This document shows, one piece after another, positions 1 to 64,000 of a stretch of DNA of 64,000 bases. Each line of letters opens with the position of its first letter. Within the stretch, counting starts at the first letter, position 1. Where the stretch lies: sequence record LC727695.1. One strand, written 5' to 3'. The notes below the pieces were generated by a model that had not been told where the DNA came from, did not search any database, and saw only the letters and a list, made by a program, of their open reading frames with translations. The position numbers were made by a program, and so were the translations under genes.

Positions 1-771
1 AATTTCGACTTCTTCTGTTTCAGTGATCTCTGTCTCAGGTTCATCATTGGAACTTTCATCAGCAGTTGTTTGCTCAGCACCGGCTTCTTCAGGAGTTACA
101 TCGTCATCAATACCAGGGACTGCTTCACTTACAACTTCACCAGCATCTAACACTTCATCTGGTAGTGTATCCATGGTTGATGAAACAGGTTCATCACCAG
201 CTGGAAGTTCCTCAGATAGTGGTGCAGGCGGTGGAGTTTCGTCACCAAGTGGGGTTTCTTCAGTGGGGGTTAATTCCACTGCTGTTTCACCAGGTGCTTC
301 TGCAACAGGTACTAGTTCAGTATCATCAGCCGCATCTTGTGCAGCTTCAATAATTTCAGTGGTTGAATCTAAAACCTCTTTACCGCCTTCAGAAATTGTA
401 CCGATTTCTTCAGCGATTTCAGCTTCAGCAACTTTAACTGCTTCTTCGCCTTCTTCGACACTAGTGGTAGCTAGCGGTTCAGGAATACTTTCCTCAACAA
501 CAGTTTCTTCTGGTACAACTTCTTCAACAATTACTGCTGACTTATCAGCAGCATGTGCTGTTTCTTCATGTTCTTCAGCAGAGATAATATCAGTATCTGT
601 TTTAACAGTTTCATTCTCAATAGTTGCAGATGCATCATTATCTTTCTTTAAATCTTGAACTAGTTCATGATCATCTTTAACAGATGTCTCGACTTTGGAT
701 ACATCCTGTTCCACAGCCGTACCATCTTGGTTCTCAAGGCTGGCTACATATTTGTGAATATTTACCATCAT
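1..771 (-). CDS. 5' part of inner-body/head protein (phiKZ gp97-like), runs off the window edge
   Basis: Manual translation from ATG at 771 gives MMVNIHKYVASLENQDG..., a very acidic propeptide-like sequence with no stop before position 1. It shares the N-terminal L/V-x-SLE motif of neighbouring paralogs. Absent from the ORF track because its stop lies outside the window. Confidence 0.8.
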   Translation of the reverse strand, partial: MMVNIHKYVASLENQDGTAVEQDVSKVETSVKDDHELVQDLKKDNDASATIENETVKTDTDIISAEEHEETAHAADKSAVIVEEVVPEETVVEESIPEPLATTSVEEGEEAVKVAEAEIAEEIGTISEGGKEVLDSTTEIIEAAQDAADDTELVPVAEAPGETAVELTPTEETPLGDETPPPAPLSEELPAGDEPVSSTMDTLPDEVLDAGEVVSEAVPGIDDDVTPEEAGAEQTTADESSNDEPETEITETEEVEI

Positions 772-870
772 GTTAATATACCTTCTGTACAGAGTTTATG
801 AGTTATGCTATTCGTCTTAGTCATAACTCCAAGCGACGAACGTTAACATTCAAAATATTGCGCTGGAATC

Positions 871-1986
871 TTACTTTAGATTTTCATCGCATACATTGAG
901 TATGGCAGTCAAATTACGACATGTTAATTTAAATAGGTCGTGATAAGGAATAGCCAACCAATCAACATATGTTTCTACCAATGAAACAAGTTCTTGTATT
1001 TCTCTATCAGGTCGCCCTTCATTACGAGCACGTGTTAGTTCATCTCTAAACCTGATTAATGCACCTTTAAGAGTCCTTAACCGTTCATTTCGACGAGTAC
1101 GCATTGATGCAGCATTTGCACGATTGATCTTATCAACTACCTTAACAACTCGATCAATAATACTTTCAGTAACTTGATGGTTGAAATGTTCAAATTCTAT
1201 TTCGACTGGTAGTGGTCTAGGGGTTTCTTCAGATGGAACTAACCGTGAAGAAATATCCCTACACTGATCATAAGCACTTGCATTCTTATCGGGATTATAG
1301 TTAATTACAATTTGATGATTACCTAGCAAATGCAATGATACAAATCGATTACCTTGATCGCGATAAACAGATGGTGTGGTTATTTTAGTTGGGGCACTAT
1401 TTAATAGTAGTTCTGCTAAAGCATCTGGACTAGCATTTGGATTCATATACGAAGGTATGATATTAGCTGGCCTTAGAATCACATTGTCTAATCCATTGAT
1501 ATACCCATCAACTACTGTCTCCAATACGCGTAAGTGAGATAACAAATTAGCACTATTGGTAATAGGTTTATATCTAACACTTAAGTTCTGAATACGAGTT
1601 GTAATTAGAAATGTAGGATTCTTATTTTTACGAGTTCTAGCACGACTGTTAACTCGTAAGTTTTCTGCTCGAATTGCAACATATTCAGCAGTAGCTGCTA
1701 GCACTACTCCACTATCCATCAGTTTCTCAATAGTGGTAACAAATAGTTTTATAACTCGATCAATAACATGTTTAATAGTATCACTAATATCTTCAGTAGA
1801 TACAACATCCTCTAATTCTTTGATAACCCCTTGGATCTGATTATAATCTTCCATACCGCCTAATAGATCCATCACTCGCCTAGCTAACGCTTCATCGCCT
1901 GATAATAAATCTGCAAGTCTTTTAGGTTCATCAAGATCAATAATCATTTCATCTGGAGTATCTTTATAAATATCAATTAATTCCAT
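871..1986 (-). CDS. Head/inner-body family protein (gp96-like)
   Basis: 371 aa, VSTE|DIS maturation-type motif followed by an amphipathic helix as in neighbours; synteny. Confidence 0.65.
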   Translation of the reverse strand: MELIDIYKDTPDEMIIDLDEPKRLADLLSGDEALARRVMDLLGGMEDYNQIQGVIKELEDVVSTEDISDTIKHVIDRVIKLFVTTIEKLMDSGVVLAATAEYVAIRAENLRVNSRARTRKNKNPTFLITTRIQNLSVRYKPITNSANLLSHLRVLETVVDGYINGLDNVILRPANIIPSYMNPNASPDALAELLLNSAPTKITTPSVYRDQGNRFVSLHLLGNHQIVINYNPDKNASAYDQCRDISSRLVPSEETPRPLPVEIEFEHFNHQVTESIIDRVVKVVDKINRANAASMRTRRNERLRTLKGALIRFRDELTRARNEGRPDREIQELVSLVETYVDWLAIPYHDLFKLTCRNLTAILNVCDENLK

Positions 1987-1998
1987 TGCTAACTCCTA

Positions 1999-2035
1999 AC
2001 ATAAGACGGGACTCTTCCGAGCCCCGTCGATATGT
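1999..2035. terminator. GC-rich stem-loop
   Basis: GACGGGACTC-TTCC-GAGCCCCGTC with ACATA/TATGT flanks, intergenic. Confidence 0.65.
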
Positions 2036-2047
2036 CGTCACTTATCA

Positions 2048-3691
2048 TTATTCTGCTTGGAATTTAGTGTTAATTACACTATTATAAAGTCCAGTTGCAG
2101 TATTTGCGTAACGCATTGCTTCACGAATAATGGAGTCATGTTTAGGTGCACTATCTGTAATAATAGATGCTACCTTACGTGATACTTCTTCGATCTGTTC
2201 TTTAGAAACATCGTCGATTTTATCACTCTCTAGTTTCCGTGAAAGTTGATCAACATCATCTTCAAGTTGCTTAATGGCTTTAACAATATTCCGACCGCCA
2301 GTGATAACATCAGCTGCATCATCAACCAGATTACGTAGAGCTACCGCTTCTTTCTTAGCTTGACTCTTATCAAAGTTCTTTAAAGTCACTTCAGTGCCAG
2401 GTTCTGCGGCTGTCTCATCATCCGTTAGATATACTTGAGTAGCAGTCGTAGTTACAAGCTTATTACCCGGTAAAGTGTTAGATGTACTAGCGTAGTGTTT
2501 GAGAGGTCCATCTTGAAGTTTGTCCATCTTCTCAACTAGTTCACTAGCATCATTACGCTCTGGATCCCAAGCTTTAAGCACAGTACCAATATTCGTTAGG
2601 TAGGTAGCATAGTCTTTTGCATATACAGATGCCATCCATTTAACGATAGGGCCATATCCAACGTTAGCTGAAGGCTGAATGAATTTACCATTAGCAAATA
2701 CGGGTCCACCATTTTTAACAGGAACCGTTAATTCACTGGGTATATTTTCAAACTTAGCATTTTGGATAGCTAAAATGAGTTCATCAACTTTTACACTCAC
2801 ACGCGGTACACTATTCTTAAGACTATCCCATACGTGGCTAATAATTTCACGTAGTTTAGCAATAGCTTTCTTGATATAAGCAAGCGCCTTACGACTTAAC
2901 TCTTTAATATCCTCAGTTGAAATCTTAACTGGATATAAATGACTTTTACCACCAGTCGTATAGTTTTCTAATGAGCTAGTTAAAGTATTATCACCAAGTA
3001 CATGACGATGTGGTAAGAGTGCAGAATGAATAAATGCAGCTGTACTTTGACTGATACCATTAATACCAGCTTGTCGAACAAGAGCTTTAATCGACTCTAG
3101 GGCATATGCGGTATTTAGACCTTGATTAATATCTTGCACTGCTGTAGTAACTACTTGTGCATTACCAATGTCCATGAAATCAGTAGGTTTATCCATATCC
3201 ACTGCAACAGCGATCTGTGGCACCACGCCATTATGCGCTAGTGGAATAGAACTATCTTTGGCAGCCTGATCAGCGATTTGCTGAGTTACTGTTTCACCAC
3301 CTTGTGGTTCCTCTCCTTCGGCACCTGCTGGAATAACTGTTTCAACAGCAATATTAGGTTGTTCAGGAATAGGGGGTACTTCTGTTACTACATCTGTTTC
3401 AACTACGGTAACTGGTACAGCTGGTTGTTCAACTAGAGTAGCAGCTGGAGTCTCAACAATAACGCCATTATTAGGAGTATTAACAATAGTGGTATCTGCA
3501 TCCACTGGTGCAGTTGGTGTTACACCAACATTATTGTCAGTCACATCTTGAATAGTATTTTCAGGTACAGCGTCTTCAGAAATACAATCGCCACTAGTCA
3601 TGGCTGCTACTTTATCAACTGCTGTTTCAGGAATAGGTACCTCAGTATAGTCTTCTAGACTATCTAGATACTCATTGAGTTTAAATGTCAT
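2048..3691 (-). CDS. Inner-body protein, phiKZ internal head protein family (gp95-like)
   Basis: 547 aa, acidic propeptide, AGINGISQSTAAFIH motif, ISTE|DIKEL site. Confidence 0.8.
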   Translation of the reverse strand: MTFKLNEYLDSLEDYTEVPIPETAVDKVAAMTSGDCISEDAVPENTIQDVTDNNVGVTPTAPVDADTTIVNTPNNGVIVETPAATLVEQPAVPVTVVETDVVTEVPPIPEQPNIAVETVIPAGAEGEEPQGGETVTQQIADQAAKDSSIPLAHNGVVPQIAVAVDMDKPTDFMDIGNAQVVTTAVQDINQGLNTAYALESIKALVRQAGINGISQSTAAFIHSALLPHRHVLGDNTLTSSLENYTTGGKSHLYPVKISTEDIKELSRKALAYIKKAIAKLREIISHVWDSLKNSVPRVSVKVDELILAIQNAKFENIPSELTVPVKNGGPVFANGKFIQPSANVGYGPIVKWMASVYAKDYATYLTNIGTVLKAWDPERNDASELVEKMDKLQDGPLKHYASTSNTLPGNKLVTTTATQVYLTDDETAAEPGTEVTLKNFDKSQAKKEAVALRNLVDDAADVITGGRNIVKAIKQLEDDVDQLSRKLESDKIDDVSKEQIEEVSRKVASIITDSAPKHDSIIREAMRYANTATGLYNSVINTKFQAE

Positions 3692-3778
3692 GTTATTTCC
3701 TCAAGGAATTTCTTTGCGCGCGTTTAACAATAAACCATAGAATTAGGTACTTAGATAAAAATGAACACTTAGATATAT

Positions 3779-5296
3779 TTATTGGCCATATCTTTCTAAT
3801 TCCATATTACAAACAGCATTTCGTTGCTTTGCAATACGTAATAGGTAACTAATTAGTGTTGCGTATTCTGGTGACATATCGGTAATAAAGCCATTAACTA
3901 AAGATATAATCTCATTTGCATCATCACGAGCACCTTTCCAAATAGCTTTAGACCTACGTAGCTCCATGTCCTCAATGCCCTGTGCAACCTTCTTCAGTTG
4001 TTCAAGGACATCTTTTTCAGCTTTAAATAGATCACCTAAACGACGAATAGCTTCTTTATTAACTTCTAATGTTTTACGCACTTCAACAGGCGGCCTTGGC
4101 TCGATCGTGATTGTATCTGGACCATCACCATGTTTATCTTCACCAAGTCGTGGAGCATATTTATCTTTCTGGAATATAAGTTTACTATTACCAGGTAGAG
4201 AAGTATCTTTTACTTTATCTAACTGATTAGCTTCACCAATAAATTCAAAAGCCTCTTTAAACTTATCTAGTTCATTATCTTCTAAGTCGTAGTCTTTAAT
4301 TAATTTAACTACTTTATCAATGTTTGATCTAGCTATATTTGGCCATTCTTTAGCTAGAAATTGACTAACTTTTGTTTCATTAGTTAAATCGTCTAAAACA
4401 AATTCATCACCAATGAATAACATTTTAGGATTGTCAATTTTAATTGACATATCAAAATCAGGTGTTACCCTTTCATTTGATACAGTTGGCTTATTGATTA
4501 AACTTTTCGCTTTTTCAATTAACTCATCAGTTTTATCTTCAACTGATTTGATTCCAGTTAGTACACGCTGTGCCGCTACTTTAGCTTGTTCAATAACATG
4601 GACTATTAAAGCAAGTATCTTTTTACCTATACTTTCAATACGTTCTTTTATTTCTTCTTGAGAAATATTTACAAAACGCATAGCGCTGCTAGGGGTTGCA
4701 TTAAAATCTTCAATACTAATCTTTTCAAAGCCGATAAGCTTATCAATTGATTCTAATGTAACGTGCATAAAAGCAGCTGATTGTTTAGTAATACCTCTAT
4801 CACCAGCGGTATTTAATAAATCTATAAAACATTCTAAACTAGTACGCGCATGCAGTAATTGATTTAGCTGATATGTCATGTTTTGAGATGGAGGTGTATC
4901 ATACGCAAAGATATTTAAATGATCATCATCACTATCTAAATCTTTACCATCCACTGGTGTAGGTCTATTATCAGGACTTTCTCGGGTATCATGGGGTGAT
5001 GCTGGATATTCTTCTGATGCGACGTATGTTTTACCAAATGAATCAACTTCAGTAACTAAACCACGATCTGATTTCCAATGGATATTAGGTTTATGTGCTT
5101 CTTCAACATCTAACCCATTATTAGTTGCTTTTACATCATTTGGTAATTCATCAATTAATTTGGCAGCTTCTTCTGGTTCTTTAGATATTTGCTTGTCGTC
5201 TGTAGCAGCGTGCTTTAGTTTGGCTTTCGCGACTTTTTCTTTTACTTCGACAACACCATAACCTTCTAAACTATCAAGTAACTTATTTAAGTTCAT
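3779..5296 (-). CDS. Internal head protein family (gp94-like)
   Basis: 505 aa, MNLNKLLDSLE start, AGDRGITKQSAAFMH motif, ISQE|EIKERI site. Confidence 0.8.
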   Translation of the reverse strand: MNLNKLLDSLEGYGVVEVKEKVAKAKLKHAATDDKQISKEPEEAAKLIDELPNDVKATNNGLDVEEAHKPNIHWKSDRGLVTEVDSFGKTYVASEEYPASPHDTRESPDNRPTPVDGKDLDSDDDHLNIFAYDTPPSQNMTYQLNQLLHARTSLECFIDLLNTAGDRGITKQSAAFMHVTLESIDKLIGFEKISIEDFNATPSSAMRFVNISQEEIKERIESIGKKILALIVHVIEQAKVAAQRVLTGIKSVEDKTDELIEKAKSLINKPTVSNERVTPDFDMSIKIDNPKMLFIGDEFVLDDLTNETKVSQFLAKEWPNIARSNIDKVVKLIKDYDLEDNELDKFKEAFEFIGEANQLDKVKDTSLPGNSKLIFQKDKYAPRLGEDKHGDGPDTITIEPRPPVEVRKTLEVNKEAIRRLGDLFKAEKDVLEQLKKVAQGIEDMELRRSKAIWKGARDDANEIISLVNGFITDMSPEYATLISYLLRIAKQRNAVCNMELERYGQ

Positions 5297-5327
5297 TTAC
5301 AATTCCTCAAGAATACTTAATTACATA

Positions 5328-5362
5328 GCATAAGAGGAACCCCGAAGGGTTCCTCATTATGT
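5328..5362. terminator. GC-rich stem-loop
   Basis: GAGGAACCC/GGGTTCCTC stem with CATAA/TTATG flanks. Confidence 0.7.
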
Positions 5363-5365
5363 TTG

Positions 5366-6673
5366 TTACTTCTCATCATTCTCAGGTGCTTTAGAAGTTT
5401 CTTTGCCGTACGCAGCTAATTCATGTTTAACAATAAATGTATACTGCGCAGCGATGCATTTAGCAATATAGTTAACTAGTGCACTATTATCAATACCACC
5501 AATATTCAGTGCATCACGCGCTGTTTCTTTTGACATGCCTGCTTCGTCAGGATTCCAATCAGCTAGGGCCTTTTCAAGATTCTCAGCAATCTTGTAATCA
5601 ATCTTATTAAAGTCCTGTAGTTTAATAACAAGACCTTTAAGAATATTAAGATGTGCTAAGATTTTACTCGGTGCACGGACATCAACTTCAACTTCATGTA
5701 GATCCGTTTCCCCATCACCCTCAACAACTTCCCACTTATTCACACCTGACTTAGAAGAAGTAACTTCTAACTTAACATTACCAGGAGCTTTCTCAACGGC
5801 TTTATTAATATCTTCAGCCATCTTAGCTTGTAAATCACTGGTGACTTGATCAATATCAATAGACTTGTCACCTTTGAGATAACGTACTCCAAGTTCGCCA
5901 TATTTCCTAAGAGCAGATACATACTGAGTTGAGAATACAGTCATGAAGTCTGCAATAGTCTTCGGATTATTTGCAATAAAGCCACTACTAGATACCATAT
6001 ACTCAGAAGGAGTGAACTTAATCTCTTCTTTCTTTAGATCACCGGCTTTGAGTGATTTAATAGCATCAATAGTTTTAGTAATACGCATATCGAGTGCAAT
6101 CAGCTTAGGATTAAAATCTTTAATCTTCTGCTTTATCATTGCAACAATTTTCTTGATAATCTCTAAAGCTTTCTTACCTGCTTCTTTTAGTTTCTCTTTG
6201 AGATCCTCAAGAGAGATAACAGCTGCTTTCTGAATAGCGCTGCGTGGAGAAGCATCGTAATTCTCAAGCGCGGCAGTGAGTCCAGATTTTTCAATACCTA
6301 GGATACGATCGATTGATTCCATGCCAACATGCATGAAGGCAGCTGCTTGTCGAGAGATACCATCTTCACCAGCTTGAAGTAAAAGACCTTGGAACTTTTC
6401 AAGTGCTTCTTTAGCATCTTCAATTAGCCCTAATTCATCTTCAGCTTGAACAATAGTTACTTCAGTATCTAATGCAGTTGGTTGAATAGCATCATCTGCA
6501 TCAAGAACTTCTTCTACGGGATTATTTTCAATCTGATCTACTTCTGCTAAAACGGATGATACATCAGCAGAAGTTTTATTTTCAACGACTAATTCAACAT
6601 CACCATGAATCGTAGTGCCTTGATCTTCAATTGATTCAAGTGATAGTTTGTCTAGCATTTTAAGTAGAGACAT
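5366..6673 (-). CDS. Inner-body protein (gp93-like)
   Basis: 435 aa, AGEDGISRQAAAFMH motif, ISLE|DLKEKL site. Confidence 0.8.
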   Translation of the reverse strand: MSLLKMLDKLSLESIEDQGTTIHGDVELVVENKTSADVSSVLAEVDQIENNPVEEVLDADDAIQPTALDTEVTIVQAEDELGLIEDAKEALEKFQGLLLQAGEDGISRQAAAFMHVGMESIDRILGIEKSGLTAALENYDASPRSAIQKAAVISLEDLKEKLKEAGKKALEIIKKIVAMIKQKIKDFNPKLIALDMRITKTIDAIKSLKAGDLKKEEIKFTPSEYMVSSSGFIANNPKTIADFMTVFSTQYVSALRKYGELGVRYLKGDKSIDIDQVTSDLQAKMAEDINKAVEKAPGNVKLEVTSSKSGVNKWEVVEGDGETDLHEVEVDVRAPSKILAHLNILKGLVIKLQDFNKIDYKIAENLEKALADWNPDEAGMSKETARDALNIGGIDNSALVNYIAKCIAAQYTFIVKHELAAYGKETSKAPENDEK

Positions 6674-6678
6674 GTTAA

Positions 6679-8001
6679 TTACCTTACCTGGGAGGGATTA
6701 TTTACTTGTTCTTGCGTAGGTCTTTGAATTGGACGCTGGTAAGCTTTTAATTCTAACTCGGTCACGAATACTAGTCGACCCATTACTCTGACTAAACCAG
6801 CAAGAGCATTACTAAAATCTGTTACAACGCGACTTACATTATTGATCATTAATGTAATTGAATTAATGATATTTGAGATAGCAGGGATGCCATCAGGTGC
6901 ATCAGGATCTTGAACTTTTGCTTGACGATTTCGCATATTAGATTGTTGTGCCCGAATCCTACCAGCTTGTTGACGATTAGTCTCGGCTAACTGCATTAAC
7001 CTACCAAATTCAAAATCTAGTTTAGTTGCATAATCTTTTCTAGCATCTATACGTTTAGCCATTTCGCTTAATAATACTAACCGTCTTCCAATTGAACTCG
7101 TATCATTAACCTTAAAGGTATTGTTACCTTCAGGTGCATCCTTCATAGTAGGAATAGTATAAAACTTAAAGGCAAAATCACGGACAGTATTTACTAAAAA
7201 ATCCCAATCCCTGATCTCTTCAGTCTGTGTTTCAGTTGGCCCTGCGCCAAATAAAGTCTTATTACCTTGAACTGGCATACTACGATAAACTGTAGAACTT
7301 ACTCTAAATCTATCATCTTTCTTAATAGGTACTGCACCCTTCATCCAGTTCTTAACATTAAACTTACTAAAGTCTTGTGCAGCTCTATCAGTCCATTTTT
7401 CATCAAATGATAATTTCCTAAGGATATCCGCTACAGATTGGATATACAAGAGTAGGGATTTATCATAGAAAGCTATCAAGTTGTTAACTTGCATGAGTAT
7501 CGGATCAACTGTAGTCGGTTCGAATTTACCATCAATACTAAATCGTTTAGTATTTTTAAATTTTAATTCTTGCTTAAATGGCTCATGCTTAATATTTTCA
7601 GCTCTTTCTAAAAGCATGTTTATTCGTTCAAGAGTACGTTGATTACCTTGTGTAATAACACGTGCATACTCTTTTAACTCATCTCGATGCTTTGCTTGGG
7701 ATTTTTTCATTTCATCCCAGGTATTTCGTGCTGTCTTAGATAGGTCTTCTAATGACACATTCTCAGTTTTTAGAATGTGTTCACTAACAACATCTTGGTT
7801 ATCTGCATATTTTTGAAATAAGCCATCGGTATAGGTTTTAACTAAAATGTCTTTTTCAGTGCATTCTAATCTACTTTGAATATCTTCAATTGATGGCAAT
7901 AATTCTTTTAGATATCCATCGCATGTAGCGATCATATCGACGGGGCTGTCCCCGTCGATTGATTCAAGTAAGACCGAATGACTAAGTGAATTATTAGTCA
8001 T
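6679..8001 (-). CDS. Internal head protein (gp92-like)
   Basis: 440 aa, VSLE|DLSKT site, C-terminal helical region like paralogs; synteny. Confidence 0.7.
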   Translation of the reverse strand: MTNNSLSHSVLLESIDGDSPVDMIATCDGYLKELLPSIEDIQSRLECTEKDILVKTYTDGLFQKYADNQDVVSEHILKTENVSLEDLSKTARNTWDEMKKSQAKHRDELKEYARVITQGNQRTLERINMLLERAENIKHEPFKQELKFKNTKRFSIDGKFEPTTVDPILMQVNNLIAFYDKSLLLYIQSVADILRKLSFDEKWTDRAAQDFSKFNVKNWMKGAVPIKKDDRFRVSSTVYRSMPVQGNKTLFGAGPTETQTEEIRDWDFLVNTVRDFAFKFYTIPTMKDAPEGNNTFKVNDTSSIGRRLVLLSEMAKRIDARKDYATKLDFEFGRLMQLAETNRQQAGRIRAQQSNMRNRQAKVQDPDAPDGIPAISNIINSITLMINNVSRVVTDFSNALAGLVRVMGRLVFVTELELKAYQRPIQRPTQEQVNNPSQVR

Positions 8002-8010
8002 AGATAGTCC

Positions 8011-8556
8011 TCAGTCCTTATCTATTACTTCTACAGATCCAAATAGTAGATGTAGGGTATACATTAGATCATTCATACCGTTTTTGTGTTTAACCCAATT
8101 CTGGATCATTGAAACAGTATCTAGATCTAATTTTAACTCATTAAAGAGAGTAGCAATTTCAGCGCGCGGTTCAATGAGTTGTGCACCAGCATCTGGTTCA
8201 GTAGCTAGTAACATTGGCCATTGGGTAATTGAAATACGTCGATGACCCGTAGCAATGTATCGAACAGTATCTAATAGGAATTGATAATTATAACTATCAA
8301 TATTACTATTATTGTCCTGTAGAATAAACCAATTATAGTTTCCGCTAAAAAGACGAATAGCACAAGCTAGAACTTTCTTATGGAATTCCCAATATGCAGT
8401 TTGTGCAGGAAAGTTGGTAAAGATAAGATATAGTTCTTCAACTTGAGGATCACCGGGACGAGCAGTGAACCGTGAAATGGCCTGTTGTTGACCACCTGAG
8501 TAATTACGACCAAATGGGCGTACAGCATTAGTTGCTGGCATATCAATGCCCTCCAT
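8011..8556 (-). CDS. Conserved hypothetical/virion protein (gp91-like)
   Basis: 181 aa ORF; GGAGG spacing favours the ATG at 8541 (MPATNAV). Confidence 0.6.
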   Translation of the reverse strand: MEGIDMPATNAVRPFGRNYSGGQQQAISRFTARPGDPQVEELYLIFTNFPAQTAYWEFHKKVLACAIRLFSGNYNWFILQDNNSNIDSYNYQFLLDTVRYIATGHRRISITQWPMLLATEPDAGAQLIEPRAEIATLFNELKLDLDTVSMIQNWVKHKNGMNDLMYTLHLLFGSVEVIDKD

Positions 8557-9488
8557 TAGTGACCAAGAGATAGTAGATCACGATGGTTAGCAAAGAACTC
8601 AGATGCGCGATCTTGGATCATACCTAGGCGATAGTTATAATCAGAGATACGAATTTCATACTCTTTAATAAGCTTCTGTAGGCGTGCATCCACTTTACCA
8701 TTACTTTGCATTTCCCGCATTTCTTGTAAACGTAGTTGAAGTGCAAGGAATTCTTGCTCAGCTTCTTTAAAACGTTCAACCTGATACTCAGCTAAGAACT
8801 TGCCAAATAGCACGAACGGGTTCTGACGAGGTGAGAAGCCATCCATGTTAAGTGGATCACGTTGAGCTATAGAGAGAGCACTCACAGCTACATCATAAGT
8901 ACCTTCATTGACTTCAGCACTAGATGCACGACTTAAGCGTTGTTTCAGTTCATTAGTCTTAAGACTCATTGCTGGATACAGAGTAATGAATTGCGCCATA
9001 TTAGTGTATAGCCATTCTTTCTCAGCACGAGATGATTTTAATTCTGTAGCCTTACCTAATTTCATTGCTTCTTGTGCAATTAGATTTAGTAGTAGTTTAC
9101 GGCCATAACGAATATAGAAACTAAGACCATCAACAAAACGTAACATGTTTGCACGGTCAAAGGTTAGATTAGAGTTAGTAAACTGAATAGCAAATAAACG
9201 CCGGATTTCGCTTTCGATCATATCAAAGCTACCACGAATATTTGAAAGAGTATCCAGTACTAGTTTAATCGGTTCAGTATTAAAACTAATCGCTCGCCGT
9301 AGTTCAGTAGATAACCGCATACCTAAATCTGATTTAAGTTGCATATTACCAAATACTTCACCTACATCGTCAATAATTGGTGCGAGAGTTGCATCATATT
9401 CTTCACGTAATGAACGGATTTGATTTAATAGTTCACGACGTTCAGTAACTGGTGCGAGTTCACGTACATAATCAATAATTCTCATCAC
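8556..9488 (-). CDS. Major inner-body/head protein (gp90-like)
   Basis: 310 aa helical protein with C-terminal coiled coil; synteny and size. Confidence 0.7.
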   Translation of the reverse strand: MMRIIDYVRELAPVTERRELLNQIRSLREEYDATLAPIIDDVGEVFGNMQLKSDLGMRLSTELRRAISFNTEPIKLVLDTLSNIRGSFDMIESEIRRLFAIQFTNSNLTFDRANMLRFVDGLSFYIRYGRKLLLNLIAQEAMKLGKATELKSSRAEKEWLYTNMAQFITLYPAMSLKTNELKQRLSRASSAEVNEGTYDVAVSALSIAQRDPLNMDGFSPRQNPFVLFGKFLAEYQVERFKEAEQEFLALQLRLQEMREMQSNGKVDARLQKLIKEYEIRISDYNYRLGMIQDRASEFFANHRDLLSLGH

Positions 9489-9495
9489 TCAGTCC

Positions 9496-10659
9496 TTAAA
9501 TATTGGTAGACATGGTTTTATTCATCATTTTAAAGATCTCAGTGATATCCGGACCTTTATTCTTTTCAGCCATTTTAATTTCATCAAGTCGGTGAGATGT
9601 AGATAGATCAACCCCACGATGATAAATAGTTACTCGCTCATAACGGTCATCAATAACAACAAGCATCATTAGATAGCTATTGTCAAAGATCTTTTGCCGA
9701 GTGGCGAAATCATCAATACGACCATAAAGAGAATTAGAAGCAGCTTTAAGAGTTGAAGTTGATACAATCGCGATATTTGATGCATCTGCTAATGAAACCG
9801 TACCACTGCGAACTGATTGTTTCCAGTTGTTACGGCGACGATCGGTGATTTGTTTATAAACACCTGATTTATCATTCATTAGAATGCGATAATGTTCATC
9901 GATCATATCTTGACCTAGAACGAAGTCACGCCAGAATTTAATTTGACCAGTTTTTACTAGAAATAGGCGATGTAGCCAAGTATCTCGTCCACCAGCACTA
10001 AAGATGTGCGCAATAATCTGAGGACTAACAGCGGCTGGAATTAAACGGATCATAACAGGAATTTTAGCTTTCTGCTTTCCTGATTTAACATCAACGTTAA
10101 CCAGCTTACCAACGGCAAGGTTTTCAACTTCATAAATCTTTTGTGTATCACCACTAGAAATACTTTGTGCACTTGTACTTTCGTCATTCGCTTCCATTGA
10201 AGCTACCCAACGCTCATGTGAGTGTTCAGCGACGATATTTGGTAAATGCACAGGCTTCTCAAAAGACTCTAATGAAGGAAGACCATCAGAATACTCTTCG
10301 GCAGAGAATACACTAGTGCGAGTTACACCTGTACGGTTAGGATTAATAGTATCGAATACTTTTAAAGTATCAATCTTATCCACACCTAGAAGCATATTAA
10401 CAGCTTGTAGATAATAACCAGTAAAAGACGATGAAACAAATTTCATAACGTCTTTCATGTAAGGTTGATCAACTAAGGTTTGGTCTACGATGACCAATGG
10501 TTCAACACGAGTTGGACGTGCTAGATCGGTTAGAGAAGAAATCTCTACACCATTTTTAGTGGCTTGTAGGACAGTCTGCATTAGACCACGTACACCTTGA
10601 TCAGCAGCAACAGTCATCAGAGCAGAACTTACTGCTCCGGCGATTACAGGTAATGGCAT
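9496..10659 (-). CDS. Inner-body/head protein (gp89-like)
   Basis: 387 aa, ASME|AND S-x-E motif; synteny and size. Confidence 0.7.
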   Translation of the reverse strand: MPLPVIAGAVSSALMTVAADQGVRGLMQTVLQATKNGVEISSLTDLARPTRVEPLVIVDQTLVDQPYMKDVMKFVSSSFTGYYLQAVNMLLGVDKIDTLKVFDTINPNRTGVTRTSVFSAEEYSDGLPSLESFEKPVHLPNIVAEHSHERWVASMEANDESTSAQSISSGDTQKIYEVENLAVGKLVNVDVKSGKQKAKIPVMIRLIPAAVSPQIIAHIFSAGGRDTWLHRLFLVKTGQIKFWRDFVLGQDMIDEHYRILMNDKSGVYKQITDRRRNNWKQSVRSGTVSLADASNIAIVSTSTLKAASNSLYGRIDDFATRQKIFDNSYLMMLVVIDDRYERVTIYHRGVDLSTSHRLDEIKMAEKNKGPDITEIFKMMNKTMSTNI

Positions 10660-10695
10660 TTTTCTCTTCCTATATGGGTTTGCAGAGAGTTATAA

Positions 10696-14667
<3,972 letters not shown>

Positions 14668-14670
14668 GGT

Positions 14671-14702
14671 CATAAGCCCTCCCCTAGGGGAGGGCATTAT
14701 GT
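14671..14702. terminator. Bidirectional terminator between convergent genes
   Basis: GCCCTCCCC-TA-GGGGAGGGC with CATAA/TTATG flanks. Confidence 0.8.
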
Positions 14703-14708
14703 TGTATT

Positions 14709-15998
14709 TTACATTGCATAACCACGTTTAAAGTCATCGATGACTTTATCAAATCGACGCTGCCATTCGCGAATAGCATCATTGAAGCCATGGATCTTAT
14801 AATCTTCACTAACTACTTGTGCACACTTACCATAATAGTTAAGTACGCAACTAGCTGCTAGATATTGTGCTTGAGAATATTCAAACATCGTATCAGTAAT
14901 ACGACGCATACCTTCAAGGGAAGTGTTGATTAATTGAACAGACTCACCAATAGCATCAATAGTTTCTTGACTATAATTACGTGATAGTTGCTTTAACTTA
15001 CGTAGAGCATCACTGCTATTGCGATATGCTTTTAACAAATCATCAAGTGGTGCGACAAAACGATCTTTTAACAGATGTGAGTTTTTCCAGAAATTCTTAT
15101 CAGGGAAATCTGGAATGCTTGAACGATCAGGATACACTGTAGATAGTTCATTGCACCGGGTAGCTAGTTTACCAATCTCACGGATATTAGCGATAGGCAT
15201 AAGTGCACGATAATCATCACCATTGTAATTAACATATTCAATGATAGTGCCAACTAGCTTTTCCATTGTACCTAGTTCAGTACGTGCTTCATTATTAATA
15301 TTAATGATTTCTTTCTGGTAGTATACACTACCAAATGCAGCAGCATATACACGACTAGCTAGGATTTTAGGATCATCAATGATTGATTGTGCAATTGCAT
15401 CAAACTTTTCTAGTAATGCATCCTTTCGATTACCTAATCGATTTTTAACTAGTAACTCTTGAAAGAGAGTACGTGCTTGATCAACTGCCCGGACAATCTT
15501 TCCATAACGAGTTGCTACAACAACATCACGCTTCTTAAAATCACTAATCCAACGCATCAGCTTAGCAAATAGTTCCATTAGTTTCTCAAACCAAGTCTTA
15601 AGAGTATTAATGATGGTAGCCATCACTGCCTCTTGAGAAATAGTCACATTAAGAGTACTACGGGTTGGTGTAAACATAGAAGCATATTGCTCAAGTGAAG
15701 CTACTGCTTTCTTAGGAGCTTCAAACCCTTCAGTGCTCATGCGCTTAACTAATGCTCGAATACCATCAACATCTGGTTTTGATACGCCTTCAAGTTTAGT
15801 GATTGCATAAATATCAGATAGCTGATGAATCGCTTCGACAGCTACACACATCTTAGCTAAAATTTCAGGAGCCGAGGCACTTGAAACAGTCTCTTCTTCG
15901 CCTTCAACCATCTCTGGTTGGTTCTCATCAAAGAAAAGTTTTTCCTCTTCGACATCTACTTCTTTAACATGAGACATGGGTTTAACCTCACTCATCAA
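14709..15998 (-). CDS. Virion head protein, distant internal head protein paralog (gp86-like)
   Basis: 429 aa, ASLE and ISQE|AVM motifs followed by an amphipathic helix (IINTLKTWFEKL). Confidence 0.65.
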   Translation of the reverse strand: MMSEVKPMSHVKEVDVEEEKLFFDENQPEMVEGEEETVSSASAPEILAKMCVAVEAIHQLSDIYAITKLEGVSKPDVDGIRALVKRMSTEGFEAPKKAVASLEQYASMFTPTRSTLNVTISQEAVMATIINTLKTWFEKLMELFAKLMRWISDFKKRDVVVATRYGKIVRAVDQARTLFQELLVKNRLGNRKDALLEKFDAIAQSIIDDPKILASRVYAAAFGSVYYQKEIININNEARTELGTMEKLVGTIIEYVNYNGDDYRALMPIANIREIGKLATRCNELSTVYPDRSSIPDFPDKNFWKNSHLLKDRFVAPLDDLLKAYRNSSDALRKLKQLSRNYSQETIDAIGESVQLINTSLEGMRRITDTMFEYSQAQYLAASCVLNYYGKCAQVVSEDYKIHGFNDAIREWQRRFDKVIDDFKRGYAM

Positions 15999-16437
15999 TA
16001 CTACCGATTAATTGATTTAATGCATTACCCATGTCTGCTTGGATACGGTTATAATCTGGGCCATTAACAACGGCAGAGACAATATTGATATCATCGACAG
16101 TTAGATAATCATTAGCGGTATCAGATGTCAGTACAGCTTTGACAAGACATGGATCAGTAATACCGTTGATAAGACTTTGGCGAATGCGAAGAATATTGTT
16201 AAAATATGTTACGGCTAGTTTAGTATCAACTGCAATATTCTCATTAACTTTACTTAAGATTTTCTTAAATTTAGCAACAGCTTTATCCTGTTGTTCATTG
16301 AAATCAAGTAAAATCTCAAATGGAATCTGTAATGCCACCGCATTAGCTAGGAGCATTGCGCGGGTTTTACGATCAGAACCACCTAAGTTAGGCAGTTGCT
16401 TTAGAATACGGGAAAGTTCAAAACCTAATTGTTGCAT
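15988..16437 (-). CDS. Virion structural protein (gp85-like)
   Basis: 149 aa ORF coupled to neighbours; synteny. Confidence 0.6.
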   Translation of the reverse strand: MQQLGFELSRILKQLPNLGGSDRKTRAMLLANAVALQIPFEILLDFNEQQDKAVAKFKKILSKVNENIAVDTKLAVTYFNNILRIRQSLINGITDPCLVKAVLTSDTANDYLTVDDINIVSAVVNGPDYNRIQADMGNALNQLIGSIDE

Positions 16438-16448
16438 GATTTTTCTCT

Positions 16449-17690
16449 CTATTTAGTTAAGCGGTAGGCTCTTACAAATAAGTCATTATTTAATAGACTT
16501 TCTAAAGTATCTTCTAATTCAGTAGCCCGTTTATCTTTACGACGCTGGGGACTAAGGAAATCTAAAATTTTATCAAAAATGGTCCACTCATTAGCTAAAT
16601 CATTTATCAATGAATCAATTACTTTAATGTCATCATCAATTCCTGGTTTTAGTGATGAGTCCTTTACCCATTTAAGTTGTGCTACTAGATCTTGTTTAAT
16701 TTTCATTAAACGTTGTCGTTGTTTGTCATAACGTGAACTAATTGGATCATATCCAACTTTTAAATTACCGGCAATGATACCTAGTGTAACAGGTAAACCA
16801 ATGATCATAAATAGACCTTTGAATACCTCAGCAGTAATATGGCTAGAAACAGATTTATATTCACGGTCATTATAATACCGACCTGATTTAGTTAATGCCG
16901 TTGCCAGTGGCCTTCCATAACCTAATCGAGTGGCGAATAAATCAGCTAATTGTTCATCGCGTTTACGTGATTGAACATCACCAGTTAAATGCGGACGTTG
17001 CGCTTTCTTAAATGATGATAGAATGACTTTACGAATATTTCCTTCAGTCCTATCATTAGCAAACTTCTCATAATCGGCTGGATCAACGTTTTTCTTTAAC
17101 CATGTTTCATCCAATAATTGAATCTTATACTTATTAGCTTTCCTACCCTGTAAGATAAGTATACCTTCAGTAAGTGCATAGTTAAGATAGACGTAGTCAC
17201 CCATTGTAGCCAGTGTTTCCCAACAATGCCCAATTTCATGTAATGTAATGGCAGTAGCTTCTGCTATACTAACACGGTTAATAGCCGATAATAAACCAAT
17301 AGATAAACCGACCTTGTATTTAAAAGTTGAAACAGCCTCACCCGTAACTTTTAAATTTGTTAAATCAATATTAATGAATGTATTGACACCTTGCTCAGTT
17401 GCTAAAGTAACTCGATTAATATTGTCAAATTTACTACCAGTATGTCCAACTGTAAAGGATGTGTATGCACCACCCATTATACCCTGATCATCCAGGTGTG
17501 TAAACTCTATATTCATATTGAGGATCTTAGAAACATCATCACTCAGTGACCTAAAATCATTAATATCTATTCTCTGTTGATTATCTAATTTATCACGAAT
17601 CTTGGTTAGATGTTCTTCGATCAATGGACCTAAGTCACGCTTAACATTCACATCTAACACTTCATTAGAGATTTCTATCGTATGTAGCAT
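16449..17690 (-). CDS. Virion protein with zincin metallopeptidase motifs (gp84-like)
   Basis: TLHEIGH (HEXXH), downstream DEQLADLFA, hydrophobic segment GLFMIIGLPVTLGIIAG. Confidence 0.65.
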   Translation of the reverse strand: MLHTIEISNEVLDVNVKRDLGPLIEEHLTKIRDKLDNQQRIDINDFRSLSDDVSKILNMNIEFTHLDDQGIMGGAYTSFTVGHTGSKFDNINRVTLATEQGVNTFINIDLTNLKVTGEAVSTFKYKVGLSIGLLSAINRVSIAEATAITLHEIGHCWETLATMGDYVYLNYALTEGILILQGRKANKYKIQLLDETWLKKNVDPADYEKFANDRTEGNIRKVILSSFKKAQRPHLTGDVQSRKRDEQLADLFATRLGYGRPLATALTKSGRYYNDREYKSVSSHITAEVFKGLFMIIGLPVTLGIIAGNLKVGYDPISSRYDKQRQRLMKIKQDLVAQLKWVKDSSLKPGIDDDIKVIDSLINDLANEWTIFDKILDFLSPQRRKDKRATELEDTLESLLNNDLFVRAYRLTK

Positions 17691-17791
17691 TTTATATCTC
17701 TACCAGTATTAATTTATAATCATAAAGATAAGGCTGCGTTGTATAGAATTCAATCTTATGCACTACGTATTATAAAAGAGGCGCACACAAA

Positions 17792-19306
17792 ATGTTTGAG
17801 TTATTGTTGTCTTCTGGACTAACAAATACGCCTATATATTCCGATCCTTATCCAGGTCCTAAAACACTGATAGCTGGGACAAGGGAATTAGGTTTGTATG
17901 GTGAAACAACATCTTCAGAATTATTTGGTTATGATGATGCAGCTAAATTAGTTAATATGACATTTGGAACAGTAATCAATGATGGACAACCATGGTTAAA
18001 GTTCTCTAATAAAAATGTTACTTGTTACATACCAAAGAAACCAGCTCGTAAATCAATACAAAAATCACGGCTTAATAATGCCGGACTCCGTAATGGTGAC
18101 TATGAAGTTAGATTTATGGGGAACATTTATAAATTTGGTTTATTAACAATGGCTGGTGCCACATCAGAATGGCAAAGGTTACTTTATAATGTTCACGTAT
18201 CTAATTTAAATGGTGCTAACTGGCCTTATAAATTTACAGATAATGACTTAGGTATTAACCAAGCGGTCGCTGGTGGTATTAGCACTGATGGTACTACTAA
18301 CTGGGGAAGAGACCCAGGTAGTGATCCAGTTAATGACCAGCTCTATCGTGGCTACTATGCGATTGATATAACTAGCTCGTCAAGTAGTGAAACGGGTGCT
18401 GCAACCCAAGGTTGGCGTCCAGTGGTTTATGCTAGTGGTACATATCCATTCGTTAAAGATAATGTTATTAAACTTACTGATTTTGAAACTGATAACGAAA
18501 TGGCAGCAGGTGCCCAAATAGGTAACTTAGTCTATTATTACGGTGGTAAGAATAATGCTAATACTGCTCTACGTACACTGAATTTAGTCACGGGTAAGTT
18601 AACAACATTACAACCAACTGGTACGCCTATAGCAGTTAAACAATGCTCGGCTGTTGCATTTAATGGTAAAGTATATTTCTATGGTGGTGAAAGTGCCACA
18701 GATGGTGTACTTACTAAAGATATGCAGTGTTATGATCCTGCAACTAATACATGGGAAATAAAATCACCAGGCACGATAGCTTGCCGGTATGCACGTGGAA
18801 CTAGTCTTAATGGGTTAATCTACATATTAGGTGCAGCTGATACAACTGCGACAAATAATCGTGGATTTACATTAATGTACAATCCAACTACAGATACATA
18901 TACCAGTGGTGCAGCATTTAATGATACTGGGGAATATACCCAAGATTATTCAGTGAGTATTTATAATAATAGCGTATGCGTTATTGGTGGTACGGTTGGT
19001 GCTGGTGTTAATACTGGAATCATATCGTACAATCAAACCAACAATAATTGGTCCAAACCAATAACTACAGGTATACCTCTTGGTGCAGCTATTAATATAC
19101 GCCCATCTGGTGAACTTTATGTAATCGCTGGTGAAAATCAAAATAACGCACCAATTAAGTATTATGAACCACGATTAGCACGATGGATAAATTTAGGTAA
19201 TTTAGAAACTGGTTTAGTGGATGCAGGTTTTGCCAATACGTTTAATAATGACGGTAAGATTTATGTTCTAAACGGTAATCAGAATTTAAAATACCAAATT
19301 AGTTAA
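17792..19306 (+). CDS. Tail-associated paralog-family protein with C-terminal Kelch beta-propeller (gp83-like)
   Basis: N-terminal PGPKTL..G..LGLYGE motif of the phiKZ tail paralog family; repeats YYYGG, YFYGG, YILGA, CVIGG, YVIAG spaced ~45-50 aa. Confidence 0.65.
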   Translation: MFELLLSSGLTNTPIYSDPYPGPKTLIAGTRELGLYGETTSSELFGYDDAAKLVNMTFGTVINDGQPWLKFSNKNVTCYIPKKPARKSIQKSRLNNAGLRNGDYEVRFMGNIYKFGLLTMAGATSEWQRLLYNVHVSNLNGANWPYKFTDNDLGINQAVAGGISTDGTTNWGRDPGSDPVNDQLYRGYYAIDITSSSSSETGAATQGWRPVVYASGTYPFVKDNVIKLTDFETDNEMAAGAQIGNLVYYYGGKNNANTALRTLNLVTGKLTTLQPTGTPIAVKQCSAVAFNGKVYFYGGESATDGVLTKDMQCYDPATNTWEIKSPGTIACRYARGTSLNGLIYILGAADTTATNNRGFTLMYNPTTDTYTSGAAFNDTGEYTQDYSVSIYNNSVCVIGGTVGAGVNTGIISYNQTNNNWSKPITTGIPLGAAINIRPSGELYVIAGENQNNAPIKYYEPRLARWINLGNLETGLVDAGFANTFNNDGKIYVLNGNQNLKYQIS

Positions 19307-19310
19307 CGAA

Positions 19311-19341
19311 ATAAACCCTCCCGTAATGGGAGGGTTTTATG
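19311..19341. terminator. Bidirectional terminator between convergent genes
   Basis: AAACCCTCCC-GTAAT-GGGAGGGTTT. Confidence 0.8.
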
Positions 19342-19409
19342 ATGTGTCGAAGTTTATGTTAGCAGTAATGATCAATTGATAATATTTAATTAGGAATACC
19401 TTCCATTTT

Positions 19410-19778
19410 TTAATATCCTTCATTAAGTAGTTCTGCTAGAGCACGTGCCTGTGAAATATCAGTAGAAGCAAAAACATCAGAAAGATAGTTATCATGTTCT
19501 TTTGCATTCTGACGCAATTCATCCATTAGATGTTTATTAGATACCGCCCATACTTTCCACAGATTTTTATAATCATCATATTTGGGATTATACCCGTCTA
19601 GTGGTGGTTTTCCTTTACCAGCTTTCCAATGGTTGGAGTATATGCGATATCCTTTACAATCTAACTGCCAAGCTTCCTCAATTGTTCTGCCATCAGGAAG
19701 CCTTGCGTAAAGAGCCGAGAATCTTTTGTCACCAACAGATGAACATTCATATCCTCCTCGGCGCTTCCACTGATATAT
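19410..19778 (-). CDS. Uncalled 122-codon ORF with ATA start, possible NADAR-like protein
   Basis: Open frame YQWKRRGGYECSSVGDKRFSALYARLPDGRTIEEAWQ...LLNEGY*; first codon ATA overlaps the upstream stop (TAATA). Confidence 0.6.
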   Translation of the reverse strand: MYQWKRRGGYECSSVGDKRFSALYARLPDGRTIEEAWQLDCKGYRIYSNHWKAGKGKPPLDGYNPKYDDYKNLWKVWAVSNKHLMDELRQNAKEHDNYLSDVFASTDISQARALAELLNEGY

Positions 19779-21694
19779 TACTTTGGGTTCTTATAGGTAT
19801 TAATAAACTTCTCTAGCAGGGTGTCCATTTTAGGAGCACCCATGATCTTCTGTGTGATTTCAATAGCATTAACCCTACCACCTGTTAAGTTTACGCCAAC
19901 TTCACGGCGATGGTGTTCACTAATTCCTTCCATCATTGAGAATTCCATCACACATGTTTCACGTGCAATATTTAGAATCTGACTAACGTTAGGATATGTC
20001 GACACGATGTCAAGGTCGGCGATATGACAGAAGATTAAGGTTTTATAATTCGGTAAATCTTTAACACACTGCAATCCATTTGGACCTGCCATGTATGATG
20101 GTAGTGTAACAATCCAATCATTATGGCCAATAACATATTGATCAAGTTCATGCACCATCTGATCTGAACTTGAACCAATGACACATGGCTCTGGTCTATT
20201 CAAATACCAGAAGTGCATATCGTCACATAGTCGTTTTGGGTTAGAACTAAAGTTCTTATAGTCAGATGCCTTAGAGAATAGACTTATAGAGCGACCAAGG
20301 TCATTTACTTGTTCATCAAGTTGTTCTAGTCGAATGGAGTCGATGATGTTATAAAGACCATATTTGATTTTATGCTTAGTCTGCATCTCACGGTGCCAAT
20401 CGATACCACCAAGATGTGCAGTTTCTTTAAAGGTTAACTTACCAAATTCCATTACATATCTAATAGAATCACCATAGGTAAAGTTATCATTTAATATAAA
20501 ATCATCCACCGGTACCCATTCATTACTACCTACATTTTTAATATATTTAGTAATAACGCCGCCTGGTCGGTCAACTAGTTGTTTATTAAAACCTTCAATA
20601 AAATCTTCTAAGTCCTTATCATTTTTAATGGTCGTGGATTTATCGATGTTTAGTTCTTTTCTAAGAATAGACTCTAACCGATAGTTAGGATCACGTCCTT
20701 TAGCTAATCGAGTTACTCGATAAGTTGACATAGAATCGATACATTGAAAACTAGAGGGTGCTGTAATCCAATGCCATTGATCCTCCGGTCCTTTAGATTT
20801 AGTGACCCCAGATGCAGTGGTGGTCATAGGTTCATCAATCTTAAAATGGAAATACCTATAATTCTTAGGTACCGATGGATCAGAAAAAACATCAGCTGGA
20901 TTAACACCATAGTGTTCTAATGTTTTTAAGATTCTACCAATGTCGAAGCTAATATTCCAGAATGCGAAGAAATCTGGTTTCCAGGTATGTAGTCGTTTAA
21001 AACATTCAATAATAATATCTACTGGTGTTTCAACAACCATTACTTCAATATCTAGACCACGTTCTTTAATTAGATGTGATAATACCTCTTCTTTTTGTGC
21101 TTGTTCTAATGTCTCTTTCACTGGATCTTCAATATCACTAACCCATCGTTTTAAATAGGCTAAGAAAGCTTTGTTCTTATGTGTAACTGACATACAGATA
21201 ATCTGACCATCGTTCTCAGCTTCATAAACGTTGGTTTCGATGTCACCGCCAGCAACAGTGTTTAGAGAGATTAGACCAGGATAACGTTCTTGATAATCAT
21301 GCTTCAGATAACAGGTTGAACTAACATCACTGCCATATAGGTAAGGACTACGCGCTAGTTGACGAAGAGATCTAGCCGAATAGTCACCTAGGATTTTACT
21401 AATCTTACGTTTCATATCAATTTGAGTTGACATGTATTTAACTAAGTTACGCTCATATTCGTAATCTTTCTTTTCTTTATGGTTACGCATTCCTTTTGAG
21501 GTAATCCAAAAAGGACGCTGGTAGTTTTCCCACATCCTTAAATTATTTGCAGTTGTACCATCTTCAAAATGAATTCGTTCTTTAACGAAATGCGCATCTG
21601 TAAACTTACCAAATTGATCAGTACAATAAGTAATATGTTTGGCTTCAATGCCCTTAATCTTTTTCTTATTTGTAACCTGTTGTTCATTAGACAT
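19778..21694 (-). CDS. Split family-B DNA polymerase, exonuclease plus motif A subunit (gp82-like)
   Basis: ExoI GGDIETN, ExoII WNISFD, ExoIII YNIID; polymerase motif A DLDIVSTYP. Confidence 0.85.
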   Translation of the reverse strand: MSNEQQVTNKKKIKGIEAKHITYCTDQFGKFTDAHFVKERIHFEDGTTANNLRMWENYQRPFWITSKGMRNHKEKKDYEYERNLVKYMSTQIDMKRKISKILGDYSARSLRQLARSPYLYGSDVSSTCYLKHDYQERYPGLISLNTVAGGDIETNVYEAENDGQIICMSVTHKNKAFLAYLKRWVSDIEDPVKETLEQAQKEEVLSHLIKERGLDIEVMVVETPVDIIIECFKRLHTWKPDFFAFWNISFDIGRILKTLEHYGVNPADVFSDPSVPKNYRYFHFKIDEPMTTTASGVTKSKGPEDQWHWITAPSSFQCIDSMSTYRVTRLAKGRDPNYRLESILRKELNIDKSTTIKNDKDLEDFIEGFNKQLVDRPGGVITKYIKNVGSNEWVPVDDFILNDNFTYGDSIRYVMEFGKLTFKETAHLGGIDWHREMQTKHKIKYGLYNIIDSIRLEQLDEQVNDLGRSISLFSKASDYKNFSSNPKRLCDDMHFWYLNRPEPCVIGSSSDQMVHELDQYVIGHNDWIVTLPSYMAGPNGLQCVKDLPNYKTLIFCHIADLDIVSTYPNVSQILNIARETCVMEFSMMEGISEHHRREVGVNLTGGRVNAIEITQKIMGAPKMDTLLEKFINTYKNPK

Positions 21695-21764
21695 TGCTAT
21701 AACCTCAGCACATATTGATATTTATCTACGTACTATATTAGTGCCTAGTAAAAGTAATAATCAG

Positions 21765-21795
21765 CATAAAGCCTCCCCTAGGGGAGGCGATATGT
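21765..21795. terminator. Stem-loop terminator
   Basis: GCCTCCCC-TA-GGGGAGGC with CATA/TATG flanks. Confidence 0.75.
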
Positions 21796-23217
21796 TTACA
21801 TACCAGCTTTCTGCCGGAAGAAGTGTAGAACGAGTTGCCGTTTACCTTCAGGGATGAAACGTGCAAGATAGTTAATATCTACCTGATAAAGCGCATCTGA
21901 TACATCACTAGTAAATAGGCAGAATAGAGTAAGAAGATTAATGTGTGCTTCTTGACGGTTATTCTGAGTAGGTAGAGTAGCAACAAAGCGAAGTGCGTTA
22001 GATTCACTAAATAGAGTATTACGATTTTTCTTAACGAAATCAAAGATAATATCCATGCCTGATTTAAAGCCTTCAATATCTTCGATTGTCATTACGTAGT
22101 TGAATACATCATCTAGTTTCTTTTGTGCATCGCCACCACGTTCGATAGTGATATAGTCACCAGGTTTAGCACCAGTGGCAAACTGCTCTAGACGAGATTC
22201 GATAAATACTTGGTTCATTTTGGTCATACCTTTACGAAGTACAGGTTCATTAGATGTTGATTCACTATTCAAGATTTTAACTTCCCCGGTTGGTTTAATA
22301 TCATCTTTACCAGAGAATACTTTCCATTGTTCAACAATAGTTTCAATATCTTGACTAGTGGTAGGTAAGAATAAACGATCGCGTAACTCAATAGCAATTT
22401 TAAAATCTTTTATCAGATTACTATTTTTAATAAGTCCTTCAGCCCAGTCTTCAAGCTCTGCTGTCGTCCAATCGGTAGGTGGAGCATTATCACGAATAAC
22501 ACTATTAACCCAACTACCACGTAGTGTTTTTGGTGGAGTAATACCTTGTTTAACAAAATCAACCACTTCTTGGGTAGACCAATCTAGTGGAATATCACTA
22601 GTGTGAATACGCAGTTGCTTGACTAATTCTTCAAGCTTGATACTGTCTTCAGTATTGCGAATATCTTGTTTCAGAGTATCTTCATTAACTACCGGTACAA
22701 TTACTTCCTCAGTAGTCTCATTCTCTTTAGCCCTTTTAGTTAAAATATCATCAGCAATATCGGCAATATCATTAACTACACCAGTTAGACGATGGTTAGC
22801 AGCATCGATTAGTTCATCATCTGACCATTCATCATAAGGACGATATTTACGGGTTGGGTCAAATACAAAGCTACCGAGTTCAGTTTTACCTTTAGCAATG
22901 CCATCATTGGTAAACCATTCAATGACATTTTCATCTGTCCATGTTTCAGGAATATCATAGCCAGTACGCAGTGCATCTACGTTAACTTTAGCTAATTCTG
23001 AAGTATCGTTAACTGCATTAACTGATGAATTAATATCATCTGCTGTAGCATATACTTCCTCAGGAGATACTAATTCAATATTTGTTAATCCTCGACCAAT
23101 TTCAGAAGTTGGCTTTTCTTCAGTTTCTTCTGATAAAACTTCGTCTTTGACAATGGGTTTTTCAGGTAAACGATTGAGTTGAGGAAACTTTCCAAATCGT
23201 TGATTCTTTTTAGACAT
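21796..23217 (-). CDS. Conserved hypothetical protein with internal duplication (gp81-like)
   Basis: 473 aa, acidic N-terminus, two DIP..W....V..F/W...K..W...EL units. Confidence 0.6.
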   Translation of the reverse strand: MSKKNQRFGKFPQLNRLPEKPIVKDEVLSEETEEKPTSEIGRGLTNIELVSPEEVYATADDINSSVNAVNDTSELAKVNVDALRTGYDIPETWTDENVIEWFTNDGIAKGKTELGSFVFDPTRKYRPYDEWSDDELIDAANHRLTGVVNDIADIADDILTKRAKENETTEEVIVPVVNEDTLKQDIRNTEDSIKLEELVKQLRIHTSDIPLDWSTQEVVDFVKQGITPPKTLRGSWVNSVIRDNAPPTDWTTAELEDWAEGLIKNSNLIKDFKIAIELRDRLFLPTTSQDIETIVEQWKVFSGKDDIKPTGEVKILNSESTSNEPVLRKGMTKMNQVFIESRLEQFATGAKPGDYITIERGGDAQKKLDDVFNYVMTIEDIEGFKSGMDIIFDFVKKNRNTLFSESNALRFVATLPTQNNRQEAHINLLTLFCLFTSDVSDALYQVDINYLARFIPEGKRQLVLHFFRQKAGM

Positions 23218-23279
23218 TACTAGTTCCTTTCTGGTTATAATCTAAATAATGGAGAAGCTGAGTAACTTCTCCATCTATT

Positions 23280-24638
23280 TTAACTGATGCGATCGCGATA
23301 AGACCATTTAACAGTCTTAAGAACAGCACTGTGCATTTTAGACATGAAGATGGATAGGAATCGACCACCAACACCTGCCGCTGCTGCTGGGATGCCATTA
23401 GGGTTCTCTGACATTTGTTTACCCATACAGACAGCGCATACGTTCTTACCTCTACCTATTACACCATTAGCTGGATCACCACCGGCCTTACATGTCATTG
23501 GACCACGTAGTTCAATCTCAGTGCCAACTAGTTCATCAATGTTAGTTTCTTCAATAAGGATAGATTTCCCATTCTTAACATAAGACAAGCCAATGAAATC
23601 TTTCTTATTAAATTGGTGAACAGTAGTTGGAATACCTATCCATGTGTTGCAGTCTTCCATAATAATCCTGACTGTACCAACCATTCGATAAATCGTTTTA
23701 GTTGACTCACCGCCAAGGGCTGTTTGTGCACCACGGTTATATGAGCCATAACGTAATGAGTTATTCATTACTGGCATATGGTCAGTGTCAATGCCTTCTT
23801 CCAATGATTTACCGATATATTCAACTGACGTACCATCTTGGAATGGCGCTTCCCCACCAAACATACCAAATACTTTCTTACGCACGCCACCAAATAATTT
23901 ACTATGTTTAGTGTCATAGAACTCATAAGAAGGATCGTCTTTTAGATAGTCCTCATCTAGCTTGATTAATGCATTACCCATCTCTGCAATAACAGCCGGA
24001 TCATCTAACCGATCTTTATATTTCTCTTCTAGTTCTTTGCGTAACTTATCTCTGTCTGGTGCAGAGGTCATTGATTTCTCAGTAATGGATGTTACCAAGG
24101 TACTAGCATATGCTGGCAATGCTAAACAATGATCTGCAAACATCCGATATTGCCATACATATAACTTACCATCAGTTGCACGCGGTGGATTATCATCATC
24201 AATTGGATCATCGATCATGCGGTTAAGAATTTCTTTCTCAACTTTACCAATATCGAAATAACCAGATTGGAATGGGAACAGATCACCGAAAGGTAAACAT
24301 AATACTAAATGGTTAACAAAAACGTTACCATAAGTTGTTCTTAATGCACCTGGTCCTTTATAGTTTTCAATTTCACCAGGTTGTAAAATGAATTCATCTC
24401 GAAATGCTAATGGTTGTTTACCTTCAATATAATCGTCGATATAAACAACTTCATCATTAGAATCGCCTTCTTTATAGAAGAACATTTTACCATCTTTGAA
24501 ATATGGCTTGTATAGATATTCACCACCATCATTTGGGTTATAAACGATATTAAATAAAACGTTAACCCATGCTCGTTTCTTATCTAATCCAGCATTGATA
24601 CCCATTAGAAAATAATCACGTAATTTCATTAGTATCAC
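23280..24638 (-). CDS. Virion RNA polymerase beta-prime-like subunit (gp80-like)
   Basis: Bridge-helix-like YGSYNRGAQTALGGE, zinc-site cysteines (EDCN, GPMTCK, CAVCMG), trigger-loop-like FMSKMH. Confidence 0.85.
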   Translation of the reverse strand: MILMKLRDYFLMGINAGLDKKRAWVNVLFNIVYNPNDGGEYLYKPYFKDGKMFFYKEGDSNDEVVYIDDYIEGKQPLAFRDEFILQPGEIENYKGPGALRTTYGNVFVNHLVLCLPFGDLFPFQSGYFDIGKVEKEILNRMIDDPIDDDNPPRATDGKLYVWQYRMFADHCLALPAYASTLVTSITEKSMTSAPDRDKLRKELEEKYKDRLDDPAVIAEMGNALIKLDEDYLKDDPSYEFYDTKHSKLFGGVRKKVFGMFGGEAPFQDGTSVEYIGKSLEEGIDTDHMPVMNNSLRYGSYNRGAQTALGGESTKTIYRMVGTVRIIMEDCNTWIGIPTTVHQFNKKDFIGLSYVKNGKSILIEETNIDELVGTEIELRGPMTCKAGGDPANGVIGRGKNVCAVCMGKQMSENPNGIPAAAAGVGGRFLSIFMSKMHSAVLKTVKWSYRDRIS

Positions 24639-25506
24639 CTATGCTATTTAAAATCTTTTTAGCTTCATTTTCCATAATAGATCGTTCAATATTGTTAGAT
24701 GTGAAATCATCTATAATACCCATTACCGTTCTACTAATTTCATTCTGTTCAGTATTTGAAATTAATACCAATCCGACAATTTCTTTAGCAACTTCAATAG
24801 GCGTCATAGCATCTAATGGGCCAAATGAAATTTGTAATAGGTCATCAATATTCCTTTTACCAACACGTAATCCTGCATTAACTAGTTCCATAGCTAACTT
24901 AAATGATGCGCGCGTATGAATACGAATAAGGCGATTAATTAAATTAATCCGTTCAACATTACTTACATTGCCATATGCTTGACCACGGGTAGTAAGTACT
25001 GACTGAATAAATGATGTAATATTACTAATAAGTGTTGGCGATACACTTTCAATTAAGTCAATGATATTTAAGAAATCTACACTTGTATCAATAAGTTCTA
25101 CCAGATGCGCTAATGTCTCTTCGGGTGAATATTCAGCTAACAGAATATCATTCACTTCATCTGGAATAATGTAATCTTCTAAACTAAGGAGTGTATTAAC
25201 AACAGCTTGCCGCTCAGCCTGAGTTGCTTCATCACTAATTTTAATAAGATGCTCATTTAGAATTTCATCTTGTGCAATGCGAATGATATCATCAATGCGA
25301 GAAAGAAGCATTGCATTATCTGAGATACCTGATTGAATCTGACATACTGTATTTAGTTCATCTAGAGCTGCAACATAATTAATCTTTTCAAAAGATGCTA
25401 CGCAGTCTAGGATAACTTCTTTACGCTCTTCATGTATAAGAGGCGTAAGATAACTATCAATGAAATCTTTCATGACGATATCCTTTTTATACGGAATTAT
25501 TAACAT
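24616..25506 (-). CDS. Conserved virion/hypothetical protein (gp79-like)
   Basis: Helical ORF; likely start is the ATG at 25473 (MKDFID). Confidence 0.6.
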   Translation of the reverse strand: MLIIPYKKDIVMKDFIDSYLTPLIHEERKEVILDCVASFEKINYVAALDELNTVCQIQSGISDNAMLLSRIDDIIRIAQDEILNEHLIKISDEATQAERQAVVNTLLSLEDYIIPDEVNDILLAEYSPEETLAHLVELIDTSVDFLNIIDLIESVSPTLISNITSFIQSVLTTRGQAYGNVSNVERINLINRLIRIHTRASFKLAMELVNAGLRVGKRNIDDLLQISFGPLDAMTPIEVAKEIVGLVLISNTEQNEISRTVMGIIDDFTSNNIERSIMENEAKKILNSIGDTNEIT

Positions 25507-25541
25507 AGGGTTGGACAGATAGTTATTCTTTAATATAGTGT

Positions 25542-25550
25542 AAAATTACC
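25542..25550 (+). promoter_or_regulatory. Candidate middle promoter AAAATTACC
   Basis: Matches the recalled phiKZ middle-promoter consensus (AAanntTAC), upstream of the plus-strand operon at 25644. Confidence 0.4.
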
Positions 25551-25643
25551 AAATGTGTTAAATATATGTTGAACTAATCATTTTTTCATTTGTCAATTTA
25601 TATTGGCAAATATTAAATTAAGCCTCTATCGGAGTATAACAAG

Positions 25644-26138
25644 ATGTCAAATAAAGCTAAAGAACCAACTCTAACTAAAGAACAGGAAAAGACTCTACGT
25701 CTATTTGAACGTGCAGTTGGAGCATCAGCTGCCGCAGCTGATCATATTCTTAACCGTGATGGTTGGGATGTTGTCAATGTACTAGCAGGTTCCGTAGGTA
25801 AACGTATTCTACAAACTGAAGTATTCATTAATCCAGTTATCAATAAGATCAATGAAATCATTCCGACGTTATCTGATCCTACTGGATTCCAAAAGAACCT
25901 ACAAACAGTTATTGCTGACCTTAATCGACTAACTAAAATTATCAGTGTCCTATATGCACAACATCAAGGTAAGGCTGGTCCAGCAAATAATGAAGATGAA
26001 CTAAAACTCATCAGTGAACTTGTTACTAAATACACTGGTATTGAAGGTGCTATTGAACGCGGTATTGATGGTGTAATCCTAGCGATGATCGGCACTCTTC
26101 GAGAAGCTGGTTGGGACGAAAAACTAATTCAACAATAA
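25644..26138 (+). CDS. Hypothetical protein (gp78-like)
   Basis: 164 aa ORF with GGAG ribosome-binding site. Confidence 0.65.
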   Translation: MSNKAKEPTLTKEQEKTLRLFERAVGASAAAADHILNRDGWDVVNVLAGSVGKRILQTEVFINPVINKINEIIPTLSDPTGFQKNLQTVIADLNRLTKIISVLYAQHQGKAGPANNEDELKLISELVTKYTGIEGAIERGIDGVILAMIGTLREAGWDEKLIQQ

Positions 26139-26149
26139 TGGAGTTTTAA

Positions 26150-27751
26150 ATGGCTACTGCTGACTTCGATAATGAGTACGATGATACTCCAGAAGAGAAT
26201 TTACTAGATCAAATTGATGAGATCAATGCGCAACACGATCCTGACTCTAGTATTGAAAATAATGACGAGGTGGAAACTCCACCTTTCGTTCCTGATCAAA
26301 AAGAAATTAAACTACGTATTCCACGTAATGCTAAAACTGGAAATATCCGGGATGCTTCTGAACCGGCTATTAAAGATAGTGCTAGCATTCTTACTTTACT
26401 ACGTGAGAATCCCCAGACTGTTTATAATTTCCTGGATCACAATAAAGAACTATTTAAAGCATTTGCTGATAATAAAGTAGATGACACTAGTGACGGTGTA
26501 AAGTGGACAGCTGCTATTCTGGAAGGCTTAGCTCACTCTATTGTTGAAGATGCACCAATCGGTGCAACTGCCCGAGAAGGTTCTGAATGGTCTAGTGAAA
26601 TTCCTTATGGTGAAAAGATCATTCGACCTGGCCGACCTGTATTTAATACCAATGGTCGTAAAATGACCGATGATGAAACTCTAGTTTTCCTAACACGTAA
26701 AGCTAACATCGGTACGCCATATGATACTTTCCTACCTCATTCAGGTATTTGGGTAAAACTACGTGCACCTACTGGTACTGAAGTAGCTGCCCTACAAGCA
26801 CGTCTAGCACAATTAAAGATCCGGCTAGGCGCTGAATCAAAAGGTATGCTGTTCTCAAACATGGCAGCTGTGTTACTTAACATGGTTAGTAGTTTAGCAC
26901 TTGCATGTGTTATTCAATCCAACTATAAGTTCAACACCCCAACTGATCTAGAGCATGTTATCTCAGTAGCTGATGAGCCGTTCTTGCATCACGCACTAGC
27001 GGCGACTATGTATCCAGATGGATTTAATTATAGTTATCCATGCATTGCAGATGCCAATACATGTAACCATATTGAAACAGCGAAACTTAATATGTCAACG
27101 CTTGTTCAATATGATCTACTGGCATTCTCAGAAGAACAAAAGAAATATATTGCACGTAAGTTTAATGCATGTACTGAATCTGATCTTAAGACTTATAAAG
27201 AAGGATTCCGTATTGAAACTCAAGTAACTGAAATGTTTGGTGACGTTGGTGTTGTTCTTGAGATGTGTACAATTGCTGATCGCCGAGAGTCTGGTGATAG
27301 TTGGATTAACTCAATTATCGATATGACTCAAGGTAGTTTTAATGAACCAGTCGATGGTCCGCAACGTTCTCAGTATATTGCACGTTTACAAAAGATCTCT
27401 ATTGCCCGTCAGTTCTCACATTTTGTTAAAGAAATTAAAGTACGTGAAGATGACGATGGTGAAAGTTCTGAAGACAATATTCGTACTGCAACCACTAATC
27501 GTGAAACTATTGAAAAGTTCTTAACTAATATTCTATCCACACCGGAATATAATGACCGCTTTATTAATGCGGTGAGTAACTTCATTGATTCACAACTAAT
27601 TGGAATGATTGCAATTACAAGTTGGAATTGTCCAGTATGTGAGTCACCTGCTGCTACTAAATTTAAAGAACGTTTCCCACACTTAATCCCTATTGACATG
27701 CTGTCAACTTTTTTTACTTTGGCGGCCTCGAAGTCAAACCGGATGGTGTAG
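26150..27751 (+). CDS. Probable tail/baseplate-hub assembly chaperone (gp77-like; G-type)
   Basis: 533 aa, WVKLRAPT..E motif and C-terminal CPVC similar to T4 gp26-type chaperones; ends just after a TTTTTTT run. Confidence 0.5.
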   Translation: MATADFDNEYDDTPEENLLDQIDEINAQHDPDSSIENNDEVETPPFVPDQKEIKLRIPRNAKTGNIRDASEPAIKDSASILTLLRENPQTVYNFLDHNKELFKAFADNKVDDTSDGVKWTAAILEGLAHSIVEDAPIGATAREGSEWSSEIPYGEKIIRPGRPVFNTNGRKMTDDETLVFLTRKANIGTPYDTFLPHSGIWVKLRAPTGTEVAALQARLAQLKIRLGAESKGMLFSNMAAVLLNMVSSLALACVIQSNYKFNTPTDLEHVISVADEPFLHHALAATMYPDGFNYSYPCIADANTCNHIETAKLNMSTLVQYDLLAFSEEQKKYIARKFNACTESDLKTYKEGFRIETQVTEMFGDVGVVLEMCTIADRRESGDSWINSIIDMTQGSFNEPVDGPQRSQYIARLQKISIARQFSHFVKEIKVREDDDGESSEDNIRTATTNRETIEKFLTNILSTPEYNDRFINAVSNFIDSQLIGMIAITSWNCPVCESPAATKFKERFPHLIPIDMLSTFFTLAASKSNRMV

Positions 27752-28212
27752 TTAATGATCTGAGATATAGTCGTCTTGAGGCCACTTTCAAGGAAGATAG
27801 TGGTCACATCCTACATCCAAACTTTGGTTATGATAAGTTAACTGAAGATGATACACACTTAGATAGACTATTATCGACAGTAGGGGCAGTAAGACCGTCT
27901 ACAGCAGCACGTTTAACAAGAGAAGCATATCTACTTGATTACGATATCGGTTCACCAGAAAACGGACCCATGTGGTTAAATAAGGTAAATCCTAAAGAGG
28001 ACTTTATCGAAGGTGGGTTGAGAAGGAGACTGACTAGAGATTTCTTCAAGTATAAAGTAGGTAGCTTATCTAATATGTCATTAACTGAATTCTTTGAATT
28101 AGCTTATTCTGAGGTAGAATACATAATTGAATTATGTAGAAATATTACCCATAATGAAGCTGTTAATAACAATAACCAGTTAAATGAATTAAACAAGCCG
28201 TTAACTAAATAA
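27709..28212 (+). CDS. Start-less -1 frame extension (gp76-like; T-type chaperone C-terminus)
   Basis: Frame open from 27697 to the stop at 28212 with no ATG/GTG/TTG before 27970; reachable by -1 slip at T TTT TTT (27709-27715); contains MSLTEFF. Confidence 0.6.
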   Translation, partial: FFYFGGLEVKPDGVVNDLRYSRLEATFKEDSGHILHPNFGYDKLTEDDTHLDRLLSTVGAVRPSTAARLTREAYLLDYDIGSPENGPMWLNKVNPKEDFIEGGLRRRLTRDFFKYKVGSLSNMSLTEFFELAYSEVEYIIELCRNITHNEAVNNNNQLNELNKPLTK

Positions 28213-28223
28213 AAAAAAATAAA

Positions 28224-28259
28224 GACAGGCCCCTCTCCATGTGGAGAGGGGTTTATGTC
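28224..28259. terminator. Bidirectional terminator
   Basis: CCCCTCTCC-ATGT-GGAGAGGGG between convergent ORFs, A-tract upstream. Confidence 0.8.
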
Positions 28260-28262
28260 GCC

Positions 28263-28406
28263 TTACTTACGTGCAAAGCTAGCTACAAGACCTTTGATAG
28301 CTAGAGCGACCATCCAGGCCGTTAACCCCTTCATTGGGCGGATATCAACCCGTTCTTCGATATCCAGATTGCCCTCACTATTGATTACCTCAATTCGTAC
28401 TTGCAT
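28263..28406 (-). CDS. Uncalled 47-aa protein
   Basis: AAGGAG RBS then MQVRIEVINSEGNLDIEERVDIRPMKGLTAWMVALAIKGLVASFARK*; bounded by hairpins. Confidence 0.6.
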   Translation of the reverse strand: MQVRIEVINSEGNLDIEERVDIRPMKGLTAWMVALAIKGLVASFARK

Positions 28407-28463
28407 GGTCTACTCCTTATCAGGGTGGGATATGATATTCAAAAGTCTTTTGATATAAAGATG

Positions 28464-28500
28464 GCATATTACCCCACCAATAAAAGGCGGGGTAATATTT
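28464..28500. terminator. Stem-loop
   Basis: ATATTACCCC...GGGGTAATAT. Confidence 0.55.
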
Positions 28501-28501
28501 A

Positions 28502-28696
28502 TTAAACCATCAGATATCCTAATGGGAATAAAGCAAAGAAGCCATATAAAACAACAAGCAGTGTCTTTTGGCGAACATACCGGGATTTAATACTATCTTT
28601 ATCTAAGTCAAACTTGACATAAAGATAAATCTGATAACTTTTATATCCCATACTAGCCACAAGGGCTATTACTATAAGTTGACACAAAAAGACCAT
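28502..28696 (-). CDS. Small membrane protein
   Basis: 64 aa, two hydrophobic segments. Confidence 0.6.
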   Translation of the reverse strand: MVFLCQLIVIALVASMGYKSYQIYLYVKFDLDKDSIKSRYVRQKTLLVVLYGFFALFPLGYLMV

Positions 28697-28751
28697 AGTG
28701 GGATGCTCTTATTATTAGAGAACAATGATCAATTGTTCTTACATAGCATGT

Positions 28752-28943
28752 CTATTTAATATGCATGATTATCATATTAAATAACCACAACCCTAACATA
28801 AGGGTAAACATACTGCAAATCAAGCCACTTACAATCATTGCTTTTTGTTTGATTGTTTTAGCAGCAGCAAGAAATATAATTGAAGTTATTAATCCACTAA
28901 ATGCAATTAATAGTGGTACTAAAAATAACAATACCCGAGCCAT
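28752..28943 (-). CDS. Small membrane protein
   Basis: 63 aa, two hydrophobic segments, GAGG RBS. Confidence 0.65.
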   Translation of the reverse strand: MARVLLFLVPLLIAFSGLITSIIFLAAAKTIKQKAMIVSGLICSMFTLMLGLWLFNMIIMHIK

Positions 28944-28955
28944 ATAGACACCTCA

Positions 28956-29213
28956 TCAAAATAGATAAGTTGTACATGTCAGTGAATAGTTAGTCCAGCA
29001 ACTAACAATAGTACTTACCCATATGGTAACTAATACAATGCTTACGGAGAGAAAAAGCATAGCGTACTGGCATGCACTTTTATTAAAGATATCTTTAAAC
29101 TCAAGATATGTTTTAATAATAAATATCAGCATGCATGTTAGAAGAATATCAACTAAGATCAAAGTACTGACTAGAAGCCATGTTGCACCAAAGATCTGAT
29201 CAACTGTATACAT
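28956..29213 (-). CDS. Small membrane protein
   Basis: 85 aa from MYTVDQ (TAATG coupling), two hydrophobic segments. Confidence 0.65.
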   Translation of the reverse strand: MYTVDQIFGATWLLVSTLILVDILLTCMLIFIIKTYLEFKDIFNKSACQYAMLFLSVSIVLVTIWVSTIVSCWTNYSLTCTTYLF

Positions 29214-29278
29214 TATTTCCACTCCCATAGTTTATAAGCTATAACTACAATTGTAATCATAATCAATTTTTTCTTCAT
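29213..29278 (-). CDS. 21-aa single-pass micropeptide
   Basis: MKKKLIMITIVVIAYKLWEWK*; its TAA overlaps the next ATG; first ORF after an early-promoter motif. Confidence 0.45.
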   Translation of the reverse strand: MKKKLIMITIVVIAYKLWEWK

Positions 29279-29307
29279 TGTAAATACCCTATAGTTTTAT
29301 CACATTT

Positions 29308-29330
29308 GTGATATACTGTTTAAAATGCTT
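29308..29330 (-). promoter_or_regulatory. Early promoter variant TATATCAC
   Basis: Minus strand CAGTATATCAC with AT-rich upstream; phiKZ early consensus TATATTAC. Confidence 0.5.
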
Positions 29331-29351
29331 TAAATACAAAAAATAAAAAAA

Positions 29352-29390
29352 GCATAATCCCTCCCAACTAAGGGAGGGATCATTTATGCC
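29352..29390 (-). terminator. Terminator after helicase
   Basis: ATCCCTCCC/GGGAGGGAT with long U-tract on the minus strand. Confidence 0.8.
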
Positions 29391-29395
29391 ATTTA

Positions 29396-30934
29396 CTATA
29401 AACGCATCATGCGCATACTTTTAGTTTTACCCATGAAATGATTTTCTTTATTTCTAGCGTATCTGCAATGATGAGGTATGTTATTACAAACCATGAATGT
29501 TAACCTTGGTATTACATCAGGCCAGTTCTTCAATGGTCTTAGTCGTCCAAGAATTTGGATGCTGTCCTTTTTAGAGTCAGTTGCTTGTAATAGAATAACT
29601 TCCCTTAAATTCCTAATATCAACACCAGTACCAGATGATTTAATAGTTGATACAGTGATATCATTAGTCATTAATCTATCATACGGACTACCCGAAACAT
29701 GTCTATTAATCTGAAGATCTGGATATTGTTTCTTAAGATAAGCTGTCAGTACATCGATAAAGTTTACAGTCGCGCATAATAGCAAACATTTCTGACCTTC
29801 AATACGATCCTTTATATAAACGCCATCTACAATACGTTTAACCATCTTTAAATAGAAGTCTAGTCGCCTAGGATTCTTCATCATTACTGTTTCATAACGA
29901 GCATGGTTATATGTATTTTTAAATGGAGTTAAATAGTCCTTAGGTTTAATAGTTGGTTCACTATATAACAAGCCAATAACATTGATGTATGAGTCATATG
30001 CAGGTAACCTACACTTTGTAGTGGCAGGTAGCATGACATCAATCATTTTAGTAACAAACTGATTACCAGTGTATGGAGTAGCTGATAAATAGATTTGTTT
30101 ATTGACATTGGTATATAGATCAGTACGAAATACTAATCCTGGATCTTCTTGAATCTCATCATTGATCTGCCAACCTGCTCCAATAACCTCATGGAATCTA
30201 GGTGGTGGTACATTAAATCCAACTACATCGATTTTTTCACCTAATCGTTCAAAAGTATCGATATATGCACGGTATGTTGTAGAACTAATGAGAATAATTT
30301 CAACACCCTCTAAATCATTCTCTAGTCCGCGATTAATTAGATTCTGTAACTCAGCAGATCCAGATACTTTTAAATATTTTATACCTAGCTGATCTTCATA
30401 ACCAACAAATGTTTCTTTTAATGCTTTCTCCCAAATACCGAAATATTTAGGTGGAATCATAACAACACCACGTTCTTTCATTACTGCAACTGAAGCTAAA
30501 CTAGTTAAGGTTTTACCTTTACCAGTCTGTAAATCAACACGTGCTGAATGTAAATGTGGTCTTAGAATATCTTCGCGGATGGTTTCCTGATAATCCCTTA
30601 GAACATAATGTTCAAATAAAGTATAGTCTACTTTAACAGCTGTTGGTACAGGAATATCTACAATTTCAATTCTAGTAGATGGTATATTCTTATCGGCTAG
30701 ATAATTAATAAGTTCTTGAAGACATTCACGATGGATGAATACAGATTTACCATCTTCTGTTTCACCATAATATTTTTTCTTTATTTCCATTATGGTGCGT
30801 TGACCAGGTATCTTCTTAGGTTCTTTTAAAACCAGTTTATTAAGATATCCAGTCATCTTTAAGTATGTTTCCCGATCGTAACCGGATAAACGAACACCAT
30901 GGGTGTATCGTTCTGCTGTAAGAATCGGTTTCAT
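29396..30934 (-). CDS. Superfamily 2 helicase (gp75-like)
   Basis: Walker A LQTGKGKT, DEIQ, LSATP, motif VI QILGRLRP; start MKPILTA at 30934. Confidence 0.85.
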   Translation of the reverse strand: MKPILTAERYTHGVRLSGYDRETYLKMTGYLNKLVLKEPKKIPGQRTIMEIKKKYYGETEDGKSVFIHRECLQELINYLADKNIPSTRIEIVDIPVPTAVKVDYTLFEHYVLRDYQETIREDILRPHLHSARVDLQTGKGKTLTSLASVAVMKERGVVMIPPKYFGIWEKALKETFVGYEDQLGIKYLKVSGSAELQNLINRGLENDLEGVEIILISSTTYRAYIDTFERLGEKIDVVGFNVPPPRFHEVIGAGWQINDEIQEDPGLVFRTDLYTNVNKQIYLSATPYTGNQFVTKMIDVMLPATTKCRLPAYDSYINVIGLLYSEPTIKPKDYLTPFKNTYNHARYETVMMKNPRRLDFYLKMVKRIVDGVYIKDRIEGQKCLLLCATVNFIDVLTAYLKKQYPDLQINRHVSGSPYDRLMTNDITVSTIKSSGTGVDIRNLREVILLQATDSKKDSIQILGRLRPLKNWPDVIPRLTFMVCNNIPHHCRYARNKENHFMGKTKSMRMMRL

Positions 30935-30992
30935 AAAAAAATCAACGATCGGTAAGGGGAGCAGTGCTCCCCAAACCTCACGTCCTCCACGT

Positions 30993-33026
30993 CTATCGCA
31001 GTTTACCACCTTTAACTAGTAAGTCATATGGATGGTCATTCCTCATCTTGTTAAGGAAACTGCCTGGGTTATTTAGTGGCTCATGCTGCTTTTCGAAAGC
31101 CATCGCACCACCTAAACTACGACATTGCATTAGCCTATTATATTTTTCAAATTGGCCATTAATACCGGGTTTAGGTAAGCGATAGTCTCGATATTGAGCT
31201 GAACGGATCATCATAGCGTATATCAAGATCTCACAATGGGAAATATTAAGGCTAATCTTTTCATTAGCCATTGTTGCAAATACAGGTAGTGCTTCAATTG
31301 GTGACTTGTAGTTTTTAAGATACGTTTTAGACGTATATCCAACTTTCTCAGTGCTTAGTTTACCTGCCTCGGCTGAGTCACTACCGGAATGTAAGAAACT
31401 TTGGAATCGTTTCATTACTTCATACATGTTTACGTGCTTATTTGGTAGCGTTAAGAATGGTAGGTTAAAATCAAAACCACGAAGACTAATGACGATATTG
31501 TCTCGCTGATCTAGTTCCCAACGGACCATCTTAATATGCTTTAGCATTTCAATAGATAGACTAGCCCTACGGTTATACAGCGACACAGTCAGAACATCAC
31601 CACATTCACCATTCACCTCATCATCATAGACTAGGGCCAGGCTGGTTAGTTCAGTAGCTGAAGTAGCTGGATATGCAGTAAGGTCATCAATCATTAAAAT
31701 GTCAGCAAGGTTTTCTGCCTCTGACCGTGCGATTACTAAACGATAATCCTTCTGAGTAAGTTCTTTCTTTAGATATAGTGTCTCTGGGATTTCACCTGTT
31801 CTTAAATAATTACTTTCAATTTTGCCAAGTTTATATTGTTCTACAGCAGAAGACGCATCGGTGTGTTTAGTAGACAATACTGCTGAAGTAATTTTGTCAC
31901 CCATCGATACGGCAGCAACCTGACCGATATTAGTTCCTTTTGGAATATTGATACCTAGTCGGCCATAACAAGTCATACAGATACCCTGACTATCTGGATG
32001 ATTACATCCAAATACAGACCTGAATTTCTGTTTAGTTCCAATTAGGTGTGTTTCATTTCCATGGATCCAGTCTAGTTTACCATCTTCTTTTTGATAATAT
32101 TTTCCTTTGAATGCTTTTAAAGTTAACTTAGTTACAGGATACTCAGCTAAGATTGTGGTCTTACAATCACCAGGATGTAGCCTTTGGACATATTGTGCAA
32201 TAAGCTGAGATTTCCGGTTAAAGTATTCAGTTACTCGCAGTAGTTCTTTGTTATATAGTAGCGCTTTAGTACCTGAACGAGATTCAATCATATTCTCATA
32301 CAGATTCCAAATACCATCAATATAACCAGTTGTTACCGGATATTTAAAGATATCTGAGTTAATGTCAGTTGGAAAGCCCCGCCAAGCAAATGCTTGTAGA
32401 AGCTGTTCAGTTTTCTGAGTACCAGAACGAAGACCTTCAATGATGCTGTTACCAATGAATTGGGTAGGATCATTAAATACTTCTTTGACTTTACCATAAC
32501 TAATTTTTTCGATACCATAAGTAGTTGGTTCGATATTATGGTTAGCCTCACGTACCTTGGGATGATTATATACTTCAGCAATATCAAACATCGACAAGGT
32601 TGCTAGATATTCAGACAGTTTCACAGTGGTCTGATTATACAGCCAGTTCTTACCTTCAATAGCCAGTTTAGATAGTACTTCAGGATCTACTGTTTCACCT
32701 GACCAATCATAGATGTTCCAAATAGCCTTATTTAAATGCTTAACCATGGCCTTAGATGTTACTCGGCCACCTTCAACATTTAGATAATCTTTAGGGTTAT
32801 CAGTTAAGATGCGATTGAAATCGATATGGTGATCAGATGGAATTGGGCAATCTTTATAATGTTTAAGAGGATACCAACACAGAACGGATAATTTGGTAAT
32901 ACGGTCAACTGACACAACCGTTTTACCATCATCAAATTCGATTAGATGCCATTCTGAAGGGAGTGACCATAAATCATCATAACTTAGATTTAGAAGATCA
33001 CGCGCTTTATAACGATTAAGATTCAT
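30993..33026 (-). CDS. Non-virion RNA polymerase beta-prime C-terminal subunit (gp74-like)
   Basis: 677 aa, RSGTKALL bridge-helix region, GDC...VFGC...GICMTCYG zinc site, NIGQVAA...SAVLSTKH trigger loop. Confidence 0.9.
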   Translation of the reverse strand: MNLNRYKARDLLNLSYDDLWSLPSEWHLIEFDDGKTVVSVDRITKLSVLCWYPLKHYKDCPIPSDHHIDFNRILTDNPKDYLNVEGGRVTSKAMVKHLNKAIWNIYDWSGETVDPEVLSKLAIEGKNWLYNQTTVKLSEYLATLSMFDIAEVYNHPKVREANHNIEPTTYGIEKISYGKVKEVFNDPTQFIGNSIIEGLRSGTQKTEQLLQAFAWRGFPTDINSDIFKYPVTTGYIDGIWNLYENMIESRSGTKALLYNKELLRVTEYFNRKSQLIAQYVQRLHPGDCKTTILAEYPVTKLTLKAFKGKYYQKEDGKLDWIHGNETHLIGTKQKFRSVFGCNHPDSQGICMTCYGRLGINIPKGTNIGQVAAVSMGDKITSAVLSTKHTDASSAVEQYKLGKIESNYLRTGEIPETLYLKKELTQKDYRLVIARSEAENLADILMIDDLTAYPATSATELTSLALVYDDEVNGECGDVLTVSLYNRRASLSIEMLKHIKMVRWELDQRDNIVISLRGFDFNLPFLTLPNKHVNMYEVMKRFQSFLHSGSDSAEAGKLSTEKVGYTSKTYLKNYKSPIEALPVFATMANEKISLNISHCEILIYAMMIRSAQYRDYRLPKPGINGQFEKYNRLMQCRSLGGAMAFEKQHEPLNNPGSFLNKMRNDHPYDLLVKGGKLR

Positions 33027-33049
33027 TATTTACCTCTTGTATTATTAAA

Positions 33050-33070
33050 CCCCTGATCAATGATCAGGGG
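33050..33070 (-). terminator. Palindromic hairpin over the nvRNAP beta stop codon
   Basis: CCCCTGATCA-A-TGATCAGGGG. Confidence 0.45.
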
Positions 33071-33980
33071 CATATTCTAATGCAATACCACTACATTCAA
33101 GCAGGTGATCAAACATAGCTACTGGGCGAGATCCACCAAATGGAATCTTTTCACGATCAACTGCAACTGGTACAGATGAAGGTTTTTCTGCTGTTAGCCA
33201 AGACTCGATAACCGCAGCATGCGCCAATGGGTTATTAGTTTGGTCTAAGATTTCAGCAGTCGGACCTGGACCAACTGTACAGTTATATGACCGAGTTTCA
33301 GATTCACCGAATGACCGGATAGCTGTTTCTCGACCAGGTGTGCTAGCCCTATCAGCATTGTTTAACTTAGAAGGTAGACCAAATGGTTGTGTTTTTACAG
33401 ATGCTGCTGCTGACCAGTCTTCACCAATCTTTTCTAGTAGCATCATGTAAAGTGGACCCATTAAGACATTATCTTTAGTTGTTACCCACTTACCAGCTTG
33501 ATCTCGATAAGATACCTTCCCATAGTGTGGTCGATACTTATCGCTATTAATTAATTTGTTGACTGCTGCCATTAGATCCACTGGATCATCAACTGGTGCG
33601 TAGATATATGGGAATCCATCCATTAGTACTGTTTTAACATGTTCTGCTGGATTTGGGTGTTCCATCATTTTACTATGCATTGTTGGAGCAATGATCTCAT
33701 AGAAACCTAATAGTTCTTTAAATGCATAATCAACCCATTGCGTATTACCCATTACACTATTTAGTTGTTGCTGGGTTGGTTTGGCATGTCGATCTAGTCC
33801 AGCTTCAACGCGTAGGCGTTGAGCTAGATCTCGTGCAGCTGCGCCAAAACCATGTTCATAAATTCGACCATAATTTGAACGACGCATGGTTGAACCACCA
33901 AAGATAATTAGATCTGCCCTATTACCATTTTCGTCAATAGGCATATCTTCATCTTCCATTACCTTACAGATGACGCCCTT
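33057..33980 (-). CDS. nvRNAP beta C-terminal subunit, exon 2 (gp73 part of gp71-73)
   Basis: Begins KGVICKVMEDEDMP...RADLI; contains GPLYMMLLEK and SFGESE (beta GEME-like). Confidence 0.9.
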   Translation of the reverse strand, partial: KGVICKVMEDEDMPIDENGNRADLIIFGGSTMRRSNYGRIYEHGFGAAARDLAQRLRVEAGLDRHAKPTQQQLNSVMGNTQWVDYAFKELLGFYEIIAPTMHSKMMEHPNPAEHVKTVLMDGFPYIYAPVDDPVDLMAAVNKLINSDKYRPHYGKVSYRDQAGKWVTTKDNVLMGPLYMMLLEKIGEDWSAAASVKTQPFGLPSKLNNADRASTPGRETAIRSFGESETRSYNCTVGPGPTAEILDQTNNPLAHAAVIESWLTAEKPSSVPVAVDREKIPFGGSRPVAMFDHLLECSGIALEYAPDH

Positions 33981-34287
33981 CGTTATGTTCAGGTAAGTTC
34001 GCTACGCTTACCCCGCCTCTCGTATTGCAGGCAGCTGCATGTCACCATGCAGACCAGACTATATCTTAACCTTCACCCTAGGTGGTCAGGTCCCTCCCAT
34101 TTCCACTCGCTTGAGTGTACTCCGCGTAACCGGATAGTCGTTGAACGTTCAATCCATTTCTGGAAAGCTTCGCTGCTGATTGTCTCATTGAGATGTCCCA
34201 GCAATTAGAGAGGATTTACTTGACTCTTTCGAGATCAAGCAGGCAATTTGACAATATCCATTCCTGAGAGATGGATGGATATTAATT
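33981..34287 (-). mobile_element. Group I intron without homing endonuclease (307 nt)
   Basis: P1 GGU|AAUU pairs with AAUUGCC with U-G at the splice site; core AAUCAGCAG, GUUCAACGACUA, AAGAUAUAGUC; terminal G before AAG; splicing restores DFHGG-KGVI in frame. Confidence 0.92.
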
Positions 34288-35466
34288 ACCACCATGAAAA
34301 TCAGTCATCTTGAAAGCACCAGCAGGCATCTTTTGGGCTTTGTAAGTTACTTCGACTCGCCATTCATCTAGTGGGTCTAGTCGATAGAATCGAGATAGTT
34401 TACGGACATTATCAGGTTGAGGTAGGAACATCTGTGCAGTTACAATAAGACGTTCAAATTCCTCAGTGATATGTAGATCATCTTTACGACGTGCTAATAG
34501 ACCACGATAGATCTTTAATAGTTCTCGATAATAACTGCTAAGATGAGTATGATATTTAACTAGTTGTGCATCCATTCCTGTTGGAGTAGGGGATGGATTT
34601 ACACGCTCATCACGCCAAATATCAATATCAATAACCTTCGCACCAGGTGTGCCAATAACAGCTCTATCGAAAGTTCTATCTAGTGTACGAAGTGCCCTAG
34701 GAGTCATCTCGGCAGGAGCTAGATCATCATCATGGTCACGGATGGCGAAGATTACACCATCTGGTCGGATAACATCGCCAATGTCTGGGAATGGTTTATA
34801 GACCTTATCATCGCCATACATGTTTAAGAAGAAAGCTTTCCTACCAGCATTAGCTACAGCCGTGCTATAACTAGTTGGCATCATCCTTTTAAGGAAATTC
34901 TTATTAGCTACGAATCCATCTTCAATGGTACCAGCGGCAGATAGGAATACAACATTAGCATTAACACCCATCCCTAAAGTACCGTCTTTCTTAACTGCAC
35001 CAGACTGTGCAATCACTGTGTCTTTAGAGAACATTTCATTTGGGGCAATGGTTTCCCACACTTCTCGATTCTTTACAAGTTCATAACCAAAGTCTTGGTG
35101 ATGACTCATGTACTCGGGAACATGTAAGACACCAATGGTTTTATATTTGTCAAAATAGTTTTCGTAGATAATAGTTGTTACCGGGTTAGATCTAATACTG
35201 TCTTTACCAATACCCGTTGGATATTTTCTAAGAACATGTAGTACACGACAATCCTCAGGAAAACGAACATCATGTGTATACTTGGCATACTCTAATTCAG
35301 CACCCGTTAGGAAATAACGCGATTCATTTCCATTTACTTCTGGTGCCTGGCCAATATGTGTTACAAACATAGCACCCCGTGCAGATGAGGTAGTGCCATA
35401 CCAAGGATCTAAACCAGTATGCCCTAATAGGGTTAGATCAATTTCACGTTTACCTAGTTCAGCCAT
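34288..35466 (-). CDS. nvRNAP beta C-terminal subunit, exon 1 (gp71 part); spliced product 700 aa
   Basis: SSARGAM, LGMGVNANV, IEDG, KMTDFHGG beta motifs; start MAELGKRE at 35466. Confidence 0.9.
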
Positions 35467-35578
35467 TTTGTTTATCACCATTAATTAGACAAGATGCAGT
35501 ACTACTATATTTCTTATTTGCGCTGTTTTTAGATATAGCCTTTTGTAAGACTTCAATGTCTGGTATCACCAATCTCAT
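35459..35578 (-). CDS. Possible 39-aa leader ORF coupled to the nvRNAP beta gene
   Basis: AGGAGGT immediately before the ATG; TGA overlaps ATGGCTGAA of the next gene. Confidence 0.3.
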   Translation of the reverse strand: MRLVIPDIEVLQKAISKNSANKKYSSTASCLINGDKQNG

Positions 35579-35604
35579 ACCTCCTGTTTACTAATTACAA
35601 ATCA

Positions 35605-35629
35605 ATGATATAGATCTTAAATAAAATTT
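35605..35629 (-). promoter_or_regulatory. Early promoter motif upstream of nvRNAP beta/beta-prime/helicase operon
   Basis: Minus strand AAATTTTATTTAAGATCTATATCAT. Confidence 0.65.
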
Positions 35630-35642
35630 ATTGGAATTTATT

Positions 35643-36005
35643 ATGGCATTCACACTGTTAGCTAATCAGCCAGATTCAGGTGAATCTGTTTATTATGAAC
35701 CAGGGTTCAGATTAATTATTGAGACTCATTTGAATATCTTACGTAATGTCAGATCCACACGTATTCAGATTCCACCTGAACTGTATTACCAGTTCGAAGG
35801 AAACTTTTATGGATACATGGCAGAACGCCGTGTCAATCCTGATATGTGGTGGATTCAAATGCGTGTTAATGGTTTAGTTAGCCCTTATGATTTTGGTAAA
35901 GTTCTAAGGGATCCTTCAGCTAATGATTACACCAGCTATTTAATCATACCGAATAACGACATGATTCAACACCTCGTTAGCTTATATCAAACTAAAAAGT
36001 TTTAA
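35643..36005 (+). CDS. Possible baseplate wedge protein, T4 gp53/LysM-like
   Basis: DMWWIQMRVNGLVSPYDF resembles the gp53-family W-xI-xxxN-xxxP motif; ATG at 35643. Confidence 0.45.
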   Translation: MAFTLLANQPDSGESVYYEPGFRLIIETHLNILRNVRSTRIQIPPELYYQFEGNFYGYMAERRVNPDMWWIQMRVNGLVSPYDFGKVLRDPSANDYTSYLIIPNNDMIQHLVSLYQTKKF

Positions 36006-36010
36006 AGCAA

Positions 36011-36042
36011 GCCAGGGGACCCTTAGGCCCCCTGGTTTATGC
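36011..36042. terminator. Bidirectional terminator
   Basis: CCAGGGG...CCCCTGG between convergent genes. Confidence 0.75.
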
Positions 36043-36046
36043 CGTG

Positions 36047-37438
36047 TTACAGTAGACGACCTATCATTTGGTTTCCACCTAGATTCATCATCGCGGTGTT
36101 ACCATTACCAGCTAGAGCGGGGTTTAGTGCTTGTGCAAATCCACCACCCATCGGCATTTGATTGCCCATGAGTTGCATCATTTGCGGATGCATATTAGCC
36201 ATCATTGGTTGCTGTGGCTGCATCATCCCAGGCATTGCAAAGTTATTGTTCATCATAACAGGTTGTTGCATCATTCCGGGTTGAGCAAATTGGTTTTTCT
36301 GCCCAGCGTTTAGAAGATCTTGGATAGATGCTTTATTGCTAGTTTGAACTTGTTGTGCGGGACGTTGAGGTGCCTTAGTCATTGCTACAGCTTGACTCAT
36401 AGATGGATTAACATTCACAGTTGTGCCTACTGGTACACGTGTAGAAGTAGTTTGTTCTTTAGCAGTATTACCCACTTTAACTACACTATCCTTTTTCTGG
36501 ACAGGAATTTGGGCAACTGGGTTTACAGTTTCAGAAGCTTCTTCTTCTACTTCATTGCTGACTCCTTCATTACCATCAAGAGAGGGGATCTCACGTTGCA
36601 TCTTTGCAAAATCAGCAATCACCTTCTCATCAACTTTTGAATAAGGTTGAATAGCATCATCGAAGATCAGACGATACTTATCAATAACACTATTTAGTTG
36701 AGTAGTGATTTTGTTAAATGCCTGGATAAGACATACAAAATAAGGTGCTACCCGCTCAACTGTTCCTGCTGAATATTCAGTTGGTGAATCACCAAATGGT
36801 ACAACTAGTTTAAATAGTTCGATTAGAACTGGCCGCTGTTTCTTAGGTACATTTACTCCAAGGATATCATCTTTAGAATAAAGATCCTCTACGATAGGGA
36901 ACCGAATAACGCAGATACGGTTAACTGTCTTCCCATCAAATTTACCATTTGCTTTTAGATACACGCTTACAAAACGTGAACGTTTTTCAGCAGCTTTGAC
37001 AACCTTATTAAACCACTCAATGGTATCTGGCTTAGCACCGGATAGTTTCTTTAGGAAGTCTGAACATTCTGGTGGAATGTCTTTATGCAGAGTGGAGTCG
37101 GCAGCTACTTCTAAAATACGTGAAGTAAGATACTTCACAGTAAACATTAGATTAGCCTTAACTTGACGCTGCATATGCTGTAGTACTTGAGAAGTACCTA
37201 GCCGAGAGATCTTTTCAGATAGCGGGTGGAAGGCGATGTAATCATCGCCTAGCCCTTTACGAAGCCAATCTTTAGTAGGTACCACTAGTCGCTTACCATC
37301 TACCTTTGCAGGTGCAGGTCGACCAAGTGGATCGAGAATACTGATCATATCCTCTTCACCTACTTTGTATCGGAAAGCAGGTAATACTTGATCACTATAG
37401 AACTTGGAAAGAGAAATCGTAGGCATTGTTATCACCAA
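36047..37438 (-). CDS. Conserved core protein with Met/Gln/Pro-rich tail (gp70-like)
   Basis: 463 aa (ATG 37426 likely); C-terminal ~90 aa low-complexity. Confidence 0.75.
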   Translation of the reverse strand: MVITMPTISLSKFYSDQVLPAFRYKVGEEDMISILDPLGRPAPAKVDGKRLVVPTKDWLRKGLGDDYIAFHPLSEKISRLGTSQVLQHMQRQVKANLMFTVKYLTSRILEVAADSTLHKDIPPECSDFLKKLSGAKPDTIEWFNKVVKAAEKRSRFVSVYLKANGKFDGKTVNRICVIRFPIVEDLYSKDDILGVNVPKKQRPVLIELFKLVVPFGDSPTEYSAGTVERVAPYFVCLIQAFNKITTQLNSVIDKYRLIFDDAIQPYSKVDEKVIADFAKMQREIPSLDGNEGVSNEVEEEASETVNPVAQIPVQKKDSVVKVGNTAKEQTTSTRVPVGTTVNVNPSMSQAVAMTKAPQRPAQQVQTSNKASIQDLLNAGQKNQFAQPGMMQQPVMMNNNFAMPGMMQPQQPMMANMHPQMMQLMGNQMPMGGGFAQALNPALAGNGNTAMMNLGGNQMIGRLL

Positions 37439-39068
37439 ATTTAGGATTGATTTGAGCAGGTTGAGCTACAGGATGTTGATACGGTTGCATGTTAACCGGC
37501 TGACCACTACTGTTTAGAATGTTTTGTTGAGTCTTAGTTGGGATAACATTCTTAACAAGATAGGTAAGGTCATTAGAGATCATAGCCGGTGCAGATGCAT
37601 CCCGAGTAATGACTGGACTAAACAGACTATCAATGAAGGTCGGTGCGATGAATCGTTCTACCGATTCATGATTTAGACTGATATCAATAACAGTATCACC
37701 AGCTAAGTCAGAGTGCATGGAAATTTTAAACGGAATCTGGTTACCATAAGAGATACTGTTAATCGCATCGGTAATAAGACGACGTTCAAAGTCATTAATC
37801 TGTGGAGTCATATCAATTCCATCCATGATACTCCTGGTACCATTTGGATGCATTTCGAATAGATAGTTATTCGCTCCATGTCCATTTGTAATTGCAAAGG
37901 AGGTTACCCGGAAATAGTTATCCATCATGATTGCTGGAACTACTTGTGCAAGTAGAGATGCTGCAACAGTGTGATGATCTGCACCACCCCAATGCATGGA
38001 ATGCTCTGCTCGGTTAACGAAGCGTTGAGAATTACCATTATCCATACCAGCTTTAACTACACCATCAACCAGTAGTTCAGGGAATACTCGTTGTAGGTCA
38101 GCCAGTGTAACAAAGCCACGTTCCATGTAATTGCAGCGTTCTTTTAGAATGCGCATGAACATATTGGAATGGATATCTTGATTTCGAAGTACAGCAGATG
38201 CATCGCCTAGCATCACTTCATCAGAGACACCTCCAAAGATATTATCGTTATCATTATTAGCCATCTCAGCTTCTTTAACAGAATGCTGCCATGCATTAAG
38301 AGTACTAGATAGATAACGAGTAGGAGAAGTATCACGGCGATTTGAATATTGGAAAGTGCCTGCTTCACCAACACTGGAGCGTTGGTCAATGATCCGGTCA
38401 AATACGCCTTGATGTAGTCCAGTTGATTCAATGCGTTTAGCTACTTGCATCGTTTGCTGAATTTGGAAAACATCTTCTGGTCGTTGGAGATATGATGAAG
38501 TTCCAGTATACATGCTAAACCCGTTCTGAGGGATAGTAATATCACTCATGATATCGACGGGTGCAAGGATCTGGTTAGAACCTAGGATATGTGCTTGTTT
38601 GACTACACCGAACTCAGTTGGTCGTTGGCGCTCTACAATAACAGTTTCACTATTAAAATAGATACGCATGTTAGGATCTAGACTATTGCTAAGCGGACTA
38701 ATAGAGCAATGGTCAGAGCAACCAAATAGAATCCGGCAAGTACGGGTATTACCAAAGAAACGGTTATTCTCCCATACTTTCATCATGAACCTAAACCGGC
38801 GCTCACCCCAACCATTGACGATAGGGACTTCACCTTGAGTTTGAGCACGTGGTGCAATCACATCAGCTGCAATTTGCTGCACAGCTGCAACACCTAGATT
38901 ACGACCATCATTAGTTGCTTCTTTTAAACGTTCAATAGAGTTCTCAGTGACCTCTACCGTAAATGGTCGAACATGCTCAGGTTGATAAGTACCAGTCTGT
39001 ACTAGAATGAATGATTCAATCTGTACTTCAGTATTACCACCCATTGCTGAATTATTAAAACCTAACAT
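37395..39068 (-). CDS. picA: Phage-nucleus protein import factor PicA/Imp1 (gp69-like)
   Basis: 557 aa, located between nvRNAP gp68-like and gp70-like genes; W.ERRFRFMM and RDTSPTRYL motifs recalled for this core family. Confidence 0.72.
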   Translation of the reverse strand: MLGFNNSAMGGNTEVQIESFILVQTGTYQPEHVRPFTVEVTENSIERLKEATNDGRNLGVAAVQQIAADVIAPRAQTQGEVPIVNGWGERRFRFMMKVWENNRFFGNTRTCRILFGCSDHCSISPLSNSLDPNMRIYFNSETVIVERQRPTEFGVVKQAHILGSNQILAPVDIMSDITIPQNGFSMYTGTSSYLQRPEDVFQIQQTMQVAKRIESTGLHQGVFDRIIDQRSSVGEAGTFQYSNRRDTSPTRYLSSTLNAWQHSVKEAEMANNDNDNIFGGVSDEVMLGDASAVLRNQDIHSNMFMRILKERCNYMERGFVTLADLQRVFPELLVDGVVKAGMDNGNSQRFVNRAEHSMHWGGADHHTVAASLLAQVVPAIMMDNYFRVTSFAITNGHGANNYLFEMHPNGTRSIMDGIDMTPQINDFERRLITDAINSISYGNQIPFKISMHSDLAGDTVIDISLNHESVERFIAPTFIDSLFSPVITRDASAPAMISNDLTYLVKNVIPTKTQQNILNSSGQPVNMQPYQHPVAQPAQINPKFGDNNAYDFSFQVL

Positions 39069-39084
39069 AGAACTACCTCAATTA

Positions 39085-40650
39085 TTACTGATTAAGTTTA
39101 CCCAGATGAATTACCAGTTCGGTGATCACCGACTTAATTGTGGCCGGTACAACAAGGACTTTATTCTGAGTTACCTGTTCTGCTTCTTTGAATAAACGAT
39201 CGGGTCCATGATAGATCCAGTTACTAGATCTAATGGATGCATGTGCAGATTGCACAGCAATGCCCGCAATATTTACAGGTGCTACTGGAACACCATTAAT
39301 AGCTCGCTGTTGTCGTTGATGTGGATAAAGCTCATCCATTACGTCCTTATATTTAATTTGAATACGTGTACTATTACGTGGTTGAATGGACATTGCATGT
39401 TCACCACTATAATACAACTCTACTTGCATAAATACAGCAACTTGTTGGAAACCCCAATGCCACATTAGTGACTGAGCTGCTGCCAACAAATGGTTAACTG
39501 CATTTTTATTAATGTGGCTGAATGCTCTTGCAGGGAAAGCTTTGTGCATCACCCATTGTGCAAGTAATATCTGGTGTGGATAGATATCTTTAGTAGCTGT
39601 AACTGCAACGCAATCTAGACATTCCTGAATTAACTCTACTGGGACAGTGTCATCGATTTTGTGAACCAGTTTAACTACATCAAGAGCATCTAAGTTATAA
39701 GCTACGATATCACCAGGAGTAACTCGCTGTTTAGTTTTATGCGATTCGATAAATGATGTTTTATCATCATCATCAATACCACCTTTATCTGGCCGTTTAT
39801 CATTAACCCGGTCAGCAGTTGATCGTTCAGCAGGGTTTAGATTTGACTTAACATATCTAAACATATTTGAAACGATGGAATGTGAGGTGGCATCGTTTAA
39901 TGGTAGGATGGTTAATCGCCTAACCATAACTTTAGCCTGTAAGATATCCGGCACTTCAGCTGAACTCATACCTCTATAAAGGTTGGCTAAGGTGGGTGCT
40001 TCATCTTCTACACAAAACTTAACATATGCACTTAGCTTATCATAAGCTGTTTCTACTGGAGTTCCATCAATTGATATTTCATCAACAGGCCAATGGTTAA
40101 CCTCACAATCCGAGATGAGACTAATTACTTCACACTCTTTATGCATTTCCTGAGAAGTGCCCTGATCAATAAACTCGCCCCAAATAGGTACTAAAGGACG
40201 AAGAGCTAGTGATACAGATGCAAGGTTAATATAGTCATGTTTCAGATATGTTTGATCTGGTCGATTATATCGTGAATCATCAGTGATAACTTCTTCAATA
40301 TCTACTGGAATATAAAGTTTACCAATAGTTAGTAGCCATCGCCGAAAACTGTTCATCGGCATGGCTTTATACATCTCTTTGATGTAATAGGATAGACTCA
40401 TTGCAATCCTCATCGGATCCATAGCCATATCCATGATCTTACGAATTTCTACATAACAATTCCAGATATGTTGTTGTGTCTCAGCACTTAGGCCACTCCA
40501 ATAATCATTGATTTCTTGGAATACGCGTTGTTGATCTTGTACACGGATTTTACTATAAGCCGTAGTTGTCCAAGTTAAACGTTTACCATTGTGTTCTGTA
40601 GCCACTTCAGTAAAACCAGTACCTTGAACTCCTGTAACGATGATTTGCAT
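39085..40650 (-). CDS. nvRNAP promoter-specificity subunit (gp68-like)
   Basis: 521 aa from MQIIVTGVQG with AGAGG RBS; size and synteny match phiKZ gp68. Confidence 0.85.
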   Translation of the reverse strand: MQIIVTGVQGTGFTEVATEHNGKRLTWTTTAYSKIRVQDQQRVFQEINDYWSGLSAETQQHIWNCYVEIRKIMDMAMDPMRIAMSLSYYIKEMYKAMPMNSFRRWLLTIGKLYIPVDIEEVITDDSRYNRPDQTYLKHDYINLASVSLALRPLVPIWGEFIDQGTSQEMHKECEVISLISDCEVNHWPVDEISIDGTPVETAYDKLSAYVKFCVEDEAPTLANLYRGMSSAEVPDILQAKVMVRRLTILPLNDATSHSIVSNMFRYVKSNLNPAERSTADRVNDKRPDKGGIDDDDKTSFIESHKTKQRVTPGDIVAYNLDALDVVKLVHKIDDTVPVELIQECLDCVAVTATKDIYPHQILLAQWVMHKAFPARAFSHINKNAVNHLLAAAQSLMWHWGFQQVAVFMQVELYYSGEHAMSIQPRNSTRIQIKYKDVMDELYPHQRQQRAINGVPVAPVNIAGIAVQSAHASIRSSNWIYHGPDRLFKEAEQVTQNKVLVVPATIKSVITELVIHLGKLNQ

Positions 40651-40683
40651 TTTAACCTCTTTTACCAATGTAGATACATGTTA

Positions 40684-40707
40684 GTAATATAGATCTCAAA
40701 TTTTTTT
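40684..40707 (-). promoter_or_regulatory. Early promoter for gp68-69-70-like operon
   Basis: Minus strand AAAAAAATTTGAGATCTATATTAC (exact TATATTAC). Confidence 0.75.
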
Positions 40708-40774
40708 AGTATAACGGTATTTAGTGCTGAGGGCATATCGGTGCCTACTTCGAGAGTAAGCACCGAAATATGTT

Positions 40775-41515
40775 TTAGAAGGAAGGCATATCCTCATCAA
40801 AAGCTGAGTCATTATAACTATTATTAGCCGGCTTAGCATAACTATTATTGCCACCGTTGTTATAGTTATTGCGCTGACCACCGTTATTGTAACCACCGCT
40901 ATTACCATTACCCTGATTGAAATTAGCAGGGTTAGATACACCTTTAGCATCTGGATCGAATTCAGTTACTAGAAGATGCATTACTAGTTTATATGCGGGG
41001 TCTAGGAAACCGTATGCATAAGCATCAGACATTTCCTTAGGTGATAGCTGACTACCATCTGCTTTGCGGATATCATGGAATTGGGACGGGCCAAAGAAGA
41101 ATTTGATCTTTGGACGATCAGGTTGAGTGCTCAGCACTGCGATGTAAATTCGACCATCTTGTGCACGGCCAACATGTAGCTTAGAAAGCTCAATAAAATT
41201 ATCACGCTTTTTACCAGCTACGAAGTTATTGCGGTAAACAAAGACGCGTTCAGTATCTTCAGTTTTACCTTCAATTAAGTCCATTGCAAACTTAATGAAA
41301 CATGCAAAGGTTGCTAGGTCAGTATTGAACTCAATTTTACCATGGTCTTTATCACCAGGTACATTAGTACGAACAGTAACCCGTGGTTGGTTTTTAAACA
41401 GACCAAATCGTAGCGTCGGTCGTTTTTGAGAACCCTCACATGGTTTGGCATGTAGCCAAGTATTCATTACGTTAAAAGGGTTAACTACGGGTGCATTAGG
41501 CTGCTGTTGTGACAT
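40775..41515 (-). CDS. chmC: Nucleus-associated RNA/ssDNA-binding protein ChmC (gp67-like)
   Basis: 246 aa, beta-rich core plus Asn/Gly-rich disordered tail ending DEDMPSF; immediately upstream of gp68-like gene. Confidence 0.7.
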   Translation of the reverse strand: MSQQQPNAPVVNPFNVMNTWLHAKPCEGSQKRPTLRFGLFKNQPRVTVRTNVPGDKDHGKIEFNTDLATFACFIKFAMDLIEGKTEDTERVFVYRNNFVAGKKRDNFIELSKLHVGRAQDGRIYIAVLSTQPDRPKIKFFFGPSQFHDIRKADGSQLSPKEMSDAYAYGFLDPAYKLVMHLLVTEFDPDAKGVSNPANFNQGNGNSGGYNNGGQRNNYNNGGNNSYAKPANNSYNDSAFDEDMPSF

Positions 41516-41601
41516 GATGTGATAACTCCAAATTAAAACTAGATTCTTTTAACTAGATGGGAAATGATTTCTACGTAATATTATCGCAACAAGTATTTCT
41601 T

Positions 41602-42432
41602 CTATTTGAATTTCTTGTATGCTTCTTTTAACTCTTTAGAACCATAAGCAGTAATGTCATGATGAACTTTATCTGGTGTTGTTAATCCTGTCCATTTTCT
41701 AGATTGTGCCAATTGTTTTAATTGCGCACGAATAGCTTTGTCTTGTGGTTCAAGTAATTGTTTATCGCCAAATATCTGTATAGCAAATGATGTAAAAGGA
41801 AATGGAGTATCTTCTTTTAAACCATTTAGTTTAGTATACCACATGTTGTATGTCTTTATTTTACCCGTATGGGATTCCAATAAAAGAAGTCTATTAAAAT
41901 GGGGTTTCCATAATAGTTCATGTGGGAAATGGGTTAATAGTAAAACAGTACCTTCAACCTTTGGAGGTTTATTAGATATTTCCATTGTAGTTAAATCTGT
42001 ATCTTTTAACTTCTGGTATAGTTCAATTGATACAAATCGTTCATAAACATCATAAGCTAATTGTTGCGGTGTTCGTGATACTTTAAATGTAGCTTTAGGG
42101 AATAACCACTTCACTGCATCTCGACCAGTAATGTAATATTTTACAGTTGCTTTTATCCCCGATTGCCGTAAAGCAACCGGGATTGTTTGTGCTTCTTGAA
42201 ATAAAACATCGACTGCTGCAACCAAGTTAATATTAGTTTGTTGTTCAGACTTCATAGCCTGCCACATATTTCTTGCAAGAGTACGGACATTAATCCATAT
42301 TTCTTTAATAGACTTAACATCAGTTGGTTGTCTAGGCTTTTGTGGATGTGTTCCTATAAGCCCTTCGAGAGCAAAAGAAGTTCCAATGCTAATCGGAATA
42401 TTAGCACCTACATCTCTCTCGATAATATCCAT
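41602..42432 (-). CDS. Conserved core protein, possible degenerate 5' nuclease fold (gp66-like)
   Basis: 276 aa; IWINVRTLARN, LLLTHFPHELL and IFGDK spaced like FEN/RNase H-type motifs but lacking several acidic residues. Confidence 0.5.
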   Translation of the reverse strand: MDIIERDVGANIPISIGTSFALEGLIGTHPQKPRQPTDVKSIKEIWINVRTLARNMWQAMKSEQQTNINLVAAVDVLFQEAQTIPVALRQSGIKATVKYYITGRDAVKWLFPKATFKVSRTPQQLAYDVYERFVSIELYQKLKDTDLTTMEISNKPPKVEGTVLLLTHFPHELLWKPHFNRLLLLESHTGKIKTYNMWYTKLNGLKEDTPFPFTSFAIQIFGDKQLLEPQDKAIRAQLKQLAQSRKWTGLTTPDKVHHDITAYGSKELKEAYKKFK

Positions 42433-42444
42433 TATTATTGCCTT

Positions 42445-43611
42445 TTATTTGAACTCTGTCAATAATCCCAATACCCGCTGGATCTGAGCAGCGTCCGCTG
42501 TAAATTTTTCAATATCTGGAATAATTAAATCAGAAATACTTTCTGGAGTTATATCCAAAAATTCTGATAAATCAAAATTCTTTAGGCTATCTGACACAGT
42601 ATTTTTCTTTGTAGTAACTTTTTCAATTAAGATACTCCATGAAAAATTAGGATATTCATTTTGAAATGTATCGAGATCACCAGTAGCTACATCACCTGGA
42701 TTACATCTTAACCTAATTGCAGAGTTAGTTGGTAGTGTCTTGATATGTTCTTTAACAGTGTAATTAAGTTGCTTAGTATCCATTCCATGGACATTCAAAG
42801 TATCGTATCTACGCGCACCCTTATTCTCAAGGAATGTAGCAGTCCATTCGCCATTTTCTTTCACCACAACATCAAATAATCCTTTTGGAATTTCATCGTT
42901 GTGACTTAATCGGTCAAATCCACCGGCAGCTAAAATGCGTTCATAGATAGACATCTCATGAACATGTCCACCATTGATCATATATTTAGTTAATGCTAAA
43001 TATTCATCTGGATCATGTGTTGGCTCTTCAACAATGCTAGGTAGCTGGTGTTTAAATGCACCATGTAAAATAGTAAAGTCAACTTGAGATATACCTTTCT
43101 TATGCATTAAATCTTTTACTTGATTTAAAGTCTCTGATGTGGATGGATTCCATTTATCAGGGACATAAAGGAAATATGCATCTAGTTTCTCAATATACTC
43201 GATATCGAGAATCTTTGAATAATGCAAATCAACTTTAATATTAGCATTATTCTTTTGTTCTACGAAAAACTGCATTTGCCCACGATCGTGTGATGGAGTC
43301 CCTTCAACAATACGGATCATTACATTATACATTTCACATTTGTAGAGAAGTATTGTAATAAATCTATCAATTGCGTATGCAGCTGGATCACCATTGTTTA
43401 ATTGGCGATCAAATAAATCCCCTGTAATAATCAACATATCAATATCTTTTAAAATTGTATCAGGGACAGTTTTCCAAAAGTTATTGATGATTAATTCAGT
43501 AGGGGTTTGGCGATGCCCCATATGGACATCGCCTACTGTTAAATATCGAAATATGCCAGGTTTCTTTGTTTTATCAGTCTTCATATTCGTCACCGTAAAC
43601 ACATTCATCAT
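42445..43611 (-). CDS. sbcD: SbcD/Mre11-like metallophosphoesterase nuclease (gp65-like)
   Basis: GDVHMG, ITGDLFD, EGTPSHD, LHG, GGHVH motifs. Confidence 0.88.
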   Translation of the reverse strand: MMNVFTVTNMKTDKTKKPGIFRYLTVGDVHMGHRQTPTELIINNFWKTVPDTILKDIDMLIITGDLFDRQLNNGDPAAYAIDRFITILLYKCEMYNVMIRIVEGTPSHDRGQMQFFVEQKNNANIKVDLHYSKILDIEYIEKLDAYFLYVPDKWNPSTSETLNQVKDLMHKKGISQVDFTILHGAFKHQLPSIVEEPTHDPDEYLALTKYMINGGHVHEMSIYERILAAGGFDRLSHNDEIPKGLFDVVVKENGEWTATFLENKGARRYDTLNVHGMDTKQLNYTVKEHIKTLPTNSAIRLRCNPGDVATGDLDTFQNEYPNFSWSILIEKVTTKKNTVSDSLKNFDLSEFLDITPESISDLIIPDIEKFTADAAQIQRVLGLLTEFK

Positions 43612-44206
43612 TCTCAGGTGTATCTACTTGCACACCTCCAGATTTAGATGAAGATGCATTCGGTAACTCATATAACGGAGTACCATCAGTATTTTTTAAT
43701 ACCCGACCATATGCTGCTAAGATTTGGATTAACACTTGTAGAAGTTGTTTTTCTAATGGTTCATTATAAATACACCGCTCTAGGAATTGAGCCGCTTCTT
43801 TAGCAAACCCACCACGTGGATTGCGATTATGTTCTTTATTATAATAATCCATTACATTAGAAATACTAGCAACATTCTCACCAGATGAGATTGCAACACT
43901 TGGACGAGGATAAAGTGCTGGAACTGTAAAAAGTACAACTGCTTCTTTGGTATTAACACTTGCTACACGTAATGGATTTGATAGCTCATGAACATATTTA
44001 CGATATTCATCTAATGCACCTGGTGCCCATGGACATTCAAGTAACGGTAATATATTCTTTACAAAAACGTCCTCATGGACAATAGGTATCTCTTTCTGAT
44101 GAATGCTAACCATGGCTTGCATTGCATCCATGATCATGTTATCGCTATCTGTAACTCTAGTGTTCGGTTCCGGAGTTGCCATCTTCTTTACCCATAACTT
44201 GTTCAA
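43574..44206 (-). CDS. Conserved hypothetical protein
   Basis: ORF in operon; likely start MATPEP at 44182. Confidence 0.65.
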   Translation of the reverse strand: MNKLWVKKMATPEPNTRVTDSDNMIMDAMQAMVSIHQKEIPIVHEDVFVKNILPLLECPWAPGALDEYRKYVHELSNPLRVASVNTKEAVVLFTVPALYPRPSVAISSGENVASISNVMDYYNKEHNRNPRGGFAKEAAQFLERCIYNEPLEKQLLQVLIQILAAYGRVLKNTDGTPLYELPNASSSKSGGVQVDTPENDECVYGDEYED

Positions 44207-44714
44207 TCTGTTGTTTAGTCAGAGTAGTGATGATATTAAAACGAGCTTCTTCTTTGTTTTCCATTAGTTGAGGATTACTATTTAGGTAATCAATCAACGC
44301 ATCGCAGTTTTCAGTAGTGAACTTATTAGGTGTTCCAACAGTAGCAAACATATAACCTTTATCACCGCCTTTACGAACAATGACCGAGTCCATATGTTCT
44401 TTCTGATTAACTCCATCTACTTCAACTAGTGAGAATACTGGTTTAGTATCACCATTGATAGCTCGCATTGCGTCATCAACTTCACGCCGAATACTTTCAC
44501 CCATATTGCAAAGAATATCTGCAAGAACTCGACTAACGCGAATATTAAATGTTGCAGTTTCTTCAGCTTTAACTTTTACCAATTGTTGGAAAGACTCATC
44601 TATAACTTTAGCATGTTTCGTTAGATTCCTAACTGTTACTTCTAGCATATGAATTCGTTTTAATAGCATGGAGTTCATAGCTTCGCTTTCATTTTGTTCA
44701 ACTTCACTAGTCAT
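44157..44714 (-). CDS. Hypothetical coiled-coil protein
   Basis: 185 aa, translationally coupled. Confidence 0.65.
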   Translation of the reverse strand: MTSEVEQNESEAMNSMLLKRIHMLEVTVRNLTKHAKVIDESFQQLVKVKAEETATFNIRVSRVLADILCNMGESIRREVDDAMRAINGDTKPVFSLVEVDGVNQKEHMDSVIVRKGGDKGYMFATVGTPNKFTTENCDALIDYLNSNPQLMENKEEARFNIITTLTKQQIEQVMGKEDGNSGTEH

Positions 44715-45158
<444 letters not shown>

Positions 45159-45165
45159 TTAAGAT

Positions 45166-45183
45166 GGGAGCCAAATGGCTCCC
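45166..45183 (-). terminator. Terminator
   Basis: GGGAGCC-AAAT-GGCTCCC with downstream U-tract on minus. Confidence 0.7.
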
Positions 45184-45231
45184 TTTATATTACTTGATAC
45201 ATACAGTTAAATACTTATATTAACTAGTGTA

Positions 45232-45744
45232 CTAATATTTACTTGCAATTAATTCAATGTGGTATACGATAACAGTACCTTCTTTTTTCTTGAGTGTACT
45301 TGTTAAAACGATATCGTGTTCAGTAACACATGTGTGTACACTAATGGGTCTGGTAGCAATCTCGGCACCTGCCCCTGAAAAATGAGTTGTAGCTACATAT
45401 AACTGGGTATCATCAATTAATCCATTTGGATCCCTACCAACATGTACAAATGGTGGCCTGCTAGCCACCTTAGGATATTCGTCTTTAATAACAAGATGAC
45501 CATCTTCAGATGGGTAAGCATAGTCATATCCAGTCACATAGATACGTAGAGTGCCATTCTTAAATGCTTCTTTAAGATAAGAATATTCTTCAAGATTAAA
45601 ACGAGTTGAATCAACTACAGCAGTAGTTAATTTAAGAATAGGGTGTAGTGGCATTGATGAGTCATTACGCTTAATTAATAGCATCTGTATTTTCCTTAAC
45701 GTAAAAAGCAATATGTGGATGGTTCCACAATGGACTCTCATCAC
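45232..45744 (-). CDS. Hypothetical protein
   Basis: ORF; likely start MLLIKRN at 45684 overlapping the upstream stop region. Confidence 0.55.
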   Translation of the reverse strand: MMRVHCGTIHILLFTLRKIQMLLIKRNDSSMPLHPILKLTTAVVDSTRFNLEEYSYLKEAFKNGTLRIYVTGYDYAYPSEDGHLVIKDEYPKVASRPPFVHVGRDPNGLIDDTQLYVATTHFSGAGAEIATRPISVHTCVTEHDIVLTSTLKKKEGTVIVYHIELIASKY

Positions 45745-46006
45745 AAAAACTATAACTATGTATTTCCTCGCCAGTATCTAATTTAATAGAGACCACTTCA
45801 CCTTCAATAACTGTGAAAATAAATTTAGTATCAGGTGAAACATAATCACCAGTTACATAGACATTATCAGGAAGATACAATAGTCGTGTTTGATTATCGT
45901 GTTTAAGTTCTATTCCATCTGTACTATTAAAGTACATATATCCCGTACCATCTGGACTTTTTTGAAACATCTTTAGTTTATTTGGTACAAGTAGATCAAT
46001 TGACAT
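45671..46006 (-). CDS. Hypothetical protein
   Basis: 111 aa, AGGAG RBS. Confidence 0.65.
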   Translation of the reverse strand: MSIDLLVPNKLKMFQKSPDGTGYMYFNSTDGIELKHDNQTRLLYLPDNVYVTGDYVSPDTKFIFTVIEGEVVSIKLDTGEEIHSYSFCDESPLWNHPHIAFYVKENTDAIN

Positions 46007-46057
46007 AGATATCTCCTAAATGATAGAAGAGAGTCCCATGTAGGGACTCCCATTTAT

Positions 46058-46669
46058 TTAACCTAGAAGATTACCTACGACTGAAGTTGGATCTTCTTCA
46101 CCTGCGTCTAGATGCCCATCAATAGCATTCCACATACGGATGATGTCAACTTTTTCATGCAGTCTAAGTTTACGATCACTCTTGATATCTTCGTGATAGT
46201 TTTTATAACCGAATTCTTTCTTATCGGTATACATAACTCCATCCATCACGCGACGATAATCAAACTGTCGTTCACCCACCGCATCACCTTGGATGTTATT
46301 ATAAGAACCACCATATCCATCAACTTCATTATTAAGATACATAGTTCTTAGACGCTCATGCGCCATAACCCAACGTTGCATAATCGGACCAGCTGTTTGT
46401 AGTTCAGCTAATGTCTCAAGATACACAATGTTGTTAGACTGCCATAAATTATCTTTCTTTGTGGTTAGATTCCGCAGTGCTTGAACAGCAGCTGATTCAC
46501 TAATCATACTGTACATATTTTGTGCAGTATTGAAAAAGCTAGCAGCAGCAGTTGACATAGTTGAACGCAATGCCTGGCTACGCTCACCCAACCATTGAGT
46601 TGTTTGCTGTGTAAGATGGCCACCTGCACAGATGTCCAATAGGTCTACACCATGTGCATCTACAATCAT
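46058..46669 (-). CDS. Conserved core hypothetical protein (gp59-like)
   Basis: 203 aa, GAGG RBS, C-terminal EDPTS motif. Confidence 0.7.
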   Translation of the reverse strand: MIVDAHGVDLLDICAGGHLTQQTTQWLGERSQALRSTMSTAAASFFNTAQNMYSMISESAAVQALRNLTTKKDNLWQSNNIVYLETLAELQTAGPIMQRWVMAHERLRTMYLNNEVDGYGGSYNNIQGDAVGERQFDYRRVMDGVMYTDKKEFGYKNYHEDIKSDRKLRLHEKVDIIRMWNAIDGHLDAGEEDPTSVVGNLLG

Positions 46670-46738
46670 TATTCACCTCAGATACTGTACTCATATACCC
46701 AGCATAGATTAAATGGATGTTGCATAATAGATTACCCC

Positions 46739-46921
46739 TTAAAGCTTAGAGATCATTTCGACATATGCATCGACAAACCTACTGTTTACCACTACATCAC
46801 CATTCCCACGAGTAATATATCTCCCAGTTATCATGGCTACCGATCTGGCTTCACGTTCATCTCGTTCAGCTTGTGATAAACGTTCCGGGTTACGTCGAAT
46901 AATTTCACGAATATTAGACAT
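46739..46921 (-). CDS. 60-aa early protein inside the repeat-flanked cassette
   Basis: AAGGGG RBS, MSNIREIIRRNPERL... Confidence 0.65.
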   Translation of the reverse strand: MSNIREIIRRNPERLSQAERDEREARSVAMITGRYITRGNGDVVVNSRFVDAYVEMISKL

Positions 46922-46952
46922 TGGATATTCCCCTTATCACTATTGCACCTTA

Positions 46953-46976
46953 GTGATATAAATCTGAAATTGAATT
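46953..46976 (-). promoter_or_regulatory. Early promoter motif inside cassette
   Basis: Minus strand AATTCAATTTCAGATTTATATCAC. Confidence 0.6.
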
Positions 46977-47043
46977 CAGTGTAACTTCACGGCACAGCTG
47001 TTCAAGAGATCCACACCATGGGCGTCTATAATCATTATACACT

Positions 47044-47469
47044 TCAGTTATTGGCTGTATATGACCAACATAGATTAAACGGATGTTGCATAGGTAAGTT
47101 AAATGTATCTAGTTCCTGACCGATCCAATTGACAGCTTTTGTAACACCTTCAACAGTTACAGTTAATTCAACATGGATATCATGTTCAGGTGCAGTCACC
47201 ACAATAGTGATTGGATCATCATGTTTAATACGGAATCCAAACTTAGGGTGATGGAATCCCGCATACTCACCTTTAGTATTTTCTAGAATACATTCAAATA
47301 GATTAGTTTCTTTATTAAGTTTAAATGTAACTAGTTTATCTGAATCTTTAAGTAAACCATTATCCCCAAATACATTGAATCGATAATGCTTATGGCAGAT
47401 ACCAAGTGTTTTTGGTACATCATGGGAATTATCGATTTGCTTAGTACATTCGTTGCATTTACTATTCAT
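47044..47469 (-). CDS. Hypothetical protein with possible N-terminal zinc site
   Basis: 141 aa, CNEC...CHKH. Confidence 0.6.
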   Translation of the reverse strand: MNSKCNECTKQIDNSHDVPKTLGICHKHYRFNVFGDNGLLKDSDKLVTFKLNKETNLFECILENTKGEYAGFHHPKFGFRIKHDDPITIVVTAPEHDIHVELTVTVEGVTKAVNWIGQELDTFNLPMQHPFNLCWSYTANN

Positions 47470-47481
47470 CTTTATTTACCT

Positions 47482-47865
47482 TTAATAGATTTGTTTATCA
47501 AAAGAACAATTGATTGGAATAGTGATAACTTCATTAGTAATTACATGTTTACCTGTCTTTTTAAAGAATTGTGCAAATTTTGAAGTAGCTGGAATTACAA
47601 GGGTATCATCCCGATCATTATTTGACATATTGTAAAAAGTAAACTTACCGTCTAGGTTAAACCTAATGCACCACTTAATATTTCGTATTTTGAAATCTAT
47701 ACCAAATCTTAAATGACCATCAATCAATTCAGAACCACCGTATTCATAAGCTCCGGTGAAATTCCAATTAATTTCTGATAATTGGAAAGTTACAGGATGT
47801 TCACCATGCTCATCTCGTATATAGTAACCATCATACTTTTTCCAATAAATAACTAGATCGCGCAT
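47482..47865 (-). CDS. Hypothetical protein
   Basis: 127 aa, GAGG RBS. Confidence 0.6.
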   Translation of the reverse strand: MRDLVIYWKKYDGYYIRDEHGEHPVTFQLSEINWNFTGAYEYGGSELIDGHLRFGIDFKIRNIKWCIRFNLDGKFTFYNMSNNDRDDTLVIPATSKFAQFFKKTGKHVITNEVITIPINCSFDKQIY

Positions 47866-47885
47866 ATTACTAACCTCAAAGAAAT

Positions 47886-47910
47886 AATAGGGGAGTTAGA
47901 CTCCCCTATT
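47886..47910 (-). terminator. Terminator after nvRNAP beta-prime exon 2
   Basis: AATAGGGGAG-TTAGA-CTCCCCTATT. Confidence 0.7.
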
Positions 47911-47913
47911 AAT

Positions 47914-48117
47914 TTATTTTGCTTTTAACCACTCTTCTAGTGGTGGTAAATATTTCTCATGCGCCCAATTAATGATTGTTTCTACAACAGGACCTTGTAG
48001 CTCAAGGTTTCCTGAGATTTCATGCGGTTCATCAATAGATAGAACCCACGTATGTGGCGCGATGCGTTCAGTTGCTTTGGTTAAATACACATCGGGCATT
48101 AATGTTAAATTAAGTTG
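47914..48117 (-). CDS. nvRNAP beta-prime N-terminal subunit, exon 2 (gp56.1-like)
   Basis: Splicing gives NADFDGD-QLNLTLMP, matching the NADFDGDQM catalytic loop; 67 aa. Confidence 0.9.
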   Translation of the reverse strand, partial: QLNLTLMPDVYLTKATERIAPHTWVLSIDEPHEISGNLELQGPVVETIINWAHEKYLPPLEEWLKAK

Positions 48118-49641
48118 CACTATCTTCATACAGCATCGTCAGCGACATGTCTAAAAATCATCTGGGTCATTTTCATATTTAAAAATGAACCCATTAATTG
48201 GTCGACGGTCTTTCTTTTTGAGTTTGCTAGTTACTACTTTCTTTGATAATCCAAGATCGAGATATGCCTGCTTGGCTGATTTGTATTTCAAAATCTCGCC
48301 AGTTTCCACATTTTTCACAAGTGTGGTCTTATTTTTAGCCTGACTATACTCAATGGATTCATCCCAGGTTGGCCATTCTGAACCAACCCGACGTACAATG
48401 TACCTATCCATAATGACTGGATAAATTGCATGTCCGCTAACTTTCAAAGAAATCGTACCTACACTAACCCCTATCGCCTCACTTGCTTTCTTTTGCGAGT
48501 CATATTTCCTGATTTCACCCGTAACGATATCCTTTATCTCAATACCGTCGTGCTCAAGAACAATTCCGTCCGTGTTAATTCCGCGATTTTTCAACATTCT
48601 CATGATCGCGGTATTCTTTGCTGATCCAATATAACCGGTTTTGATTGCATTTCCATGCAACACATTTTCACTCTGGGTTACCCATTCTAGGTTATCGGGT
48701 ACTGTATTGTCACGATCACCATCTATGTGGTTGACCACTTTCTCATTGATGGTGTTATCGTATTCAATAAATGTCAGTGCAGCTACACGGTGTAAATTCG
48801 TTCCTACATAGGTGCCATCATCTCGACGCAATCCAAGATCTCTGTATCCAGTTGTCGCCAAACTTGTTAATTTAGCTGAACCTTCAAAAAGACTTATGAC
48901 CTTGAGTTCATCATTGATTGCATAGCAGGTAAAACTAGGGATGAAATAATATCCTGGGAAGGTGGGAACCTCCAATCCTTCTTCCGGGAATTTCCAAATC
49001 AAGTTTCTAGGATGAATATTGTCTTCATCTCCATCAGAAAACAATATTTCGCAGCGACTAACAAACTCTAATGGCGCATGCCAGCCTTTAAAACACACTG
49101 CTATCAACTTAGTAACATGAATGGGTAGTCTATGCCATGGTAATTCAAGAACGTAATGTCGGTTTATTGGATCTATCAATTTATCCAAAAATCGATCATA
49201 GACTAACCCATCCAGAGTCAGTCTATAACGCCCGAATGTACCGGGAATCACAATTTCTCTCGATTTGGGTATACGACTGTAAATAAACACATATCCTCCA
49301 TTGGAAGACATGTCGCTGCTGTACCGTCCACTTAATATCTCCCGACATTAAGTAACTGCTCTAGCTTTCACTAGATGGTGAGACTATATCTTCTTCCCAG
49401 AGGGAAGCCTTCTATTTCGGACCACTTGGCCCTACTCTACTCCCTTGGCTGCTTTCGCAGTGGTTTCGATAGTCGTTGAACGTTCTTCCTATCTCGCCTC
49501 ACGGCAATACGTAGAAGCTTCGCTGCTGATTGTCCAATCCTAACACTTTTCAAACCGTTACATTTTAGCTTTCGCTATCTGCTTTGGTAGTTAGGCTCTA
49601 AGGAGGTTCCAGCAATTAAGAAGGTTAGGAGACCAATTAAA
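48118..49641 (-). mobile_element. Group I intron (1524 nt) carrying an HNH homing endonuclease
   Basis: P1 GGAGAU pairs with GUCUCC with U-G at the splice site; core AAUCAGCAG, GUUCAACGACUA, AAGAUAUAGUC; terminal G at 48118. Confidence 0.93.
48151..49311 (-). CDS. Intron-encoded HNH homing endonuclease (gp56-like)
   Basis: LHRVAALTF...VNHIDGDRDN...NLEWVTQSEN HNH motif; two C-terminal NUMOD1-like repeats. Confidence 0.9.
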   Translation of the reverse strand: MSSNGGYVFIYSRIPKSREIVIPGTFGRYRLTLDGLVYDRFLDKLIDPINRHYVLELPWHRLPIHVTKLIAVCFKGWHAPLEFVSRCEILFSDGDEDNIHPRNLIWKFPEEGLEVPTFPGYYFIPSFTCYAINDELKVISLFEGSAKLTSLATTGYRDLGLRRDDGTYVGTNLHRVAALTFIEYDNTINEKVVNHIDGDRDNTVPDNLEWVTQSENVLHGNAIKTGYIGSAKNTAIMRMLKNRGINTDGIVLEHDGIEIKDIVTGEIRKYDSQKKASEAIGVSVGTISLKVSGHAIYPVIMDRYIVRRVGSEWPTWDESIEYSQAKNKTTLVKNVETGEILKYKSAKQAYLDLGLSKKVVTSKLKKKDRRPINGFIFKYENDPDDF

Positions 49642-50904
49642 ATCTCCGTCGAAATCTGCGTTTGGAGCCTTAAGGCATAAAACTGACATGCTGATAGAAT
49701 TATCATTAATGTCATCTTTTACTTTAGTAATAAAGAACTGCTGCGTAGATCCACGTTGAAGCGTTGGATTTCGGTGAAAAGTACAACCCATCCCTTTATA
49801 AGGGGCTGCTTCTGCAATTAGCTCTTTAAATAGATCTGCAATGATTTGGTTATATTGAAGTACATTCTCATATACAAATGAGAATGCTTCACGAGTTGTC
49901 ATGTTAAACTTTGCTTTTAGTTTATTGGTTAGATGATACTTTAATAATTGACAACCTACCCCCCAAGGGATATGTAGTTCATCATAATCATGCGGGTCAC
50001 TAATAGAAGTGATTACTGCACGTGCCGTAGCGTTGAGACGAGCACCAAACATGTGACGCCGAGCAAGACCAGGCTTTTGAGCAATTCGTGATTTTGCGTA
50101 GATCTCGTAGAACTGGCCATATAGTCTTAGTCCTCGCATAGTCCTATTCTGAGCTTTAATTGGACTAAGTGGTACAGATGATGCATCAATACTAGCGAAG
50201 GTTAAGGTAGCATCAATTGCTGCTTCAATTGGTTTATCTAAGTAAGTACCAGATGTGGTTGATTCTGCTACGAAACAGAGTTTAGAAGGAACTGGTAAAT
50301 ATTTAGGGAATAACTTATCTTTATTCTGAGCAACGAATTGAGCGAATTCGGATTTATTATTAGAGATAATATTTGCATCTAGTAGGAATTGGAAGATCTC
50401 ATTGAAATTATCAATGAAGTGATTTAATCCTCTTTCAAATCCTCGATGCAGTAGCCTATCTACTTTCCTGCGTGTTTCCTTAGAACCAATAGATTCTACA
50501 TCGTATCGATAAGAAGTATCAGTTAGATATGCTAAGAAATCGAATTCTTTAGTTACTAGATATCCGGTTAGCATAATGATTAAACGTGGGTTAATTAGGC
50601 TACGTACATGTTTTGGTGTACGAACCCACATTGATGGTTCGATAGGGCGGCTAGAAGTATTGACAACTGGAGTATTACAAATATCACAGATTACTCCGAG
50701 TTTATGTGCGTCTTCGATTGCTCGACAATCACAGCTTACACTACTTTCAATTGCTTCTGAATCTTGGAAATGAGAATAGAAATGTCTATCAAATTCTTCT
50801 TTCTCATCTGAGTTACTCGTATTGTAATCATTGGCATAAATTCGTTTACCCGTAAATTGATCATGTACTTCATCATGATCAACAACTTTGGCATAAAGAC
50901 CCAT
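49642..50904 (-). CDS. nvRNAP beta-prime N-terminal (catalytic) subunit, exon 1 (gp55-like); spliced product 488 aa
   Basis: CDC...CDIC zinc ribbon, RRHMFGARL, HRNPTL, PNADFDGD. Confidence 0.93.
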
Positions 50905-50940
50905 ACCAAACTCCTATTTATCGATTAACAAAAAAAGGAG

Positions 50941-50971
50941 ATATAAGCGGCCCCCGAAGGAGCCGCTATAT
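50941..50971 (-). terminator. Terminator between chmA and nvRNAP beta-prime gene
   Basis: AGCGGCTCC-TTCG-GGGGCCGCT on minus, followed by U-rich tract. Confidence 0.8.
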
Positions 50972-51298
50972 CAGTTTTTACAATGGACCACCAACGGAGC
51001 CTGGCCCGATCCTAGCGTCGTCTACAAAGCTTAACCTCCGCTCTTCTCTGTAGCGCTCTGACACTAGAACCTTTTACCATCCATTGTAGTTTTTTGATCA
51101 CACGTCACCTTTTGAGTAACTCCTTTCGGTTAAGTGATCTATCATCCTCGTGTAGTGATAGGTCGACCTAGACTAAGTCCACTAGTCGATTACTTCACGG
51201 AACCTACTCCTAACCGTTATCACTGAAGTGAACCGGGTCGCAGTATTAGAATCGGGATGTTACTTATTTAACATCCCTATCTACCGAGGTATTTCCTA
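50972..51298 (-). ncRNA. Candidate structured RNA in the chmA 3' region
   Basis: No ORF of 60 codons or more; several nested helices with G-U pairs and a GAAA tetraloop; ends at a terminator hairpin. Confidence 0.55.
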
Positions 51299-53179
51299 TT
51301 AGTACCAGGTACCCGGTGCGTTATAGGAAGGAGCGCCGTAAGTTTGACCCATGCTGCCAGCCATACCAACTTGTGCACTACCAGAAACAGCCATGTTACC
51401 CATACCGGTGTAACCAGCGAAGCGCTGTTGACCGAAGTTGGTAATTAGGTTTTCCATGGTTACAGTTACACCAGCTGCTGCTGCTGCGGCATCCATTGCG
51501 GTGATGAATTTCGGGTTAAAGGTTAGACGACGAGCACGACCAGTATAGGTAACGTTACCTAGGTACATCTTGTCGAAGCCTTTACTGTTATTCATACGAC
51601 GCACAATGTGGTCATTACCTACCTGAGTAGCATACCAGGTCTTCCACTCTTGGTCATTACCTTCAGACATGTTCATGGCACCTAGAACGTCGAGATCACG
51701 ACGGTCGCTTAGTTCACCATGCTCATCAGTGTAGTGACCGAGGTCTACTTCATGATGGTTGTCAAAGATAATCGGACCAGCTTCAGCTAGATTATAGAAC
51801 TGACGGAAATCAGTGCCGTATAGGTTAGTTAGAGCTTGGAAGATCAGACTAACTGCACGAGCTTGGTTTACGCCACCAGCTGCATCTAGGACGACTTGCT
51901 CAATAGCTGAGTTGTCGCCCATTGGATCGATATCGATCTGGAATGCAGGGTTCTGGTTAACCATCTTGTTCATTAGCATTACGAAGTTGCTGTCGTCTGC
52001 CATGAATGCTTCGGTGCGAGTTTCAATCGCTTTACCTAGCTCTGAGTAATAACCAAGTGCACCAATATCACGCATCTTGCTAGTAGCGATCTTCGGCATT
52101 AGGGTACGAGCCCATGCCTGGGATGCAGTTGCACGATACGCATTACCGAGTGCGAACAGCCACATTTCTAGAGTCCATGCTTGGATCCAGGATGCCTTAC
52201 GAACGTCAGTGATAACGATGTAAGGAGTGAACTGCGGAGGTAGAGCTGCACCAGGTAGAGTTACGCCAAACATACCTTGTTGCTGGCCAGTGGTCGGAGT
52301 CCAATGTAGATCTACGAATAGACTAACTTGGTTTAGCTGGCTATCGGTATCATAGAACTCGTTCTCAGGTACGTTGGTTTTCTTACCACGGCTAGTGGAG
52401 ATGACCATGTCAGAACGGATCGGATTACCACAGCTATCTTTAACCGGAATACCATTGTAGTCTAGGTTGCAGGTAAGCTGTTCGTTTTCTGCTTTGATGT
52501 GGGTCGCAATAGAGAACGGAGTCTCATTGTTACGACGTGCAATAGCATCTTCACAGATGTTAACAGATTCAACTAGTAGGTTCTTAACAGCTAGTTCATC
52601 TTTGAAGTCGAAGTCAGCATACACTGCACGTGGACCGGCAGATAGTACTTCTAGACCAGGGATGTTGTAACGGTTCCGTAGGAACTCGCCGATCTTGCTC
52701 CAGTATTGAGCAGTGAATACATCACGCGGTAGTACCTTCTCTTCAATGATGTCATCAGTTAGACCATTGTTGATTTTGTGGGTACGGGGACGGATGCGAG
52801 TACCAGGTAGGTTATCGAGTACTAGAGTACGAACGAATGCCTTCATGGAACCATTGATATCTTTAGCTAGTTTAACAATGAGTAGACCAGCCATACCAAC
52901 TTGTTGCGCATCACGATCGAAACGATGGATATCGAAGTCATCAGGTAGGTCCTGATGGCGGATTGCTTCTTCTTTTACTTTAGTGAATACTTGTAGGGCA
53001 TCTGCTGAACGAGCATCAGAGCCATCTAGTCGACCAGAGCGACGCATTAGATGGTTAATGCCAGTAGTAGACCCAGGCGCGCCAGTAGGACGTTGAGCTT
53101 GACGCTGTGCAGTGGGTTGCGGAGCAGGAGCAGTAGCTTGAGTTTGAACGGTGCCGATTTCATTTTCGTTAACAGCCAT
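51299..53179 (-). CDS. chmA: Chimallin, major phage-nucleus shell protein (gp54-like, PhuN)
   Basis: 626 aa, disordered N-terminus, [23 protein letters not shown] and FGQQRF motifs; directly upstream of the nvRNAP gp55-like gene; strong codon bias. Confidence 0.92.
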
Positions 53180-53251
53180 TTTAAATACCTTTACGATTAT
53201 GGTTTCTTGATCAAGAAGAACCTAAGTACTTAGTATACTAGATTCAATTTA

Positions 53252-53275
53252 GTAATATAAATCTCAAATTTTTTT
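53252..53275 (-). promoter_or_regulatory. Early promoter for chmA
   Basis: Minus strand AAAAAAATTTGAGATTTATATTAC. Confidence 0.75.
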
Positions 53276-53490
53276 CATTACAACATAGACGCTATAATCT
53301 GCTATCAGCAGATCGTAACGAACACTATGTTCACTACATATTATTACAATCTGAGTATTATTTATTTTTCATTTTACAATTTCCATATCTTCTTTTTTGA
53401 GTTTATGGGTATAAAGTTTGAATCCAGAAACTAATTTACGTCAGTCCTGTATTAAATAATAACTATCAGTATTTTTATAAAATGCAGTTA

Positions 53491-53856
53491 TCATTTACTT
53501 TGCATATATTTACGAACTGTTCCAAAAAGAGAATGGTACAGTTTGTATAGTTTACTAACTGGATCAACTTTATTATTATCAGTTGTGTCAAATTTAGCAA
53601 CAAATGGTGAATGTGCTGAAGCAGATGTTTCATTTACTTTAACTACACTACCAAATCGATGCGCGACTAATAGCTTAACTAATTCCTCATGGAGTTTAGT
53701 AGCAGTTGCTAATGGATTGGGGTCATTAGGATCTATCTTAACTCTACGCTCTACATTGAAAAAGTTAACTACAATTTCTTTGCTAGTCATGTATACGGTA
53801 AGATCTTTGTTATTACCTAAATATAGTGGCGGGTCTTCAACATTATTTTTAGCCAT
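53491..53856 (-). CDS. Early hypothetical protein
   Basis: 121 aa, AGGA RBS, own early promoter. Confidence 0.65.
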   Translation of the reverse strand: MAKNNVEDPPLYLGNNKDLTVYMTSKEIVVNFFNVERRVKIDPNDPNPLATATKLHEELVKLLVAHRFGSVVKVNETSASAHSPFVAKFDTTDNNKVDPVSKLYKLYHSLFGTVRKYMQSK

Positions 53857-53897
53857 TGTATATTCCTATTTGTAATTACTACTGTTGTTACCAAACT

Positions 53898-53922
53898 ATG
53901 ATATAGATCTCAATTAATTTTT
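53898..53922 (-). promoter_or_regulatory. Early promoter motif
   Basis: Minus strand AAAAATTAATTGAGATCTATATCAT. Confidence 0.65.
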
Positions 53923-53937
53923 AATCGGATAATAACC

Positions 53938-55029
53938 ATGTATAATTTATTTAAGAATGCTCCGTCACGTAAATTGGGGCAGGTGGTTGATCCTAACATC
54001 CATTATATCCGACGAATCTACGCTGAGCAAATTAGGGACGTTAAAAGTTATTATAGACGGGCACCGAAGTATGTTGAATCTAAAAATATATTAGCACAAA
54101 TGATTCGACATTTTAACGTAGAGTTACTAAGTGATGATGCTACTTTTATAAAGAACGTGGACGATCGTTCACGTGCTATTATTCGTTCATTTGGTATTAC
54201 ATCATCTTTAAATAAAGGTAAGGTTCATGTAGGTGGTGTTACACTTGGCCCTCAGACTGAAGAAGTTTTAGTATCCACATCAGAGAGCTTTGATCTAAAA
54301 GATCTAAATAAAACATGGTATAAACTTTCCCCTGTTACGTATCTGTATCATACACGTACTGATACTAATTTACCTATCATGAACAATACCACGCAGGGTA
54401 GAGGCTATGGTGTAACTCTAGTAAATATACCAATGCTTCTTGTGATGTACCGTTACTGGTATCGATGGCAAGTTGAGAAGAATCCTGATGAAGTTGAAGA
54501 TACATATAGGTTTATAGGATCATTTGTATTGCCAAATATGGTTGACTCTTATTTAGATATTTCTTTCTTTAACAGGTTAGCAAGGAATGCTTTAGATATT
54601 AAAAATCCAACATTCCCTATACCGCATCCATTTTACATCACTGATATGAATCCACGTATTGATAAACTATGTACAACTATCAATAGAGAATCCATATTAA
54701 AGGGTGTAGACATGGAAGGTTTATCATGGATAACACCAGCTATCGTACAATCTAATTTGTTCGATATGATGCGACTCCCACGAGAACCTATTAATAGGAA
54801 TAATGAATGGGCTTATGTATTGGCTCGCACACCCTTCATTAAGTATCTTGTAGGACAGCTTTTAAAGAACACTGGTTATGATCAATCTTCTGTTAACGCT
54901 GTATTAATTGATCTTATAGAAGCATCTAATGATCAAGCATTTAAGCAACAAGCAAATAGCGAGTTTGTAAAAGCTCAACAGGCACAAGTTGATTGGATGA
55001 TAGATGCACTTAAAAGAAAAGAAATGTGA
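53938..55029 (+). CDS. Virion structural protein (gp52-like)
   Basis: 363 aa; opposite strand to the early cluster; synteny. Confidence 0.65.
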   Translation: MYNLFKNAPSRKLGQVVDPNIHYIRRIYAEQIRDVKSYYRRAPKYVESKNILAQMIRHFNVELLSDDATFIKNVDDRSRAIIRSFGITSSLNKGKVHVGGVTLGPQTEEVLVSTSESFDLKDLNKTWYKLSPVTYLYHTRTDTNLPIMNNTTQGRGYGVTLVNIPMLLVMYRYWYRWQVEKNPDEVEDTYRFIGSFVLPNMVDSYLDISFFNRLARNALDIKNPTFPIPHPFYITDMNPRIDKLCTTINRESILKGVDMEGLSWITPAIVQSNLFDMMRLPREPINRNNEWAYVLARTPFIKYLVGQLLKNTGYDQSSVNAVLIDLIEASNDQAFKQQANSEFVKAQQAQVDWMIDALKRKEM

Positions 55030-55066
55030 CATAAACCCCCTCCTAAATTGGAGGGGGTTATATGCC
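55030..55066. terminator. Bidirectional terminator
   Basis: AACCCCCTCC-TAAATT-GGAGGGGGTT with CATA/TATG flanks. Confidence 0.8.
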
Positions 55067-55072
55067 GTTTTA

Positions 55073-55798
55073 TTAGAAATTACCTTTCTTCATTTTAGAA
55101 AGTAATTTTCTACGTTCAGCTCGGTTAATTCCTGGGATAGCTGGCAATAGCATTTTATTACTAAACTTACCTGGTCGACGGTCATGATTTAGTAATTGAT
55201 CAACTACAGCTTGGTCACTGCTTTTAACTCCATTATCCATTTCATCTAATGGATCCATAATAGTTTTAGCAGTTAGCCTTAGATGCGTAACCAGTTCATC
55301 GAATGAACTATCAGTATTAATAAGTTGTTTATCAACACCTTCTTTAAGAGCTTGTTTAATAGTTACGTCTTTTACTAGAATATTATCACATTCCCAAAGA
55401 GTTGTATGATGGGTATTTAGCATTAATTCAAGTGAGACATTATTGTAATCATTGTCAGCACTTGAGTGCCAATTGAATTCATCGATATAGTCATTTAGAC
55501 TATTTAACTTTGGTGGTTCGTTATTATAGGTAATTAAACCAATTGGTTGAACATCATCTAGTGAACTTTTATCACTAGTAATTGCAGTTGTTTCAGTAGT
55601 AACATCAGCTTCTTTTAATTCATTAGAATAAGTTACATATACCAATTCCTCAGTACCATCATCCAAAAGAACATAGGCTGTTGCTTTGGTGGAATCATCA
55701 GGGGCTAATCCATGGATCCTAATACGATTATCATTTACTAATTTACTATAATCATTCCAAGTGATTACACGAACTTCATTAGTCTTTTCCATTATCAT
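55073..55798 (-). CDS. Hypothetical protein
   Basis: 241 aa, AGAGG RBS. Confidence 0.65.
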   Translation of the reverse strand: MIMEKTNEVRVITWNDYSKLVNDNRIRIHGLAPDDSTKATAYVLLDDGTEELVYVTYSNELKEADVTTETTAITSDKSSLDDVQPIGLITYNNEPPKLNSLNDYIDEFNWHSSADNDYNNVSLELMLNTHHTTLWECDNILVKDVTIKQALKEGVDKQLINTDSSFDELVTHLRLTAKTIMDPLDEMDNGVKSSDQAVVDQLLNHDRRPGKFSNKMLLPAIPGINRAERRKLLSKMKKGNF

Positions 55799-55988
55799 CT
55801 ACCTCTTTTAATTTATCTTTAATATATTTTCGGATAAAAGCTCGTTTCTCTTCACGAGTTAATCCCGATGGTACTGTTGGTAATGTGATAGTGCCGCTAT
55901 TAATTGCCTTCTTCATCCGATCTAAGTCAAAATTAAATTCGGTATGATTTGTCATTATATTGAACCATATTAAGTTAGTAATTGGCAA
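55779..55988 (-). CDS. Small hypothetical protein
   Basis: Likely start MTNHTEF; FNFDLDRMKKA motif common in small phage proteins. Confidence 0.55.
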   Translation of the reverse strand: MPITNLIWFNIMTNHTEFNFDLDRMKKAINSGTITLPTVPSGLTREEKRAFIRKYIKDKLKEVDDNGKD

Positions 55989-55991
55989 TCA

Positions 55992-56017
55992 GACTATATA
56001 AATCTTAATTATTTTTT
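55992..56017 (-). promoter_or_regulatory. Early promoter variant
   Basis: Minus strand AAAAAATAATTAAGATTTATATAGTC. Confidence 0.5.
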
Positions 56018-56020
56018 AGT

Positions 56021-56050
56021 ATATAAGCCTCCCACTAGGGGAGGCTATAT
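56021..56050 (-). terminator. Terminator after DNA polymerase gene
   Basis: AGCCTCCC...GGGAGGCT. Confidence 0.75.
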
Positions 56051-56053
56051 TTC

Positions 56054-58249
56054 TTAATAGAAGTCGGAGATGAGTCGATCGTTATTTTTATCAATAAGGA
56101 AAATACCTAGGGACTCTAAGGTTAGATAGAATACACCCATAGTATTTCCAATGATAGTTCTAACGTCAGCAACACGCGTAATAACTTCTGGAATACGACC
56201 AGTTTCTACTACTGTACTCGGGATATGGAAATCACCAATACTGGTTTTATTTTCTTCAGTAACCCATGCTTGAATACGAGCAGCTAATTTCTTATCTTCG
56301 ATACCATCAATCCATTCTTTGATCGCAGTTTTATTATTAAGAGTAACTGAGATCTTTACATGTGAATAAGGTGGATCACCAGCGTCACCAAATGATGGAG
56401 CAAATACAGTCTTCCACACTAATCCCTTTTTATGGGTTGAGTTATCTTCAGATTTATAAGACTCAGGTCGTTTAGTTTGACCACTTGTCAGATACTCAGC
56501 TTTACCACTTCTAACAGACTCAATAATTTCTCTTTCGATATCACCAACTTCTTTTAGAATTGAAGCCAAGTCGATTTTCTCTTCAGTCTTTACAGTTTTA
56601 ATGATATCTTCCATGAGTGTTTTAGCACGACTATTAATCTTCTTAGGTACTTTACTATCCCTTAGTCCTACACCCTTGATCTCCATTCGTGACTCATTAA
56701 ACATTACCCCTTCTTGGGCATCCTGTGATGCAAAGTAATGTTTAGAACGAGTAGTTAAGGCCAGTACTGCGAAATAATATTCGTTCTTCATTGCAAATAG
56801 ACGAAGCTTATCTTTAGATACACCCATATTAGCGGATTGAATCGCCAAGATATGCATAACTACTTCAGACACTAGAAACACTAGTGCGAATACTAGTCGC
56901 TTAGCTTCATTGCTAAAAGTTACTTTACCAAAGAATTCCTCAACCCACCATTGTAATGTAAACATAGTGGAGTCAGTATCTGAAATAACAGCAGCTCGTC
57001 TATACACAGTTGGAAAAGCATGAATGCTTGATGGTACACATTTAGTCAAGAAGAAAGCTTCAATCAATAGACGATATTCATTAAGAGTTTCAGCGATATT
57101 TCGACCAGTGGCATAAACTTGGTTTAATGTATCTGGATCTGACTCTTTTAGTTTAGCTTTAGATCGACCTTTAACAGTATCAAAGCAAATAAAGCTAGCC
57201 AATAGATCCATATCACCATCATAAGTTGAATATTCTTCTTCAGTGATGATTTGTTCTTTTGTTCCAACCTGGCTTAATTTAATTAGAAAGCTCTTGATTA
57301 ATTCTTTATTGTATTTATATAAGTGATATAGATCACCTACGTACATAACTGCTGCTCGTTCGACTGGTGTCATCCCAGTAGCTAGTTTTAAAATCTGCGC
57401 CGTGTAGTACTTATTTTGCCAATAGTGTTTAGTTGAATAAAGAACCATATCAACTACTTCTTCTGGCGTTGGGCAATGTAGATTAAAATTAGTTACTGCT
57501 TTTTGAATTAACTCCATATCAGCTACATTAATAGTGTTTACTAAATTAGCTTTTGTGATTTCTGGAGTATAATAATGCCTATTACCCATAATGAATTTTT
57601 CATTATTTGAGTTAGCATAAGAGGTACCAGTTCTACAGGTAGATGTTAAACTAGAGTGTGTGGACTTATAATAAAGAATAGTGGCAGCAGATACAGTACC
57701 GCCTGAATATGAGTTATTGTTAATTTTGAAGTTTTCTTGCTCGCCTTTACGTACTTGTGCAAGTTCTGTTTTAATTTGTGAATTCTCTTTATCGCCGGCC
57801 TGTAGGAAAGCAGCTGCTTCACGTTCAGCCTGCATCTGTTCACCTTTAACACGCTTACGGTTTTTCACACCTTCGGCAATATAGATGGAGTGCGTAGACT
57901 GTCTAACAGACTCTGGTAAATATGCGGTCATTGATGGAGATAATAATAGATTCTGTTTCTTAACACGGTTAAGAAAAGCCATAAATGAAACCGTCTTTAA
58001 TTCCCTATCACCAAACTTATTTTTATCTAGAATAGTTGCTAATGGATTACGAAGTGCATATTCGCCATTTTGACGTAATTGTTCTTTAACAAATTCTTTA
58101 CATTCTTCTAAACTAATATTTAATTCATCTTTTGTCATTAATTGAAGATATTTGGCATTATCATCAAGACATGCATTAATGATATCAATATCACGATGGT
58201 AATCATTGACATCTTTTAAAAACGGATTTGGTTGGGCAAATGCGGTCAT
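56054..58249 (-). CDS. Split family-B DNA polymerase, catalytic motif B/C subunit (gp50-like)
   Basis: Motif B KINNNSYSG, motif C ISDTDSTMF, KHYF and MEIKGVG. Confidence 0.88.
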   Translation of the reverse strand: MTAFAQPNPFLKDVNDYHRDIDIINACLDDNAKYLQLMTKDELNISLEECKEFVKEQLRQNGEYALRNPLATILDKNKFGDRELKTVSFMAFLNRVKKQNLLLSPSMTAYLPESVRQSTHSIYIAEGVKNRKRVKGEQMQAEREAAAFLQAGDKENSQIKTELAQVRKGEQENFKINNNSYSGGTVSAATILYYKSTHSSLTSTCRTGTSYANSNNEKFIMGNRHYYTPEITKANLVNTINVADMELIQKAVTNFNLHCPTPEEVVDMVLYSTKHYWQNKYYTAQILKLATGMTPVERAAVMYVGDLYHLYKYNKELIKSFLIKLSQVGTKEQIITEEEYSTYDGDMDLLASFICFDTVKGRSKAKLKESDPDTLNQVYATGRNIAETLNEYRLLIEAFFLTKCVPSSIHAFPTVYRRAAVISDTDSTMFTLQWWVEEFFGKVTFSNEAKRLVFALVFLVSEVVMHILAIQSANMGVSKDKLRLFAMKNEYYFAVLALTTRSKHYFASQDAQEGVMFNESRMEIKGVGLRDSKVPKKINSRAKTLMEDIIKTVKTEEKIDLASILKEVGDIEREIIESVRSGKAEYLTSGQTKRPESYKSEDNSTHKKGLVWKTVFAPSFGDAGDPPYSHVKISVTLNNKTAIKEWIDGIEDKKLAARIQAWVTEENKTSIGDFHIPSTVVETGRIPEVITRVADVRTIIGNTMGVFYLTLESLGIFLIDKNNDRLISDFY

Positions 58250-58330
58250 TTCACATATCTCTCAGTATACTTATTTTTAATTATAGTGAATGATTTCTCT
58301 CTCTTTAACTAAAAAAGAAAAGGAAAGAAT

Positions 58331-58351
58331 GGGTACCCTATACGGGCACCC
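58331..58351 (-). terminator. Terminator upstream of polymerase gene
   Basis: GGGTGCCC-GTATA-GGGTACCC on minus followed by long U-rich run. Confidence 0.7.
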
Positions 58352-58417
58352 TAAATTGAGAGGTAGCACATCAACTTACATTCACATTAGATGATGTAAG
58401 CAAGTAAAAATAATACA

Positions 58418-58447
58418 ACATAAAAGGAGCCATAATGGCTCCTTTAT
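58418..58447 (-). terminator. Stem-loop after SH3-like gene
   Basis: AAAGGAGCC-ATAAT-GGCTCCTTT. Confidence 0.7.
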
Positions 58448-58449
58448 AG

Positions 58450-58875
<426 letters not shown>

Positions 58876-58900
58876 CTAAAATAGTTGGTTACATAGGGTA

Positions 58901-59284
58901 TTACTCATCTAGTAATACAACTACACCAAACAGACCTTTTGTATCCATTGGCACTGTAATTAATACATGTCCATTTGGATATTTTTCTTTAAAGCTATTG
59001 ATAAAGTCGGTACAATATTCAATAACATATCCTTTAGTAGAATAATTCTCTAACTCAATATCTTCGTCAGGATCATCAAATGAGTCATGTCCATACATCA
59101 GCATATGGATATATATGTCATTATTAAGCGTATCCATATAACTTAACTTACGTGATTCTTCAAATAAATCAAGTGGTGTTGGACAATCTGGATATATCAT
59201 TCGTTTTGTATATTCACGAAGCAAATGTTGCGAATATATTTCTGACTCTTTAGATTTAAATACGATAAATACTCGTTTTTCCAT
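58901..59284 (-). CDS. Early hypothetical protein
   Basis: 127 aa ORF. Confidence 0.6.
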   Translation of the reverse strand: MEKRVFIVFKSKESEIYSQHLLREYTKRMIYPDCPTPLDLFEESRKLSYMDTLNNDIYIHMLMYGHDSFDDPDEDIELENYSTKGYVIEYCTDFINSFKEKYPNGHVLITVPMDTKGLFGVVVLLDE

Positions 59285-59356
59285 ATCGGTTCCTAGTAGG
59301 AAGCCTATGTGAACCGATAGGCTTTCCTATTTACGTCAATTGTTAATATGTGTCAC

Positions 59357-59893
59357 TTAATCCACATCATTGTAGCAGTCCATACCAAAGTCTTCACCTT
59401 CTAGAATATAACCTTGATTATGTTGATCAACTGCTATTGATTGGATTCTTTCTACACCATATCCATTCTGATAAAGATACGCTATTTCAGATTGTAGTTT
59501 ACTAGCCAGTGTTTTACACACAGCTGCAAACCACATATTAAGAATACTCAATGCATATTTATCTTGCATAATCACAGGCGCTACTGATGGAAAGTATTCT
59601 TGTAAATAATAGTCAACCCCTATAATTGGTTGAGTAGGCTGTTGTGCTAGAAATTCAATATATGCATTAATCGCCTGATACCATAACTGTTCTATAGATT
59701 GGTGTTCAGTATATGGGTAAGGAGTATTGTAAGACTTATTGACAACTACATCAGCCATTTTATTAACAATGGGCCAGATATCACTGATGTTAATAACTAC
59801 GAAACTCGTCATTCCTTGTTGGCCTGGAGTTATGTTATTAGCATCATTTATCCGCTGCATTTCTTGTTGTCTATAAAGAAGTGGATGCATCAT
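59357..59893 (-). CDS. Early hypothetical protein
   Basis: 178 aa, coupled to upstream gene. Confidence 0.65.
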   Translation of the reverse strand: MMHPLLYRQQEMQRINDANNITPGQQGMTSFVVINISDIWPIVNKMADVVVNKSYNTPYPYTEHQSIEQLWYQAINAYIEFLAQQPTQPIIGVDYYLQEYFPSVAPVIMQDKYALSILNMWFAAVCKTLASKLQSEIAYLYQNGYGVERIQSIAVDQHNQGYILEGEDFGMDCYNDVD

Positions 59894-60324
59894 GTTTGAG
59901 ACCTCATAACTAATTTAGTTACCATCTTATATTTATCTACTTCTATACATTTAAGACTAGTAATAAGATTACCTGCTTGAATAACTTGTTTTTGGATTAT
60001 CTCTAAGAAATCAGTTCCAAATAAATCCAATACCCTTTCGATAATCTCAGCAGATCTTAAGTGCCAATTGATAGTATTAGGATTTCCCTGATGATCAAAT
60101 ACCATCATGCTCATCGGTCTATCTGGTTCTATATAGGTATCGCTTAAGTAATCTTCTAACCATTGCTCTAAAAAGGTAGGCCAATCTAATCTCTGCCAGT
60201 GGTTAAAGTATTCTACATATGCTGCTAGAAGTCTATTGATACACCACAGTACAAAGTCAGTCGGTTCATCTACACCTAGCTCTTCCGTAAAAGAACGCGG
60301 TTTCAAAATTAGCAACAATTGCAT
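59890..60324 (-). CDS. Early hypothetical protein
   Basis: 144 aa, GGAG RBS. Confidence 0.65.
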   Translation of the reverse strand: MQLLLILKPRSFTEELGVDEPTDFVLWCINRLLAAYVEYFNHWQRLDWPTFLEQWLEDYLSDTYIEPDRPMSMMVFDHQGNPNTINWHLRSAEIIERVLDLFGTDFLEIIQKQVIQAGNLITSLKCIEVDKYKMVTKLVMRSQT

Positions 60325-60781
60325 ATTGACTCCACTCTTTACCAGTGACTATAGTTAATAGAACAACTTTGTTATCTATTACACTAATGAACTTATAGTC
60401 TATTAAATTCTTCGGTGTTCTATGTAGTAATTGGATTCCAGTTGTATAGAACAAATTAATGAACTCATCCCAATCTGGACCATTTCCTAGTTGTATTGAT
60501 ATATCCACAAAAGGAATAACCGTATTATCCTGTTGTAATTTAGACATCATCTTAACAACCCATTGAGTTAATAAGACGATGACTGTAGCTTCATCTTTAT
60601 TTGTTAGGTAAGTAAATTTCTTTATCAATGTGATTAATTGTGGGAATACCACTTCGATTGGCAATACATATACCAGACGTTGTACTTCCTCCGATGTACA
60701 ATCCATCTCGTGCTTCTGTTTCATACCACAGTTCCTTAGTATTTGTTGGAATGAGGTGCATGATCTGCTCAGCACCCTCAT
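60266..60781 (-). CDS. Early hypothetical protein
   Basis: ORF; start uncertain (ATG 60706 likelier than 60781). Confidence 0.55.
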   Translation of the reverse strand: MRVLSRSCTSFQQILRNCGMKQKHEMDCTSEEVQRLVYVLPIEVVFPQLITLIKKFTYLTNKDEATVIVLLTQWVVKMMSKLQQDNTVIPFVDISIQLGNGPDWDEFINLFYTTGIQLLHRTPKNLIDYKFISVIDNKVVLLTIVTGKEWSQYAIVANFETAFFYGRARCR

Positions 60782-61049
60782 CGAGAAGTTCTATTAGTTT
60801 ATGCATGAAATGAATGTCTTTAGCATATTCATAGAACATTTCTTCTTTAACGACCATTTGCATAAGCTTCTGTTCTGCCAATGCAACAAGCAAATGCATT
60901 GCTTCGATATAACTAATATCTAAAAAGTCCAATACAAATCTTAGATAGTTATCATCTTTAATAAGTTTACTTTTAGTCGCTCTTAGTAAAAAACGAGGTT
61001 GTGGTGTGGGTAATGGTGACGTATAGATCTTCTGGTTTCTCAGTATCAT
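60597..61049 (-). CDS. Early hypothetical protein
   Basis: 150 aa; 3' end overlaps the next ORF. Confidence 0.55.
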   Translation of the reverse strand: MILRNQKIYTSPLPTPQPRFLLRATKSKLIKDDNYLRFVLDFLDISYIEAMHLLVALAEQKLMQMVVKEEMFYEYAKDIHFMHKLIELLDEGAEQIMHLIPTNTKELWYETEARDGLYIGGSTTSGICIANRSGIPTINHIDKEIYLPNK

Positions 61050-61362
61050 AAATAACCCTATTTAACTGGATGTTACCAGCTGATGGTAGAACTACCCGGT
61101 TAGAACAATTATACAGATAAGTTGTTAAATTAATATCACAAATATCCCTATAACCCAGCATCTGATTAATTAGTTCTATGACATCATTAGATGTGCTACC
61201 CGATGCCCTCTCAGACGCTGCTGCCAATACAATTGTTAATGCATATTCTGCACCAATACTATTTTTTATAGATTTCCAAATATCAGAATGTTGATCTTGT
61301 ACAAAAGATCTTACTTCCATTCTGATACACATTGATGTGTCTTTATCATTAGATATGTTCAT
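60973..61362 (-). CDS. Early hypothetical protein
   Basis: 129 aa ORF. Confidence 0.55.
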   Translation of the reverse strand: MNISNDKDTSMCIRMEVRSFVQDQHSDIWKSIKNSIGAEYALTIVLAAASERASGSTSNDVIELINQMLGYRDICDINLTTYLYNCSNRVVLPSAGNIQLNRVIYDTEKPEDLYVTITHTTTSFFTKSD

Positions 61363-61383
61363 TATAAAAACCTTATAATCGGT

Positions 61384-61411
61384 ATAAAGCCCCCCATAAG
61401 GAGGGCTTTAT
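61384..61411 (-). terminator. Stem-loop terminator
   Basis: TAAAGCCC...GGGCTTTA. Confidence 0.65.
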
Positions 61412-62485
61412 TTAGTATAGATTATTTTCTAAAATGTATCGCTCAGCTTGCGCTCGCTGATCATCAGGTAAATAATCACCACGTTGATATTCAAATACTA
61501 ATTTCTCAATAGGATAAGTTGCATTCTTATTCTTGTATACAGAAATTACATAGCTATGATACTCTAGTTCATACTTAACGTCATGCTCAATTCTGGTTGA
61601 AAAATATGCCATGTTAATAGAACTAACTAGAGGGCTAATATATTTCTCTTCAAATAGTAATAAATTATCAAGTCCTAAACTTGCAAAGAAATCATGGTTA
61701 ACCTTAGGTATTAGATAAGATACTTTAATATTACTATATTGTTTAACAATTACACCAATAAGTAATGCAGTTAACTGTTCTTGAATATATTCTACTGCGA
61801 TGTTATATGCATGGTTAGTGGTGATGTGGTCTTTATTTAAAGTATAGCTACCACCATTAGCAAGAGATAGCTGAGTTTTACGCCTAGATTCGTAGATACT
61901 ATAACCTAGTGTTTGTAAATTAATTCTGTCAAAGCCATGGAAGAATGTACGGAGAAATTCACTAAATAAATAGTTTAATGGGTTCAGTAGGTTAAGTGAT
62001 ACCACTGCATGATCATCACCATTATCAATCCCATGGACACGATCATATTCCGCGATACGATAATCTTTGCCACTGATTAAAGTTATAACTGAACCAGCTT
62101 TAACTACATCCCATTGGATCCATGTACCGCTATCGATATATTTAGCTACTTGTTTATAGATATCTAGATAGATAGTTTCTAGATAAGGTAGTTTCATTAG
62201 ATTTTCTACCCAAGCAACTTTATTACTATCTACGTCAGTTACAGCACAATTAAAAATAGCTGCTGCCATCTTAAGATTGGTGTACTGGTCTTTGGCTGTT
62301 TTATATGAAACTAAACTCTCTACTATATTTTCAACCATTAGATGTAAAAACTGTTGAGCCACATCTTTACTCAATTTCACCCCAATCGCTTCATCAATTG
62401 AAGCTGAAGCTGTAAGCTGACCTAGTAAATCGTATATTGCTTTTTCTTGGTGGCGCGTATCAAGTACAATGAGCTTATTCGACAT
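61412..62485 (-). CDS. Conserved early hypothetical protein
   Basis: 357 aa, GGAG RBS. Confidence 0.7.
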   Translation of the reverse strand: MSNKLIVLDTRHQEKAIYDLLGQLTASASIDEAIGVKLSKDVAQQFLHLMVENIVESLVSYKTAKDQYTNLKMAAAIFNCAVTDVDSNKVAWVENLMKLPYLETIYLDIYKQVAKYIDSGTWIQWDVVKAGSVITLISGKDYRIAEYDRVHGIDNGDDHAVVSLNLLNPLNYLFSEFLRTFFHGFDRINLQTLGYSIYESRRKTQLSLANGGSYTLNKDHITTNHAYNIAVEYIQEQLTALLIGVIVKQYSNIKVSYLIPKVNHDFFASLGLDNLLLFEEKYISPLVSSINMAYFSTRIEHDVKYELEYHSYVISVYKNKNATYPIEKLVFEYQRGDYLPDDQRAQAERYILENNLY

Positions 62486-62498
62486 TATATTTCTCCAA

Positions 62499-62927
62499 TT
62501 AATTTTTTGGAATAGCGATCCAAACTGTGTTCTTTAACCGATAAAATATTACAAACTTACCTGCATTTACTCTAGGTATAATTTTTAATATATCCCAAAG
62601 ATCAGATGCGGCCTCATGATTATCATGAAACCATTGGATTTCTTGAGGGGTGTTATTTATTGGATTATATCCAGTAGTATACATGAATTCAAAAGAGTCA
62701 ATAGAATATTTAAAGAAGTCATCAATTAAGCTGTCCTCTACTGATTTAAATATATGCTCTAATGTACCATAGTCATCTGGATGTATTCCAAAGCTTTGGC
62801 ACCTAATTGCTAAACGAGCATTTATTAGCTCTTTTGGCGATCTTGGTACTAACTTGGCTATCACCCTCGTTACATCTATTACATACAGGTCAGCTACTTG
62901 GGGAGTAGTCACAGTACAATCTCTCAT
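62499..62927 (-). CDS. Early hypothetical protein
   Basis: 142 aa, first gene after an early promoter. Confidence 0.65.
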   Translation of the reverse strand: MRDCTVTTPQVADLYVIDVTRVIAKLVPRSPKELINARLAIRCQSFGIHPDDYGTLEHIFKSVEDSLIDDFFKYSIDSFEFMYTTGYNPINNTPQEIQWFHDNHEAASDLWDILKIIPRVNAGKFVIFYRLKNTVWIAIPKN

Positions 62928-62942
62928 TAAATGTTCAGGAAC

Positions 62943-62967
62943 ATGATATAGATCTAAAAATATTTTT
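62943..62967 (-). promoter_or_regulatory. Early promoter motif
   Basis: Minus strand AAAAATATTTTTAGATCTATATCAT. Confidence 0.65.
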
Positions 62968-63054
62968 AGTCAAATCTGTTCGTGGTAAGCCGATGTATAT
63001 TATACCTTAGTTGGGTATTATCTCCATCGAAAAAACGCGTACAGCGCATTATAG

Positions 63055-63864
<810 letters not shown>

Positions 63865-63881
63865 AAAAAAATAAAAAAAAG

Positions 63882-63917
63882 ACATAATGCCCTCCCATTG
63901 CGGGAGGGCATTATGCC
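63882..63917. terminator. Bidirectional terminator
   Basis: CATAATGCCCTCCC-ATTGC-GGGAGGGCATTATG, 14-bp stem, A-tracts upstream. Confidence 0.85.
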
Positions 63918-64000
63918 ATTAAGATAATATCTAAATAACACTATATTTAAAAACATACTGGTATAACCCATCATCAATTAATACTGTTGAGAATCTTTTT

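Follow-up and report, generated by a model that had tools for sequence, protein, structure and literature searches.

A candidate programmed -1 ribosomal frameshift in core gene 77 of phiKZ-like phages: a comparative analysis

A long open reading frame overlaps the end of gene 77 in the -1 phase, and its first 91 codons hold no ATG, GTG or TTG. How, then, might it be translated? This question was addressed in a window of 64,000 nucleotides from sequence record LC727695.1 (the whole stretch of DNA that was analysed), which is Phikzvirus DNA and showed at least 95% identity to 47 Phikzvirus records.

The gene 77 locus and its two open frames

The zero-frame ORF (26150..27751, plus strand) encodes a protein of 533 aa and corresponds to PHIKZ077, the Chimalliviridae core gene cg18. 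The PHROGs search placed this protein in phrog_4585 with an E-value of 7e-196, and the gp77 family collected using HMMER comprised 1684 clusters (~1,700 at 50% identity). Four Cys residues of gp77 were found to be conserved (C298, C305, C494 and C497), and the AF2 model of the protein showed a pLDDT of 78 and a pTM of 0.80. Gene 77 is a core gene in nucleus-forming phages, and relatives of these phages carry it too; cg18 is one of ~70 such core genes and is given as 'hypothetical protein' in the supplement (PMC10299810). The extension described below has no entry beside cg18 on the core-gene list.

Upstream of gene 77 and in the same operon lies an ORF of 164 aa (25644..26138, plus strand), the conserved neighbour PHIKZ078, with GGAG located 10 nt before its ATG. 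The PHIKZ078 product matched phrog_14050 at E = 9e-75, and an ORF in the gp78 position precedes the gp77 homologue at every locus fetched. The surroundings of gene 77 comprise gp78, the head protein gp79, the helicase gp75 and RNA polymerase subunits, and this synteny was identical in all loci.

A first-pass annotation of the DNA had pointed to a possible slippery heptamer near the end of the 533-aa ORF, and direct reading of the sequence confirmed this observation. A run of seven T residues occupies positions 27709-27715 and is in phase with the ORF as an X XXY YYZ heptamer; the zero frame ends 11 codons past it. The -1 frame is open on the plus strand from 27697 to 28212 (171 codons), as had been described; both frames are therefore open in the recoding region (27697..27751, plus strand), which contains the in-phase, U-only heptamer. 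From the heptamer onward, the -1 frame encodes an extension of 165 aa. Its first ATG, GTG or TTG is the ATG at 27970, which follows 91 codons of the open frame and lies 85 codons past the heptamer. This ATG is the annotated start of PHIKZ076.4, an 80-aa ORF (27970..28212, plus strand) that we interpret as the extension's C-terminal half.

A G+C-rich hairpin of nine pairs, seven of them G-C, is located at 28230..28251 and is terminator-like on both strands. It lies 18 nt past the stop of the extension, and the stop of gene 77 is not the one that it follows; this hairpin is likely the end of the transcript that carries gp78, gp77 and the extension.

Conservation of the slippery site

The first-pass annotation had proposed that gene 77 is joined by a programmed -1 frameshift to the startless sequence upstream of the 80-aa ORF and that conservation of the heptamer should be examined across Chimalliviridae. 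The comparison reached further than this proposal. An in-phase N TTT TTY/A and an open -1 frame were kept in all 26 divergent lineages, which have a median amino acid identity of 21% and include phages of Pseudomonas, Xanthomonas, Ralstonia, Erwinia, Salmonella, Klebsiella, Proteus, Vibrio, Aeromonas and Bacillus as well as metagenomes. At closer range, the 141 bases around the site matched without length change in 47 of 47 Phikzvirus records. Because the length is constant in these 47 records and the same arrangement recurs in 26 of 26 lineages, the layout is more than chance.

The zero-frame stop was found 8-21 codons past the heptamer in the 20 tabulated lineages. In every one of 194 family members, the zero-frame product ended 8-37 aa past the pair of Phe residues encoded at the site. 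None of these 194 members carried gp77 and the extension fused in frame, and the best 150 of the 1684 family clusters all ended with the profile. The F-F pair is itself a protein motif, conserved in 190 of the 194 members; heptamer conservation is thus partly at the protein level, and the signal itself is argued only by codon choice and by the first base of the heptamer.

Codon choice at the site was uniform. All 25 of 25 lineages have TTT as the first Phe codon, including those that otherwise avoid TTT; for example, TTT appears only at the site in Xoo-sp14 (1 TTT among 16 Phe codons), and in RSL2 it is likewise restricted to the site (2 TTT among 20 Phe codons). A control Phe column contained 8 TTT and 13 TTC, and the TTT choice at the site gave a log10 P of -13.6 under independence. 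Synonymous-site conservation was 0.60-0.64 in the recoding region versus 0.43 gene-wide. With respect to the first base, the canonical T is present in 17 of the 26 lineages, and A or G is found in the other 9, in which P-site re-pairing would be weakened. The Bacillus phage protein has V-F-L here, and its heptamer, located one codon further on, remains a canonical in-phase T TTT TTA.

Taken as a whole, a programmed -1 ribosomal frameshift in gene 77 is the best explanation for this locus, and a probable one; the proposed join to the startless sequence is strongly supported by comparative evidence. According to this explanation, most ribosomes would stay in the zero frame and stop 11 codons past the U-only heptamer, yielding the 533-aa protein. 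A fraction of ribosomes would slip back one base on the heptamer, with two Phe-tRNAs re-pairing on U UUU UUN, and would then read the -1 frame for 165 codons to give a second protein of ~686 aa, ~150 residues longer than the first. In the long form, a linker and a helical domain would replace a short C-terminal helix. We infer the slip to be ribosomal rather than transcriptional, and likewise infer its efficiency and a need for both products in a set ratio. According to the first-pass annotation, such an event is not known to have been described for phiKZ-like phages, and our literature search on phiKZ gp77 and jumbo-phage frameshifting found no description; the matches retrieved for 'gp77' referred to the gene numbering of other phages and were discarded.

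A stimulatory element, either a downstream structure or an upstream SD-like box, is common at -1 frameshift sites but not obligatory. The weak hairpin that had been noted after the site in the window did not hold up on comparison: it is not conserved, and RNAalifold predicted 0 pairs in an alignment of 13 sequences. The 70 nt downstream of the site gave a mean z of -0.28 for structure over the 26 lineages, and an upstream SD-like box was not seen in the lineages examined. Since no conserved stimulatory element was found, the efficiency of the slip may be low.

The same two proteins would also result if the phage RNA polymerase stuttered on the T run, so that some mRNAs read the extension in frame. 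We consider such transcriptional slippage improbable, although several observations fit it: no ribosomal stimulator was found, these phages are transcribed by unusual multisubunit polymerases whose subunit genes adjoin the locus, and the run comprises 7-8 T in 16 of the 26 lineages. In the remaining 10 lineages, however, it contains just 5-6 T, and known polymerases such as bacterial RNAP generally need a longer run to stutter productively. Furthermore, the preference for T at the first base fits tRNA re-pairing rather than run length, and the canonical X XXY YYZ heptamer of the Bacillus phage, shifted by one codon, also fits tRNA re-pairing.

Translation of the -1 extension

Of the 20 tabulated lineages, 19 had 154-176 aa between the heptamer and the stop of the -1 frame; in six further lineages, the whole open -1 frame measured 153-191 codons. 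The extension of the window matched phrog_12109 with an E-value of 8e-24, and all of the extension pieces tested (the window, RSL2, RAY, SPN3US and the Bacillus phage) matched this same family. When the extension by itself was the query, a word-indexed homologue search returned one partial protein only; with an alignment as the query, the search succeeded. The model of the extension was poor, with a pLDDT of 59; only the last ~65 residues were confident, and these were helical. Public gene calls are truncated, and for this reason the startless part is missing from the alignment behind this model. The model had no match in the PDB.

The startless stretch showed pN values of 0.07-0.24 versus pS values of 0.44-0.84 in the five closest pairs; in two more distant pairs, pN was 0.29-0.43 and pS was at least 0.71. 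As judged from these substitution patterns, the startless stretch is under purifying selection. The claim that the 80-aa call is truncated is supported on this comparative basis, since the startless part is selected, the conserved motifs of the extension domain sit upstream of the PHIKZ076.4 ATG, and no Shine-Dalgarno sequence was found before that ATG. PHIKZ076.4 can accordingly be read as the tail end of the extension and not as an independent gene.

The annotated arrangement would instead require two separate genes, in which the downstream ORF starts at a non-canonical codon or is re-initiated past the gene 77 stop and the heptamer merely encodes the F-F motif. That motif is indeed conserved as protein, and some lineages do offer early start codons: the gp135 gene of 201phi2-1 is annotated from a TTG at codon 8 that overlaps the gp136 stop, Psa21 and one metagenome locus have an ATG at codons 17-18, and together with RSL2 these two loci place a start 17-24 codons past the site. 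Independent initiation of the extension is possible in lineages with an early start codon. As a general explanation, two separate genes appear quite improbable. The first ATG, GTG or TTG is not conserved in position and, depending on the lineage, lies 8-87 codons into the extension; in phiKZ and the Bacillus phage, it is preceded by 85-87 codons that are selected and homologous. Viktualia, which is close to 201phi2-1, does not have the gp135 TTG. The tblastn alignments of the extension begin at the first residue past the heptamer. The absence of a Shine-Dalgarno sequence before the annotated ATG also argues against two genes, as does the invariant TTT at the site, which is kept despite the codon usage of each genome.

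An artefact (a homopolymer miscall that breaks up one long gene) or decay (a downstream ORF that is dying out) is hardly credible. Some sequencing chemistries do make errors in homopolymer runs, and the record RVTF4 has one further interruption of the extension frame, but the equal site length in the 47 independent Phikzvirus assemblies led us to reject a miscall, the two-frame layout recurs throughout the lineages with no fused member, and purifying selection on the extension argues against decay.

Likeness to known systems and possible function

To place the proposed frameshift among described ones, we compared gene 77 with the G/GT pair of lambda and the E/E+E' pair of P2. The three systems would share a -1 slip at an in-phase heptamer located shortly before the upstream ORF ends; in each, the extension is without its own start, and the P2 pair also slips on a T-rich heptamer. 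They would also share the production of a fixed share of C-terminally extended protein from one mRNA, for which the evidence at gene 77 is comparative only. In contrast, the upstream product is 533 aa in gene 77 versus ~100-150 aa in G/GT-type pairs. G/GT genes lie between the tube and tape-measure genes, whereas gene 77 lies beside gp78, gp79, helicase and RNA polymerase subunit genes, so the reservation about position voiced in the first-pass annotation was right.

Searches of Pfam, NCBIfam and PDB sequences with the two pieces apart gave no match, including no tail-assembly-chaperone family, and in PHROGs both pieces matched families of unknown function only. Comparison of the gp77 model with the PDB by fold gave a best E-value of 2 and thus no analogue. 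The label of a G/GT-type tail chaperone that had been attached to the pair was dropped on the grounds of position, size, family membership and the lack of a PDB fold analogue. The suggested likeness of the extension to a segment of P2-type extensions was not borne out either, as the window proteins had no named match.

Two further systems, E. coli dnaX tau/gamma and T7 gene 10A/10B, likewise make two C-terminally differing proteins from one gene by a -1 slip on a homopolymeric heptamer. The dnaX slip shortens the protein, whereas the slip in gene 77 would lengthen it; the dnaX slip also depends on an SD-like box upstream and a hairpin downstream, and at gene 77 neither was found. No homology of gene 77 to the dnaX or T7 gene 10 protein was found. 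Should the frameshift prove real, this U-only heptamer, for which no stimulator was detected and which is retained from Pseudomonas to Bacillus phages, would be a useful natural case for studying how small a signal is enough for -1 slippage in bacteria.

A likeness of gp77 to T4 gp26-type proteins had also been suggested from a CxxC motif (CPVC) in the sequence; a weak likeness of fold was found, and a named sequence match was not. Foldseek comparison of the gp77 model with BFVD returned weak matches (E-values of 1.5e-4 to 2.5e-3, target-normalised TM scores of 0.52-0.59 and rmsd values of 6.7-10.8 Å) to predicted models of 250-284 aa, named 'baseplate hub assembly protein, T4-like' or '...chaperone'. 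While T4 gp26 and gp51 matched PF12322 (T4_baseplate) with E-values of 9e-64 and 4e-52, respectively, the window gp77 and seven relatives gave no match to this family. The hhalign comparison of the gp77 family with the T4 gp26/gp51 family, the latter represented by gp26 and gp51 with five relatives of each, gave a probability of 1.3-5.9%, which was not significant even with a 194-sequence profile.

The two families each have four conserved Cys residues, but the Cys pairs of gp77 differ in order and spacing from those of T4 gp26/gp51, and gp77 is twice the size of these proteins. The T4 family is encoded beside the hub genes (25, 27, 28, 29), whereas gene 77 does not adjoin hub genes. T4 gene 26 has two annotated products, gp26 and the internal 26', the second of which arises by internal initiation rather than by the frameshift proposed for gene 77.

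The record notes of 201phi2-1 gp136 and gp135 do not carry the wording 'identified using mass spectrometry', which is present for the neighbour gp138; this evidence is indirect. Because of the absence of this wording and the weak fold likeness to T4-like hub assembly models, gp77 may possibly be a non-virion assembly factor, perhaps for the baseplate hub or tail, and we offer this as a guess. A more specific version seems doubtful: that the long and short forms are a giant-phage counterpart of G/GT built on a T4 gp26/gp51-like fold, with a frameshift product made in a fixed ratio, whose C-terminal helical domain docks the chaperone to the growing hub, tape measure or tube. If this were so, the core gene cg18 would gain a function, and G/GT logic on a gp26/gp51-like fold would link the hub 'catalysts' of the T4 type with frameshifted chaperones of the lambda type, which have so far been treated as unrelated.

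A genuine frameshift would have consequences for the records themselves. None of the 25 annotated records examined has a frameshift annotated, and the gene calls in these records turn the extension into a small ORF of its own, 45 to 182 aa long and with an arbitrary start. If the frameshift is real, all of these genomes would be mis-annotated at the gene 77 locus, and a core gene would have a second, longer product that is absent from proteomic databases; the two forms would also offer a concrete starting point for working out what this core protein does, perhaps in assembly. As for the names given to gp77 homologues in existing records, one from a Bacillus phage is annotated as 'putative baseplate hub assembly protein'.

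Layout of the gene 77 locus

The 47 phage records that matched positions 25600-28300 did so with 95-100% identity, and the window is that of a Phikzvirus. Gene 77 (PHIKZ077) is a 533-aa ORF at 26150-27751. As the first-pass annotation had described and as was seen on reading the DNA, seven consecutive T in the X XXY YYZ phase (the heptamer) lie near its end, and the open -1 frame spans 27697-28212 with no ATG, GTG or TTG in its first 91 codons. The zero frame stops 11 codons past the heptamer, and the end part of the -1 frame is annotated as an 80-aa ORF, PHIKZ076.4 (27970-28212). GGAG was present upstream of the gp77 start and that of its upstream neighbor, gp78; a GGAG-like sequence was looked for upstream of the ATG of the 80-aa ORF, and none was found. 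A G+C-rich, terminator-like hairpin of 9 bp (28230-28251), which looks like a terminator in either orientation, sits after the -1-frame stop and not after the gene 77 stop. The hairpin separates the rightward gp78-gp77 block from a leftward block of small ORFs. Just beyond it, a 47-aa ORF on the minus strand (28263-28406) is PHIKZ076.3 in phiKZ and is called 'baseplate hub protein' in phage Churi (Churi_gp258), a name that seems ill-founded given its small size.

Conservation of the two frames

Both frames were searched separately throughout, using queries that stopped or started at the heptamer. By tblastn, the -1 piece, the protein stretch read in the -1 frame after the heptamer (the extension), had homologues in the records of 68 Pseudomonas phages. 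For PA1C-like phages, Psa21, Phabio, PhiPA3 and Noxifer, alignments began at the first residue past the heptamer and fell in the -1 frame immediately behind the gene 77 homologue.

We compared the following 26 lineages: the window, 8 Pseudomonas phages of other genera, 6 metagenome contigs and 11 others (Xoo-sp14, RSL2, RAY, SPN3US, phiEaH2, FBKp24, Proteus phage 10, Vibrio phage Yong MS31, Aeromonas phage LAh10, Halocynthia phage JM-2012 and Bacillus phage AgentSmith). Their gene 77 proteins showed a median pairwise identity of 21%. An in-phase TTT TTY was found in every lineage but AgentSmith, which has T TTT TTA; the conservation of a slippery heptamer, which the first-pass annotation had proposed checking, thus extended as TTT TTY/A to 26 of 26 lineages, the preceding base being the canonical T in 17 and A or G in 9. 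In the 20 lineages tabulated for these distances, the zero-frame stop was 8-21 codons past the heptamer, the first ATG, GTG or TTG of the -1 frame was 8 to 87 codons in, and the -1 piece comprised 154-176 aa in all but one (19/20); the entire open -1 frame spanned 153-191 codons in the six lineages added later. The extension pieces of RSL2, RAY, SPN3US and AgentSmith matched phrog_12109 (E = 7e-6 to 3e-45), which is also the family of the window's piece, and on these sequence matches the extensions are homologous among lineages. Several conserved extension motifs were aligned upstream of the annotated phiKZ ATG.

Two records deserve separate mention. In RVTF4 (PQ015378.1), alone among the 26 lineages, the extension frame is interrupted by one change of frame, either through a mistake in the assembly or because the gene may truly be split; an ORF annotated in another frame holds the remaining extension domain. 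A 96-aa 'hypothetical protein, partial [Klebsiella pneumoniae]' from a 288-nt contig, with 90% identity to the window's extension, is probably phiKZ-like phage DNA within a Klebsiella data set.

Using a gene 77 family profile, HMMER found 1684 clusters among 1.84 billion representatives; the best 150 of these all ended with the profile. No fused zero-frame/-1 form was present in these 150 clusters or in 194 aligned members, whose proteins ended 8-37 residues (median 13) past the F-F pair. Of 25 annotated public records, none carried a joined or slippage feature at this locus, and the downstream ORF was annotated with starts yielding 45 to 182 aa. The annotated start of the RAY extension, gp266 (locus L019, 2532-3080), which lies 136 nt within gp267 and upstream of the heptamer, illustrates how gene prediction handles an extension that lacks a start.

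Selection on the site and the proposed frameshift

The F-F pair was present in 190 of 194 family members and is therefore a protein motif, so that codons weigh more than residues as a test of the heptamer. The first Phe codon was TTT in 25 of 25 lineages, compared with 8 TTT and 13 TTC in a control Phe column. The sole TTT among 16 Phe codons of Xoo-sp14 (locus 59% G+C) and the only two among 20 of RSL2 were at the site. Against the lineages' individual codon usage in the remainder of the gene, this choice gave log10 P = -13.6, assuming independence of lineages, 20 of which share less than 60% amino acid identity with one another. The Bacillus phage protein reads V-F-L, and there the heptamer was shifted by one codon and was again canonical and in phase. 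Synonymous-site identity was 0.60-0.64 in windows over the site versus 0.43 gene-wide.

From the zero-frame stop to the first start codon, the five closest pairs (201phi2-1 versus Viktualia, three metagenome pairings, and SPN3US versus phiEaH2) showed pN of 0.07-0.24 versus pS of 0.44-0.84, with dN/dS of 0.11-0.16 where computable; the rest of the extension fell in the same range. Two more distant pairs, near saturation, gave pN of 0.29-0.43 versus pS of at least 0.71; one of them, the window and its closest metagenome relative, gave a dN/dS of 0.29. This substitution pattern indicates that the stretch lacking start codons encodes protein.

These sequence data are best read as a programmed -1 ribosomal frameshift; a -1 slip at the heptamer would add a product of about 686 aa to the 533-aa form. 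Independent initiation of the downstream ORF is possible in a few lineages, which have an early start codon, but it cannot account for phiKZ or the Bacillus phage. Slippage during transcription of the T run is a possible but less likely alternative, a poor fit to the 10 lineages with only 5-6 T. Sequencing error at the T run was ruled out with a 141-base query spanning the site: concerning the suggested choice between 7 and 8 T, the length was unchanged in 47 of 47 Phikzvirus assemblies, the work of many laboratories.

Regarding stimulators of the proposed frameshift, the weak hairpin previously placed after the site was not conserved: RNAalifold predicted no pair in 13 Pseudomonas-clade sequences, and the 70 nt past the heptamer did not exceed shuffled sequences in stability (mean z = -0.28 across the 26 lineages). 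No SD-like box was seen upstream of the heptamer. As no stimulator was found, the frameshift efficiency may be low. The first ~20 nt past the heptamer were strongly conserved at the nucleotide level in the Pseudomonas clade because both frames code there.

Relationship to known proteins

Gene 77 has in common with G/GT and P2 E/E+E' a putative -1 slip just ahead of the stop and a C-terminal extension without its own start. However, the proposed G/GT-type tail chaperone pair found no backing in position, size or family membership, each of which was tested, and gene 77 is not a member of these families. It is best filed, from its sequence, as a new case of programmed -1 frameshifting, the gene being widely conserved among giant phages; we found no description of this site in the literature. 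In the table excerpt of a core-genome study, phiKZ gp077 is cg18, a 'hypothetical protein', followed by cg19 (gp079), and the extension ORF is not beside cg18 (PMC10299810).

Neither piece, searched apart, matched Pfam, NCBIfam or PDB sequences. The AF2 model of gp77 was good (pLDDT 78, pTM 0.80) and had no analogue in the PDB (best E = 2). Its top BFVD matches were giant-phage homologues, followed by predicted models of 250-284 aa (E = 1.5e-4 to 2.5e-3, target-normalised TM 0.52-0.59) named 'baseplate hub assembly protein, bacteriophage T4-like' or '...chaperone'. At the sequence level, Pfam gave no match and hhalign of the gp77 family with T4 gp26, gp51 or a 12-sequence family alignment gave probabilities of 1-6%; the earlier suggestion of a T4 gp26-type protein is therefore a weak lead from predicted folds. 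In the T4 region, fetched by the accession cited in PMC12929587, gp26 and gp51 both matched PF12322 (E = 9e-64 and 4e-52) and are therefore paralogues. Four conserved Cys occur in both gp26/gp51 and the gp77 family, although their arrangement differs. The extension model was poor apart from its helical C-terminal third and had no match in the PDB. A note on mass-spectrometry identification is attached to a neighbor of the 201phi2-1 homologues and absent from the homologues themselves, which hints at a non-virion protein.

Several annotations near these genes were also recorded. T4 gp26 and gp51 are divergently transcribed neighbors (locus L028, 7803-9229), an internal product, 26', is annotated within gene 26, and one Acinetobacter phage record calls its gp51 homologue a 'tape measure protein assembly chaperone'. 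Nothing seen backs the names 'putative ZipA-like cell division protein' for the LAh10 gp77 homologue (L025, 1294-2889) or 'metallophosphoesterase' for the JM-2012 ORF in the gp78 position (L023, 953-1357). The homologue of the phiKZ gp75 helicase, which is one ORF in phiKZ, PhiPA3 and 201phi2-1, is annotated in PA1C as two consecutive ORFs (L003, 5151-6438, minus strand), both named 'putative RAD2/SF2 helicase'.

Follow-up and report, generated by a model that had tools for sequence, protein, structure and literature searches.

A nuclease gene looped out of the P9.2 stem of a group I intron in a phiKZ-like jumbo phage, with its start and stop codons in the predicted helix

Repression of phage intron nucleases by RNA structure, which the original prediction took as its starting point, is indeed established for T4 I-TevI, and splicing is harmed once this repression is lifted (PMC2988022, PMC3073962). 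According to the summaries given in these reviews, a hairpin masks the nuclease's ribosome-binding site in the td/I-TevI system and likewise for I-TevII, I-TevIII and Aeh1 mobE (Gott 1988; Gibb & Edgell 2010, reviewed in PMC2988022, PMC3073962), and ribosomes that enter the T4 intron structure lower splicing (PMC2988022, PMC3073962). The T4 hairpin is local and hides a consensus Shine–Dalgarno (SD) sequence about 8 nt upstream of the AUG, and an internal late promoter relieves the repression. T4 has already established both that starts of intron nucleases are occluded and that translation conflicts with splicing, and the locus described here is a modest variant of this known layout.

Our locus is like that of I-TevI in several respects. 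A phage intron encodes a nuclease, the start region of the nuclease is buried in predicted RNA structure, a stable local hairpin covers the initiation region, and the ends of the ORF overlap structural elements of the intron (“core creep”); translation and ribozyme folding would be antagonistic. Unlike in T4, a consensus SD is absent from the hairpin, the only upstream candidate being imperfect and outside the stem, and no internal promoter is known. Moreover, the AUG has an additional partner, the region of its own stop codon 1.15 kb away, and this pairing is the ribozyme stem P9.2. The T4 nrdD (sunY) intron offers another comparison. Its ORF is reportedly located downstream of the core, and a remote 3′ terminal domain is said to activate the core. 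The large ORF between P9 and the 3′ splice site is common to both introns, and such a position means that long-range pairing must return the 3′ end to the core. We know of no pairing between start and stop codons in sunY.

The nearest relatives by family are the introns of phiKZ gp56, gp72 and gp179 (Mesyanzhinov 2002, as cited in PMC10914365) and the intron nuclease of PhiPA3 gp210 (PMC11620839). They share with our intron the phage family and targets in catalytic motifs of RNA polymerase; the nucleases are of the HNH type, and the 3′ tails are homologous. Our intron is at a different site, 18 nt downstream of that of gp56. In the introns of gp56 and gp72 the ORF is found in the 5′ part, and its SD is normal (AAGGG and GGGAG) and outside the closing stem, unlike in the intron studied here.

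The intron, its host gene and its nuclease

The window is the whole stretch of DNA analysed, 64,000 nucleotides from record LC727695.1; all window features below are on its minus strand. It belongs to a phiKZ-like Pseudomonas jumbo phage; over the region its identity is 100% with phage Brmt, and 99.8–99.9% with fnug, PA7, W10-2 and OMKO1. The host gene encodes the N-terminal subunit of the beta′ chain of the non-virion RNA polymerase (nvRNAP; PHIKZ055 homologue). Exon 1 (49642–50904) was recognized from the ORF list and the Pfam family RNA_pol_Rpb1_2, the ORF at 50904–49591 having an RNA polymerase Rpb1 domain-2 match. The exon ends with ...NADFDGD, the catalytic motif of the beta′ subunit, and the intron sits directly downstream. 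Exons 1 and 2 were each searched separately against PDB 7OGP, whose chain A is labelled PHIKZ055 + PHIKZ056.1. The translation of exon 1 alone matched residues 21–441 of chain A (E = 2.5e-290), and that of exon 2 (47914–48117; QLNLTLMPD...KAK and a stop codon) matched residues 442–508 with 100% identity. The two translations adjoin at residues 441/442; judged from these alignments, the solved polymerase contains the fused exon product.

The group I intron is 1524 nt long (48118–49641) and matches Rfam RF00028 with 74.8 bits against a cut-off of 50, over the full length of the model (positions 1–253). Its 5′ splice site is directly after U49642, its terminal G is at 48118, and exon 2 opens with CAA at 48117. 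These boundaries follow from the intron-less phiKZ allele, which reads GAT|CAA without interruption at this site, together with the matches of both exon translations to adjoining 7OGP residues. P1 (49628–49647) lies inside the Rfam P1 region and pairs exon GGAGAU (49647–49642) with the internal guide GUCUCC (49633–49628); the pair at the 5′ splice site is U.G. This pair, the terminal G and the restoration of the host frame upon removal of the intron are those expected of group I. The catalytic core P1–P9, as aligned to the Rfam model positions 1–253, spans 49359–49663. It is followed by P9.1 (49328–49355), a hairpin with a 12-bp stem and a GGGA loop that is predicted identically in the homologous introns of KEN49 and PS119XW. 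The 3′ tail UGAAGAUAGUG (48118–48128), which ends in the terminal G, has homologues in the phiKZ introns of gp56 and gp72, whose 11-nt tails, UGAACAAUACG and UGAACAUAACG, each come directly after a hairpin. By family membership this is a group I intron of the self-splicing kind, and its splicing is predicted. A long-read transcriptome study has reported no splicing reads for phiKZ introns (PMC10914365). The RNA runs that we found covered about 6% of the sampled words of the region and were taken as infections by relatives that lack this intron.

The assignment of splice sites corrects public annotation, in which several records have a 71-aa “gene” and label the nuclease a hypothetical protein. 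A T at 48128 (C in KEN49, PS119XW, L005 and L006) creates an ATG and with it a 71-aa ORF (47914–48129); several public records list it as a separate gene, and it is really intron tail plus exon 2.

The catalytic region of nvRNAP beta′ is an intron hot spot, with three distinct group I intron sites within about 130 nt (49640–49770; L003 1050–1520, L004 3160–4545 and L001 229–1007 in other sequences). The site 49768|49767 is of the fnug/L008 type, with an HNH-NUMOD4 ORF, 49660|49659 is of the phiKZ gp56 type, and 49642|49641 is that of our intron. Both of the latter sites are occupied in KEN49 and run X12, with an 18-nt micro-exon between them that encodes ADFDGD, and fnug and L008 have introns at 49768|49767 and 49642|49641. 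A second group I intron of the window, ORF-less and scoring 84.2 bits with Rfam, is located in the nvRNAP beta gene (gp71/73; 33990–34285).

The intron ORF (48151–49311, 386 aa) lies in the terminal loop of P9.2 and has Pfam matches to HNH_3 (41.5 bits, cut-off 24.8, 1e-10), NUMOD1 (36.9 bits, cut-off 22.8, 4e-9) and I-HmuI_NUMOD-like (29.2 bits, cut-off 27, 7e-7). These domains mark it as an HNH homing endonuclease of the I-HmuI-like kind, with predicted cleavage activity. Compared with alleles that are about 2% diverged, the ORF differs at 15–17 synonymous and 7–9 non-synonymous positions, and this purifying selection, an indirect and the sole sign of function, makes it look functional in those lineages. 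Residues ~20–110 (48985–49250) resemble a degenerate second NUMOD4 + HNH module, in which an IPG..GRY..DG motif is followed by SDGDEDNIHPRNLIW without the first His; this suggests that the N-terminal third of the nuclease came from an internal duplication.

Public records disagree on the length of the nuclease (386, 366 or 345 aa). Our predicted start is the AUG at 49311–49309, the first in-frame start after a stop, and the stop codon is the UAG at 48153–48151. The original prediction saw no clear SD before this AUG, and a canonical GGAGG at 5–9 nt is indeed absent; an imperfect GGACGG is present about 10 nt upstream, outside the stem. An SD-like GGAGGA is found 3–4 nt before an in-frame GUG at codon 8. 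Although this SD is strong (-9.3 kcal/mol), it is too close to the GUG when measured against the 7–9 nt of the few window genes whose upstream sequence was read, and we keep the GUG as a minor possibility only. Likeness of the N-terminus to gp56 was considered as support for the AUG and dropped, as BLAST did not pick it up; the nuclease and the HNH protein of the gp56 intron, at 26% identity, look unrelated.

The P9.2 stem and its natural alleles

Two 13-nt arms, 49306–49318 and 48140–48152, are 100% complementary and 1153 nt apart, as a repeat search and the sequence itself confirm. As minus-strand RNA, the 5′ arm includes the AUG and the 3′ arm opens with the AG of the UAG, just as predicted. 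The proposed extension of this helix by UACAGCA/UGCUGUA (49323–49317 and 48135–48129) also exists, but it cannot be complete together with the 13 bp, because both use the CA at 49318–49317. What can actually pair is 13 bp + 5 bp or else 11 bp + 7 bp, and both registers leave 6 nt bulged out on the 3′ side. According to sequence, repeat search and folding, the 5′ strand of P9.2 (49306–49323) then comprises the outer UACAGCA and the inner GCGACAUGUCU with the AUG, and the 3′ strand (48129–48152) runs from AGACAUGUCGC, which overlaps the UAG, through the bulge UGACGA to the outer UGCUGUA.

The placement of the ORF in a loop of a P9-region helix also stands: the Rfam model ends at P9 (49359), P9.1 is next, and P9.2 follows as the last hairpin, 11 nt before the 3′ splice site. 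Since P9.1, a hairpin and the homologous 11-nt tail come in the same order as in the phiKZ introns, the helix is identified as P9.2 and the ORF as its terminal loop. The overlap of coding and structural sequence known as “core creep” (PMC3073962) is found at both ends of the ORF, where the P9.2 stem takes in codons 1 and 2 (AUGUCU) and, at the other end, the AG of the UAG.

A perfect stem of at least 13 bp appeared anywhere in the intron in 6 of 400 dinucleotide-preserving shuffles (1.5%). This frequency leaves some room for a meaningless chance complementarity; a chance stem that falls on both ends of the ORF is, however, far rarer than this, and this helix coincides exactly with the homologous P9.2 hairpin as well as with both ORF ends, so we give chance hardly any credence.

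Comparison of alleles bears on the same point. The intron of PS119XW, a phage of a different genus, is 92% identical and lacks the ORF, and has a hairpin at the same place, with outer UACAGCU, inner GCGA, loop CAUG, then UCGC, a bulge UAACGA and outer AGCUGUA (z = -4.1 when folded). Between UACAGCA/UGCUGUA of the window and UACAGCU/AGCUGUA of PS119XW, the innermost pair of the outer stem changes from A-U to U-A, a compensatory change, and in allele L006 a C-G pair of the outer stem has become U.G. The hairpin shared with ORF-less PS119XW, with its compensatory outer pair, argues that the helix is a true element of the intron. Sequence comparison shows the complementarity, the homology with P9.2 and, in the outer stem, a compensatory and a wobble change; P9.2 is a real, homologous stem of the intron and has become longer around the inserted gene of the nuclease.

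The covariation across related introns that had been proposed as a check amounts to these two changes in the outer stem; the AUG/UAG inner stem is invariant. Both informative pair changes keep pairing, and neither is in the AUG/UAG part; the inner 11–13 pairs showed no variation, and hence no covariation, among ORF-plus alleles up to about 2.1% diverged. Only about 0.5 changes are expected in 26 nt at that divergence, so this invariance carries no weight. The ORF-plus alleles, reached through a protein cluster and a phage collection, comprise six phage records (fnug, L003, being the only one read directly) and the Logan/ENA contigs L005–L008 and L010, the last of which holds the 5′ arm only. 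A 21-nt pattern taken from P9.1/P9.2 had no matches in viral_contigs or metagenome_contigs. The L005 copy, a 2%-diverged ORF-plus intron, is on a 1636-nt contig of run X11 from a bear gut metagenome.

On either side of the ORF is a copy of an 8-nt direct repeat, GACATGTC; being itself palindromic, it is an inverted repeat as well. If the ORF and one repeat copy are taken out of the ORF-plus allele, what remains is exactly PS119XW. The inner stem of PS119XW has 4–5 bp against 11 bp in the ORF-plus allele, whose AUG was supplied by the old loop CAUG. Two routes fit these sequences, entry of the ORF with duplication of the repeat, or clean loss in PS119XW by recombination between the repeats. It could be, then, that the inner stem is mainly a relic at the DNA level, in which gain of an ORF into the hairpin GCGACAUGUCGC, or its loss from it, produced 11 complementary bases and start/stop pairing was never selected. 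The exact relation with PS119XW, the palindromic core that makes the repeat both direct and inverted, and the recurrent loss of the ORF are all in line with such an origin. However, an account of this kind explains where the helix came from, not whether the RNA helix forms or matters, and a second intron, that of phiKZ gp72, also has a long closing stem; moreover, the motif does not recur through the genome as a dispersed terminal repeat. We regard a mere relic as decidedly unlikely, though the stem may in part have arisen in this way, which also weighs against reading it as a switch. We also asked whether a dispersed mobile cassette could have left the arms as its terminal repeats, and rejected this, since no further copies were found in the window or the nearest genome, where the arm motif had one match with 1 mismatch, at chance level.

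In the phiKZ gp72 intron (L011 2459–3400), a 14-bp perfect helix surrounds the ORF, and the ORF-less allele in the window has about 9 bp. Long closing stems hence seem to recur with ORFs, a parallel that supports a structural function for them. The stop codon of phiKZ gp72 is located about 35 nt into the downstream intron structure.

Further alleles have lost the nuclease. KEN49 has an internal deletion of the ORF that leaves MSSNG-stop, and its 3′ arm has two substitutions, by which one pair becomes a mismatch and another a wobble. The deletion in run X12 is a different one (48219–49304) and leaves both arms intact. These are two independent natural ORF deletions in which the stem was kept. 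In mapped reads of DNA runs we found two further ORF-plus variants besides a third deletion of the ORF, and several records have frameshifted or split nuclease ORFs. Decay of the nuclease is repeated, with at least three independent deletions among near-identical phages (48151–49311; runs X3 and X12; proteins P0003–P0009), as expected for the life cycle of homing endonucleases. The natural ORF-less, ORF-deleted and ORF-plus alleles form a ready allelic series for testing.

Folding of the intron RNA

The P9.2 duplex has an energy of -25.6 kcal/mol. In the minimum free energy structure of the whole intron (ViennaRNA, -439.1 kcal/mol), both arms are in local hairpins; in the unconstrained fold the long-range helix has a probability of about 0.01, and enforcing it costs +2.7 kcal/mol. 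This gap is within the error of the model, which ignores tertiary contacts, yet it is not in favour of the long-range helix. When the outer stem is enforced, the probability of the AUG/UAG inner stem is 0.85–0.87. The competing local hairpin of the 5′ arm (49289–49313) pairs ACAUGUCUUCC (49313–49303) with GGAGGAUAUGU (49299–49289); across the ensemble of the whole intron, the pair probability is about 0.98. Both the AUG and the SD-like GGAGGA are buried in this hairpin, and the 56-nt fold has -16.9 kcal/mol and z = -3.06. The local hairpin at the 3′ arm is weak (z = -1.2, not significant). Two RNA states are plausible from these calculations, with the AUG paired in both.

On another reading, the long-range helix would be rare and the working repressor would be the T4-style local hairpin ACAUGUCUUCC/GGAGGAUAUGU, with the 3′ splice site recruited by tertiary contacts alone. 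The high pair probability and the significant z-score agree with this, and the local hairpin would form about 1.1 kb of transcription before the 3′ arm exists. Against it, the outer P9.2 stem has compensatory and wobble changes, the ORF-less and ORF-deleted alleles keep the P9.2 hairpin, and 2.7 kcal/mol is within model error; the local hairpin is invariant and hence also without covariation. We consider this reading unlikely.

Proposed ribosome–intron conflict and nuclease output

The original prediction went further and proposed that splicing-competent folding and nuclease translation are mutually exclusive, so that nuclease output is coupled to the splicing state. Part of the first claim stands, in that a ribosome must unzip the helix at the AUG or the UAG; the open, translatable alternative state does not. 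The claim of a coupling switch finds no support beyond geometry, and the alternative state also buries the AUG. Since the AUG is paired in both states, opening of P9.2 as the translation-on state is undercut, and the states are not “splice” versus “translate”.

A true bistable switch would have closed P9.2 as the splicing-competent, translation-off form and open P9.2 as the splicing-off, translation-on form, with nuclease output reporting the splicing state. It draws on the footprints of ribosomes at AUG and UAG, which must overlap both arms, on two near-isoenergetic conformations and on the precedent of T4 I-TevI (PMC2988022). The conformation without P9.2, however, buries the AUG in a significant local hairpin and is not a translation-on form, and a need for P9.2 in catalysis would have to be assumed. 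In addition, transcription and splicing probably take place in the ribosome-free phage nucleus (PMC12908238). A switch of this kind is in our view quite unlikely.

Transcription of phiKZ-like phages takes place inside a proteinaceous nucleus that is free of ribosomes (PMC12908238). Folding and splicing would therefore not compete co-transcriptionally with translation, unlike in T4, and the nuclease must be translated from exported precursor or from excised intron. On a speculative reading, which we think very improbable, P9.2 together with the local hairpin would be a bistable element at work where the excised intron or exported precursor serves as mRNA: on arriving at the UAG, a rare pioneer ribosome would open the 3′ arm, set free for a short time the AUG opposite and so prime the next initiation. 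At the same very low likelihood, splicing would be finished before any contact with ribosomes, and a ribozyme stem would have given rise to a self-coupled, MS2-like long-range switch. In MS2, the “Min Jou” interaction represses a start by pairing it with a distant coding segment, and translating ribosomes open this pairing. There, translation of the upstream gene opens the start of the downstream gene; here, the partner would be the end of the same ORF, and the comparison is an analogy only.

The explanation to which we lean, and which we hold to be somewhat probable as a whole, is that the lengthened P9.2 stem with the HNH gene in its terminal loop is architectural and also keeps nuclease output low. 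The main job of P9.2 would be to close the 1.15-kb loop and so to bring the 11-nt tail, with the splice site, back to the catalytic core. With both ends of the ORF inside the stem, the folded intron would hide the AUG, and each initiating or terminating ribosome would have to open P9.2; nuclease output would therefore be low, and translation would work against the folded 3′ domain. The local hairpin would form first in transcription and mask the AUG until the 3′ arm is synthesized. Hiding of the start codon and conflict with translation can reasonably be inferred and match the known principle. On this explanation the helix would also form in vivo, occlude translation and matter for splicing.

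If the stem forms in vivo, the start of the nuclease would be hidden by a helix that the ribozyme needs anyway, with its own stop region as partner. If this is true, a selfish nuclease gene would have found a compact means of remaining near-silent within an essential polymerase gene. The T4 rule of keeping ribosomes out of the intron would then extend to jumbo phages, in which transcription and translation are separated.

Follow-up and report, generated by a model that had tools for sequence, protein, structure and literature searches.

A structured RNA in the 3' untranslated region of the phage nuclear shell gene chmA that appears to behave as an exchangeable cassette

The 3' untranslated region (3' UTR) of chmA, the gene for the phage nuclear shell protein chimallin, was found to carry a structured non-coding RNA element of about 330 nt which, as judged from sequence comparison, appears to be an inserted and horizontally exchangeable cassette. 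The window, i.e. the whole stretch of DNA analysed (64,000 nucleotides of sequence record LC727695.1), comes from Pseudomonas phage PA7, a relative of phiKZ. The 371 nt 3' of the chmA stop codon share 100% identity with Pseudomonas phage PA7 and 95.7% with phiKZ, where the counterpart is flanked by PHIKZ054 (nuclear shell protein) on one side and by PHIKZ055 (nvRNAP subunit) on the other. An earlier note on this DNA had proposed a structured non-coding RNA made together with the shell protein, and a conserved RNA co-transcribed with chmA, folded from the sense strand and matching no known family, was indeed recovered; the note had overlooked the cassette-like horizontal exchange, an apparent relic of a gene end, the modular architecture and the existence of another type of element at this locus. 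The locus includes the following features, where "pos" counts downward from window 51300 on the minus strand.

51299..53179, minus strand: chmA (chimallin, phage nuclear shell protein), Pfam PF25677 Chimallin_Phikzvirus, with the element in its 3' UTR
50930..51289, minus strand (pos 12-371): whole conserved block, element plus terminator, with limits set by conservation
50930..50972, minus strand: ancestral intrinsic terminator of chmA, with a 14-bp stem and UUCG loop followed by UUAU...U7 (U7 at 50930-50936)
50902..50915, minus strand: start signals of the gp55-like gene as read from the sequence, Shine-Dalgarno AGGAG at 50911-50915 and ATG at 50902-50904
49591-50904, minus strand: ORF of the gp55-like gene for the nvRNAP beta-prime N-terminal part, with a weak match to Rpb1 domain 2; its phiKZ homologue is annotated as PHIKZ055

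Residues 1-626 of ChmA cover positions 1-627 of the PF25677 profile (1120 bits) and the conserved Tyr is present at the C-terminus, such that chmA is complete and therefore not interrupted by the element. Between the chmA stop at 51299 and the terminator hairpin (50940-50972, then U7, as had been noticed earlier) lies a GC-rich stretch devoid of ORFs. High conservation extends from 12 nt past the chmA stop to the U-tract, and sequences beyond these limits are not conserved between genera. The U-tract is separated from the ATG of the gp55-like gene by 25 nt containing nothing but the Shine-Dalgarno sequence, which leaves no room for a promoter and agrees with the earlier failure to see one ahead of the beta-prime gene. 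The element has no promoter of its own, starts 12 nt past the stop codon and ends at the terminator of the upstream gene, as 3'-UTR-derived RNAs do; an intrinsic terminator stands between the structured element and the gp55-like gene, as it would in an attenuator.

In phiKZ, PHIKZ054 is first in its operon and is transcribed from a primary start site of the early class and a secondary one of the middle class (PMC8244752), chmA is present in many transcription units, and the terminator motif consists of a hairpin followed by TTAT (PMC10914365), to which the terminator described here conforms. No promoter was found in 201phi2-1 for gp107, the homologue of gp55 (PMC11512511). Given this, and the transcription context of chmA, expression of the polymerase gene probably requires transcription to read through the chmA terminator. 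A CUCC sequence 3' of the terminator stem could pair with GGAG of the gp55-like Shine-Dalgarno sequence in read-through RNA (window 50905-50940, minus strand). Among four aligned sequences this pairing, predicted by RNAalifold, was full in PA7 and phiKZ and partial in PA1C and PhiPA3, and it could damp translation of the polymerase subunit.

The minimum free energy (MFE) of the element is -130.8 kcal/mol, compared with -100.3 +/- 5.8 kcal/mol for dinucleotide-preserving shuffles (z -5.2), and none of 100 shuffles folded as well; the comparison with shuffled controls proposed in the earlier note thus came out in favour of a real fold. The higher GC content seen earlier also held, being 45.8% in the element versus 37.1% in the window and 25-39% in most other non-coding gaps. 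Among 24 such gaps, equal GC richness was found only in the two regions with group I introns. G-U pairs are confined to the sense strand of chmA, hence the RNA that folds is the one transcribed in the chmA sense. Three modules are recognized, the first a four-way junction, the second a three-way junction that includes a GAAA hairpin, and the third a branched rod; the individual helices below were read from the sequence.

51146..51289, minus strand (pos 12-155): 5' module, a four-way junction closed by Pa, CCUCG/CGAGG (51285-51289 with 51146-51150)
51247-51283, 51205-51245 and 51155-51198, minus strand: arms H1, H2 and H3/H4 of the 5' module, respectively
pos 24-32 with 39-47, minus strand: helix GGGAUGUUA/UAACAUCCC
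51096..51139, minus strand (pos 162-205): central three-way junction, made of H5, the GAAA hairpin and hairpin H6
pos 162-167 with 200-205, minus strand: helix GAUCAC/GUGAUC (H5)
pos 172-179, minus strand: CC-GAAA-GG hairpin
50979..51088, minus strand (pos 213-322): 3' branched rod with H7, H7b, H8, H9 and H10
51088-51080 with 50987-50979, minus strand: rod helix H7, UACAAUGGA/UCCAUUGUA
nested within the H7 rod, minus strand: helices CUAGUGUC/GACGCUAG and CUACAGAG/CUUUGUAG

All the helices named in the earlier note were found where it had placed them, although two of them, ACUUCA/UGAAGU and CUAUCA/UGAUAG, compete with better-supported helices (the tip of H2, and H3), and CUAUCA/UGAUAG is broken in HPP-Temi and W10-2. 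In the 5' module, the junction strands GGUUCC (51199-51204) and UACA (51151-51154) are invariant, 98.9% of the cells for its 47 pairs are paired, and five pairs show compensatory double changes. The MFE fold obtained independently for PhiPA3 has the same four-way layout, and R1, a covariance model of the 5' module, matches PhiPA3 with 40 bits (E 1e-9). The three-way junction, with joining strands UUAA, A and GU, is the best-conserved stretch across three genera. In the rod, H7 is 100% paired and changes from A:U to G:C in the PA1C group, while H8 covaries at two pairs; the rod also includes a hypervariable patch at pos 229-247, and its 5' strand has an alternative partner at pos 303-314, with three violations.

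Full-length homologues were found in 54 phage records, all from phages of Pseudomonas and of P. aeruginosa wherever the host species is named. They comprise phiKZ-like phages (95-100% identity), the group of PA1C, PS119XW and HPP-Temi (85-87%) and PhiPA3, in which the core blocks are kept and one arm is expanded by about 150 nt. A model of 111 pairs derived from 13 sequences had 98.3% of its cells paired. The covariation across the chmA 3' regions of relatives that the earlier note had asked about was detected, with double changes at nine pairs as compared to 4.4 +/- 1.3 in shuffled controls (1 of 500 as high), in a comparative set that is narrow, comprising three sequence types and a weak Phabio match, and in which many of the counted changes were inherited together. 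When partners were slid by 1-3 columns, 0-2 double-change pairs were obtained and pairing fell to 34-40%. With PhiPA3 and Phabio (matched weakly, E 0.34) included, the 3' part gave 11 double-change pairs versus 2.4 +/- 1.2, in an alignment fitted to model R2 and thus favouring it, and six of these 11 are among the 14 pairs of the three-way junction. A second copy of the motif pair GUAGGUU ... UAUC-ACG within the PhiPA3 expansion (L002 2600-2760), on which R1 closed, suggests that the H3 arm has been duplicated internally.

In every relative chmA is followed by the terminator and then by the RNA polymerase gene, but the spacer between the two genes varies in length, as follows.

L006 (metagenomic phage), 82 nt; Noxifer, 84 nt; D6, 87 nt
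PA7 and phiKZ, 394 nt; PA1C, 427 nt; Psa21, 435 nt; PhiPA3, 515 nt
Phabio, Viktualia and 201phi2-1, 634-874 nt, in which additional small ORFs are present

The short spacers of D6, Noxifer and L006 contain only a terminator, of the same form as that of the PA7 element and also found after chmA of Psa21. The terminator is thus ancestral, with the element placed between it and the stop codon. Psa21 and D6, whose ChmA proteins are 84% identical, differ by an insert present in Psa21 only. This insert has a different sequence from the PA7 element and folds well (z -3.3). The PA1C-like phage phiHQ combines the two types: the phiKZ-type three-way junction, rod and terminator are kept (179 bits with model R2), whereas the phiKZ-type 5' module is replaced with a homologue of the Psa21 insert. 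The coordinates are listed below.

L014 1194-1707: phiHQ chimera, Psa21-type 5' module joined at GAUCAC to a phiKZ-type remainder
L007 4756-5130 (Psa21), L014 1194-1505 (phiHQ) and L018 2400-2570 (Ralstonia phage RP13): Psa21-type module

The Psa21-type module has the conserved strings GCCAAAGUC, ACUUACGGUGA and UAAACCGUAU. Three helices of its core show six compensatory pairs among the three sequences, and UACGGU in a hairpin loop could pair with a downstream ACCGUA to give a pseudoknot. The core is found in the unrelated 171-kb Ralstonia phage RP13, where there is no chmA or RNAP context and it ends 1 nt upstream of a tRNA-Leu(UAA) gene. From the phiHQ swap and the RP13 copy it follows that the modules are portable and that at least one works outside the chmA context. 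No Rfam match was obtained for the Psa21-type module, and kinship with the phiKZ-type 5' module was rejected by nhmmer and by R1, a CUUAA followed by a GAAA hairpin being all they have in common.

The 3' UTRs of Phabio (L010 4753-5036), Viktualia (L011 4762-5017) and 201phi2-1 (L008 4759-4983) are structured over 150-280 nt and end in a UUCG terminator of their own, after which a small ORF precedes the polymerase gene. UAAGU(U/C)GUAA opens the stretch after the stop codon in all three; a GGGAUC-GAAA-GGUCCC hairpin comes next in Phabio and 201phi2-1, and a CUAAAU-CUGG string resembling CUAAUACUG of the phiKZ type is present in Viktualia and 201phi2-1. The three-way junction of Phabio has the layout of the phiKZ type. 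Pfam and PHROGs searches with the ORFs at this site in the three phages gave nothing informative; for 201phi2-1 gp106 a match to the PhiKZ major capsid protein family was seen, but it was weak and below threshold.

Both element types are accompanied by what may be the remains of an older gene end. The Psa21 insert is separated from the terminator by a decayed copy of the final ~36 nt of chmA, which scores 28-29 versus 19.3 +/- 3 for shuffled sequences (1-2 of 300 as high). The corresponding feature in PA7, immediately ahead of the terminator region, forms the 3' strands of the rod.

50978..51004, minus strand: probable relic of an older chmA 3' end, 27 nt reading P-G-S-V-G-G-P-L-stop

Aligned with the chmA end of Noxifer, the phiKZ-type relic scores 26-28 versus 17.5-18.9 +/- 2.6-3.2 for shuffled sequences (3-5 of 300 as good), and the true end of PA1C ChmA reads GSVGTLY-stop. 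These alignments suggest, with modest confidence, that the insertion supplied a new gene end and that the older one was left to decay. The possibility that the whole spacer is a decayed tandem copy of the chmA 3' end was rejected, as similarity in tblastn and blastn searches was limited to the last ~30 nt. On integration, islands in tRNA or tmRNA genes restore the 3' end of the gene they target, and an intact gene end upstream of the insert with a decaying copy downstream is the arrangement seen here too; unlike such islands, the insert is only ~330 nt long and RNA-structured, and no integrase or att-like repeats were found.

Relationships among the elements contradict those of the flanking proteins, as is evident from the pairwise identities.

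PA1C and PhiPA3: ChmA 63%, gp55 81%, element 69-73%
PA1C and PA7: ChmA 48%, gp55 65%, element 87-88%

At the nucleotide level, PA7 and PA1C share 61.9% identity in chmA and 64.8% in gp55, compared with 86.7% in the element, and neither the 11 nt before the element nor the spacer after it is conserved. Transfer of the element between the Phikzvirus and Pawinskivirus lineages, which have a common host, or rapid remodelling in PhiPA3 would account for this pattern. Transfer is favoured, since phiHQ displays direct cassette exchange; selection alone, without transfer, could also lie behind the high conservation between genera. Within the phiKZ species the element is less conserved (95.8% identity) than its flanks (99.4% and 98.7%) owing to the hypervariable patch in the rod. 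Two haplotypes of this patch (window 51054-51072 with 51008-51020), connected by compensatory changes, occur in phiKZ-like phages. The version of the PA1C group is also present in PA7, SL2, T2P and W10-2, and the other in phiKZ, KTN4 and NK1; recombination between genera or diversifying selection could explain the two haplotypes.

As to function, the interpretation preferred here, which is held tentatively and at somewhat less than an even chance, is that of a self-contained RNA acting through its fold and supplied at high dose by the chmA transcript. As there is no space for a promoter of its own, the element is transcribed as the tail of the chmA messenger, which would start at an early and a middle promoter as in phiKZ. 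As part of the early transcript whose expression is strongest, the RNA would be supplied in large amounts from the first minutes of infection onward and would work through its folded shape, most likely as a binding platform or a decoy for a protein or RNA of host or phage. It might persist as a stable 3'-UTR fragment shielded by its own structure and the terminator hairpin, and switching of the terminator would not be its primary role. Since all the carriers found infect P. aeruginosa, the best guess is a host-specific accessory role in take-over or counter-defence.

Two accounts of the stretch can be given little weight. That it is a chance structure in a functionless spacer appears very improbable in view of the z value of -5.2, covariation above that of the controls, and 87% identity as against 62-65% in the neighbouring genes. 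Several GenBank records annotate "hypothetical protein" features under the match; one or more small protein genes are nonetheless hardly credible, because no ORF above 33 aa overlaps the element (the earlier note had seen no long one), the longest being of 24-33 aa with GTG or TTG starts, because phages that are 96-99% identical differ there by frame-breaking single-base indels, and because substitutions track base-pairing and not codons. A third account, a selfish mobile RNA or its remnant, such as a degenerate intron or ribozyme, is unlikely. Such an RNA would spread between co-infecting phages to no benefit of the phage, its structure being kept for its own propagation or merely not yet decayed. 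An uneven distribution among close relatives, a duplicated gene end as the mark of insertion, incongruent phylogeny and module swapping are all in line with it, as is a GC content like that of the two group I introns that the genome also carries, which show that mobile RNA elements are active in PA7; a purely selfish element would moreover be expected to display the same structural conservation. No group I or II signal was detected at E up to 10 over 651 nt, however, whereas scores of 75-84 bits were obtained for the true introns; chmA needs no splicing to be intact, there is no endonuclease or reverse transcriptase gene inside the element, and the compensatory changes have accumulated since the lineages split, implying lasting selection on the fold.

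The remaining account places the element in cis control, with the fold setting either terminator read-through into the gp55-like gene or the stability, translation or location of the chmA messenger, and thereby the ratio of shell to polymerase. It was the second option of the earlier note, in the form of an attenuator or antiterminator. The missing promoter room in the 25 nt between U-tract and ATG, the lack of a promoter found for 201phi2-1 gp107 (PMC11512511), the presence of chmA in many transcription units (PMC10914365) and the CUCC pairing with the Shine-Dalgarno sequence all speak for such control, as do the two mutually exclusive partners of the rod 5' strand just upstream of the terminator, neither of which touches the terminator itself. 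On the other hand, D6, Noxifer and L006 have the same gene order with nothing but a terminator in 82-87 nt, in phiHQ the 5' module is swapped and the terminator unchanged, and in RP13 the other module type stands beside a tRNA gene. No conserved competitor of the 14-bp stem was found, the sole candidate (GGCUCC) making six pairs and being deleted in PhiPA3, and the size of the element and its conserved junctions distant from the terminator exceed what attenuation needs. Cis control is thus regarded as rather unlikely, and a self-contained RNA fits the sequence data better than a terminator switch would.

That the element belongs to no known family, with no group I, tRNA or tmRNA signature as already stated in the earlier note, was supported by several searches. 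Rfam 15, including riboswitches, small ribozymes, 6S, RNase P, GOLLD and ROOL, gave no match to the element at the gathering threshold when the window and the relatives were searched, and a permissive search gave only terminator-like chance matches (E >1). ARAGORN found no tRNA or tmRNA in the window or at the homologous loci. Identity as a group I intron (RF00028) was rejected, with no match at E up to 10 over 651 nt compared with 84 and 75 bits for the true introns of the window, no similarity to these two introns, none of their P/Q/R/S core strings, and no interruption of a reading frame, ChmA spanning the whole Pfam profile. A degenerate group I intron was rejected as well, since a P4-like long-range pairing, CGACC/GGUCG, is broken twice in W10-2, which supports hairpin H4 instead. 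By eye, nine RsmA-type GGA motifs were counted, about the chance level, and as regards a CRISPR repeat mimic only 7 nt were seen to match the type I-F repeat. Models R1 and R2 detected no second copy of the element in the window or the relatives, and exact-pattern scans of IMG/VR, JGI metagenomes and GTDB genomes returned only PA7, PhiPA3 and Psa21 besides chance matches. No description of the element was found in the literature searched, nor is it mentioned in the dRNA-seq, Grad-seq and ONT-cappable-seq papers on phiKZ, of which the Grad-seq one included inspection by hand for non-coding RNAs.

Among known RNAs of Pseudomonas phages, the closest in arrangement are the 3'-UTR-derived non-coding RNAs 3'UTR_PHIKZ298 of phiKZ and ncRNA1 and ncRNA2 of PAK_P3 (PMC8545117; PMC10914365). 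Like the element, these follow a stop codon and lack a dedicated start site; they share the terminator of the gene and are conserved in relatives. They differ in being 90-210 nt long with one or two hairpins, as opposed to ~330 nt with multi-way junctions; the element is, in addition, modular and exchanged between genera, and as a discrete RNA species it is putative. With the group I introns of PA7 (window 34035-34263 and 49359-49663) it shares GC richness, a length of a few hundred nucleotides, structure, mobility and patchy distribution, but not the family match, core strings, frame interruption and endonuclease gene. GOLLD (RF01998) and ROOL (RF03087) are large orphan RNAs of phages and prophages with complex folds, of about 600-800 nt, encoded as separate genes and often beside tRNA genes. 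A complex phage-borne fold is common to them and the element, and the Psa21-type module adjoins a tRNA gene in RP13; the element is, however, smaller, part of the chmA 3' UTR and without a match in Rfam. Attenuators and riboswitch leaders likewise place a structured RNA and an intrinsic terminator directly upstream of a read-through-dependent gene, although here no conserved antiterminator was found, the structure is optional and swappable, and no known aptamer class is matched.

chmA is the first and most critical gene expressed by nucleus-forming phages, and phiKZ is both the model of their biology and a candidate for phage therapy. A complex conserved RNA on the chmA messenger has gone unannotated in more than 50 genomes and was missed by three transcriptome studies. 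At the RNA level it could take part in host take-over or in evading defences, or else it could contribute to how the chmA messenger is handled; if it has a defined partner, it would join the small number of large phage RNAs whose role is known. Relatives with, without and with chimeric elements provide a natural experiment, and the cassette behaviour is a hint that phages exchange structured RNAs in much the way they exchange accessory protein genes. It is conceivable, if doubtful, that the phiKZ-type and Psa21-type elements represent an undescribed class of mobile structured RNA cassettes, which would insert at the 3' end of very highly expressed phage genes or next to tRNA genes, restore the end of the gene and pass from one co-infecting phage to another. 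Such cassettes might be catalytic, or might use RNA to take over the host or counter its defences in a manner suited to the host species, and would then be the RNA counterpart in nucleus-forming phages of protein "morons".

Last, other non-coding regions of the window contain two group I introns (RF00028). One (74.8 bits, window 49359-49663, minus strand) is located where the gp55-like nvRNAP ORF ends, with an HNH/NUMOD endonuclease ORF (window 48151-49311, minus strand) coming next, this arrangement being the PA7 counterpart of PHIKZ055/056; for the phiKZ introns, long-read data gave no evidence of splicing (PMC10914365). The other (84.2 bits, window 34035-34263, minus strand) lies inside a 322-nt GC-rich non-coding gap. 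Two further stretches, at window 19307-19777 and 27752-28955 (471 and 1204 nt), have no ATG-started ORF of at least 90 aa and are of ordinary GC content, 36-38%.
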